Origin: Yuukianura sp. NJ FZ-2021
Taxonomy: Eukaryota
NCBI GenBank assembly: GCA_046563655.1
Contig: CM102285.1
Location: forward strand, 13,392,001 to 13,456,000
Length of the DNA: 64,000 nucleotides
Reading direction: 5' to 3'
Below the pieces are notes generated by a model. It ran no database searches, was not told where the DNA came from, and was given only the letters and a program-made list of their open reading frames with translations. Shown in pieces: positions 1 through 64,000 of the stretch (positions are counted from its first letter, which is position 1; each line of letters starts with the position of its first letter). Made by a program: the position numbers and the translations under genes.

Positions 1-1591
1 TGTACAAAAGTCTAATTTGGAAAAAGTACATGGACAAGAGAGTACTTTTTAAAAGTTGTAACTTTAGGGGTCAAGTTACATTTTTGGAATGGAAATGTTA
101 CCAATTAAACAAAAGGAATTCAGGAGTGTGGCTTCATCTCCCTTCCTTCATCTCCAGAGGTGTTGGAATTTTACATTGTTCTTGTTCTAACATAGTTTTG
201 AAGTGTTTGAATTCCGATGAGATCACATGATCACTTGTACTAATTCACAACTGAATTTTATAGTTATTAGTTTCCAAATAATTGCTAATTACTTTGATTA
301 ACCTAAACACTAACTTCTGACACTATTCCTTCTGTGTTTTTGAAAAATAAAACAGTCGGTGATACTGTTCAAACAAGATTTTTTGTGGTAGAAACAAATG
401 ACATGCAAAACCTATGGCTTTGACCCCACTCGAAGTGGTTGTGCCACTTAACACCTTGTGCTTGCTGCTTTTGCTTTTAAACCCTTAGCATATTGAATGT
501 TAATTAAAAGTTGGACTAGTGATTTAAGTCCTTCATAAATTTTGGCGTGAGAGATGACTAACGATCCCCAATTTCAATTTTCATATTCAGAACAAGGTGG
601 GGACAAGATTTATGAAGAGCATTTCGGTCGTTTCCACTTTCAACGTATTACACGAGTACTTTTTAGTGAATTTTTCTAGCCGTGAAGTGACGCCGCTCAA
701 AACAAAGTTTTGGAGAATTTGCTCATTTGCTAAAAATTTTGTACAGATTATTCGAAGAATTGTTGCTTGTACATAATACCACTTTCAAAGGATTAGACAA
801 GTATTTTTGATTTTTGATACTAAGGGTAATGTAACATAACTCGATGTGCCATAATTTGCAAATTGTTGTTGGATTTTGCGTGTTGGTAATTGTGATTTTT
901 AAGTAATTTGACTCCTAATGCCAAAAAGTTAATTTTTATGACCGTAGTTTTTTGGTGATGTGAATGTGATTTTGGCCAATTTTGAAAAACTTGAGAAAGA
1001 GTTGATTCCGTTAGGATTTTGGTAACTGCAGGACTCAAAAAAATTTGTGCAAAATAATTAACAACTTTTGTGCTTTTCTGTTGATTTCGTGTTAGGGAAG
1101 TTCGTGTTGGTTGTGGTTGGTTTGTGTTTTTGTTGAATCTCTTATTAAATTTTGTCTCCACCGGGTGGGGAATGGGCTCCACCAAGAGACATTTGCTCCA
1201 CCACCTTCATTATTATCATGTTGCACTAAAAGGCGTAAGCGTAGACAACAGGAAAATGTTAGGCAACGTTAGGTTATCCCCCTAACATTGTAATTACCAA
1301 TGTGACAATAACTGGGGAAGCCACGAGATGAAACATAAAGTTTGAACCCTGCAATTTGCTAACTGAATAATTTTAAATTTGCAAACCTTGTCAAATTTTG
1401 GGTTGAAAATGAGTTTTTTGCTCAGGTTTTTTGAACTTTCGATGACAACTGTAAAGTTTTTAGGCAGTAAGTCGTGTACATCTCATTTTGCTGAGGTCCG
1501 AAGTATTTTTTAAAATTTCAAAATTAATGCTCCTTTTTCATGTTTTAAAGAAAATGGTGGTGATTTGAAGGTTTGTTGCGTAACTGTTTAG

Positions 1592-1772
1592 GTTATGGCG
1601 TTTGTTGTGTGCGGAGGCGCTTAATTCCTGTCCGAGACGATTATCCTCGTCATGCCTCTTGTTTGTTCCTCAAAATGAAAATAATGGGCAGAATCTGGTG
1701 GAATTGTATAAAGAGGCAGCGGAAGTTGGAGGCTTCACACAAAGGGAAAATCTCCTAATTCATTCCTGTGCT
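1592..1772 (+). CDS. Candidate internal coding exon of an unidentified gene
   Basis: TTTAG acceptor ending 1591 and GTAAGT donor at 1773 bracket 181 nt open in one frame (phase 2 to 0): LWRLLCAEALNSCPRRLSSSCLLFVPQNENNGQNLVELYKEAAEVGGFTQRENLLIHSCA. Family not recognised. Confidence 0.45.
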
Positions 1773-4700
1773 GTAAGTGTAATGGGGACCTCTCAAATCA
1801 TTGTTAACTTCAATTAATTGTCATTAGGCCATTAGTCAGCCAGAGAACACAAGGAGAGCCGACCTCTCTCAGACTTTTCCGGCTTCCAATCACGAATCAT
1901 CATTACTCACTTCCATAAAGTTTCATCAAAATTTACAACTTTTCATACCGAACATGTTAGGCTGTACGTTTCAGACTAGAATTCTCCAAATCCACATGTC
2001 GAGAGATCGATGTTTAGGTTGAGCTTATGTTTATTAGAGTGGGTTCGAAAAATACAAAAGATGCACAGCGGATAACATTTATGTTGTATTTTTAGCGAAA
2101 TTTGAGTAAGATATGAAATTCAGTTTGATCAAAAATACTTGAGATGAACGACTGAATTCATGTGGAACTAAATTAAAAAATTAAAGTCGTATTTCGATTT
2201 CGAAATTCATTTTTGATAAATTCGAGTTTCTTTTTTTCTTGAATTTTAAGTGAAAGTTGATCAATGTTTGTCATTTGTAAATCCATTGTTCACTGGATAG
2301 GGAAAGTTAGTTCAGTGGGCTTTAGATTTAAAAAGTGTGGGAAGAAATAAATAATGGGAAAATTTCTTCCCCTGCTGAACTTTTTTTCTGGTTTTTTCTT
2401 CTCCGAAAACTCGGATCAATACTCATTTCAGTTCTGGTTTCGGATTGACTCTGAGCAGGGAAGTAGTGAGCTGGGATTGATAATAAAAAAATATGAGGTT
2501 GCATGTGAAGTGGATATGGGAAAAGCTTTTCTTTTTTTATTAATTGAGGACCCTGGGTTTAGAGAGTAATGGCAGCCAAGAGTCTTATTAATGGAGATCC
2601 GATATACTATAACTATACTATGCTAAGGTTAGGTTTATAACTATCTGGGATTAGGAAATAGGAAAAAGCACTTTCTCTCCCGCGTTTTTTGTGTCACCCT
2701 AATCAAAAAACCCGGACTAAACTTTTTTATGGCAAAGATCCCACGGGGGAGAAAAAAGAAAGTATGGATTACGCACTGGCGTGTCTTTTTTAAAAAAAGC
2801 TAGGGAAAGTATAATTAGAATTCAAGGATCTCTGGGTTCCCTCCCTTCTTCCACAATCTCATCAGATTTAATTAATTACACTTTAGTACTTTCATTTATT
2901 TTCTGAGATTCTCATTGGATGAGGCACACAGATCACAAGAGTTGAACTCATTCCATTCTAAAAGGAATTGAATCGAGTTAATCACACTTGGAAATCAAAA
3001 TTAAGAGTTTGAGGTCATCAATTTAATTGGAACGAGAAAAGGAGGCGGAGAGGACTTCGAACGTCTTTGAAATTTCAAAATTAATCAAAAAGAATGTACT
3101 AGATAGGGCGTGGTTTTTACAAAAGGAGTGACGATTTTTTTGAACCAATTTATTTTATTTGAAATTTTCATTTAAACTAAAACTCATCAACTGGCAACGC
3201 AGTCAATTAAATTTCAAAGTTCGTTGCAATTTAGCTTTATAACTTTTTAACTAAAAGTTACAAAGTTAAATTTCAGTTTTACGTCAGTTCAGTTACGCTC
3301 CAGTTACTTAATCTCGCTCGACATATTGAAAATAAGCACTGTCGTTAGTGTTAGTTCCCAATCTGTTGTCGGTTTTGGAGAAATGCGTTACTTTATATCT
3401 CACTTATCACTTCTTAAAAAAGTTTTGTTTACGAGGTCACTCACAAGGTCATCCGCATGCCGGCCGATGAGCATTTGTTTGCACATTTCGAGTTTTCCTT
3501 GAAAATTTGACAATTTAAGAAACCTAAAGAGATGTAAAAAGTGAAAGTGTTTTTTTCATAAAGCCCTATTCCTACTTCACATTTATAAAATCATTTTGTT
3601 TAAAAGTTTTTGTTCAGAACAAGAAGTAAGAGTGGACGACCTTCTCTTCTTGTATTAGTTAGGCCCATCATGTTTAGTTGCCACGAGTCCCCAAAGTAGC
3701 TTAATATTTTCAAACTCCATTTCTAACTACGGAGGAGTTTTCACTGCGAAAAGCAGACTTTCTCTTTGGAAAACTCCCGAATTCTTTTTTAAAGAATTTT
3801 ATAGTCTACCTTTCTCTTGCTTGCCCTCTCCCACCAAAGGACTCACATGAATTCTCAAAATGTTAAGATGAGGCCCCTGGACGAACCACCTCAGCCCAAC
3901 TTTCTCCTTGGCAATTTTACCCACGTCCTTCCTTTTTTTATATTCTTCATTCATTTCTTCCTCTTCTAAGCCCTCCCTCCTCAATTTTAAGAAGAAAGTG
4001 GGATGATGCTGACGATGAGCTCGACGCACGTAGGAAACTCAACTTGTTACAACTCCCAATTCCGCCTGTTCTTTCTTCTTCCCTGCAAAAGGAGACGGGT
4101 GGTTGGTAGAAGCGTAATTTCTATTACGAAGCCAAATTTTTATATTTCCCAGACTTGCTTTCTCTTTCTCTCTGGTGCTCCGCCACTTTTTTCCAGTCTT
4201 CTTTTTACTGATTTGAATTCATATCATAAAGTCAAAGGAAGCCTATTGTGTTGTCTGTATTTACTGCTCTCTTGAGTCCAACTGGGAAAGACTCACTTGG
4301 AACTTAAAGAATGACGAGCTAAAGGAAGACAGAGACAGTGGAAGTCTCTGAAGATTTTTAAACTTAACAAAAACTTTGCTCTGCAATCATAATTCTTTAG
4401 AGTCAAACAGCTCATTTCCCATTTTCAAAATAAAGAGTAGAAAAAGTAGACTTTTTTTTTATAGTTTGTTGAGACAAACTGATTGTTTTGAAAAGGAGAG
4501 AAAAAAGTGCATTGGCTCCACGGCGGTTCACATTGCGTGATAGTTTTATTTCCGCCTGAAATTGAAAAACGAAAAAACATGGAGCAGCGCTTTTCCAATT
4601 TACAATTGAAAAATTTTGCATAAGAGAACGATGTGATACGTTAAGGTAACATTGTATGTGCACGAATTGAATTTCTAGAATTTAAAATTAGGTTTCATTT

Positions 4701-7700
4701 CATTTTGCATTTTTGCATTATAAAGCTAGTAGAAAACCTAATGAAACTTTGAAAAGTTTTACTCTACAAATTTTTGGAGAAATTTCAAGTGACGCTCAAC
4801 CTCCAATTATTTTTGGTTGTTCACAAATTTTATTTTGGTTCGAAAAAAAAGTAAAAGGAGAGATGGGCCTTTTGTCTGAGCCGCTCTAGTGGGACTTGCT
4901 AATTTTTTTCTTTTTTCTGAAATTGGATTTTCCAACTCCACTTTTTCTTTTTTGTTCTGCTTCCCTTGTTATCGTTGAAGCAGCCCTTCCAGAACTTAGC
5001 TCTCTCTGCTTTCTCCTTGGGTTTAATAGGAAACTGACCGCCTGAAAAATTAATGTCCATAACTCACCCGGATGAGCCCTAAGACCCAGGATTGGACATA
5101 ACACGCGGGAAGGGCAACTTTCTCTTCTTCTGACTTGATATGATTAGGAGAGTCTTCATTGCTTATGGTCTCTACATTACTTGGTTTCAGCAGTCGAGTC
5201 ATGGTGGTTAGGGTGACCTCTCAAATTGAAATGAGATTTTAATCCCCTTTTCTCCCAGGAGAGAAAATGAAGTTTTAAAAATAAAATTTTGAGGGATTTT
5301 TTAAGAAAAAAAGTTCCTCGGTCTTCTGGCACTGACTTTCTCTTTTCCTGTCCCTCCTGTGAAATAGTTTCAGTAGAAAGAGAAAGTATTAGGAGTCGAT
5401 TTGCAGTAAAGATTAGGATACCCATTGGGCAGGAGGTAGCAAAGAGATTTCGGTTTTTTCGGGGATTTTGGATGGTTCCAGCATTCGGCTGTCTTTTTTC
5501 TACCAGAGTTAGTCCAAAATGGAATTATTCAGATGAGTTTCTGGCAATGGACTTTGGCAAAGGATCCTGCAGCAGCATTTCCCATTATCTATCTACTTTC
5601 TCCTTGCTGCAGAGACTACTACAAGCATTCCCCTTTATGTTCAAATCTTCATCTCCTTTTTTTGGCGGGAGTTTCTCTCTCTGGTCTTAGGGTGCTTAAG
5701 GGTGGTTTCAAACGACCGAAAATCTTGAAAATCCAAACCATTTCTCTGATTTCAACCATCACCTTCCTTTTATCCCTAATTTCGTTTCCCTCCTTGTCTC
5801 TATTTATAGGCCCATAAGTGCCTGTTATTTAAACTAAGGGCTCCTGACCCCTTCACGAATGCCCCTAAAATTTGACTTTTGCGTAGAACTTACTTTCTCC
5901 TGGCGTAACTCAAACACTATTTCCCACATTGTAACTTTCAACTTGATTAGGTTTTTGTGATTATGGAAAGCAGGAAAAAGTTCGTACGGCGTCGTACTGC
6001 TTAAGATTGACGAAATTTACTAAGGAGTACGATGTAAAATTTTGATTTTGTATTTCTTGTTTTTAAATGTTTTTGTTTTTACTTCGCTCATTGTCACTTT
6101 TTTGTTCATGAGAAGTGTCATCTGCCTTCTTTCATTTGCTCATCTTTCAAACTTCAAACATCTCTTTTAAAGTTCACAATCAACAGCTTTGAAGACGCAG
6201 TTGAGAGTGGCAGGTTCAGTTGAAAATTGCAGAACTGTCAATAAGTTCAGTTTCTTTCGTTTCTTACGAAAAGTTTTTAGTAATTATTCCAATTCCAGTG
6301 AGTTTTAACTCACGATTTCCGAGATAATTGGAGTTCATTGGCAGTGTCTCGTCAGTAGATTGCTTCCATTGAAGAGTCCTGTGGCCACTGCTAAGGTCGT
6401 GATGTCCGTATAAGTTCTCATGTCCAGTCCCTTGCCTCCTTCACTGTTTTCGTGAACCTAATTTTCCCACTCCGCCCTCCCTTGCCCATTATTCCTTTTT
6501 GTCCGATTCATTATTCTTAATTTGGCTAGATGAGGATTTAAACTCACCAAAAATCCACAATTCACAACTTCCTAAGCCAAGGTTGTTCAACTCCTCTGAG
6601 AAATGTTCCCCCTGGGGTAGTTGAGGTGGTGGAATTAATAGAATTATTAGAATTAAATTATTACATGACATGACGTTCTTAAGGAATTAATAAGAACCTT
6701 TCTTCCTCCCCCGTCTCTTTCTGGGAACATGATTCTCTGAGAATACTAATGTAATGGCAACAATTATTTGGAAGTTGGAAAACTTCAAAAATCTTAACTG
6801 AATTGATTATACTTGACTCCTTCTCTTCCGAAAAACTAAACATGTAGTGAGGCACCCTACGGACTCACCTGTCCAAATACTAACTGGAACTGGAGGGTAA
6901 ATTTTCAAAGTTTTTACTTTGTTGATTCGAAAAAAAAAATTTGAGAGATTTCTTCCCAAAAAAAAATTAAAACTTGAAAGTGTATCTCTCAAAAAGTATA
7001 ATTTGTCTTAAATTTCATGCCGATGAAAAGAAATGCATTTCCAAAATTTGAATTTTCGTAATGAATGTGCAGGTCAATTTGATTATGTCCAACTTTTTCA
7101 CAATTCAACTTAAATGGAAGGAAGTTGAAATCTTCCTAATTTTTGCCAAAAATCCAAAATATTATTTAGAAAATAATTTTTTTTTTTTGAAGTTCTGCAT
7201 TCTAGAATTTGGGAAATGGAAACTTTTGTTGCACTTTGTACTCTATGTAGAGTCCCAGAAACGAAAAATGAGCACAGTTAAGGCTTGTTTGAGTCAGACG
7301 TTTTAGGATTTGGTTGCGTAATGTTTGAAGGAAGTTTTTTGAGTTTGTGTAAGTGCTGGTTGTCTGTTGAAGTTTTAGCACCTGGTTTGCCCATTATAAT
7401 AAACCTCTTTTGGCTCTTGAAGTTGAATCTACATGTCGTTAAAGTGTAGAGTTTCTGCCGCTCCTGGTCGTTGAGCCCTTATTTCTTCTTGTGGCCCCTC
7501 TAGTGACACAAGCCTCATATTTGATTTCTTTAAGTTCAAATAACACTGCTACCAGAACAACACTTCTCTTCTGCCTTGTCAATTTGAATAAATTGGACGC
7601 TTCTTATGTATTTCGGGTTCCTTTGTTAGTTCTATTGACTTTCGGCACCTGGACTACACGTCGGCGTGTGTCCTTCAGTCTCCTTTGTCCAAACCATCCA

Positions 7701-10700
7701 AAATTATGCTGATTTCCTCTGAACTAAAATTTTGAAAAGTGGGTTTCAAATTTTTTATGTTCTAGATTTTTTTGAGTCAAAGGTTACATACGTTCACGAA
7801 TTCCTTAGCAGGGTAGTGTTTTCGGTTAAGTTTTCTCTTTGGACTAAGATGAAGGTGGGGCGTTGGATTTCATTGAATCCTTTTCTTTTATTGCTTCTCT
7901 GGAGAGTCGTGTGGAAAGTGACGGAGCGTGAAATGAGGAAATGTCCATTGTCTTCCATCTGACAGGTTAATCTCTCCCTCTTCAGTCTTTCCTAGGAATG
8001 GCAGAGGTCACAGTGTAAAATAACCTTTGGATTAAACATTCTACAAAGTTAGTTTCACATTTCTGGACCTTAGACGACCGGAGTTCTAAGAAAAAGCCCA
8101 GAGAAAGTTGTTTCCGGAGAAAGTTCGGCTGGAGTCGGGATGAGAGCGAGTGAAAGTGAATAGGAGGCGGTGGCCACGAGATTAATGGGAGGAGATCATT
8201 AGGCTGAAGAAGAAGTATTGACAGGAGGATCCCCTGCCTTGTGCACTTCTTGTGCTAAATTGAATTAAATCCAAAGTAGGGAACAGAGATTTACTCTAAT
8301 GGTGTTGGAGGACTTTGGGTCGTTAAGTCACCACTAGGCTCCCTTGACTTTGTCCACTTCCAAAACAACCACTAATCCAATCGTATTAAAAGAAGACTTT
8401 GGACGAGACTCGTCCCTCGAGAGGTCACAGGTCATTATTAGCTCCAAACCACTTTCACGCCTCGACGCTTCGCTTAATGTCGCTGTAACACAAGACGAAA
8501 ACTCTCATTAGATCTGTAACAAGACGCTTGTCCAGTCCTACATTATTGAAAAATCCTGTGAAAAAAAAAGTTTTTGTTTCCTGAATCTTTCAAAACTTGA
8601 GCTCGAATTCGAAAAATTACTACTACAAGTTAAATTCTTAGAAATTAAAATTTCGACTTTTAGATTTCAAGATTTCATTTGTTCTTTCATTTCATTCCTG
8701 CATTTTCTCTTTTCTGCTGCTAAAGTAAAGCGTTCTTTCACTATAAATCTCAAAGACCTGCAATGGTATTGGTAACTGGTAGCATAGAAGTTGGATGTTT
8801 ATTCACTTTTCCTACAATTTTACAAACGGCGACTATGTTCAAAACTATGTTGAAGTAATTGGAGTCGACTTAATTCCTGTGTAGCTAAACTGCTTACAAT
8901 GTTGTTTGAATATCCATTTCATCGTTTCCAGTTAGGTTAACGCCTTGGAAGTGGAAACTGACTCTTTCATGAAGGTATTTAAAATGCAGAGAAGATTCCT
9001 CCTTACTTTGTATGCAGAAGGTTTGTTGTTGCTCTTAATTTGTCTTGGTCCACCTTTAATTATTCTATTGTTCACTCTAACAAATTGTTAAGTTCAAAAC
9101 ATTCTTAGAAGTAAGATGAACTACACCCTTCATTTGCTCTTTAAGCTTGTAATTTGTAATTTCTTGATCTTCTTCATTCCACAAGATCATGTTGGTGGGA
9201 AGAGAAAAAGTAGCTGTAGCTGTGTAGCACAGTAGCTGAAGCAGAGGAAGATGATTCTGTTTACTAATTAGTTTGGAAAAAATCTTTGTCCATACGTGTT
9301 TGGCCTACGAGATGGGTTAAATGATGGAATGTTTTCCAGACATAACCTTTAAGGTTAACCTTTTTTCTCGGATGTTAGTGTCAAATGAAGATGAATGCAA
9401 GGGAATTAGTATGTGTTAATCTTTAACCATTGTTCAGAGAGATGAACAAAGGAATAAGAAATGCCTGTACGAAGTCAACAATTGATTGATTAAACAAGTT
9501 TCACGCTTCTCCCATGTCAGAAAGTCTTCCTTAGGAAAAAGCCTATGAGTAATTAAGTGGATCTTCACACCTTAGGTCATTCCTCCCTTGCAGTGTCATT
9601 TAAGTCAGAGTCTAATAATTAATTCCAAATGTTCCTCTGTTACTGGCAGGTTTAATGACACCTCGAGGTGTTAAGAGCCTCTTTGTAGTGCTAACGTGTT
9701 TTGGTTGTGGGTTTGCCACTTTTTTGCAACCTTGCTGAGATGCGCAACTCTTAAGTGCAAGTCCAACCCGCCTTTTCCTGTTAAGATTGCGTGAGGAACT
9801 GAAAAGGATGAGCTTGAGAAGTGGAGTAATTAGAAGCGAATGCGCAGTAATTAACGAACTACTCAGCAGGTCCTTCAGGAGGGAGGCTAAAGACATAAGG
9901 AAGAAGTGGGATTGGTCCGATTCAGGATCCAATGGGAGTTAACCTTTTTTGTGTGCTGGACATTAGGTTTGTGCAAATAAATGAATCTGCTGGTGTGGGT
10001 GTCCAGTGCGGTTCTGGAGGGAGAAAGTCCTACCAGCACTTTCTCCTAGGCGCTAAATGGCTTACACATTAGAATTATTTCTGGCCGAGTCATCTCCGTC
10101 AATACTGTGGATTATGACTAATGCAGTTGTGTCATTAGCTCCACGTGATTTAGCGTCTACATCATTAATTACACAAAATACTGGACCAGTAACATTCAAA
10201 ATTTTGAAGAAATTTCAAAAATAACCTTCAATTTTGGCTACTTTTTGAAAAATGAAGAATTCTATGTTTGTTTGAGTTAGCCCCCGTCTAATAATTCTTG
10301 GAAGTTTAGGTACGACAAAATATTTGTATTTGCAGTTCGGCATTGGGGATTGGGGGCAAGTCATGTAATTTTTTTAAACTTGTGAGTAGGTTACATATAA
10401 TAAGGTTATGAAAAAACGGTAAAATTGCAAAAACAGTAAAAAGTGCATGGTCATATTCGTGTAGAAGATGAGGTTTAGTTGAGGAGATGCTGGATGTTGA
10501 GTAAAATCGATTCGAGGCCATTTGTACTCTACAATGTAAAAGAAGTGTAGAGCATTGCACTTAAGGCAATCCTCCTCCCCTCTTCTTTCTTAATCCAAAA
10601 ATGTTTCATTTTTTGAGAGCTTCTTTCTTACAAAAAGTGTCATAATTTTTTGGAAATTTTTTCTTTTCTTTCTGTCTGCGTTCTCTGAAAAGTGTATTTT

Positions 10701-13700
10701 TGTTCCAAACAAAGACACTCCGACGGTAATGGATTGCCTGTCTCCTCCCTTGCGTTTCTTTATTGAGGGCGTCTAATGAATCGGACTTAAAGGGACTCTC
10801 TCTCTATGTTCAATACAATGAAATTAAAAGAAAAAATTCCATTTTTTCAAATTCTGAAAATGAAACTGAAAAACCATCATTTACCCCAAAATGACAAGTT
10901 TTTTTTGGAAAGTAGATCCCCTTTGTCTGTTTCTCCCTTCTGCATTTCTCACTTGTTACAAAAACCTTTAGCTTTTTTCTAATTCACACCATCCTTCATC
11001 AGTTAGCTCGAATCACAAAAATAGGCTGAAAAATCAATACGCTTTCGTTCCGGACGCAAAAAATGTTTAAATTCCACTCCCTGTTAGTTATTGCAAAAAA
11101 AGTTATCACGAAGACTCGTTTTTCAGAAATTGAGTGAGTTAAAATTTTTTTTTTATTATATAAACTTGAAATCTTCATTATTTGAATTTTTTAAATTTTG
11201 AAAGCTCCATGTGGTGAAACATTTCTGAAAAAAGAATCGTTTGTTGAGGTTAAATGGTCAACGGGTGGTTTAGGGAGCAGCAAATGCTTTTCTTTGATTA
11301 GATTCCTCTTAAAACATCCCTTGTCACTGTGCTAACACTAAAAAAATCACTCTACAGCATCCCAAGAGCTCATCATAGCCTAACAACCTTACTCATAAAC
11401 CTAACTAACCTAACCCATAAACTACATCTCAAAGTAGTTAGCATAATTTTCATATTTTTAATAGCCAAAAGTCACTTTTTTCATTTCAAGTGGAAATTTG
11501 AAGTTGATGAAGCCTCATTATTTGCGTTTTCAAAAGGATGAGAACTGTCAATAACTATAATTATTTCTATGCTTATTATTACAATTATTTTAAATGTTAA
11601 TTAATTATAACTGGGAACTGTACTTTAAATTGTGTTTTTCTTTTTGTTCCGTGTGTTCGAGAGCTCTCTGCCTTGATAAATGGATCTTTTCCTTCCTTAA
11701 TGATCCTAATAATGAGGAAATTGTGCTTAAATTAAGGAGATGAGAAAAGAATTCACACTTGATGCTTCTTCTTCCCTTCTTTCAGTCGTTCCCACGGTTT
11801 TTGGGGTCTTTGTTTTCGAATCTTCCTTTCGAACAGGTTAGGCTAGGTGTAGAATAGCCTAACTTTGTACAATGGATCGCAAAATTCATAACTTACAACA
11901 TTTTTTCTTCAATGGGCAATTGGACACAAGTTCTACTAAAGTTCTCAATGAACAAGTTTTACTGCACAGGCAGGACTGCCCAAGGGCCCTTGTTCACTTT
12001 TTTCTTCAAAGTCTGGTCAATGTTGTGGTCAGTTTTTCTGGACAGGGGGCCTTATAGGGTCCTAGATTTTCAAAATTTTGAACCCAAATTTTTCCTGGAT
12101 GCAGGTTTTTGAACAGAATAGGGACAGTTTTTGGGTAGACAATAGAAATGCCTGGGCCCTTAAGTTTTTGTGTGGCAAATGACACTGGAAGGTCCAATAG
12201 GGCCCCCTGCAGATTCCCTTAATGCTATTCTCACACCTGCAGAATAGAAATCCTGTTTAGAAGAGAGACTTGGGCGGAGACTTTAAGGGCCCCCTTTGTC
12301 CTGTACTTTTCATTAAGGCTAGGCTTGTCGTTGTACCTTGGAAGGTCAGAGGTCACAGTTTTACTTTAACATAGCCAGAAAGAGGGGGAGGACTTGAAGG
12401 GACATAACTGATTAGCTAAACTCCTCCGTTCTTTCTCTACTTCTTCCAAGATTTAATTCGTGTCTAATGTATTTTTATGTCCTCTCTCTTTTTTCTTCAT
12501 CGTTCCGTCAAATGGGATCTCCTGAAAAGTTTCTATTGTCCATTCCTGTTGAAAAGGAAAAGTAAGAAAAGGAAAAAACTTTATGGGTTTTGTCATAAAA
12601 ATAAATTAAAAATTAGTAAATCCGTTTTAACGAAGTTCTTTAAGCCTTAAGACCGCACACACTCACTCACCAACTCTTCCAATTTTGTAACACTGTGAGC
12701 AACACTGTTAAGACTAATCAACGCCTGGATTTACGACACTTTTCCGGTAATGGTCCACTGATCATCCAAGACAATTTGTAGACCATTTTATGTTGGGAGC
12801 TTCGCTGGAGTATAAAAAGAAGCAGTTTAAAAATTTTGAGTTTTTGAAATTGTTCAACTTTGAGTTTAATATTTTTTGAATGTTGGACTGAAAGAGGATG
12901 TTGGTGATGGAGCGAGGCTAATTATACTTCCCAGGAGGGAAGTTGCTTGTACTTAATCAAGGTGTGAATGAATCACGCAGATTACCTTATCTTTTTCCAT
13001 TCTTAAGTCCAACACCTTCCCATTTTTGGAAAAGTTTCTTCGATACGCTCAAAAAACCATAATTTTGAACATTTTCTTTCCAAAAATAGAATCCGTCCAG
13101 AAAAGCTCAGAATTGAGAGGAAAATACATGTGGGAAGACAAGTTTTGACTTTTTTTTCATTTTCCAAAATCGTGTTTTCACTAAAATAAGAAGCATAAAC
13201 TCAAATTTAATATTTTTTGAAGGAATTTCGAATTCGAGTTTGGAAGTTTTGCCTTTTTTTTTTTGGAAGGTTTCGGTTTGTATTGCGTAGTGTCCTTAAT
13301 TCCCCGGATTTTTATGAGTCCCATATCATTAATAAGGAGAAAGTTTTTTTAGGAAGGGAAAGCGTAAGCCAGCTTCATTTGGGAAGGAAGAAGAAAAAAG
13401 TCCCGGGAAATGTAATTTTTAGGGAGAGAAAAATCCATAAAAAGTTGAGGTTGATGGTTCCGAATGAGGCTAAAAAAACCGAAACGGGAGACGGAGGATA
13501 TAAAAAGTGATGGGCACTGAGGGGGGAATGCTGTTTTTTATGCATGTAGGGAACCCTGGTGCCTTAAAGTACTCTTTTGGATAACTATTGATGCAGACCG
13601 CGCTTCTTCCTCTGCCTCCAAGGACTTGATGACTCATTTCTTTCCCCTAATTCCATCCAATCAATCCATCAACATTGGACTTTTCAAAAGTAAAAAAAAA

Positions 13701-14330
13701 ACTTTTTTTTTTTTAAATCCAAAGCAAAATTTTGAAAAACAATATAAACTCTGCAAGCCAAGCTAAACTTAAGGGTGGGCACGATATTTGCCATGAGTAC
13801 GTCTTCCGATCTGTCGTTCTTGCAAAAATTTAAGACCTAATTAACTGAAATATTTTTGTATGGCGCTACACTTCAACAATTTGTTGTTTAAATTTTTACA
13901 GCGAACGCATTTTCATTTTCAAAAAAAAAAAATTGGTGATGAAAAACAGTGTTTTCCTGGAAGATTTTGGTGTTTGAGTGTGATTAATTAATGAAAGTGG
14001 GTAGTAGAAGGCATTTGATAGGATTTGTTTTCCCTTGTACGTGCGTCGATTAGTTGATTTGGGATTACACTTTCCTCCCTTAACTTTTTCCTAGAAAGTG
14101 AAAGCTCCTTGGCTAAGAATTAGGGAGAAAGCAAGCGGAAAGCTTCCTAACATAACCTAACATTTCCCCTAACCTAGCTCTCAACAGTTTCCTCTCTTCC
14201 TTTGATCCTATTACACAAAAACAATTAAACCACCTTCCAACTCACTTTTCAAAGGAAAACGATCTTCCAGAAAGTGAAAACAATCAAGACCATAAAACAG
14301 AATTAGGCTTTCCGCTTTCACCAACAGCAG

Positions 14331-14344
14331 AGCGCCATCTAGCG
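14331..14344 (-). promoter_or_regulatory. CTCF-like binding motif
   Basis: AGCGCCATCTAGCG, reverse complement CGCTAGATGGCGCT, matches the core of the known (Drosophila-type) CTCF consensus. Motif match only. Confidence 0.5.
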
Positions 14345-17300
14345 ATCAGTTGAATTTCGTTTTTAGTTCTTTTCAGTGTTTTAGCCTAATTCAAGTCAGC
14401 CATGACCTTAACCTCAAAGGAGATGAAATGTTACACGTTTTTTGAATTTGAAATCAGTGCCAGCAGCTGCCTCCAGACTTAAATTTTGTGTTAATTAATC
14501 CCAGGGCGGGTTATTCAAAAATATTCAGTGAATTCGAATTTACTGAAGCCTCAAAAGATGTTCCTAGCCTTCTCTGGTTTCAAGACTGTTTTGAAATTGT
14601 AATTTGTAAGGGCTGGAATGATACTGGAGTGGGTTTGATCCTTAAGGACTTAAGTGTCCTTGGCTTCATTGACAGCAGACAGTCTAAGGGTCCCCCTTGG
14701 CTTGTCATGGGACAGAAATTAAAAGTTGGACGGACCCTTACAACCTTTCAATCAAGCCCTTCATTTTTCAATTCTTGATCAATCAATACATGGGACAAAG
14801 GATCTTCTTTCTAAATAGTAATCTTCTCCCAGGTGATAGTTTGCTTTTTCCCGCTGCTTCTGAACACCATGGTTAGGTTAACGTTAGGTTGGTTAGGCTT
14901 TGCATCAATAGGATCATAATTGATCTTGGGCTTTGGCACGTCTTGCTCCGTTGCACATAATAGGGCTAGGAAACTATTCTTTTGTCTTGTCGCGCACAGG
15001 ATTCAGGTGCTAGAAGCACAAACTGCTAAGGTTAGTACAAGTATGTGAGTGACATTAAAATTTCCGGTGTTCGTTTGAGGCCCTTTTCTTAGGGGGCCCT
15101 TTGTTCTTTCCTCAGGGGGATCCTCTTCCGCTATTGATTTGGTGTGAGGGTCCTCTTTAGTTTATTCCATCTGCACAATTTCTCATTTGCTAAGCAGGAG
15201 ATAGAAAAAATGTATTGGAAATAATACAATTCGGAAGCCTAAACCTTAAAATTTTGGAACAAAAAAGAAACTCATTGATTGAAACTATGGAAATCTGTTG
15301 GTGAAAGAAAGAAAATGAAATTTCAAATGAACCGAGAGAAATCATTATCATAATCGAGATCATTCAGTTTGTTCTTCCTCAATCGTTTGTATTAAAGATC
15401 TCCACGAGGAAGAGCCTTAAGGGGTCCAACGGACTTCAAATTTTTCTAAGGGCTCCTTTAGTTGCATCATCAACTCAAGTTTCGGTTGGTTCAGAAAAGT
15501 AAACTCTCGAAATTTTTGAAAAGGATCCATACTCTGTGTCAATATCGACTGACCTTGGTCACTTTAGTATCTTCTGGACACAACTAGCTTAACGTAACCT
15601 TGAAATTCAGCCTACCCTTGACCAAATCTAAGGAACTGTACAGATTAACTGCTATGCTGTTTACGTGCAATGCCAAGATTAAGGTTGTTAGTTTTTCTTA
15701 GAAAGATATTAAAGTTCCCACGCGGAGAACGATACCCGGGAGAGATTCAATTGGCTGTGCTTTTCCTATCTTCTTTTGAGTTATTAAAAGAAATCCCTTT
15801 GATTAGGTTCAGAAAGAAGGAAAGACGCGTGTAAGCGTCTCATGTTAGGTTAGTTAGGCTAAGGTTAGGTTTATGTGCTGCTTGGTCGTTGCATTATGAA
15901 TGAAATTCTCGCGGGAGTTTACCATGTCCTAACTTGTGGTTAATCTTATTTTCATTGACTCTCCTCCTCCGCCTCCTAATTTCCCAAGTACTTTTCTTTT
16001 CCTTTGGCTGCTGGGCTTCTGCCGCAGTGTGAGGAGATGAAATTGGTTAGGTTAGGCTTTCTCTGGAGAAAGTATGGGTCTAGTGGGAATTAAGGCAGAG
16101 GGCGATGAGTGCTCGTTTTAGTTGCCCCGCCAAAGTTCTAACAACTTTCTCAAATCTCCACCTTCTCAGCCTTGGAAGAAAGTAGAGATAGTTTGCCGCT
16201 AGGGTAGGAAATGGAGAACTTACTAATTGAATCAAAGATGAAACGGAAATTTTTACTTTCCCGGGGAATCAGGACTCGGCTTTCTTTCGCGGCGTGAAAA
16301 CAGATCAAAAGTCTCCCGGGCAGTGGCAGGAGAAAGGCGGTAAAAGTGAAAGTAAAAATCACCTTCACACGAAAAGTGCCCAATTCAATCCCAGATTCGC
16401 TTTCTTATTAGCCAACAAAAAAAAATTCAAAGTTCTTATGTAATGTTAACTATTTATCTCAGTTTTTCTTCTCCTTTCTCCTGCTAAATTTTCAGAATAG
16501 TCTCAACTTATCCATCAAATCGCATAAGGTTTGTTTATTTTATTATTTTTACAATGTTAAATTTTGTGGTCTGGTCTGTGACCTTTGACCTTTTTCGTTT
16601 TGCCTCATTTTTTGAAAATGCTTCGACATTATCTTCGGTATCTTTCCCCTTTCGACTGCAGCCGAGCAGTCTGGACCATCCGCATTCCTTTTGTAAAGAG
16701 CCAAAGACATAAAAGTTGAAAAGCATTTTCGGTTTCTGTTGTTCTCTGTTAAAAGATTCTCATGTCCCAAAGTCTTCAAAAGAAGAAACTCTCTCGGCCC
16801 TTTGTTGATTTTCTTCCAAGATGACTTGTGATCCCTGGAAACTGATTTGACCATTTCTCATTCATTCTTAAGAAGGCATTAATGGGTGGTTGTGTGGTAG
16901 ACAAACTCAGACTTTCAAAACAACAGCTAAATCTATGGTTTTTGAAACTATTGTTCCCTGTGGCCAGCATCTCTACGACAGTCTCAGCTGCAGATTCCTT
17001 TCCCATTATCTTTTCCAAGGTGAGAAAAGTCCGAGTCCAGAAGATCCCTACGCTTACTAAAGTTTGTTAGCCTAACATTTTTCCTTTAGGTTAGTTTTGT
17101 TTGACTCTCCATTGTTAAAAGTCTCTCTCTCGAGAAAGAGAGAGTCTTAATTCTTCAACTTTGGACTTTTGAGAATTGGTTTCATATTGATGGTGTGAGG
17201 AAAACCAAAAGTCAAATCGTTAAGACTTCTCATGATTTAAGAGACTGGGTGGTCCATGCACAGCCTCCTTAAGATCTTAAATAATTCCAACTTATGATTA

Positions 17301-20300
17301 TGTAAGAACCTCACACTCTCGAAGTTCTTCAGGTTAGGTTATACTTACTCCCTAAGTTTTTCAAGTTATGCTATACACTTTTCAAGTTCAAGTTACTTCC
17401 ATAGGTTGAATTAACCAAACTGACTTAAGGGAGCCCCACCCTACACACCCTTTAGCTTTTTGGTATTAGTATTTCTTGTTTTGAGAAATCAAATTTAAAT
17501 TCCAAATCAAAATTGACACATGACATGAGATTTCCGTTTGGAAGAACATGGAATTTTAAATTTCCAGAATAATTTTCCAGTACTACTTTTGATTGTAAGT
17601 AATTCTGTCTGTGTCTGGAAAAAAGAAGGGGAGAGCGAGAGATTCGATCAGGATCACGAACTAGTGTGGAAATGTTGTAATTATTTAATGGACCATCGTG
17701 TACAAAAGTCTGTTTCACTTTGAAGTATTTTTGTTCTAATTAAAATGAAACCATTGTTCTGAACAGTCGAGTTGAAAACAGGAGGAGGGTTGTTTTGAAT
17801 GTTTTGAATTTTGTACTTTTGAACAAGACAAGGGAAAGTGTGGAGAGCGATCAAAGTGTTTTCTGAATACACAATTCATTTTTTTAAATTGTTGATTATT
17901 CGTGTTCCTGCTGGTGTTTTTGTAACTACTCCAGAGGGAGAGAGATCAATTAATCAGTCACAGCTCCTAGGTGTTAATTACTTGACGCTTCTCCCTCCTC
18001 CTAATTGTGTTCATCTTCAAACAGAACTCAGGCCCCCCTGGTGTTGCTAATTTTCTGGGAAACAAAGGAAGGGCGAATAGGTAAAACCTAATGTAAAAAG
18101 TAAAACAATAGGGTAGGGAGAGGGTCTTAATGGATATGGTGACTGGAGCGTAGTGTAGTGAGTGATGGGGCTGTGGTTGAAGAATTATGACGCAAATGAA
18201 AGTTTGGCACGCAAGAGACGCTGTTGAAAAAATAGAAGGCTAAGGACATTATAAATTTTTGGGAAATTAAAAAATATGAACTAAACTCTTCATGAAAGTA
18301 ATTAGGAGGAGCACAACAACAGATTTATGATGATGGGAAATCATCACGCTCCACACGTCCGGGAGAAAAAAGTGTAATAAATTTTTTGGGAAAAAATTAT
18401 GAGGGGAAATTATTTCCCATGTGCAGAAAAAATAGGAACTCGGCGTTAAATTATTTCAAGTTTTTTTTTTACCAAAGAAGAAAAAATTCAGAATTGGCTC
18501 AAGTTTTTCAATTCACAAAAAAGCATTATATTTAATTGCAATTCCTTTAATTTTTTTGAAAGAGTTAATTGGATTTACGACTGAGAACTTTATGGTAATT
18601 AGGAAATTCCAGAACAAGGTTTTCTTTTTGTTTTTTTGAATAACCACAATCCAAGCACGCGTCTCTTTGTTTGCCGTAACATTTTAATTAATTTAGAATT
18701 GATTTGTTTCACCCACCAGCTACAAAAGGTTTCCCGCTTTTTTTGAAAATAGAAAATCTCCATTTCAAATTCCAACAGAGTGTGCTTTGCCATAAATTAA
18801 AATCCCCTCATGCCAAAACACTTTATATCCAACTCTGTTTTTTTCAAAAGATGAAGAGAAATCTGTGTAATTAAAACACCCTTCTCAATGGAACATTTCC
18901 TCTCTCTAACTTCGGTCTTTTTAAATTCTTTTTTAAATTGGTAATGAAAATCTCTATTCAATCCTCTCAGTTCAGTAGAACAAAAAAGAGGAAGAGGGGA
19001 TGTAAATGGCACCCTTCACTATTTTTCCAGTAGACGCTTAGAAAACAATAGAAACAAAAGAGAAGAAAGCAATTCTTTGTTCCGCCGGGAAAAAAATCGG
19101 AAGGAAGACTTTTTTTAATTAAAAGTACGTGTAGTCGCACTTTCATCAAAGCTTTTTTTCTTTGGTCGGATTAAATTTCCAAAACGGACAAAAAACGAAG
19201 AAAGAAAGAATTGTTTGTTCGAAGTTAAAAAAAAGAAGTGAAATCCAGATCTCAGTTTTCAGAATTTTCTCCCCTCGTGTATTTTTTTCGTTTTCGATTG
19301 AAGAAGCACAAGCACTGAATGAAAGCTGTCCATGAATATTCATGCTCAACTTCAATTTAAATTTTTTTTTAGTTGAATTAAGCTCTTGAAGCTTCTGCGG
19401 TGACAAAAAAATGAGCTGGTTGAATTAAGTCTTAAAGCTTAGTTTAGAAGAAAAAACCTGATGCACCCATTGGTTAATTAAAAATGAAAAGTAAAGGATA
19501 AAATTAATTGTTATGCCAAGGAATTTGAAACTTCAGGTTTTTCAAAAAATGAATACGTTTTTTAGATTAGGTTAGCTAAAAAGTGGTTTTTAGACAAAAG
19601 CGGAACGACTGAAAGTGAAATTGCGTTTTACATATGAGATTTTTGGCTTGTGCAAATGAAGACCTTATGAAAGATTGGATTGGAGGAGGGAGATGCTTTC
19701 TCTGCTTTCACTTTGGCCCAAATCAATTGAATCTCCCACACTTTCTCCCAGCCCAAAGTCCTCCATGTTTGAAATGCTGCGCATAATGTGCTTCCTTTCA
19801 TCTCCAGACTTTCTTCCTCCTTGTGCTAGGATGTAAATTCACCACTTTGTGTGCATTTCATTTCTTACGGTTAGGTTTAGGTAGAGGAGGAATATTGGAA
19901 TCCCTGTGAGAGGAAAGTACACAAAGGGAAAACGTCCGCATCTTCTGATTTCCTCATGATGGAAAAGGGGCTTGATAACACAAGGTAAACAAGATGGAGG
20001 ACGTAAAGTGAAGCCCATTAACAACTGCCTACGTTCCTATCCGCACCAAATCCCTCCGACATAGGCTCCATTATGAGTTCGATTCACTCACTCACTATTA
20101 CTACTGCTGCCAAATTCAAAATTCCTGTGGTGCTAAATTCACATTAGGTATTTAGAAACCGACGACACTGAAAGCTTTAACCTCATTCAAAAAAAGCAAC
20201 GAATTTCGATCCCGTTAAATTTTACTTTAACAACAGTTCCGTGGTACAGTATCCAGACGTACTAAAACTCACGAATATGCTAAACACACATTTCCAAAAA

Positions 20301-22942
20301 AAATCGGCTTTATTTTCTATTTTTTCCAACCTAAGTAAACAGTAATTTGGTTTTTGGCGGCGTATCCTAAAAAAAATCAATATTCACGCACAGAAGTGAG
20401 TCTGTGAATATTTTGAACTTTTCAGGGTTAACCTTAGCGAGAGAACTACGTTTTTCTTAAAAAGGAAACAAAAACGCCAAGCTTTTTAGTTGAACCAGGA
20501 GTTTTCTGGTTTTTGTAATGAAAACTCTCAAAATTTTGTTCTGGTTCGCCATTTGGAATTAAATTCAATTGCTGTTCAACAATAATTGCAGCAGCCGATT
20601 GCCAAATTGCAAATGGCCGATGAACTCTTCGTTTCTTTTGAGTCTGGTGCACCAGATTCAGTCTGTGTTTAATTGGTTCTTCCAATTGGAATTGCTGGGC
20701 GTGAACTCCTTCTCACCACCCTGACGCCATTTGCTCAAATTATAAACACTGACTCCGTACATTTGCTTACACAAAAAAGTTTTCGGGCACCAAAGCTGAT
20801 CTCGTTTTGAGCCAAAAACCGCAAAATAATTATTGATTTAAGAAGTTCCAAAAATTGAACCTGGAAAAATTTCCTGGACTAAAAACCACAAAGTACAGAC
20901 TGAATCTGATGAGCAAAGATGATGAAACTCATCATGTTGAATGTTGAATTTTGAAGATGATCTTTTTGTGTACACAGAGATGATCTTGTGTATCCAAGAG
21001 ATAATAAGTTGGAAGTGGTCATTCCCTCTTTGTGTAATTATTGAAAATTGGTTTTCTGTCTCCGAAATTTTTAAAAATTTCATCTCTCCTTCTTCTTTCT
21101 TGCGGTCGTGTCTGGGAATTGAACGATTAGTGTAAGGAATCTGCTAATTTCTGTAGGAATTGAACAGATTAGATCGTAGTGAGTATGAGATCAATGACAC
21201 TAGATGTTCTCCTCCCACATGAAATCAATGATCCCCTTTTGTCAATTATGTGCCGGTGTAGTGTGGTGAAGCCTAGGTTATTAGATGGGGCTGATGCGTC
21301 AATGAGAACCAAGAAATCAATCAAGAGGGAAATGACTCCAGAGGAAACATTCCTTTTGAAGTCGTGGTTTTGAGAGATCATTTGTTCAAAGATCTTAAGA
21401 GTCCTCCTAGGGCTAGGAATTGAGCATAGGATGATGGGAAAGTGGCTGTCCACTGAGGCGGTTCTAATTATTTCAAAGAAACTTCCATTCAAGTAGAGTG
21501 TCATTTTCAACAGTAATTTACGCCCATTATTTCTCTCAACTCCATTTTTTTAGTTTTGGGGAGAACAGAAGCAATCGGAAGTGGGAAATTACCTTGTCTT
21601 CGATTTAGAATTTTTTTTAAAGAACAAAGTAAAAAAAAAACGTTTGTTCAACTCTGCGCTTCACTAAGTTTTACAATTATGAACATAGAAAAAGAATTCA
21701 ACTTAAATCAATGTGTTGTGCCCAAACTTAGAACTAAAACTTCAACAAGTCTTTTTCTTATTTTCTAGAAATTTTGAAAAAAAAAAGTGACTAGCGATCA
21801 GATATGAGAAAGTTTTCGTCGCTTTAATTAAAAATCAACGAAAAAAAGAATAAAAATCAAATCTCATGCAATACTCGAGAGCTTCAAAGTTGAGATTGTG
21901 TAAAATCGAGGAATAAAACAATTTGGGTAGAAATTTTAACAACTACAAAGTAGAGTGAAAGTAATTAATTTTTCTAACTACGTTTTTCTTAAAGTTTTCG
22001 TTTTTTGTTTTGAAAGTGCAGATTTGCCAGTGTTGTTAAAGTTCGATTATTGAAAAGCTGGGAATTATTTAAGGGAATTTTTTGAATTGGATACTCTGAA
22101 TGAAATTTTTTGTTTTGAATTTTCGAAAATGTGAATGACAATTTTGGCTCGCGGGCTGAAACAATTAAGGGGAAACTTTATGAATGATTGTTTGAGGTGT
22201 AAATGACTTGGTAAGATGCCTCGTGGGTTTGTTCCTGTTTGGTGTTTGTTCTTGTGTTGATTGTTAATGACGATGATGAAGTTGGATCTTTGTAAAGTGT
22301 TAAGCAGGAAGAGGGGGATTTAAAAGGCTTTGTTTAATTGAAAGGAACCATAATTAGTTCTCATTCAAAAGAACCAGTATAGTGGCACAAGTGACACTTC
22401 CGCTTCCCAAGCCGCCAAAAAACACAACCACGCTTTGAATGTTTCAATTAAAACATTTCTTTTGACACTTTGTTCAATTTGACTATGAATAATGGCCTCT
22501 TTTTTAACTCTTCCTCCCAGAAGCCATTTTCGAAATGGCAATTATGAATTTAAAATTGTACTTTTTGTCTAAATTTGGTCACTTTTGAGCAGAAAAGAGA
22601 AAGTGTGAATCTTGGCGTTCATTAGCCTGCCTTTGTCTCCTTGTCCGCCGAAGTGTGAAACCTGTCCTTGAGGTGACAGATGAAAAAAAGTGTTTTCTTA
22701 ATTTTTTTTTGTCAAATTAAACTTTTAATTCATTCGGAAGATCATTTTTGTTCTTTTGAAAAGAAAATTTTGAATGTAGACAGTCCAAAGTTACTCGTGC
22801 AAACAAAATTCCGCACGAAATCCGTCCAGTTTTCAATGAATTAAAAATAAATGCATGCCATGTAATTACGTTACGAAAAAAGTTAAACCCTAGGGTAGTT
22901 TTGCAATTAAAATAATCGTGCGTTTTCTTTTATGAATTATAG

Positions 22943-23244
22943 GAAGCTGTGCGGTGACAGGAGAATCTGTCAAGTCAGTGGAAGAGACTACCCTGGGAAT
23001 ATTGGAATCACTAAACATATTTCCAAAGAACAAGGACCAGTCTAATCCTCAGACTAAATTATTTCCAGCCTCTCTGACTGATCGGACGTCATCACCTTCT
23101 CCTGGAATTCGATCTGAGATGGAATATGTTGTTCAAAAAATTGCTGCCTTGGCAAATAATACTGGTGAAAGTACCAGTTCCGTAGCAGCATCAGCAGCGC
23201 CTGCGTCGTCTCTGCGTGTCGGTAGCCCAAGGTCCTCTTCCTAG
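22943..23244 (+). CDS. Candidate late/terminal coding exon of an unidentified gene
   Basis: Pyrimidine tract plus TAG acceptor ending 22942, then an open frame (x)SCAVTGESVKSVEETTLGILESLNIFPK...GSPRSSS to TAG at 23242-23244. It may instead splice from an internal phase-1 GT to the acceptor ending 23578. No family recognised. Confidence 0.4.
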
Positions 23245-23460
23245 TCGTGTCGTTTGTGTAGTAAGATGCTAAAAAAGATAACTTTCCTTGTCAGTAGAAA
23301 TAATTTTGGCAATAATGCTAACCAATTGACGAGCTTTTCTTTCTCAAATCCAAGTTTAAGTAGGAAAGTAGTATGGTTAGGGTAGCGTTAGATTATGAAG
23401 GTAGAAGAAGTATTAGAAAAACTAGCATAATTTTGAAAAGAAATGTTCCTAACTTTGGTA

Positions 23461-23517
23461 AGGTCAAGGTCATCCTAGAAATCCTTGACTGACCTAAAGG
23501 TCTCAGGTCAAAGGTCA
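23461..23517. promoter_or_regulatory. Cluster of nuclear-receptor half-sites (DR0, TGACCT, DR1)
   Basis: AGGTCAAGGTCA 23461-23472, TGACCT 23490-23495, AGGTCA-A-AGGTCA 23505-23517. Confidence 0.4.
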
Positions 23518-26500
23518 AATGATAATGTAAGTGTCATAGTTAACTAAATTTAAGAAATAACTTTTATTTTATACGCAGGAAATGTATCTTCTGAATCTCG
23601 AGGATTAGGCAATGACGTTCCCCTCATGGATTCCTTATGGGGAAAGGTTGCAAGGATTTGGCGAGGCAGTCGGTAGGGTCCAAAGGTGTTACAGTTACTA
23701 CTAGTGTTAATTACTTAATTACTAATTAATAAGTTTTTAGTCTTAAGGATTGTGAAACCACGACAGCGCAAATAACTGCTCGTAAAACATGGTGTGTACA
23801 ATCTGGGCTTAAAATTTTGAAAAAGTTGGGACGTGCGTGTAAATGATTGAAAAATGGACCGGAGGTTGACGCAGACGCAAAAAGCGCAAAAATCTGGAGA
23901 CTAAACTTAACTGATCTCCATCAATCACAAACACAATCACAAAACAATGAACAAATGTTTTAGAGAGAAAAAAAATTCCAACTCCAAAAAATGTTTCAAA
24001 CCTCGCACTTTTCTGAGCAAAAATTCAATTAACAAAATCTAAAGTTTCTGAAATTTCAAAAACCCAATGGGGGAAGACTTACAAAGTCGATTGTGTACAT
24101 ACAATTTTCAAAAAATGGGAAGGAAGAAAGCAATTGTCACAACAATCGCTTTAGACGCGAAAAAGTTCTAAATTTTATCATCCAGTTTTAGCTAAAGTTT
24201 AAAAAATTAAAGTTTGTTTTCGTTTTAATTTTCAAAAAGCGGCGCTGCTCAATAGGAGGACTACACTTTCTCCACAAAGGCGTTCTGCTGCTTATGAATT
24301 TCCCCAAGTACCCCTGGTCCCACCCGGTGGCACAGCATCTTGTCCAAGGGACCTCATCAAAGGGAGTTTACTTGGGTGAACATTCATTTCTTTTCACTAA
24401 TTAACTAACTCTCCAACCTAAAACTTAACTAACTTGTAATTAACTAAAATTGTCACTTCTTTAGGAATTTTTAGCAAAACGTATATAAATTCATTCATTC
24501 CAAGGTTCCTATCTCACAGGTAAACGTACGGTTCCTGTTTGCAACTAACTAAAAAGTTAAGGCTAACTAAAAATTTAAAGTATAAAAATGAGGAAATGAA
24601 AAAAAGGCAAATTTGTTTCTCTAAACCTTGCAAATCTACAAAAAACCGGATTTCTGTAAAATTTTTGAAATATTATGAAAAAAAAAGAAAGTCAAAGTAG
24701 TGTGAGTTATGGTTGTTTCATTGGTTCTGGAAAGGCAAAGGACCGAGGCAGTCTTTTGCCATTTCAAATTTTTTCCCGTTGACCCCCATGACCCCAGCAA
24801 AAGCTTTAAACACCAAAACTTTCGAAAAAGCTGAATTTGTACTTTTTTGAGTTTACAAGAACATGCGGATTGTTTTGTTTTCGTTTTTGAACGTTTTCTG
24901 TTTCGAAAACAAGTAAAAACCAAAGCCTCGTAAAAAAGTTCCTATGATGAAAAGCGCGCCTGAACTACCACTTCGGGCCTACACAATCGTATACACAATG
25001 CATATTATTTATTGAGGAAAGTTATTAATTAGAAACGTATTTAACTAACTTTAGTAAATTGAGGTAATGAAACAAACTTAATACTGTACTTTTCATAATT
25101 AGTGTTGTTTCTTTAATTAATAATGTAATGTACAACGGTGGTTGTTAAGGCGGGAGAGTATGAGGGGAAAATGGTGGCTGAACAGTTTTTGGTTTTGGTT
25201 TATTCAGAAATGGCTTCCTACATTGTTAATTAATTTACACAAATTTTTATAATATGTTTCGTAATTGACATTCTTAATTTAACCACCAACTTTATATTTA
25301 ATAGTGATTCGGTTTAATTTATCTAAAAATTTCGTTTCTAGTATAATTTCTCTTGAATGATTATGGTTTGCAACCATAATTCCTATAAACTTTCTACTGG
25401 AGTATGAACAGCATCATTGTAAAAACTATGAAGGGAAAAGTGAATAACATAAGCAGTTAATAAATTCGTTAATTTTGTCTTGATGGAAATATCACGAATG
25501 CTGTGTAGTCTCCAGATTTTTGTGCTTTTAGTTGCATGAGGGGTGATGTGTTGCGAATAATTCAAAATGGGAGCAAAATTTTTATGCTTTTTAGTACCAG
25601 TTTATTTATTTATGTTTATTTTTTTCTTGTTTTTCTTTTATTTTTTAGATTTTGATGTTGATTTTGATTAAGCCTAAAAGAATCAAGTAAAATCAGGAAT
25701 TGGAGACATGGACAAGGATCGTTTGAAGAGCATGAAGGGAGATGAAGAAGTCGGAATGATTTTTCTTGTCCTACCGAGACTCAACTGCGCCTTCGGGATT
25801 CGGATCATTCGTCCCAAAGGACTCACAAACGAAGACTCATCCGCATCCAATTCTACCCGCATTTTTTAGAAGACCGGGGTATCATCCAGGCCAGGTCACC
25901 CCAACCACCCCGGAACTCAAACCAGGTTTTTTCTTTATATTATATCTTCGGCATAGCTTTTTCTTCTTCTCATTATTACTTCCATCGACCATTATCCCAT
26001 TCCCCAAACATTCATAACTGAAAAGGACAGATTTCATTTCCAACCCTTTTTTAAACTTTCCCTCAAGTTCCATTTTCCTTGTCCTTCCTATTACAAACTG
26101 CGCAGGAAGAAAGAAAAACTTCAAAAAACGCTGTTATACATTTTGCATTGAATTTCCTTTTTTTTTTTGCTTTGCGAATTGTATCAAATTTGACGCTACG
26201 ACAAGTGTGGAATTTGTACAATTTCCCTGCTCCTGCCATATCCCTCCCCCCATAAGCCCCCATTCCTTTCTCTCCAAGGAAAGTATTTATTTTCACATTT
26301 GAAAAAGGAAATTGAAATTCCCAAAGAAATGGGCGTGGATGGGCCAAGTAACATTTAATTTATCGCGTGTTTTACTGCTTCCACTGGAAGTGCAGACACT
26401 TTCACTCGCACAATTGACGTGTGAATTGAAATAAGCAACAAAAATTCAATAACAAAATGGCCTCTGAAATGAAAAAAATGTAACAAAAAATTAATAACCG

Positions 26501-29500
26501 CACACACGACAGCGTAATTTCCTTTAAAGCACAAAATCTCCCTTCTCCTGAAATTTCCCTTGTTTTGTCATTCTGGAACGACGTAGTAAGCCTAAGGATT
26601 TCCGTTGCATAAGTTTGTTATGGAATGTTAGCACAAGTGGTCTTAAGGGCGCAGGAGGTGAAAGTAGATGAAGGAAGCTCCGTTGCCTGGAAACGAAGGA
26701 AAGCTTTATGCTGAAAGCTGGAGAAAGTAATTCGAAACAAGGCCATGCATTCTCTGTTTTTTCAAAACCTGCGCTCGTTACGTAAGCACACTTTTCCTTC
26801 GTTAAAAATTTTTTTACGAAAGTAGGTTCGGAGAAAAGCGGAAAATTGCACACACTTGAAGCTTTCTCTCATAAACGGAAAGTCAGTTTCACTTTTCCAA
26901 TAATTTGAAATTTCTTTCTCCAAATTGGCGCTTCTTCAAATAATTCGAAATTTCTCTTTTCTAAATTGGCTCTCACTAAACCTTGTCACTCTTTGGAACC
27001 TAATTCCTCGAAATAGCTCATTACTTTAAAAGTGTGTGGGAAGAATTAGAGGTCAAAGATCATCTTTTCCTTAAAGCTGCACTTTCTCCTCCCTGGAAAA
27101 AAAAGATGGATGAGGGAAGCTCGGAGGAATAAATTGAGGAGGGGAATTTTGATTTGAGCTTTGGATAAGACCGGTGTGTGAAACCTGATTGCATGTTTTC
27201 CATTTGGTCGAATAATGGAGAAAGCCAAAGCTAAAGGAAAAGAAGAAGCCTAACCTAACCAAAGCCAAAGCGTCGTCCCAGAAATCGGTTTTGCAAATAG
27301 ATCGTTTGTGTAAATCTTTGTCCAAGGAAAAGCGAGAGGCTGAGAAGACGCAAAAGAATCCGATCTAATCGAGGTCCAACCCAAAAGCCTTTCCATCAAT
27401 CTCCAAATGTTCTTTGCTAGCACTAGGAAAGCAGAATCCTTAATCCAGGACCAACGGCTCCTTTCTCCGCTTTCCCCAATTTAATTCCACTGTGCTCATT
27501 CCTATGCAAAAAACTTCAACTTCCAAAAAAAAGAGAGTAAAAAAAGTTCTCCTACGTTAGATTTTTCTCTCTCTTTTTTTCTGGGAGAAAGGAGAAGAGA
27601 AAGTCTTAAATTGTGTTGCCGAAGGGCAGTGGATCCATTTAGGATGGACACTTTTTGAAAAGAAAAAAGCGGAAAATCCAGGAAATGGTATTAGGTAGAG
27701 AAGGGAGATCAAAATATGCAAAAGGAGAAAGGGATTTGAAAAGTGTCTTTTTCAAAAACAAGAAATTCGTTTTTTTAAAAAGAAGGTGGAATCCATCGCC
27801 ACTTTCTCTTCTGCGCCCTGCAGACCTTAACACGGAACAAACAAAAAGGGAATCCAATTCCCTAAGTTTTTTGAAAAGGTTTCTGCGTATAGCCGCAGAT
27901 CCTGTCCAATAAATTACTTTCACCGCTCATATTTATTTTTTCTTTCTCTTCGTCCTTCTTTGTAGACTAAACAGCAAGGAGGGAAAGTTTGAAAACGCAT
28001 ATCGATTTTTAGAGGCTCTCAAAACCTAATGTGAAATTATTCCATGTCTGTGTATTTTTTTTACTAAGAGATCCAATCGGAGCTTTTTCTTAGAAATAAA
28101 AACTGTGGGGGGAGATGCGTCACAAACTACGTCATAAACGCAACCAAAGAATTTTTTGAATTTGGGCACGTAGCTTTATTAAATTGGAAAAATAATTAAA
28201 ATAATTATATTTTTGAGGGAAATGAGTTTTATTGTAAAATTGAAGGTAGATGTGTGTTTAAATTTGGTATTTTTGATGATCTCTCATCTTCACCTTAATT
28301 GTGAGTCGTGATAGAGTGGGGGTATTTAGTGTTTTTGTTTATTTGATGAATGAAGGAATGAAGATCATTCCTTCAATCCTCAAGTAAAGGAAGACAATGG
28401 GCTGAACCTCTCTCTTCCTAACAATTAGAGGATGGAATAATGAGGCAGGGGAGAAGATGATGGGAAGGAGACGGTCCTTAACTACAGTGCCAAGTTCTTA
28501 ACTATCAGAGGAGCATTAAGAGACTTTAATTACGTTCTAATTGTAATTCTTTCTCTTTCTGGTACTATAGGAAACGTAAACTGCATCTTCTGAACTACAT
28601 CTCTCCCGGCCTAAGAAGAGATGATCTCCTGAGAACAAAACACTTTTTATCCCCTCATAATTACAAGTATCCAACAAAAGGATAATCACGATAATTGTTC
28701 GGCGTCGCCGGATTTTGGAGAAGTAGACAAAAAATAACAACGAAAAACTTTTTACAATGGAAAAGGAGACGCAACAGACGTGAACAATCAAGGTCAAAGT
28801 TCCCACCAAACGGATCTCAAAGAAGATGGTGTCACTCGTCTCGTCAGCAATACTTTAAGCCCTGAGCGCACAAATTGATGATTGACCGAATTTGACCACC
28901 TAACGATTAGGTAAGTTGAGCTAAGCTACCTTAAAAGTGCTAAAAATTAATCTAGTTTAGTTACGGTTAATTTACATTCGGTACTATTAAGTCTAAACTT
29001 AATGCGGAAGTTAAGTTAAGGTTAGCGAAAGTTCCACATTATCCACATGTACGCCAAATCCATATCACTGCACACATAAACTTCAGCTAAAGTGAAATTT
29101 CCTTACAGTTGAGGTCAAAGAATTTTCACGCGGCGCGGTGTTTTTGCATTTTGCTTGAAACAAATTTTCGGAATCTTAAAAAAAAAATCGGAATTTTCGG
29201 AATCACTTGGGTTTTTTTTTCACAGAACGTTTTGTGTTTATCAGTATTTTTTTTTTGAAAACATGCGGTAAGTTGAGCTGACCTTTGTGTGGAGCCCTTA
29301 ATTTTTGAAGTTGGGACTAATTGTTTAGTACCGTTGTCTAAGTCTAAATACTGCGGAAATGGGGAATTATAAGTGGTTTTAGTAGTATAAAATTAGTTTA
29401 ATTATTCCTTCGGACCATTGTTGTGCTCGCACAGAGCAGATGCTTGAAGGTTGATGTTGAGATTGGGGTCGAAAGGTTATGGTTTGTGTTGGTGGTTCCC

Positions 29501-30361
29501 GTGTACTTGCCGTGTTAAACAGAAGTGGTACATAAGTTCTTGGAGTGATAATTATCTCAAATTAGAAGGAATAAAGGGAGACTCCGCCGCAACTTCTCCC
29601 TGGAAATGATTCATGGAAAAATGGAAATGCGTGCAGAAGAACAAATAGCAACTTTCAGCCGCCGCCGCACATAAGTCTCCATTTTTTAGTTTTTTTAAGA
29701 ACAAGGGACCGGGGGAAATGAAAAGGGCGGATGCAGCAATTATGCTTTTCCTCAAAAAACTTCCAAAATCCAAATCCATAGAAATTTTATATTAACGAAA
29801 TACACGAAATGATGCAGGATTCCATTGCAGTGCCAAGTTTTCTTCTACTTTGGCAATGCAACTATCACATTTTCAAAAAATGATAATTTATCAGAAATCA
29901 GAAAAGTTAAAATTTAAATAAAATGCTGAAATTAAAAAGCACCGCCAGCATGCCAGCAAGTGTAAAATGAAAACCACTGACAAAATTGAGCATCTCAGGC
30001 ATCTTTTATCCCGGGACATCGAATTATATGGAAGATTTCCCTAAGCTTTAAGTGACGTTTTCGAAATCATTTAAAATCAATGAAAGTCAAAAAATGTAAT
30101 TTTGCTTTCATCACTCTAGTTAGCAATTAATTAGCTTTGAAAGTTATATATTAGCTAAATATAAGTTAGATAATTTCATTTATATTTTATTAAAATGTTT
30201 ACCCTTATTTTTAGGATTTAGTGCGTGAGACGCACTTGAAGAAATTTGAAATCTCAAGCGCGGGAATCTCACAAAACAGAAAAAGTGACAGACGGAACAG
30301 GTGACAAATCAGCTGCTGGACTCTGTGTGTAAAATTACATCTGCGTTTCTTCAGTCGATTA

Positions 30362-33300
30362 ATGAAACTAATTACTGCTCAAGTAGTGATAATTACAGTG
30401 TGTTACGTGTCACTCTTCAGTCCATCCACGATGATCCGGTCACGCAATGGTTTGACTCGAACAGTTATCAACAAGATTGACAAGGACCGGAAGTTGGCAG
30501 CCATGGACAAATCAAAGGTAAGTAAAAATCAACCTGCTACTAATTAACGTAGCCTTTAGTTTCTCAATTAACGATTGATTAGTGTATTCTGTGTTGGATT
30601 CGCAATAGTCGTTAACTTTCTTTTATACAGTCAGGGTCAAAGGTTACTGGAATATGTTGAATTTACCTCATGGACGTTGGGAACTCGTTTTCGTTTTCTA
30701 CTCCAGGTCAAGGTCAAGGATTTGCTTAGCTGTACTCGTATGACAAGGAATTTACGTAATTCGCATTTATCTCAGGGTAACCAACTGGTCATGTTCCTTT
30801 TCCAGTCCAGGTCATGTTGAGGTCAGGGATATGCTAGCAGACGACAAGGAATTCAATGAATTGATGTGTGGATAGTTCGAAACTTGCAAGCTGAAAGTTC
30901 TTAAATCTTTGGATGTGAATTAGACACGCAATTTGCTTTTCCTTGTACAAACTCTCTGCCCAATTTTCATTTCCTTGGAAGGCGATTAACAAATTAGTGG
31001 ATTGGAAAGGCCCCCTTTATACCCCTTCTCTACCACATAAATTGGCTTTCCTGACTTTCTCCATTAAAATCTAAAGGGCTCATTATTTTATTTAGGCGAA
31101 AGGAGTAGAGAGAGAGGCTTGAATTTGATTTGGGTGTGTCTATCCAGGCTCTTCTGATCATTAAATATTAACGCAATCATCCCAGTACTACTTCCAAGTT
31201 AATTTCCTTTTACACTGCAAAGTCTTATAACTTCTAGAACATCACCGCACCCCCAAAGTCATTTTAAGAGCCGTGATAAGCTGGAAGAGCTTAAGTAATT
31301 TATTTTTCTATCTTCTACTACTTTTCCCCGTTTCAATTAAACATTCCACTTTTCTTTTATCCACGAGAGCCATTGGGTTCAAGTTTTCAAAATTTACCAA
31401 AACGGGAAAACGGATACGCCGATTAGATAATTTCTCAACAAATTACAAAACTCGTTGAAATTATGTGAGTTCTTGCGAATGATTCTACACGGAAAATGAC
31501 GCTAAATTCAACTCATTTTTCTGTTTCTTTTCGTCATGTTTTCGAACTTGAAAAGGAAAAAATCCAAATTTCGAATTCATTCTGGATTTTTGAATTTGAA
31601 GCATTCGAACTTCGAAGCGTTTGTAAAAAGAGTGTTTTTGAGTAGGGAAGAATCGCAGTTGCCGTTGGGTGTAGAACGGCACGGATTGTGGTTTGGACGG
31701 TTTTGTAATTTCTTTAATGCTTTCTCTTCTTGTAGTGAAAGTGGCAGGGAAAAGCGCAGGAAAAAGAGACTCTGTGGAAAGGGGATTTGACTTCATTTCA
31801 TTATGCCGTTACTCTCATGTGATTCCAGTGTTTCCTTAATCTCGGCCTGATGTTTCACTACCTGGAGGCTTTAGGAAACTTTTACCAAACGAAGCGTTAG
31901 ATTTGGTAGTGTGAGGTTCCTCATCCTGTAAATTGGAGAAAAGGCTTTGATTCCCATAAACTACAATTTGTGAGGATAATCCATCAATTAGTCCTGATAG
32001 GTATTGCTACCCTGCAAACGAAAAACCTCCAACAGCGTCAGAATCATCTTCTTCCAAACGCTAAATTCCCCTCCGCACTTTCTCCACACATTAACACGTC
32101 TCATAAAAATATGAACCAAGACTTACGACCCGAACGCTTCATCCTTCTCAATTCCCGCCAGATTTCGAGTTCCGGTTCCCGGATTTTCCAGAACAGAGGT
32201 CGCGCGGACCGGAATTAAGGTTAGGTTTAGGAAATTATACGCTAGGGAATGAAATAATTGTTGATTTCAGCGTAAGTTTGTTAGTTAGGGGTTAAATTGT
32301 TATGATTTTGATGAAGATGGAAAGGTGTTGATGAGTGTGTGATTGAATTTTGATTTGTGTTTGTAGCGTGTTTTTGTAAAGAAGGCTGCTTCCGATCACT
32401 TCGTGGCTATGATGGGTGGGGAGGGTGGGGCTGGATGGTGGAGCCTGCTGCTGTTGGCAGATTGAATTGCTTTTCCCTGGTAGTTAGTAGATTGGAATGG
32501 GAAATCATAGTTCTTCTTCTCCTTGGATTTTCGAATCCCATCCCGATAGTAAAAAAAAGCAAAGGCATCTTCCACTTTCTTCTTTCGTTCTTTGGCACAT
32601 GAGAGATGGTACAATGGAGAAAAAAGAAAATCAGAGTGAAAGGAGAGAAAGAAAATTGGATGAAAGCATTGCATAGTAAGTGAGTAAAGTGTGTTTGTGT
32701 AGGTAGATGATGGGACGAAGGAACACACATTATTCTGGGTACACAACTCACATTTTCCTTCTTTTATTTAACGTATAGCTCCAGAATCCTCTCCAAGAAA
32801 ACATCCAAAATCTTCACACAGACTGGCTCCAACAACTTTCTCCTTTATGAGGAGAATTGAATCGGAACGAACGAAAAGTCCTTTACATCTTCTCTTTTTT
32901 GCATATTACAACATTTTGTTCACTTTCATTTCACTATAGTACTTGTCCCACTTATTTTCAACCAATCCCATCCTCACCTGATCACCCGAAACGTTTTTAG
33001 CGATTTTTAGAATCTGTAAATTAAAAACCTTGCGCTAAAGTCAAAATTTTTGAATTAATTTGGCGATTTTTTTTTTTTGGCATTTTTCAGTGGTACAAGA
33101 TAGACGAAAGGCAGCTTCAAGAACTTTCTCCAGAGATTTTCAGAAAATTTCAAATTTTGACCTTAGATGAAGAAACGGTTTCGTTTTTGGACAAATGCAT
33201 TGAAAATTCAGATAATTTGTGCTGGCAAATCTACGTCAACTTGGCCACTTCCATCCTGTCATGGTTCATGTCTCCAACGTCTATCAACGGGTAAGCCCTG

Positions 33301-36300
33301 AATTTTTGATTTTTTTTTTTGAAATTTTGAATTACCCTCAATGTGGAATGGAATTGACACTACTTTTAGAAAAAAAGAGATTCAAATTCGGGGAAAGTAG
33401 AATTTGATCCCCAGGGGGAATTTGGAGGGAGGGAAATGAGTTTGGTTCGAGGTCATCTCCATTCCATCTCCTCTCTACTTTCATGCTTTCCCCGTTTTTT
33501 GCGTTTCCAAAATCTAAAAGTGTCACAGATTTTTAAAATGAACTGAAAGAGACTTTTAGAGTGCTCGAGGCTCAGAATCCATAATAGGATTGGACCGTTT
33601 AAAGGTTTCCAGACACAACTTTGTTCTCAGAATTTCTCATTTCCGCTAAAAAAGTCTTCTCCCATGTCCTTTCCTGTTGATGTCTACACATTATTCCGCA
33701 GGCCAAATTGTACGATGTCGATCACATGTAAAAATTTTCAGTTTTGTTAACTTCAAAACAGAATTTTCCTAAAGTTGTGCGGTTGGCATCATTGATTGTC
33801 CGATGATGATTTTCAGTCAAAGTGTTAAATTTTTTCAAGCCAATTTTAAAAAATTTGAATTTTTGGAGTACATTGTTGGTAGGTTTTGCACTCAATTCAG
33901 CAGTAGTTGCTACTTTACTAACGTCTGTTTTTGGAGCGGGATTATTTGAGTTTTTGAAAAGTGGAGAGATGGAAGGTGAGTGAAATGATTAGAGAAAAGT
34001 CACTTTCTCCATATGGAGAGAAAAAATGCTTTTAAAGGAGCCGAGTTGTTCCCCTAAGAGAGTAAAAAAAGAAGACGGTAAAAGTCTAAGTATTTTATAA
34101 GTTTTTCTTTTTTTGGAACATTTTCTGTTTCTTTTCCATCGTATAGTTTTGTAGTAAGTTGGAGTGAAGTGGTATCGTAGTAGTAGGTGCCGTGGGATCT
34201 TTCTCACGAACTCAGACTAGAGAAAGAGAAAGTGTCGTTTGGGAGTGAATGAAGAAAAGAAAGTACAAAATATGGATGGATTCTTTAGTGAGATTTTTTT
34301 TTGTTCTGGGAGACATGAATTTTCGATTACAGGGTTTTAGAGCTCGTGGCAGCCTTTCAAGGGAGACTGATTTTTTCAATAAACACGCATGAGTTCGTTG
34401 ATTTGGGAGAAAGGGCGAAGTGAAAGTTAAAAGCTCAGAGAGCCTACGTCTCTGCGTCTGTACTCTCTGTGTCGTGTAGATCTTAATGCAAAAGAGAGGC
34501 CAAATGTAGGAAAGTCTCTGCTACTTCCATCTTCCTAGGCTTCTTCAGATGGAAATCCAAGGAGAAAGTAGAGAGGAGGAAGAAGCGATATTCAGATTCC
34601 CAGACACCTCCCGCCTCCTCCTTTGCCTCACGTCTTTCAATGAATTTTTAGAACTTGATGGGCTTCAATAACGTTCGAATCGATTTTTTCAACATTTTCC
34701 TTTCTCCTCACATGTCTCATCATCATCACACTTTCTTCTTCTTCTTCTCCTGAAGAAAGTGTAGGCCTCTCTACATCCAATTCAACTTCCTCTCAAAACC
34801 CGTAATTTTTTGAACAGATTTTTTGGAAAGTGGCGCAAAAAGTTGGTCGGAACTTGCAAAAACGAGATATAAGGAAGATAATTTTGCAAATTGCGAATCT
34901 ATAACTTTACCTGAACGAAAGCTTTGAAACTTTTGATATTTTTGTGTAATTGTGGATAGGAAACGTCGTCTTAAATTTAAACGACGTTTTTGAACTTCTG
35001 AATGTATTTTTTTTAAGTTCTGTGCTTGAACTTTGAGTAAGTTGCAATTAAAATGTTTTTGGAAAGGTTAAAATCTAAATTAAAAGTTTGATTTAATAGG
35101 TGAGTTTTTGTGGAGAGTGATTATTAAGTTTCTCACTTTGTGATTAAGAAAGATGATGATTAATTGGAGAAGGGGGAGGAGGACTTTGATTATTGCATTC
35201 CCATCATCTCCCATTAATATTCATAAGGGACAAGAACAAGTTTCTGGAAGAGGGTTTTTGGAAGCTCACATCTCAATTTGGTCCGTTTTTATATGAAAAA
35301 GATGATGAATTGCTCCACTATTTTCCATTCTAGCATCTTGGGTAACTTGGTTTTCTTGACTGCTTGCTCCTGGATGCTGGAACTACTGGCCAAAAGCGGT
35401 TTTGTGCAAACCAATGAGCTCTGCGTATAAAATTTTTGATGGGTTTTTGTTCTTGGTTTTCGATGGAATTTTTTAATCATCGAACATGCTCTTGTGTCTT
35501 GAGGGAAGGCGATCCAGGAAAATGTGATATCTTGATCTTTACTGCTTTTGACTAATAGCTGAGTAGAGACTAATTGCACATTTTGAAACAAGAAATTACT
35601 TCAGAGAAGCCGCAAGCATCTCCAGAGATCGCTTTAACTATTCATCTTCATGTTGAAGTAAAAATGCAAGTTGGAATTTGATGAAACTGTAGAATTCGGG
35701 TTGTTCTAAAACTCTGGAATTTGGTGTGAGAAAATTTAAATGCAAACAAAGTGAGGAAATTCAAAAATTTTCAAAAGAAATGATAATTTTGGTTTTAGTT
35801 TGTGCGATATTTTTTGAAATTGAAAAACTCGAGGCGTGAGGTGGGTTTTGTTTAAACTTTTGCACTTTGTTTCACATGTGTCAGAGCTCAGTTCATGTTT
35901 TTTATGGAGTGTATGTTTTGAGCATTTAAGTTTGTGGTGTATAATTGACAGAGGGGCGTAAGTTTTTACCACCCTTCCAGGGAAAGGCGTGTCACCAATT
36001 ATTCTAGAACAAGTTCTGACGCTCATAATCTGACTGCTGAGCAACAATGATGAGTCTGACAGCAATTATCCCTTAAACTGATCCCTTACACTTCAACATT
36101 AGCTTTTCAAGGGCCCTTCAGTAATTTCTGGAGAGTGGAACAAAGTTTTGTTCTTTGTCTATTTCAATTGTTACTTTTTAGACATCTAAACTTAGTCGTA
36201 AGGAAATTGTGCTAAGGAAATGTTAAGGAGAGAGAGACCTGGATTTTGACAGAACTTGATCTGTATGTGACAGGAGGAAGATGACTGGAGATTCTGAAAA

Positions 36301-39300
36301 AGAGACAAAGGGCTGAGTCTGTTTCAAAAGTTGTTTTTGAATTCAATTAGTCAAGGGAGCTTTTTTTTTTAACATAGGAGGCATTTGCCATAGTTTCTGG
36401 ATAATTATGCACTGAGTGAAGAGAGAAGAGTCTCTTGTGCATTGTAATGAACCTCTTCTGCAGAGAGATCTCTTGTTGTTGTTCTTTTGTTGTGTTTATT
36501 AATCTGAGAAGAATCATTAGGAAGATGACTTTAGAAGATGAGGAAACAATGGAAATTTTAAGGAGTAATGAATTCATCTCCCTCTCTCCCTAAAACCAAC
36601 TCCCTGTCTTACCCATCACTCAACTTACAAACAAAAGGAATTAGAAGATGTGTCTTCTGGGTCCTTAAAAATAAGAAACAACATCTTCATCTTCATCTTC
36701 TTTCCTAAATCACTTTTTAAATGAGCACAACACATGTCACGGCGAAGAAAACATTGGTTAAAGTGAACATTTTTAGTTTAACAAAGTTAAACGTAGGTGA
36801 GAGAAAAAATAAATATAAGTAAATATAAAAAAGACAGAATTTGCCAGTTGCAATTTTGTTATCAACGAGGATTTTTGCGATTTTGATAATTTTAAGGGAG
36901 ATTTTTGAAATTTTAATAGCTTCTTTCTTGAATTCTTGGGGGTCGAATTTTTTGAAAAAAATTTTTTTTTGTTGAAATTTTGAGTTTGTGAGCTGTGTAT
37001 TTTGGAAATGGTGTTTTAAGGAAGGGGTTTAAATATGAGGATTAAGTAGAGATTGGTGAGGTTGAGTGCTGAAGGAGGCCATTACATAAGATGTTTTGGT
37101 GGAAGTGAAAGTGGGACCATTACATGCATTAGGAGAGGCATTTAGACTGCCCAAATGCGTTGGTGCGTTAGTGGAACTTTCCCTTTTGGCGGGAAAGTGC
37201 TCGGAAGACTGCCAAGGGAGGAAGTGGTAAACGTCGTCTTTGGAGATTTAATAGCTATTTTGTCCCAACTTCCACCCACAAGAGTGTCCATGTCCTGGAC
37301 GCTCATCCTCCAAAAAGGACTTTCATCCAAGGGGAAATCACACTGTCAACTTTCATCTTTCAAACTCACTTGCATCCAATTTCTCCGTGTAGAGCACATT
37401 CTTTTAGTTTTGTTTCTTTGTATAAGTCGTTCTCGATTGTGATTGTTAAGCGAGAAATTCTGATTGTATTTTACGGGATTTTAAAAAGTTCTGAAACACA
37501 AACTTTAGAATTTTGTTAAATTTTGATTTGAAACATTTGTTTGGTTAGGATTTCGATTTGGCTAGTTAGGTTATTTTTAATTTTGATGAGCATCTCTGGA
37601 TTGATGACTTTTACTAATATTGATGATAGGTCGTGTCGAGTTGTGGAAGTGTGATGGACGTTTTGGGCTATGTCCTGTGGAGTATGAGCATTCGATTTTG
37701 GTTCTGAAATGGTCCTGGACGAGCATCTTTCGTGTAATTTTGAATCTTGTGAATGAAGAAACTGCTCATGTCGGGAGATGAGAAGGAGTGAATGGGAATT
37801 GAACAGAACTCAATGAGAAATTATGAGTCGATTCTATGGTCATTCACTTTTATTAGAATGGAGGCTTCATACGGGTACTTAAGGATTCCATGGATTCACA
37901 TCAGCGGTGTACTGGACACCGCGGGGTTCTTGGATCAGGAGATTTTCATTTCATTCTTCCAAAATCATTGTTTTTCTTTTCAATTCTGACGATTTTGAAA
38001 CCAAATTTCGAAATTTTGAGATGTTCCAGTTCCAACTTCCAGCGATTTTTGCTTTGATCATATTGGGAACCACAACTTTGCAATAACTGCAAAATTCTTC
38101 TGTACTATTTTTTCGTGTTTGCATTTTGTTCATGTGGTTTCAAACTCTGAAATTTTTGGAGAAGGTTGAATATTTAGGATTTTTTTTTTTGAAAATGTTT
38201 GGAACTTTTGGAAATGGGGCAGAAACTGTTTAAGGATGTGGTAATTGTTGGAAATTGGAAATGGGAGTTTTGGCGTCCGATGTAAGAAGTGGGTTGTGTA
38301 ATTTTAAATATTTGTGTTTTGAGTTGGTTTAAGTGCGTGTCCCTTGGGCTTTTTTTCTTAGACCACCACCACCCCCATAATTTTCAGTTTGGTTGATGAT
38401 TTATTCATTGTTGCGCTAACAAAAGTGGAGCTTTTCTGGAGGTGTAGTTGTCTCTGTTTATTCTGGACTGTAACATATGTGGAAACACGAGTGGTAGTTT
38501 TTGAGGTTCCATTTTCCAGTAATAAGTCGTCGCATGATTTTTGGTAGAAGGTTGAATGGGGCGGTTTCTCTCCTATTTTCGGTGGCCTGATTAGTCTAAT
38601 TTTCCCGGGATTAATCAAGGGCTAACATAGGTTTGGAGAGGAAGTCGTCGCGTGTGGCAACTTTGGAAAATGGAGGGAACTTTTTAGTAAAAGCGGCGAA
38701 AATTCAAGTGAGCAGCAGCAGGACTTCGGTAGCCATTTTTCTACCTAAATTCCCAGCATACGTTTTGAGTTATAAGCAGAAACAGCTCAAAATCGATACT
38801 ATTTGAAAATTAAAGCAAAATCTAATGCAGGATTTCCGATTTCCGGAAACTTTTTACTACAAATTTGAAAATTTGATTGAAAAAAATCCTGATCTGATGA
38901 ACAACGACTGCAACTTGTTACAATAAATTTTTCTGGGTGAATGGTTGAAAGATGCTTTTCTAAAGTTCTTAGCGCATTTAATTGATTCTGCGTCTCTAGA
39001 CGATTGTTAATTTGAGTTTTCGAAATCTCCCGCCAGTTAATAGTCGGGTTCCTAAGGGTCCGTTTTCTACTGGCGCTTCTGCGCAATCATTCTTCTAAAT
39101 GAGTGCCGTTGCTAAGTAACTTTCCACTTGTTCTGAAACCAATTTCCAAAGTAAGACAATTAAGTTGGGCTTGGACCTCTAATTTTAGTCTTGGATTCAT
39201 TCCGTGTTCTGTGTTTTTTGAAGCTACCGTGAATCGAACCAAGGCCTCCCCTAAGTCACCACCACCAGCACACTACCTATTAAGGCCACCTTCGTAATGA

Positions 39301-42300
39301 CTCCTTTTCCGCTGAATCGCTTTTTAGTGGGTTTGGTAGATTTTTATCAAAAAACCCACCTCCTTCGACTCTCATTTCAGAAAAAGGCTGGAATTAATAA
39401 ACTCGTTTCTAATGTTCCAATTCTTTGTGAATTTTTGTTTTTGTGAAAGTTTGTGGAATGGGAAGTGTCCTGCACGCAGAGGGAGGGGCCTTTCTCCATG
39501 GCAGAGACTAAGGGAGAATAAGAGATGAGAAAGATAAAACAATTATAGCCTTTGTTTCTAATGAAGAAAGGGAGGACCACCACAGGCGAATCCTATTGGA
39601 TAAATAATCGGGCAGTCGGAAATGGACTGGACGAAAGTCGAGGGGTCTGGATGGTCAATTCGGGTTTTTCTGGAAGAAAGTTGCCCTATGGCTGATTTTA
39701 GTTTGCTTTCTCCTGTTGTTACTGTTTTTGCAGGAGAAAGTTCCCGCCTTGATGATGAAATCGGGAAAGGGCGGAGAAAGTGGCGTTTCATTAGCAAAAA
39801 CTTTGTTTTTCTGGATTCGTCGCAAATTAAAGAATTTTGTGTAGAGTTTGGGAAATGAAAGAAACGCCTTGCTTAGGTTTTAAATTGAATTGACATGGAC
39901 AATGCGTGTTTAAAGAAGCGGTGGGAACTTGAAGCGTTTTCACACGCTAACATAAGTGTAAATTGAGCCGTTGAAAACAAAAACGACGCCATCAGGCTTC
40001 TGTGACTGTCATTTTTTGAACATGCTTGTTTTTGAAAACTTTGTTGAAGAGCTAGCTAGTGAAGTAGAGACTTGTTGGATGGACTTGAAATTTTGATTTC
40101 TGAATGGATGAGAATCGTGACGGTGATTTTGGTTTTGTAGAAAATTAAATTCATTATGCTCCGTGTGTTGGTTTTTCTTAATTTTTTGTTTTGTTTTAAC
40201 TTTATTCCTTGAGTGTTATGTGTTGAACGGAAATGGAAATGAAATCAGTCAATCAGTTTGACAACTTCATCCTCGTTGTTTTTGATTTTCAAAGTTTTAC
40301 TGACACTGAGATTATGGGTTTTGAACTCGGCTAGTAAGCACGTTTCCTATTTTAAAAAATTGGTGCAGGATAAATTTTGATGATTGTTTTTGAGTTTGGA
40401 TTGATTCGATGTTGGTTAAAAAATTTCGGTGATTTTTTAACATTAAAATTTCATATTGTTTCAGTTAACATTACGTTTCGGAATAGACTGGTTAAAAAGT
40501 GAAGCATTTGTGTCGTAAAATGCAAGGAGACGCATTTTATGAAATTTGGAGAAAGTTTGTATTTTTATGGTGTCGTAGAAGATGGCCGGGAGCCTTTCAC
40601 TTTTTCGGAAATTGAATTAGGACTTAGGTGGTGGGGAGTTGTCGGACATGGGGGGTAAAGTAATATTATGAAAATGTTGTGGTGGGGCTGTGGTGGGTAA
40701 TAAGGAAAGTGGGTCCGGTGGATCTCATAAGTTTCCTCCATTCATGATGAGATGATGATGGATTGCGTTTGTTCTGGAGACTGGAGACTGAGATGAAAGC
40801 ACTAGAGGCCCAGCGGTCAGTCTTCAATTTTGTTTTGCTCCAGCCTCGTGCTGGACGCTGGAGAAAGCAGTGTTCGCTTTCGCTTCTAAATATGGATTCA
40901 AACATGTTTACAAAGTTAGTGGTTCTTTGCTTCGTCTGATCTGCATTGGTCTGGGATCGATTCTCGGTTTCGGCAAATTCTTAACATTTTAGTTGCAAAA
41001 ATACGTGCTCTTTCGTAGATGGACGCACATTCCGTCGTCATTTTTCTTTATTTCGGTCTTTTGGAAATGACTAATGCATCAGTGATCTTAAAAGTTTTAG
41101 TCCACAGAGAGTCAGGTTGGACATTTTCTTGATTTCAATACAAATTGAAAGATTTGAAAACAAAAATAGTTTTCGAAATATTTTTTTCTAATAACTTTCT
41201 TTTGGGAGTAGAAAGAAGCCGAAGAAGCTTAAGTTTGTGATTTTTGTTTGATTGAAAATGGAAGACGAAAAAAAACCTAAGGTTGAATAGAGTTTTGATG
41301 GATTTTGAGACAGTTGAACTTGTACTAAAGAAAAGACGAAGAAGGAGGAGATCACTTTGCAGTTGTACAGCAATACCTTTTCCTTCTTCTTGCCTGTCTT
41401 ACAATTTCCAAAGTTTAATGGATGTTGAAAAACTTATTTTTTTGAACACAAGAAGACATTTGGGTGACATTTCCAAATAGGGAGCTAAAAAGAAACTTGC
41501 AAGTTTTCCATCCACCCTCAATCCCAAACAATGCTGGCAGTACACCGGGGGAAGGTTCCTTCGTCAAAGGAAACTTTTTTTGAAGAAAAAAAACACTGAA
41601 AAAGTTATGAAATATTTATAATTTTCTTCTAAAACTCGTAAGATGCCATTCATTTTGTGTCTCAAAAAGGAAGAAGCAGAGAGAAAAAATTGAAAATTTG
41701 ATCCTGAACAAACAGCTAAGGCTGTTGGTTTTTTTAATAATAAAAACTGCGTAAGACTTTTGACACCCTGACTTTTCGGACTGTGTGGATTTTGAGAATG
41801 AGGACAATGGAAATCTTAAGCCTCTTGTGTAATTTAAGGTGGAGGGATATACGTTTTTGGACACAAAAAAAGAAGAGGGTGATGGTTTTGGACATAAAAA
41901 CCACCGTTCCATAAAAACGAATTATCTTCCTCTGCTTCTCTGACTTTGGATTTTGGCCTATTGTTCTCCTCTGACTTCTGGAAGAGGTTCGGCGGTTCGA
42001 ATCTCGGAAGCTGCAAGGGTATTATTTGGTCCAAAATTCCTGTAACATCTAACCCACCCGCACTCTGTTGTTGGCTCTTTGCTAACTATCCATTTCCGTA
42101 AAAGAAGAGATGAAGAGAATGATCTTTTACGAAGCCTTTTGTCACCTTCGTCTTCCAAAAGACTTTTCAATGTAATTATTCTCACAAGAAAAGCCGTGGA
42201 AAAGAAGGAACCAGGTGATCTTCCATTGTCTAACAAAATCCCAAGGACTTTTGGCTTTTCCAACATTTTCGGTGGGAAAAGAGACCCGCCTTCTGGTGAA

Positions 42301-45300
42301 ACGAACCGAAAAATCTGTCTTTTTTAACCAGGCTGAAATGATATTGAATTCTTAGAAAAAGAAAATTGGAAATTTTAGCCGCAAGACTGAGGCAGAGCTG
42401 GAATTTGACAAATTTCGAATAGAAGATCTCAAATTTTGGACATTATGTTTGAAATTTTATTTAATTTAACAAATTATTTGGTTATAATAACGATTTATTT
42501 AATTTTCCAAATTGATTTGTAGTATTCACCGAAAGAGCAAGTTTAGCTCTTCTGAATTTTGAATCGAGAAGGTAGGGTTTCCATAATTGAAAAATTTTGG
42601 AATTCGTTAATTTTAAATTTGTTAATTTGACTAGATTTGGAGAAAGTCCTCAAGTTAATGAAAGGAAAGCTGATTTATGCTCAAGTTTTGTTCAATTGTT
42701 GAATTGGTTTTGTTTGGTTAAATTTTGTATTCGAGAATTATTGAAGTGATGTATGATTGGGTTTGTTAGGGTATGTTTTGTACTAAAAAATTATTGGAGT
42801 GCTGTTGGATTACGTTAGTTAGATTAGGTTTTGGATTAGATTAGGCTAGGTTGGACTGGAGAACGTGAGGAAGATGGTTATTGATTTGAAGGGCGGGAGA
42901 CATGCATCATTTGGTCTGATTTGAAATTGGGTCACTTTCTCCTTGTGCTTTCTCTGTCTTTTCGTCCAAGCTGACGCGCTCAATTTTAAGTTTTTGTGCT
43001 CCGACTCTTGGATGCTGGATCGTGTGAGATGTGAATTGTAATTTGATGGAAAAGGACATTTTTTCTCCTTTGACATCTTTAATCCTAGGAATTGAAGTCT
43101 CACTCTCAAAGGACACTTTCCCCACTTTTTTCTTCCTTTTTGCATTGTATGACTCTTGGTCTGTTCTGTTGAAGCAGAGGATTTTACTTTCTTGTTCTTT
43201 CCCTATGCTAACGGATTCTAAAATGTTTCAAAAGTAATAAGACTCCTTTCTACATCTACTTTCACTCTAAAGTCCCCCTCCCTTTGGCTCTCTCCTTCAC
43301 GCCTCGATTGTCACCTTTCCCATTTTCCCCAAATCTTATTAAATTCCTCTCCTTTGCCTTCCAGAAGTTGTGCAACTGAGCCAGGGGTGGACATGGACGA
43401 GAGTATCCATGACAACATGGTCATTCTCACCAAGGCTACCCCTTTCTTTCTCCCTCCTCCTAGTTTTAGGTTTTAGTCTAATGGTTTTAGCCTTAAAAAG
43501 TCATTTTTTGGAATAGAAGGGAGTCCAGATGAGTCAAACCAAATAAAGGATCCACTTCACTTCGTTTAGGAAAAATAAGCTTGGACAGGCCAACTTTGTC
43601 CACCACCCCTTCTTTCAAAAAGTTAAAAAAAAACTAATGTAAAAAATGAGTTCAATTCCTTTGGAAGATACGATGATAAAGTATTAAAAAAATATGGAGA
43701 GGGAAAAAAATGAAAGTTTGGGGAAAGTAAAAACCCGGGAGATGGATTTTGTTTTGTCCCGGGTGAATTACACCCCTTTGCATCCAGCAGAAATGGATTA
43801 GGGGAATTTTTCCTGCACGCCTTTATATTTTTGGATGATGTACAACGTAGGATTGGAAATGAAAAAAATTGGACACAGATGAGACCTGAAAAAGTTGGAA
43901 TCGTGTGAGAACCTATTGTTTTTTTGATTTTTTAAAAATGTACTTCTTGTGCAGACACAAGACATGAAGGTACAATTAGCAGGGTGTAGAATTGCCAAGT
44001 CATTGCCGTCACTTTGGAGGGAGATGGACTTTAAGTTTTAATAATTCTTCAATGTTGAGATGGAGAAGTTCGATTGTTGCCTAATATGTTAATTGTTCAA
44101 TTGTTCTGTACGAAGAGTGATGGTGCAGGTTTAGATACAAAATGTGGATCTGTCTTTGTGATGATGATGAACAAGAACATGACAGAGGGAACGGTACTTG
44201 GTCTACTTCTGAGAAGAAAAAAATTAAAATAGTTACTCCCTCCATCACTGATGCTGTGATGACTACAGTCATTTTCTCAAACCTAAGTTCTCATTGTTAT
44301 ACTTTTTTGTACAGTTGAAATTAAAGGGAATGCAAATGAGAGTCAGGATTAAACAATCCAATTTTTCATGAATCATTCCACGATTTTTGACTCTTGTGTT
44401 TTTAAGGTTTTTGACCTCAAGGTCAATGCTTGGCGCAGGGCGGAACGACTAGACTAATCAAGTGGTGTCGGATTTTGTTAGATAGAATTTGTCAGCGTTT
44501 TTCGAAATTTCGGGATTTTTTTGGTTACATTTGCCAAAAAAAATTGGTTGAAGAGAAAAGTGTAATCTGATTGTTAGGGCGTGGGAAAATATAGCTCTTG
44601 GGGTTCAAAGTGAAGGACACTTAAATCGGCCCAATAAATCCTCTTTTGCCCATTTATTGAGTTAAAAACCAAAGGCAAAAAGAAGAAAAGTGGACAAAAG
44701 CGCGGGAAAAAGAGAAAGCCACCCAGAAATGGTAGAGAGAAGAGGTGACGGGCAAGGCGGAATCCGATTAGGAATCAAATGGAGCCAAAGAATTATGGAT
44801 TCTTTGAATTCCGAATTTCGTTTGCATTTTTATTCTTTTTGGTATAAAAAGAAAAATCTGGGTAGAGTTTGGCTTAAATTGGAAGAGAAAGCAGCACGTG
44901 GATACTTTTTTCAAAAAAGAAAAAAGTTTTCCTTTTTGAAAAGATTTTAGTTCAATTTTCAGCTCAATAATCCAATTATGATTTTTTCTTTAAAAGAAGA
45001 AGCCTTTCGTGCTGACCAGTTGAAGTGGAGAAAGTCTTTTTCTGAGGGGGCGGAAGAACTAAATTGGATTTAATTCCTTTCACTACTCCTTCCTACTTTT
45101 TTTCAACAGCAGCTTTACTGTCGTGCCCTTTGACCTCGCACTGTTCAGAACAGGGTGATTTTTTAAAGTCCTAATTTAAAAATTAGTTCCAAAAGGGAAC
45201 CTCTTGACTCTTCCAGTAAATCGTTTACACCTCCCTCCTCTCCTTCCAGTCTTCCAGACGCCTTTTCTAAAGTGACCATTACTTCAAGTACTACTTTCTC

Positions 45301-48300
45301 TTGGACTAAAAAGTTAACCAATGAGCTAAGGAAGACGAGAGTTTCCGTTAATTCACTTCATTTCATCTATTCAATTTCAACACTTTTTACAAAAATCGAC
45401 TTGATGCAGTTCCTCATTCACATTCGCACTTTCCCCAATTTTTCGGACTTTGACGCCGCTCACGTGCTTGAAAATTTTAAATTTGTCTATTTGGATTTTC
45501 ACAGTTCTCATGGTGGAATTGACGAAAAATATAAAGACGATTTGTTTTGTAATGACAATTTATTTTTAAATAGTAATTTAAACATTTGAGATTGATTTTT
45601 ATCGAGTAATATGGACAAAAATCACGAAATTTTCAAAGTACCCATTGCCAAAAGAACCAACTTTTGAGAATTAAATATCAAAGTAATTTGAAAACTTTTT
45701 TTAATCGAGTGACGTTAGTCTTGGCCAAACTAATTTCGGGTGATTGATTTGAAAGTTGACCTTAGGCGGTAAAAAATGTTGACCTGGAGGGTTGTAAATG
45801 GTCTTTTGTTTAATAGGAAGTGGTGGTGGTGCTAAGAGGTTTGATCTGATGAGGAACGTCTGTCTCTGTACAATTGATCTCCTCCCCCTTGTGCTCTACC
45901 CCCTGTGATGTAGACAATGAATTGGTCTCTCTTGTCCCTATGCAAATGAATTATGATTTACCCCTTTACTTTTTAAGAGAATATGAAGATGAGGGAGATT
46001 TTGAATGTTGATCTTGAGACGCAGCTCATCAACTGACTCTCCTCTTTGGAATTTGACTCTGACTGAGAGAGGGGGGCTGAAAGGGGTAGTTTTTGTGGAT
46101 GATCTTCTCTGTGTTATTAATTCCATATTCCAAAAGCCCTCTCTCTGGACTCCCCGTTGGCTTTATTAATTCCTCATTAATCATAACCACTTCCCAAAAG
46201 GAAACACATCTAACACTTAACTGCGTATCCGAGAAAGGAGAACCAACACCTCCAATTAACCTTTGCTAAGCTCCTAAGCTCCCTGGAGTGGTTGAAATTT
46301 CAACTTGGAGAGTATCAAGCTCCAAGTTGAAGCATGATCTGGTCAAAGCATAAATTTGGACAAAAGTAGCTCTGGAGATGCTTAGTCAGTTAGGTTGATG
46401 GGTTACGTAAGCTTAGATGTTGTTTTGAAGCTCAGTGTTTTAATTAGTGATGTCCACCTCCTGGTGGGAACCATGATGCTACGCTGTCCAGTTGTTGTTT
46501 CAGACAATTTCCATGGAATTAACTTACAATGATTAACGACTTGGACATGGACCTGGACGTGTTAATTTTCTCTAAATTTTTATCTTAAAATTCAATCCAG
46601 TCCTTCTTTCACAAAGCAGCTGACACTGCTTTTCAAAAATTATGAAAAAAGTAAATTATTTGTAACTCTAATTAGAAATTCTACAGAAAAAGTTGCAATT
46701 TGGAGACCGGAAAGTTGAGATGTCTGTGTAATTAGACTTTAGAGTTGAGAATATAAGTTGGAAGTTGGAATTCTGAATTAGAAAAAGTTGTTTTCATAGT
46801 TTTTTTTAAGGGAGAAAGTTGGAAAACGTCTTATTAAGTTAATCATGTCCTTAAGACGGGAAGTTAAGGAAGGAAGAGGGTTATGGGTATTCGATTCAAT
46901 TTAATTACCCCGGTCCTCGTGTAAAGTTATTTGATGAAGAGGAGAAAGTTGGAGAAAGCGGAAAGTTTAATCAAGATCCAACCTCGTTTTTTAGTTGCGT
47001 GGAGGAAATGAATAGACATTAGACAACGCTAGAAAAAAAGTCTTTTGAATTAACCAAAAGGAAATTACAATCTGGAAACTTAAAACCCGCATCCTCGTTA
47101 AGTTGAAGGAGAAAAAAAGAGAGGAAGAAAAAAGTTTTAATTAATCCCTGATTAAATTCTGAATAAAAGGAACTTTCCGGGCTTAGGGGAAGGGGACTTT
47201 CTCTTTTGGTAAACCAAAAAAAAGCGCTTTCTTCTTTTTTATAAATATGCTTAGCTCTATAACTTTTTTTTTGTCGTTTTGTGATTAATACCCGGGAGTT
47301 TTTTCAGCTTCCTATTTTAGAATTCTCTCCCCTTCTCAGGTCTAAGATTTTTTAGGAACTTTTCTCCCTTACTCCGATTTTTTTTCTAAGAATTTGTGAA
47401 ATTGAAAAAAACGTATTATAACTTGCCTTGTACAGCGTTTTATTGTGACTTAAAAATAAAAGTTCTGTCAGTTCCAATCACACATAGTAGAGTGAAAAAA
47501 ATTAGCACATCGCGCTACTGCATGTCGAACAAGAAAATAAAAACATTTGGACTTTTCAGGAAAAGCTGATATTAGATTACATAGTGAACGGTTCTATTGA
47601 AAGGTCGCTAAAATTTGCTGGTTTTGTTACAATTTTGCGAAATTTTTCAATTTTTGGTAAAAACGAAAATCAAATTTCAAAAAATAATACTTTTTCTTCG
47701 TTTTTTGTAGGTTCTTAGGACGTGGTTCGATGCAAGTATTTTCCAAGAGTCAATTCGAGAGTGTGATTGACTGGAAGGGTGAAGTAAAAGAATCGTTACT
47801 GGACATTGGAGCTGGTGATGGAGCCACGACGTCCCAAATGTCCCCCTACTTTGCTCAAGTGTTTGTTACGGAAATGTCATCTTCCATGAAGCGAGTTCTA
47901 ACACAAAAAGGATTCAAGTAAGAACTTTTTAAGCTTTAGCGTTTTTTTAGACCAGGGAAACCGGAGGGATGCTGATGCTGATGGTGGTGCTGCGTCTTGA
48001 GAGGTCATTGCTATTCAAGCAGAGTTTGAGGGGATTTTGAGGGCATTAATTAAATTAACTCTGCTTCCTGCTCTGCTGCTTTCTTGAAAGAGAGCAGAAA
48101 AAAACGAATTAAGTGGGGACTAGCTAATTTTGAGTACAACTCTCCCGGATGGTGTGAGATTGAAGTCACTTTAATTTAAAAGTGTCGCTTCGTTGGCACT
48201 TCCTGGAGGCTGCTGGAGAGAAAGAATTAAAAAAAAAACGCTTTCGTTTTAGAAAACTTTTTTTTTCTGGAGGAAGTAACTAAACTTAATGAGTAGAATG

Positions 48301-49303
48301 AACTCTCACAGCCAAGAAAAAAAATGAGTTTTCCGTAATTCATTTGGTGGGGAAGAAAAGAGTTTTTCCGCTTCTTGATTACACTACTTTCTTTTTTAAT
48401 TAATTAGAGAAGCTAATACGGTCATAGATAGTGAAAGTGGAGAAAGTAATGTGATCTCATTTCATTTAAAACGCAAAGGATTCATCTTCTCTTCCCATCA
48501 AGAGAAACTCATGAACCATCCCATGCGGAGATAAAAGAAACGAGAACCCACATTTCTTTCTTCTTCTTTTTTACGGAACAAGTCTTGATTTAATTAGAAA
48601 AATCCTATGAATAATAATTAACCACTTTCTCGCTTTTTTCAACGATGCCGGCGAAAAGTACTGCCAGTTTTTTTAACTGCCATCCATCAGCCCGTCTCTG
48701 AATCTGAAATGTTGAGATTAGACAAACGATTACTACTTTAATTCTAGAATTGCAATTAAGTTGAAATTGACATGAAGAAATGAAGTTTTTTTTACCTGGT
48801 TTACTTCAGAGTACTGGATGAGAAATGCTGGCATGAAGATGATGTCCAGTATGACATGATTTCCTGTCTCAATGTGCTAGACAGATGCGACGAACCTATG
48901 AAATTGCTGGACCAAATGAGGCAAAAGATGTTACGTCCAAACGGAACGGCTTTGGTATCTTTCGTAATTCCATTTGAGCCTTACGTTGAATTTGGTAAGT
49001 AAAATTTCGTTTACTAGCAGAAATAATTTAGCAAGGTTAGAAAGAAGATTTTTGGGTTGTTTGTAACGATTTTAATTTGGCTTGAATGTTACAGAGAGTA
49101 AAACCCATGAGCCAAAGGAATTGCTTCCAATTAAAGGGACCTCCTTTGAAGTTGAAGTGGTCACCTTTGTAGAGAAAGTGCTCAACCCCAGTGGCTGGGA
49201 ATTAATTAAATGGAGCCGTGTGCCTTACTTATGTGATGGTGATATTCATCAAGCCTATTATTGGCTTGATGATGCTCTATTCCTAATCCGACCTATAGAC
49301 TAA
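30362..49303 (+). CDS. METTL9: Protein-L-histidine N-pros-methyltransferase METTL9 (DREV family), 5 coding exons, 318 aa
   Basis: Exons 30362-30517, 33091-33290, 47711-47917, 48810-48994, 49095-49303; all GT-AG, phases consistent, 957 nt. Motifs TSINGFLGRGSMQVFS, LLDIGAGDG (SAM motif I), YDMISCLNVLDRCDEP and RVPYLCDGD..YYWLDDALF match recalled METTL9. The N-terminus is hydrophobic and signal-peptide-like. Confidence 0.93.
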
Positions 49304-49397
49304 ACAGGGAAAAGCGTAAAGTCCAAGTTAAACAGAGTATTATTTTGAATAGTTGAATCGTGTTAAACAAATTAATGCGAGGGTAAAACTATTTTTA

Positions 49398-49403
49398 AAT
49401 AAA
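49398..49403 (+). other. Putative poly(A) signal of METTL9
   Basis: AATAAA ~95 nt after the METTL9 stop codon. Confidence 0.5.
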
Positions 49404-49502
49404 ATTACGGTATAATGTAAGCGATGAAAACAGGATGGGCATTGAGGATCCTCTGTAAGCAGCGAAGATGATTTGCAAACGATGCGTCGGGAATCCGGTC
49501 AA

Positions 49503-50052
49503 TTATTTGGTCCAGGATACTTTCGGAATGTCATAATGTTCAGTCAAGTTGTCCAGTTGCTTGTTGAATTCTTCGACTCTCATCTTATGAGTCTTTGAGG
49601 CTTTATCCATAACACGCTTTTCTTGCTGTACAAATGCAAAAGGATTGTTAGTAACACGTCTCAATTCAATTCATAAATCTAAATGTCTTGTTGAACTTGA
49701 AGATACCATTTTTGCAGTGCTTTGGAGGTATCGAAGTTCGGCTTTCGTTTTGTTTAAATACGGATTCCGTTCTCTCATCTTTGCCTCAATTGCTGCTTCA
49801 ATATCTTGCTGATCTTCCTTCTTCGCCGCTGTAGATGCTTGCTGGTCTTCCTTCTTCTTTTCATCGGTCTTTTTCTTCTTCCTGTAATTATAATCATTGT
49901 GCTTTCATTAATCGCCTGAAATAATGCAGTACTTTGTGTATAGTAAACAGTAAAGGATATCGTTTTCGTTAGACTTACTTTTTGATTCCGTGATCCGCTA
50001 TACACTTCAGTTTCAATGATCCAGTTTTCGGAATTACGTCATATTCTGACAT
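49503..50052 (-). CDS. FAM32A: FAM32A homolog (small spliceosome-associated protein), 3 exons, 123 aa
   Basis: Exons 50052-49979, 49881-49707, 49625-49503 (372 nt, GT-AG, in phase). N-terminal GSLKLK..KKKKK and C-terminal KASKTHKMRVEEFNKQLDNLTEHYDIPKVSWTK match the FAM32A family. Confidence 0.95.
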
Positions 50053-50373
50053 AATTGAATTCACGCACTGTTCAAAATCAGCTGGATTGGATCGGTTCTT
50101 AATGTTTGTATTTAATGGCCACAGCTGGTGGTTCTCCGTTTCGTTGAATTGAATCTCCGAAATCCGAATTAAACAGTTGATCAAAAAAGATTCAAAATGC
50201 AAAAGTGTTTTGGTTTTTTATTTACAATTGATTTGAGTATCTATGAGGGGAGATCGACTGCTTTTCAATACGATTTGCTGCAAGATTTTTTTAAAAAACA
50301 CAAGCAAAAATTCCTTGCAGAAAATAGGGACGAACATTTTCTGCAAGCTTTTTCCTTGCAGAGAACGGAGGCG

Positions 50374-50494
50374 TTGTTACAAGAAGTTTGCGCAAAATCG
50401 ATCCGTTGTTATAAGAAACATGCGGAAAATCCAGATGTTGTTATAAAAAGATTGCGGAAAATCGAGACGTTGTTATAAGAAACATGCGGAAAAT
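50374..50494 (+). repeat. Four 32-bp subterminal repeats (left arm)
   Basis: TTGTTA starts at 50374, 50406, 50438, 50470; consensus ~TTGTTATAAGAAACATGCGGAAAATCGAGACG. Confidence 0.85.
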
Positions 50495-52427
50495 TTGAGG
50501 AATTGGAATTTTAAAAAATTCAGCTGAAATTCAACTTTTGGATATATTTGCCTTGCCGAGGATTCACGCTTACTCTACCGTCTTGAAATGTTGGTCCGCG
50601 TGAAAAATTGACCTGTTCTCCAACTTTTTGACGTGACCAAATTTTTAAAAATTCACTTGTACACTTACTTTTTGAGGATTTGGAATTTTGAAAAATTCAG
50701 CTGAAATTCAACTTTTGGATATATTGGCCTTGCCGAGGATTCACGCGTACTCTACCGTCTTGAAATGTTGGTCCGCGTGAAAAATTGACCTGTTCTCTAA
50801 CTTTTTGACGTGATCAAATTTTTAAAAATTCACTTGTACACTTACTTTTCGAGGATTTGGAATTTTGAAAAATTCAGCTGAAATTCAACTTTTGGATATA
50901 TTGGCCTTGCCGAGGATTCACGCGTACTCTACCGTCTTGAAATGTTGGTCCGCGTGAAAAATTGACCTGTTCTCTAACTTTTTGACGTGACCAAATTTTT
51001 AAAAATTCACTTGTACACTTACTTACTTTTTGAGGATTTGGAATTTTGAAAAATTCAGCTGAAATTCAACTTTTGGATATATTGGCCTTGCCGAGGATTC
51101 ACGCGTACTCTACCGTCTTGAAATGTTGGTCCGCGTGAAAAATTGACCTGTTCTCTAACTTTTTGACGTGATCAAATTTTTAAAAATTCACTTGTACACT
51201 TACTTTTCGAGGATTTGGAATTTTGAAAAATTCAGCTGAAATTCAACTTTTGGATATATTGGCCTTGCCGAGGATTCACGCGTACTCTACCGTCTTGAAA
51301 TGTTGGTCCGCGTGAAAAATTGACCTGTTCTCTAACTTTTTGACGTGACCAAATTTTTAAAAATTCACTTGTACACTTAACACTTACTTTTTGAGGATTT
51401 GGAATTTTGAAAAATTCAGCTGAAATTCAACTTTTGGATATATTGGCCTTGCCGAGGATTCACGCGTACTCTACCGTCTTGAAATGTTGGTCCGCGTGAA
51501 AAATTGACCTGTTCTCTAACTTTTTGACGTGACCAAATTTTTAAAAATTCACTTGTACACTTACTTTTTGAGGATTTGGAATTTTGAAAAATTCAGCTGA
51601 AATTCAACTTTTGGATATATTGGCCTTGCCGAGGATTCACGCGTACTCTACCGTCTTGAAATGTTGGTCCGCGTGAAAAATTGACCTGTTCTCTAACTTT
51701 TTGACGTGACCAAATTTTTAAAAATTCACTTGTACACTTACTTTTTGAGGATTTGGAATTTTGAAAAATTCAGCTGAAATTCAACTTTTGGATATATTGG
51801 CCTTGCCGAGGATTCACGCGTACTCTACCGTCTTGAAATGTTGGTCCGCGTGAAAAATTGACCTGTTCTCTAACTTTTTGACGTGACCAAATTTTTAAAA
51901 ATTCACTTGTACACTTACTTTTTGAGGATTTGGAATTTTGAAAAATTCAGCTGAAATTCAACTTTTGGATATATTGGCCTTGCCGAGGATTCACGCGTAC
52001 TCTACCGTCTTGAAATGTTGGTCCGCGTGAAAAATTGACCTGTTCTCTAACTTTTTGACGTGACCAAATTTTTAAAAATTCACTTGTACACTTACTTTTT
52101 GAGGATTTGGAATTTTGAAAAATTCAGCTGAAATTCAACTTTTGGATATATTTGCCTTGCCGAGGATTCACGCGTACTCTACCGTCTTGAAATGTTGGTC
52201 CGCGTGAAAAATTGACCTGTTCTCTAACTTTTTGACGTGACCAAATTTTTAAAAATTCACTTGTACACTTACTTTTTGAGGATTTGGAATTTTGAAAAAT
52301 TCAGCTGAAATTCAACTTTTGGATATATTGGCCTTGCCGAGGATTCACGCGTACTCTACCGTCTTGAAATGTTGGTCTCGGGAAAAATTGACCTGTTCTC
52401 TAACTTTTTGACGTGACCAAATTTTTT
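50495..52427. repeat. Tandem array of ~11 near-identical 177-bp units
   Basis: CAGCTG anchor at 50521, 50698, 50875, 51056, 51233, 51417, 51594, 51771, 51948, 52125, 52302. Period is 177, with two units of 181 and 184 from small duplications; a degenerate remnant extends to ~52500. Confidence 0.97.
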
Positions 52428-52529
52428 GACAAAATATAACTTTTACGTTTACTTTTCGAGGAATTCTAACTTACTAAACTTACTAACTAAAATTCAGCTG
52501 TCGTAAAATCTTAAAAGTGAATTATAATT

Positions 52530-52645
52530 TATAACAACGTCTCGCTTCTCCGCAAGTTTCCTATAACAGCGGCTCGATTCTTCGCAAGCTTCTTATAACA
52601 GCTCCTCGATTTTCCGCAAGCTTCTTATAACAACGTCTCGATTTC
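52530..52645 (-). repeat. Four 32-bp subterminal repeats (right arm, inverted)
   Basis: ATAACA starts at 52531, 52563, 52595, 52627; reverse complement of the left-arm unit. Confidence 0.85.
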
Positions 52646-53902
52646 TGCAAGAAAAAGACTTGCAGAAAATGTTCGTTTTGATTTTCTGCAAGGAAATTTA
52701 ATTGTGTTTTTAAAAAAAAGCTTGCAGCAAATCGCGTTGAAAAGCAGTCGATCTCCCCTCATAAGTATCACCTCTCAAAATCAAAACTGAACTTTCACTT
52801 TTCAGTAATCTTTATGAACTTTGATTTGGCATTGGCGGGGACAACATCAGCTGGTGAGCATAGTCGATTTTACGTCACGTAGTAGTCGATTCTGGAACTA
52901 GGAAATAGGCAAAGCGTCCTTCAGTGGTCGGCAGGTTCTGATGGTATGAGATGGTAATTCTGTATGTACAAGCAAAAGTAAAATTGTGATTTACTATTGT
53001 CCGTTATATTAATTAGATTAGTTGTATCACGGCTGCTTCTGGAGATTGCATATTAACCTAACCACTTGAACATAAATGTTTTAATACTCTTATATTATAT
53101 GTATTCCTTATTATATATTGCTAAATATTTATTGAGTATAGGTACAATAGTATGTATTTATTATACCTTAATTTATTCTTATAGAATTTATTTACATTTT
53201 TAATATGCTATGTATCCCATATTAGTATTAATAATATTAATAATTAACGATATACTTAAGTAGTAGATTCTTAAAAAACGTTTGGCAGACGTTCTAAAAA
53301 TAGGGGCTTTTTGATATAAGGTATGTTATGTTTGAAAAATCTTGCTCGTATTAGTGCTAATGATCAGGAAGTTCGACGCAAATTTGCCGACAATTGTGTG
53401 TTTTCTTTGTTCCCGCAGGGCTGAAGTGAAGAAGCGTGAGTGGCGTGTTCGCCCACCGGCCTTGTGGACTTTGTGGGAGAAGCTCATTTCTATTTTGCCA
53501 ATTCAATTTTTCGAATCAAGAGGTTTAAGATCGCTTCAGCTTCTGTTTAATCGGTTTTCGGGATCTCAGAATAGAGCTGGAGTTCTATTTTTCAACGAGA
53601 AATATGATACGTCCAGCATACGACTGGTTGGGTGCTTTTCAAATGAGCTGAAGCCGACGGAAGAAGAAGAAACGCACTTTGAGACGGAGACAGGAACCTT
53701 CAGTATATCCGGCGCCGGCGAACAGGTACTGAAACGTTGTTTTTCTCGATTGGAATCGTACCCGGAATTAAGAGGGGCACAGATTAGATTCTCATCAATC
53801 TTTTAGACTCGGCAAGTTTCATTGGATTTACGACTTCTGTGTGTGGTTTTAGATTCCCTTCGGGTTGGATTCTTCGGTGTTAATTTAGTACTTCATAAAG
53901 CG

Positions 53903-56900
53903 ATGTATCTCTACAACATCTCACTTCAGCGAGCTACAGGAATTACCCATGCCATTCATGGCAACTTCAGCGGTTCCAAGCATCAAGAAGTTGTCGTCAG
54001 TCGCGGGAAGTTGTTGGATGTTTTGCGACCAGATCCAAACACCGGGAAAGTCGTCACTCTCCTCAGTATCGAGGTTTTCGGAATCATTAGGTCACTCATG
54101 TCTTTCCGTTTGACTGGAGGAGCAAAAGGTAATTCGAATGTTCCATATTTCCCTAGTAAATTGTGGCAATCAGATTATCCGATGATGATCATATGTAAGG
54201 CTGAGTCGATGAATTTCATTGATTATTTTACGTTTCTGAGGTAGTAGAGTGCAATTTAGCCAAGCGTGCTCAACGTTTTGCGTAGATTCTTTTTTAATGT
54301 AAATTTATCTTCCACAGATTACATCGTGGTTGGATCCGACTCTGGGAGAATTGTCATCCTTGAATACAATGCTACGAAAAACGCCCTCGAGAAAATTCAC
54401 CAAGAAACGTTTGGGAAGAGCGGTTGTCGACGAATTGTTCCTGGACAACACTTGGCTATAGATCCTAAGGGTCGAGCCGTAATGATTAGTAAGTCAACGC
54501 ACCTTTATTTTTCTTTCCTGGAGATTACGTTATGTCCTAATTGAAGTTCCTGTTGTGTGGACATTTGCAGGCGCCGTTGAGAAACAAAAACTTGTGTACA
54601 TTCTGAACAGAGATGCTCAAGCTCGTCTAACGATCTCATCACCTCTGGAAGCTCACAAAAGCAACACTTTTATTTACCACGTTGTTGGAGTTGACGTTGG
54701 TTTCGAAAATCCTATGTTTGCTTGTCTGGAGATGGACTATGAGGTGAGTATCGTTCTAAAACGAGTCGATTTTTTTTTTTGGATATGATGAATTAACAAT
54801 TCTTTTCAACTTACCCTCATCTGAGAACAGCTGATTGTAACTCTTCGGTACAACTGAATCGGCGTTTCATTCCTGAAGCCTGTATTATTGTAAAGCGTTG
54901 AGTAACGTTTTGTTTTCTTTTTTGTTTGTGTTTGTAGGAAGCTGATTCTGATCCCACTGGAGAAGCAGCTCAGAATACGAAGCAGGCTCTAACATTCTAC
55001 GAACTGGATCTTGGATTGAATCATGTGGTGAGGAAGTATAGTGAAGGGTTGGACGAGCATGCCAATTTCCTTATCACTGTTCCAGGTGGAAATGATGGAC
55101 CCAGTGGAGTACTGATCTGTTCTGAAAACTACATCACCTACAAGAACTTGGGAGATCAACCAGACATTCGATGTCCGATTCCTCGGCGGAGGGTAAGTTA
55201 TAAATCTTTTAGTTGCATTTATAACGATTTACGAAACGCATAGCGGTATCTCCTGCACGACGTTTTGTCGTCATGCAGGTCGTAAAATTATGCAATATCA
55301 CTGCAGACAACATCGTTAAGTGTAGAGCACTTCATGTTCTATTCTTTGGTATTATGTTTGCCACAACAGATGTTGTTATGAGCCTGACACTTTTGCCAGG
55401 TTATACCAGACTTTTCTTATATTTGTTATATGCAGAATGATTTGGACGATCCTGAACGTGGGATGATTTTTGTGTGTTCAGCGGCTCACAAGACGAAGTC
55501 CATGTTCTTCTTCCTGGCCCAGACGGAACAAGGGGACATTTTCAAAATCACGCTAGAAGTGGACGATGACATGGTGACTGAAATTCGACTCAAGTACTTT
55601 GACACTGTTCCAGTGGCTTCGTCGATGTGCGTACTCAAGACTGGCTTCTTGTTCATTGCGTCAGAATTTGGGAATCAGTAAGTAGTCGAGTCCAAATTAA
55701 AAAAAATTATAAATATCTAACCTCTATGCTGAATTTTAGTTATCTCTACCAAATTGCACATCTTGGAGATGACGACGATGAACCAGAGTTCAGTTCTGCA
55801 ATGCCTCTGGAAGAAGGTGATACTTTCTTCTTCGCTCCACGAATTCTAAGGAATTTGGTTCTTGTTGACGAAATGGAATCTCTGTCGCCAATAATTTCAT
55901 GCCAAGTCGCTGATTTAGGTAAGAGTCAACTTGCAGTTTTGGGATTTTGTCGATTGCTTTCTCTAATTTTGATCGAATTTCTTTGTGATCTGCAGCCAAT
56001 GAAGATACTCCACAACTGTACATGTTGTGTGGACGAGGACCCAGATCTTCCGTTCGAGTTTTGCGACACGGATTAGAAGTTTCAGAAATGGCAGTATCAG
56101 AGTTACCCGGTAATCCGAATGCAGTGTGGACAGTGAAGAGGAGAGCTGATGGTAAGTTCCATCGGAACTAAAATGTTGGGTTGGGTAGTTTTAAAAATAG
56201 TGATGGTTTTACATGTTAGACTTATGAGTTTTTAAACTCTGATTACGATTTATAGACGCTGAATTTTCGTCTGTTTACTACAGTTGAAGAGTTGATCAAT
56301 GCAATTTGATATGAAACTAATCGTCTATTTACAGATGAGTTTGACTCTTACATCATCGTCTCCTTCGTCAACGCCACACTGGTCTTGTCTATTGGAGAAA
56401 CCGTAGAGGAAGTTACAGATTCCGGTTTTCTGGGAACCACGCCAACTTTATCATGTTCAGCGCTTGGAGAAGATGCTCTAGTCCAAGTGAGTTGTTTTAG
56501 GCGTTAAGTTGTTGTGATTTTGAAAACTCAATATGATGAATTACCCTACTTATGATTTTATGATTTCATAATGGATCGACTGCCTGACTTCGCTTGCAAA
56601 TTTTTACTAACTGTTGGAATTCAATTGAATACTTGATTATGAGCTCCTATTTGTTTACAGATTTATCCCGATGGAATTCGTCACATCCGAGCAGATCGAA
56701 GAGTAAACGAGTGGAAAGCTCCAGGCAAGAGATCAATTTTTAGATGTGCAGTCAACCAGCGCCAAGTTGTAATTGCCCTAACAGGCGGAGAACTTGTGTA
56801 CTTCGAAATGGATCCGGTAAGTCCTCAAAATTCCTAAAAGTAAACCGCGTCCTTCAGAGTTTTTTAGTGATTTTTTTTTGTATGATAGACTGGACAGCTC

Positions 56901-59900
56901 AACGAGTACACCGAGCGTCGAGAGATGCCAGCAGACGTAGTTTGCATGAGCTTAGGTTCCGTTCCTGTTGGTGAACAGCGATGCCGCTTTCTTGCCGTTG
57001 GGTTGGCAGACAGCACTGTTAGAATTATTTCGCTGGATCCATCGGTAAGCTACAACTTTTTCTAACATGAATTTGATCCAAGTGTTTGTCTAACTAACTT
57101 ATCTAACTTTATTGTTTGATTTATGATCTTAGGACTGTTTGTCACCGCTAAGCATGCAAGCCCTTCCAGCACGACCGGAGTCACTTTGCATCGTGGACAT
57201 GGGAGGTGGAGAGGGTGGCGACCAAGGAACGCTGTATCTCAACATTGGTCTTGAAAATGGTGTACTGTTGAGAACTGTTTTGGATCCGGTCACTGGCGAT
57301 TTAGCAGATACTCGCACTCGGTATATTGGTTCACGTCCAGTGAAACTCTTCAGAATCAAAATGCAAGGAGGTGAAGCAGTTTTAGCCATGTCAAGTCGCT
57401 CCTGGTTGAGTTACTACTACCAAAACAGGTAACAAACTTCAACTTAGCGCAACTCATGAATCGTGCATTGCTCTGTAATTTGAAATGATGTGAATTTTTT
57501 GTCCGTGTTTCACCTGAATCCAATGATTACGCTATACAAATCTGATCAAATTGCCAAAAAGTCAATTTACTTTTGATTTTCTTTTTTGGCTAAACATGGC
57601 ATTGACGATTTTGCTTTTACGTTTTCAAGGTTTCACTTGACTCCGCTGTCTTACGAAACATTGGAATATGCCAGTGGATTCTCATCAGAGCAATGCCCTG
57701 AAGGTGTCGTCGCCATTTCAACCAACACTCTCCGAATCTTAGCAATGGAGAAACTGGGAGCAGTTTTCAACCAAATGTCATTTCCACTGGAATATACGCC
57801 AAAGAAGCTTTGCATTCATCCTGGGACGGGAAATCTTATTATTATTGAAACTGACCACAACGCATACACAGAAACAGTGAAGAGGCAACGAAGAATACAA
57901 ATGGCAGAGGTAAATTCACAATTTCCTAGCAATTGTACTACCTTCCGTATGTCAAGTGTGATGAGGGTACTCGCATGCACTGAGGCCCATTACATTTGTC
58001 CGAAATATTATGTGGACAAATGCCCCCGACTGACTTGCCAATTTAATAATTTCAAAATTGTTTTGTAATTTTACAAGTCGTGAATTTTAACTTGAAATAT
58101 TTTTTGTCAACAGGAAATGAAGGAAGCTGCAGGTCCAGACGAACAAGAATTGGCTCAAGAAATGGCTGATGCTTTTCTGAATGAAGACTTGCCGGATGCT
58201 GTGTTTGGAGCTCCGAAGGCTGGTGCAGGAATGTGGGCTTCAATCATACGAATCATGGATCCCATCGAAGGCCGAACATTTTTCTTGCATCGATTTGAAC
58301 AAAACGAAGCCGCAATGAGGTAAGTGGAAAACAGCGTTTGTTTTAAAGTGGAGTGTCAAAGCTATTGCTGCAGTCACTGTCCCGCCGCAGATCACGCGAA
58401 TCGTAGTTTGCAGCATTTTTTGGTGGTGGTGGAGGTGGGGGTATTATTAATGGTAGTAATGGCGGTGCCCATGTAGCCCAGGGCTTTACATCCTGAATGC
58501 GCACTTCCTTACGGAATGAGTCGGAAAAGAATTTGTCGCATAAGCGAAACGTTTTGAGGTAGCAGAATAAGTCGAAGATGAGGTCACAAAATAGCGGGGC
58601 CTGAAGGGATGTTAGAATTGTTGAATTAGAAAATAATTGAATTTAAAGTTAGAATTTAACATTTTTCGAGGCGTAATAACAATTCTTACAAAGGCGAACA
58701 GTCCTATGCTCGCTCCAATCGTGAGAACCAAAAGTAAAAAGTCAAACTTCCTTCCCTCTCCAGTGACTTTGACGATGAACTTGATTCCATAGTGTTTTGT
58801 CAGGGTACGTTTGTTCCCTTCAAAGAAAACAGCACTTCTCCAGTTGAATCCAGGCGCAAGTTCGTTTGAATCTGCAACGTCGACTCGAAGAAACCGATAC
58901 TGCGGGAGACAGTCGTCGATTGTTAGCCCCCAGTCGAAGTCGCAGTTCCAGTTGATGATTATGAGAAAAATTCCACCCTGAAAGCAATTTAGAAATGAAA
59001 GACGAAGTTGTAGTTAGAGCAAAAGCTGAATGGTTTTCCTTACAGTGATTCCAACTTTGTCATAGTCCTCTCCGCTCCACTTGACAATGTCACCGATGAT
59101 GAATATTGGACAGAATGGGTGGTGCAATGGATGGTAACGACAGGACTTTAGGTATTCTAGTGTAAAGTTGCTTAGCAAATTTCGTCTTTTGTAGAGGGGT
59201 TCAGTTTTGTGAAGTACGATATCCGGTTCGCAACTCGGAAATTCGTCGGAGGTTTTGATGAGAACAGTGAAATTTTTAGTAGCGTGGAGAAGAGGGTAGC
59301 TCTTGTTTCTGGAATAGAATAGAATTGTTTTGAACTTTTGTTTCAAAATGCAAAAGAACTTCAAAATTTTGAAGTTTTTTTTTTTTGGTTTTTCCTTAAA
59401 AAGTGGGTGTGGTTCTGCTTACAAAGGAAGAACGTCATCTTCGTTTGGACACCAGGCGGAGACTTGGCACATTCCTGCTTCAATATTGCAGATGCCGGTC
59501 ATAATGCCGTCGGTTGCCTTATCCGGTTTTCCATGCTTGCAGTCGGCATCAGTTGTACAGCTTACGGAATTCTAGAAAAGTCGTTGGTTTAACAAAATTT
59601 TAAGAAAAGAAACTCAATTCTTGCGGAAGTGCTGACCGATAAGCATGTTCCGCGGACTTGATTAGCTGTGATGACCAGGTTCGTCATGACAATAAACCCG
59701 GCTTCACTTGTGACGATCAGATCTTGCGTATCCCAAACGCGTCTGTATTGTTCAGCGTTTCTGATGGCCAACTCCGTATCGGTCTGATTCTCCGTGGACA
59801 AAACCCCTTTGACTTTGGTTGTAAAAGTTGACATGACGGGACATCGTTTCTGATAGGTTTTCCGCAGATCCAGTTGGTAGCTGAATCACAATATTTCGGT

Positions 59901-61957
59901 AGCGTTACTGCTTTGAATGTGAACAATTTTTGAAGTTGAACGACTTACCTCTTTAGGATGGCAAACCAAACGATAGCTACGAGCGTCGAGTAGGTGATGG
60001 CTAAGCATTTGCTTTTGATTTGTACGACGCGGGTAGTTGAGTAAATTGTGAACAACTCTCGAAACCACTCCATCATGGCTGTATTAGTTTCGCTTTAGGT
60101 GGACTTAACAATGTATTAATTCCCTGGATTCCGTAGGGTTGCGTTTGCTGGCGGAGGAAATGTGTTGTTTGAAATTCGGATAATAACTGTGTCAGTGTGA
60201 CAGAAATTCGGAGCGGAGTCTACTTCCGTCGAATTAGATCTGCTAATTGACTAACATGATGAAAGCCTCTAAATATTGCGTTGACTCTGGCTCGTGTTAA
60301 AATATTGGGATTAATAATGCCTCTGAAACATGCAATATAAGATGAAACCGGAGGCACAGTCAGCGGAGCGTCATGTTTGTTTTGGAATTCATTGTGTTGT
60401 ATGAACCGGAGATGAGTATCGATCCCTAAATGGCTTTCGTAGAGCAGGAAATTAAGTTAATTGTTCGGAAAGAAGTCTAATTTGTCTTTTTCCTCTTTTA
60501 TTCCAGCCTCGCGTATTGCAAATTTGCCTCCCAAGGAGAGTTCCAGCAATTCGTACTAATTGGAGTAGCGAAGGATTTGCATCTCTCCCCCAGATCCGTT
60601 GGACAGTGTTACATTTACACGTTTCGGTGAGTTATGAACGCCTACGGTGGATAACTGATTGTTGATTAATTTAATGCAATTAGAGAGATTGAATTCTTGG
60701 AAGTAATTTCGTTTTGATTGTTTTTGTGTTTTCAGATTGAATCAAGACTGTAATGCGATGGAATTCCTTCATAGAACGGTTGTAGATGAAGTTCCGTATA
60801 CGATGTGTCCGTTCAAGGGCAAACTGCTTGTAGGTCTTGGAAAAACCCTGCGTTTGTATGATTTTGGAAAGAAAAAACTCCTCAAGAAAAGCGAAAATAA
60901 GGTAATTTTTTTGAGAAATACAAAAAATTCAGAAGCATCTTTGATTTAGTGATGAAATTTAACACTCTGATAGAAATCTTTCGATTTCGCTTGTGAAGAC
61001 TACTGTGTTCTGCAGTACTGAAATTTTCAAAGCTTCAAGAGAATATTTGAATGTATTTCGGCAAGTTAGTAATTTTTTTTTATGTTTTTAGCACTTTCCA
61101 AACATGATCGTCCATATCACAGCTCATGGAAATCGGGTTTACGTTTCTGACGTGCAAGAAAGTGTACATTACGTTCGCTACAAAAGACAGGATAATCAGC
61201 TGATCCTGTTTGCCGATGAAACAAATCCGCGCTGGGTAACGACTTCTTGTGTCTTGGATACGGACACGGTAGCAATCGCTGATAAGTTTGGAAACATTGG
61301 CGTAGTTCGACTACCATCTAACACGTCGGATGACATTGACGAAGATCCGTCCGGAACGAAAGCGCTGTGGGATCGTGGTGTCCTCAGCGGAGCTTCTAAC
61401 AAATTGGACGTTCTTTGCAATTTTCATGTGGGAGAAACTGTACTTTCACTTCAGGTAATTTTTATTAAAAAAGAGAATTTTTATAAATTAGATATAGTAT
61501 TCATGATGAATTCTAACGATTGATTGATTTTTTTTAGAAATCGACACTGATTCCAGGAGGAAACGAGTCGCTGGTTTACACAACAATTTCCGGTTCCGTT
61601 GGAATTTTGGTTCCGTTCACTTCAAACGAAGACCATGACTTCTTTCTTCACTTGGAAATGCACATGAGAAGTGAAAATCCTCCGCTCTGTGGCCGTGACC
61701 ATCTCTCATTCCGCTCTTACTACTTTCCTGTTCGGGTAAGCAAAAACTTTTGATTATTTTGATGCTTCTTGCTTTTCGCTGGTTATTGAGCTGGTTTGTT
61801 TTCTGAATTGTCACAGAACGTGATTGATGGTGATCTGTGCGAGCAGTTTAACTCAATGGATCCAAGTAAGCAGCGTAGTATTAGCGAAGATCTCGATAGG
61901 AATCCAAGTGAAGTTTCTAAGAAGTTAGAAGACATCCGTACTCGTTTTGCGTTTTAG
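53903..61957 (+). CDS. SF3B3: Splicing factor 3B subunit 3 (SAP130/Rse1), 18 coding exons, 1211 aa
   Basis: Exons 53903-54128, 54318-54488, 54571-54743, 54938-55192, 55436-55677, 55740-55918, 55996-56151, 56335-56486, 56661-56816, 56889-57044, 57133-57428, 57630-57909, 58114-58319, 60507-60626, 60736-60901, 61092-61454, 61538-61735, 61817-61957 (3636 nt, in phase). Starts [24 protein letters not shown], contains [17 protein letters not shown], ends [12 protein letters not shown]. Confidence 0.98.
54174..54245 (+). ncRNA. Candidate box C/D snoRNA in SF3B3 intron 1, target not identified
   Basis: Box C ATGATGA 54182-54188, D' CTGA 54201-54204, D CTGA 54236-54239, wobble-rich terminal stem ATTATC/GGTAGT; D box 78 nt upstream of the acceptor. 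Confidence 0.55.
54782..54860 (+). ncRNA. Box C/D snoRNA in SF3B3 intron 3, guide to the 28S rRNA 5' domain
   Basis: Box C ATGATGA 54785-54791, D' CTGA 54821-54824, D CTGA 54854-54857, GAT/ATC stem. TTCTTTTCAACTT-a-CCCTCA (54800-54819) is complementary, with one mismatch, to conserved 28S UGAGGGAAAGUUGAAAAGAA. Confidence 0.8.
55238..55368 (+). ncRNA. Box H/ACA snoRNA in SF3B3 intron 4, SNORA8/snR31-like
   Basis: Hairpin 1 (GCATAG/TTATGC, CCTGCA/TGCAGG), H box ATATCA 55295-55300, hairpin 2 (GCAGACA/TGTTTGC, TAGAGCA/TGTTCTA), ACA 55363-55365. Pockets pair with 18S ACGA-UC-AGAUACCG and ACCA-UA-AACGAUG, the two sites I recall for human SNORA8. Confidence 0.85.
56194..56267 (+). ncRNA. Box C/D snoRNA in SF3B3 intron 7, SNORD104/snR58-like target
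   Basis: Variant box C GTGATGG 56200-56206, D' ATGA 56224-56227, D CTGA 56259-56262, AAAAT/ATTTT stem. Guide ACATGTTAGACT (56211-56222) pairs with 28S AGUCUAACAUGU; D'+5 points to the C of GAGUC. Confidence 0.78.
56528..56590 (+). ncRNA. Candidate box C/D snoRNA in SF3B3 intron 8, target not identified
   Basis: Box C ATGATGA 56533-56539, internal ATGA boxes, D CTGA 56584-56587, 73 nt upstream of the acceptor. No clear terminal stem or guide. Confidence 0.45.
57475..57554 (+). ncRNA. Box C/D snoRNA in SF3B3 intron 11, guide to 28S UGAAACACGGAC
   Basis: Variant box C ATGATGT 57485-57491, D' CTGA 57514-57517, C' ATGATTA 57523-57529, D CTGA 57542-57545, terminal stem AATTTGA/TCAAATT. 12-nt guide GTCCGTGTTTCA at 57501-57512. 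Confidence 0.85.
57953..58037 (+). ncRNA. Box C/D snoRNA in SF3B3 intron 12, possible double guide (18S and 28S)
   Basis: Box C GTGATGA 57958-57964, D' CTGA 57980-57983, D CTGA 58030-58033, CAAG/CTTG stem. D guide AATGCCCCCG pairs with 18S CGGGGGCAUU; D' guide ACTCGCATGCA can pair with 28S UGURUGCGAGU allowing wobble. Confidence 0.8.
58343..60076 (-). CDS. P2X purinoceptor (ATP-gated cation channel family), 6 exons, 443 aa, nested in SF3B3 intron 13
   Basis: Exons 60076-59949, 59880-59637, 59571-59423, 59308-59044, 58977-58690, 58600-58343 (1332 nt, GT-AG, in phase, no stops). Motifs [56 protein letters not shown] and LFCD; all ten ectodomain Cys; two TM segments. Confidence 0.95.
60943..61025 (+). 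ncRNA. Box C/D snoRNA in SF3B3 intron 15, SNORD96-like target (5.8S Gm75 equivalent)
   Basis: Box C GTGATGA 60949-60955, D CTGA 61018-61021, 70 nt upstream of the acceptor. Guide TGTGTTCTGCAGT (61004-61016) pairs with 5.8S ACUGCAGGACACA (one G-U); D+5 points to the G of UGCAGG. Confidence 0.8.
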
Positions 61958-62169
61958 ATTATGATAGGATACTTTTTGAAGTTACGTTTCAGTCTTGAAG
62001 TATTTAATTGCTGTAAATTTTTACATAAGAACAACAGATTCTGTTTCGTTGTATTTAATCGTTTAGGTATCGAATTTTAGCAGTTTCTCCTGTATATTTG
62101 CTCTCCTTGATTCCACCGTTGTTGTTTTCCTTGTTCTTTGTTTTGTTCCTTGGTTTTGTGAGTTTGTGG

Positions 62170-62175
62170 AATAAA
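62170..62175 (+). other. Putative poly(A) signal of SF3B3
   Basis: AATAAA ~210 nt downstream of the stop codon. Confidence 0.55.
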
Positions 62176-62600
62176 ATAGGCTATTCGAAATTAAGATCGG
62201 TTAGATTAATGTGAGGTGTTAGGTATATTTGTTCATTGTTTTGACCTGATGTTCCTAAACTGCTTAAACGCGCGAAATTGATCCAAGGTCAATCAACTCT
62301 GTAACTGCTAACCTGACGATCAAGTTGACAGTACATGCTGAGCGCCGAATTCAGCATAAGGTTTGGCTTTTTGCAAAATAGTTTAATTACGAAGTAATTA
62401 ATTAGTTAATTAATTACATGATTTCCAAGTGACAAAGCATGTATATACAGTATCTCATGATGATTCAACATGCTTGTGGTTTTTGTAAATTAATACTCAT
62501 GTTTCCCTGTTGCCTTTCCTAAGTATTTATAAGTTACACTGGTCCAGTCGAAGGTCACGAGAGGTCACTTTTTCATGTTATCTGCCTCGGGATTTGCAAA

Positions 62601-63947
62601 TTAGTGACCATAGTTGAGGTACTTGGCTGCCCAGTCAATTCGTCCAAGGACGCCCGTTTTCTTTGAAGAAGCCTTCTTGAGCGTGTCAGTCTGAAAGGAG
62701 TTTTTGCGTGCTTCGTACGTTGTTCTTCCGAAGGCACTCGGATGACCGCCATCTCCAGCCTCTTTTTGAGTAGATCCGTAATGAATTGGTCCAGTCAACG
62801 TGCTCATGAGTTGTAATCCTGAAATCAAGGTAAAATTTTTGAAATTTTGAATTTTTGAAAATGTTGAAATTTTTTGAAGGGAATAGGTAACCTGGTGGAG
62901 GCTCGTCAGACTGAAACAAACTTCCTCGTCGACTTTGACCGGAAATGTAGCGTGCCAAAACTGCACCAGAAGATCGACTCGTTGGTTTCTTATAGACTGA
63001 AAACCCGTTATTTCCATAACCCCCAATTTCATTGTGGTTTCTGAAAAAAGTGAAAGTATTGCGCAGGAAATTAGGCGATTTCGAGGTCAAATTTTGCATT
63101 GAGTGAATAAGTTTTCGGAAATCGGCGAGTTTTTTCTTTTTTTCTGCAATGTTTCCCATACCTGTCCAAATCTTCATCATTTCTTCGATTTTCTCGTGCT
63201 TCATCTGGGTAGTAATCGTTACTCCTTTCCCATTGTTTTGATGACTGTCGAGTCACAGACGCTTTTTGACTCAAACTGAAACTTAGTTTTCTTGGAATCG
63301 CTTCATAAATTTCAGTTTTAACAGTTTGTAGTGGCAAATGGACTGAAATATGAGGCTGTTGTGCCAAAACCAATGTCTGCGCTAGGAGGTTAGATTTCAG
63401 AAGATTGTTTGATTTCGATTGTTGATGTTGAAGCTGAATCGACTTGTCCATTGCGAGTGCACTAGTGCCGTGTCCGCCATTTTCTCTTGCTGGAACATTT
63501 GAAGTTCGTTGGCGTTGATTTATAGAGTCAAAAAATGGATATCTGAAATATGCAGAGAAGACACGAACATTATGTTATGTGAGATTATTGAGTTTCTGCT
63601 TGGAACGTGCTCCACTTTCTGTCTAGCTTTCTCCGCTGTCACTCTTGAAGCTCTCAAGAAGACGAAAGGTGTTTGAACGTGTCAGTAAATGGTAAGAAGG
63701 CCTTCAGTAATAATTTATGTGGCCCCAATTACAAAGTATGTTATAGGTTTAACTTTTTTTTCATACTTTACCTAAGGGAATGGTTGGCGGTGGGGCGGTC
63801 GGTGGGATTCCAGCGTAGCATGTCCTCGATTAAGTAAATAGCATTTTTGCTAGCGTTGGGAATAAGTCTGTGTAGTGGTGTCTTGTCGAATTGTGGGAGT
63901 TTACAGTTCATTTGTCTCGCCAATTGGTGTCCTTCAGGCCATTCAGT
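62601..63947 (-). CDS. MAK/ICK(CILK1)/DYF-5 family Ser/Thr kinase, 3' part (gene continues beyond window)
   Basis: Exons 63947-63772, 63542-63162, 63040-62892, 62818-62601, in phase. [49 protein letters not shown] resembles MAK/ICK kinase subdomains X-XI. The C-terminal GRIDWAAKY matches the MAK/ICK GRTDWxxKY tail. Confidence 0.88.
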
Positions 63948-64000
63948 CTGGAATTAAAAAAAAGAGCCATTTTTTGAAAGATTTGTGCTTTGTTTGCATT

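Follow-up and report, generated by a model that had tools for sequence, protein, structure and literature searches.

The introns of the SF3B3 gene of Yuukianura sp. NJ FZ-2021 fall into distinct size classes, which raises the question of what the longer ones contain. The window, that is, the whole stretch of DNA analysed here, comprises 64,000 nucleotides of contig CM102285.1 and includes the complete gene. The initial annotation had proposed that SF3B3 is a multi-snoRNA host carrying about eight rRNA guides, and the boxes, their position, guide pairing and conservation bear this out. We conclude, with a probability of roughly 0.9, that 8 introns each harbor one conserved snoRNA gene, the product of which is likely excised from the spliced intron, with a predicted role in directing 2'-O-methylation or pseudouridylation of rRNA, and that this would be an old association between host gene and cargo in arthropods.

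SF3B3 and its introns

53903..61957, plus strand: SF3B3 host gene, 18 coding exons and 17 GT-AG introns, from ATG to stop

The splice model yields an uninterrupted frame of 1211 aa, the product of which is 85% identical to SF3B3 of Folsomia candida and approximately 80% identical to further named proteins from arthropods and vertebrates. In a FastTree phylogeny, the sequence set of which omitted 9 full-length proteins without a name and every locus protein shorter than 190 aa, the window protein grouped with Folsomia and loci L025, L026, L028, and L029 (6 rows) with a support of 92, which is below the threshold that the tool treats as strong. This placement makes a springtail the probable source of the gene.

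Introns 1 to 9 are 189, 82, 194, 243, 62, 77, 183, 174, and 72 nt long and introns 10 to 17 are 88, 201, 204, 2187, 109, 190, 83, and 81 nt long. Thus, 8 introns measure 62–109 nt and another 8 measure 174–243 nt, reproducing both classes of the bimodal distribution noticed initially, with intron 13 standing apart at 2187 nt. All 8 introns of the 174–243-nt class (1, 3, 4, 7, 8, 11, 12, and 15) contain one snoRNA gene each, 7 of the box C/D and 1 of the H/ACA type.

The long intron 13 holds an intron-containing P2X receptor gene on the minus strand (58340-60076), nested antisense in SF3B3, with Pfam PF00864 matched in 3 of the 4 open reading frames tested. This nesting looks lineage-restricted, judging from the counterparts of the same intron, which are 73 nt long in L029 and 118 nt in L028. 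Upstream of SF3B3, a 156-aa open frame on the plus strand (53336-53806), ending 96 nt before the start codon and without a Pfam match, may be the final exon of the preceding gene, and a tandem pair of near-identical 177-nt units lies at 51947-52300.

Eight snoRNA genes identified by boxes, position, and guides

54182..54239, plus strand: snoRNA A, box C/D, intron 1; C at 54182, D' (ATGA) at 54209, C' at approximately 54220, D at 54236
54785..54857, plus strand: snoRNA B, box C/D, intron 3; D' at 54821; predicted target 28S G370
55238..55368, plus strand: snoRNA C, box H/ACA, intron 4; H box at 55295-55300, ACA 67-70 nt before the acceptor
56200..56262, plus strand: snoRNA D, box C/D, intron 7; D' (ATGA) at 56224; 14-bp guide, predicted target 28S C868
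56533..56587, plus strand: snoRNA E, box C/D, intron 8; 10-bp D guide, predicted target 28S U1809
57485..57545, plus strand: snoRNA F, box C/D, intron 11; D' at 57514; predicted target 28S A851
57958..58033, plus strand: snoRNA G, box C/D, intron 12; 10-bp D guide, predicted target 18S G883
60949..61021, plus strand: snoRNA H, box C/D, intron 15; 13-bp D guide, predicted target 5.8S G74

A C box combined with a CTGA D box ending 60–95 nt before the acceptor occurs in 7 of the 8 mid-sized introns and in none of the 8 short ones. The criterion applied to C/D genes (C and CTGA D boxes 50–130 nt apart, D approximately 65–90 nt before the acceptor) recovers all 7, and in each of them the D box ends 70–84 nt upstream of the acceptor. 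Together with the ACA of intron 4, this agrees with the range of 67–84 nt claimed at the outset, as does the presence of C/D or H/ACA boxes before the acceptor in every mid-sized intron and the absence of a complete set from the short ones. Lone boxes in intron 14 (D only) and intron 16 (C only) were rejected as snoRNAs, and so was a ninth candidate in intron 13 (C at 60256, D at 60323), its best guide scoring 8.5 and its D box lying 180 nt from the acceptor.

Position-filtered C/D box pairs appeared in 0.3–6.7% of dinucleotide shuffles (300 per intron), and a box pair with a guide no worse than the observed one in 0 of 300 shuffles for 6 introns and in 3 of 300 for intron 8. Guides of the C/D snoRNAs score 10–17.5 against the rRNA of the same genome (the best-conserved guide of snoRNA A being only 9 bp long), and terminal stems reach −3.1 to −4.7 kcal/mol in A, F, and G and are near zero or absent in B, D, E, and H. 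Without the position filter, the box-plus-guide rule returned 18 rows over the 128 kb of both strands, 8 of which correspond to the 7 snoRNAs and 10 to background. The whole window contains no Rfam match at the gathering threshold, in line with the initial suggestion that protein-centred annotation would miss such cargo. Relaxed searches gave SNORD126 at intron 11 (E 1.5e-5; 39.3 bits versus a cut-off of 55), SNORD96 at intron 15 (E 0.28; 25.4 versus 43), and snoR64 at intron 7 (E 4), with no SNORA8 among the matches listed; SNORD104 was matched in L081 only (20.8 versus 40). Both the background rows and the lack of a match at the Rfam cut-off would be expected if boxes and guides had arisen by chance in AT-rich introns or were defunct remnants there, and because of them position and conservation are needed as further support for the snoRNA reading.

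Predicted rRNA targets

Targets were predicted on the 18S, 5.8S, and 28S rRNAs of L019, one of the genome's own intact rDNA copies. The modified base pairs with the fifth nucleotide before D or D' in the case of C/D snoRNAs and is the pocket uridine in the case of H/ACA snoRNAs. By extension from vertebrate and fly biology, each intron would be spliced out and its lariat debranched, exonucleases would trim the intron down to the protein-protected core as the snoRNP assembles, and the rRNA nucleotide opposite the fifth base, or the pocket uridine, would then be modified. The initial annotation had recognized rRNA complementarity in 6 introns; the complementarity stands, and the count rises to candidates for all 8.

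snoRNA A is predicted to target 28S U3903 (9 bp) and 28S G3820 (11 bp with one G-U pair); the register of the D guide is off by one in L029. An alternative register with D' = CTGA at 54201 was rejected because it gives a best rRNA score of 7.5 and turns an invariant stretch into spacer, and a SNORD11-type role on 18S G473 involves a mismatch at position 6 (score 8.5) and is not preferred. In snoRNA B, the guide at 54803-54819 pairs with 28S 367-383 at −20.9 kcal/mol with a single A-A mismatch at 54813 (position 8), so that the D' guide is paired at all but one of positions 1–18; the 28S base opposite the mismatch is an A in all 10 rDNA copies checked. No convincing target was found for the D guide of snoRNA B. 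snoRNA G has a possible second guide at D' for 28S U878, which is not kept in L029. At 9–11 bp, A, E, and G have short guides. Within the genome, B, E, and G occur at one site each, and the short pattern of A at 5 sites versus 7 for the control. The start of snoRNA G (57961-57969), which L029 retains, shares 9 nt of complementarity with the snoRNA B guide, probably by chance.

The single H/ACA member, snoRNA C, has 18S U1005 and U1030 as predicted pocket targets. Intron 4 folds into 2 hairpins (z −3.96, with none of 200 shuffles as good). Across the 7 aligned sequences of the family, the pockets are invariant and the stems variable, the consensus stems showing double changes at 9 of 11 pairs; the first hairpin is present in 7/7 and both hairpins with open pockets in 6/7, and the pocket lies 14–17 nt from the H or ACA box in 7/7. 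The L029 copy matches Rfam snoF1_F2 (E 8e-4). We take snoRNA C to be of the SNORA8/snR31 type, which presumably serves both pocket sites, the two being 25 nt apart. U1005 sits 25 nt past A980, and fly Psi1086 has the same spacing past Me18S-A1061, A980 being in our assumption the equivalent of fly A1061.

Conservation and movement of the cargo

We surveyed 77 metagenome SF3B3 loci, many of which reach only the first exons. At least one of the 8 guide motifs lies inside an SF3B3 intron in 13 of the 77, and all 8 window snoRNAs were found again in SF3B3 introns of relatives, often in another intron. snoRNA A occupies intron 1 in L025, L027, and L029, B intron 3 of L025, and H intron 15 in both L028 and L029. 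snoRNA C is in the same intron in L028, L029, and L080 and in other introns in L040/L042 and L038/L064, the guide of E is in intron 3 of L028 and L029, and G is present in 2 copies in L029 (introns 9 and 12). The motif of F recurs in L028, L029, L040/L042 (2 copies), and L080, in a different intron every time, and that of D in introns of L028, L029, and the copepod-like loci L070, L071, L074, and L081. In the tree, L040 is placed with an ant, L038 with a termite, L070, L074, and L081 with a copepod, and L080 with a barnacle (support 96–100). Searched with strict motifs, the mostly partial loci grouping with Owenia (L030, L043, L066, L076, L082, L086, and L092) have no cargo motifs in their introns.

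The initial annotation had named the alignment of orthologous introns as one check, and its outcome is favorable: in 13 of the 14 comparisons between species, snoRNA cores scored above every one of 300 shuffles, whereas flanks did not and are unalignable across species. The exception is snoRNA E against L029 (26 versus 30 for shuffles), and 2 further comparisons are marginal. A divergent haplotype from another sample carries 27 substitutions over 53922-55704, 16 of them exonic, and one 1-nt insertion within the spacer of snoRNA B. None of the substitutions falls in the 262 nt of cores, whereas the other intron sequence (473 nt) has 11 (Fisher p 0.01, with linked sites), a comparison that covers A, B, and C and rests on the first 40 of 539 differences. 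The reading of boxes and guides as chance motifs or remnants is hardly credible next to boxes and guides conserved between unalignable flanks, cores free of substitutions, and the shuffle controls; conservation appears already largely to have refuted it. We instead read these elements as probable snoRNA genes because the boxes, the position before the acceptor, the complementarity to rRNA of the same genome, the conservation, and the recurrence in shifted introns of relatives all point that way.

Intron size tracks cargo, with introns of approximately 60–120 nt lacking and introns of at least 170 nt containing a snoRNA. In L029, cargo is present in 8 of 8 introns of at least 170 nt and in 0 of 8 shorter ones, and in L028, in 5 of 5 introns of at least 200 nt and in 0 of 11 shorter ones. 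Intron 11 measures 201 nt in the window versus 78 nt in L029, and intron 9 measures 72 nt versus 200 nt. The cargo thus changes introns within one host, and intron length follows it.

The survey also yielded several separate observations. In P0001 and P0002, from 2 other species, the gene calls continue across intron 1 and retain a short peptide that corresponds only to translated snoRNA A; database proteins of this kind are artefacts. The copepod-like SF3B3 loci L069, L070, and L071 have up to 4 introns with copies of one C/D snoRNA, the guide of which pairs with the 5' end of 18S rRNA, with U8 as the predicted target. Intron 2 of SF3B3 in L080 (L080:1522-1709) contains a C/D snoRNA that belongs to neither the window nor the fly cargo, with a guide scoring 14.5 for 28S G2766, which we take to be a SNORD12/snR190-type site.

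Comparison with fly and vertebrate snoRNAs

Drosophila Sf3b3 (CG13900) is the same host with 9 snoRNAs versus 8, and 4 targets are common to both. Its cargo consists of Me28S-A771, Me28S-C788a/b, Me5.8S-G74, Me28S-G3113a/b, Psi18S-1086, Psi18S-110, and Psi28S-3308. Matched by target position rather than by sequence alignment, F corresponds to A771, D to C788, H to 5.8S G74, and C to Psi18S-1086. The window set has no guide for fly G3113, Psi18S-110, or Psi28S-3308, has A, B, E, and G in addition, and contains no duplicates, unlike the fly gene with its a/b pairs. In the human rRNAs, C868 corresponds to Cm1340/SNORD104, A851 to Am1323/SNORD126, and 5.8S G74 to Gm75/SNORD96; A851 and C868 are 17 nt apart, like human Am1323/Cm1340 and fly A771/C788. 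snoRNAs D, F, H, and C are functional counterparts of SNORD104, SNORD126, SNORD96, and SNORA8, respectively, outside Rfam membership. The vertebrate hosts of SNORD126, SNORD104, SNORD96, and SNORA8 are not known to include SF3B3. Vertebrate SF3B3 is nonetheless a host too, of SNORD111/111B, with another target (human Gm3944) and fewer snoRNAs.

Several of these points are in print. The SnoBIRD paper, in which SF3B3 is a case study, describes fly Sf3b3 with 6 C/D and 3 H/ACA snoRNAs (PMC12309372), and a further study places 9 snoRNAs in CG13900, including Psi18S-1086, Psi28S-3308, and 18S-110 (PMC9074282). A third source puts the 9 at chr3L 827,076-833,209 on the strand of Sf3b3, gives the older names of the C/D cargo (A771, 5.8S-G74, C788a/b, and G3113a/b, plus 3 H/ACA snoRNAs), and reports their expression in S2 cells at 26 to 47,740 TPM (PMC13228274). 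Human Am1323 (SNORD126) and Cm1340 (SNORD104) are listed in Table 1 of PMC11550049, and chicken SF3B3 is described with SNORD111B-type snoRNAs in introns 3 and 6 and with intragenic translocation (PMC2653536). Thus, the host, the multiplicity, and the movement between introns are already in print, and 4 of the 8 targets are common to the fly; the window locus extends a published case and overturns nothing. For SF3B3 snoRNAs of springtails, we found no publication within the literature searched, to which subscription journals, bioRxiv supplements, and figures, any of which may hold such annotation, did not belong; SF3B3 is not named in PMC13736004.

The coupling of U2 snRNP supply to guides that was proposed initially amounts to shared transcription, which ties the guides to SF3B3. 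Since the levels of the 9 fly snoRNAs span 3 orders of magnitude, a tight coupling between SF3B3 and guide supply is not to be assumed. The fly A771 site is given as 'not identified' by RibOxi-seq2 in S2 cells, so a conserved guide need not equal a methylated site.

The description of the cargo as lineage-specific does not hold for C, D, F, and H, which share fly targets and 3 of which also occur in ant-, termite-, or crustacean-like SF3B3; it fits only A, B, E, and G, which were seen only in springtail-like loci. As judged from target position, SF3B3 has long carried C, D, F, and H: 4 fly Sf3b3 guides would already be present in SF3B3 of springtail-like animals. No counterpart was found for any site predicted for A, B, E, or G in the human table consulted (in human numbering) or in the fly names and tables consulted, these being the 2 species compared. 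The annotation gain amounts to 8 snoRNA genes missed by Rfam and 5 predicted methylation sites without a match, namely, 28S G370, U1809, U3903, and G3820 and 18S G883.

The lack of a match in these sources is one reason to consider that A, B, E, and G may be real, expressed snoRNAs that leave the predicted rRNA sites unmodified, serving as chaperones of pre-rRNA folding or acting on other targets. Their guides are short or mismatched, and neither the second conserved element of B nor the conserved extension of G has a good rRNA partner. Yet every guide represents the part conserved across species and immediately precedes D or D' in the canonical register, and U2 and U6 offer no target scoring above 7.5. 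We regard such a role as possible, if clearly the less probable one, and retain rRNA modification as the predicted function of all 8 snoRNAs.

Possible pairing of snoRNA B with a splice donor of its host

55189..55199, plus strand: splice donor of exon 4/intron 4, all 11 nt of which are complementary to the snoRNA B guide

The single mismatch of snoRNA B to 28S rRNA creates this complementarity with the host transcript. The resulting duplex has 11 contiguous Watson–Crick pairs and, at −18.3 kcal/mol, is the strongest among the 17 donors of the gene (next −14.0; 28S target −20.9). When 51 single changes of the rRNA target were compared, none matched a host donor over as great a length as the observed one (11 nt, versus 8 for the next and 5 for the unchanged sequence). 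L025 retains the mismatch base, and its donor pairs over 10 nt. In folding of naked RNA, pairing between B and the next donor reaches 0.93 and 0.99 in the 2 species, the top 2 of 31 combinations of a snoRNA with the next donor, with only one of the other 29 above 0.8 (at 0.86).

One could accordingly imagine that snoRNA B doubles as a cis-acting splicing switch: before the snoRNP proteins bind, the guide would pair with the donor approximately 370 nt downstream and compete with U1, resulting either in retention of intron 4 (with an in-frame stop and decay) or in skipping of the 255-nt in-frame exon 4, and tying SF3B3 output to the supply of box C/D proteins. Precedents for cis-acting snoRNAs are described for SNORD86/NOP56 and SNORD2/EIF4A2 (PMC11028025, PMC10324135). 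What they have in common with the present case is that an intronic C/D snoRNA may pair with the transcript of its host, a likeness that concerns snoRNA B only; they were shown experimentally and act through a branch point or a conformational switch, whereas the pairing of B is a prediction and involves a splice donor. The strength of the duplex, the identity and retention of the mismatch base, the folding, and the precedents all favor the switch. However, the complementarity was noticed post hoc among 15 guides, 3 other guides score 10.5–12 within the host transcript with G-U pairs, and the rRNA target is donor-like by nature. Furthermore, the donors of L080 (10/11) and L028 (9/11) match although no B was found in their mapped introns, the pattern covers 2 species only, and equilibrium folding over 450 nt leaves out proteins and co-transcriptional splicing. 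The donor 11-mer occurs at 40 genome sites, the guide itself among them, which we count in favor of the switch, versus 53 for the control, so that the target is not in excess genome-wide, which counts against it. Overall, we doubt the dual use and consider it improbable that one base change turned the guide into a U1-like element through which SF3B3 would sense box C/D supply, with unproductive splicing if snoRNP assembly lags. If B did regulate splicing of its host, it would link spliceosome supply to ribosome biogenesis. The rRNA guide function thus remains the preferred reading for snoRNA B.

Variation among the rDNA copies

The rDNA copies of the genome differ in their 28S genes. On 3 contigs, 13 of the 15 sampled copies that hold the site (L006, L007, L008-L012, L015-L017, and L020-L022) are without the same 156 nt of the conserved core, corresponding to approximately 2565-2720 of the intact copy and with a short repeat at its ends; only L019 (C4) and L023 (C5) are intact. 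The missing segment presumably comprises helices 68–71 and the target region of R1/R2. The explanation would be either a spread of defective arrays or a collapse of the functional array in the assembly. The rDNA spacer (L006:1-400 and 8030-8830) contains many short repeats that have a common 11-nt core and are oriented oppositely on the 2 sides of the unit.
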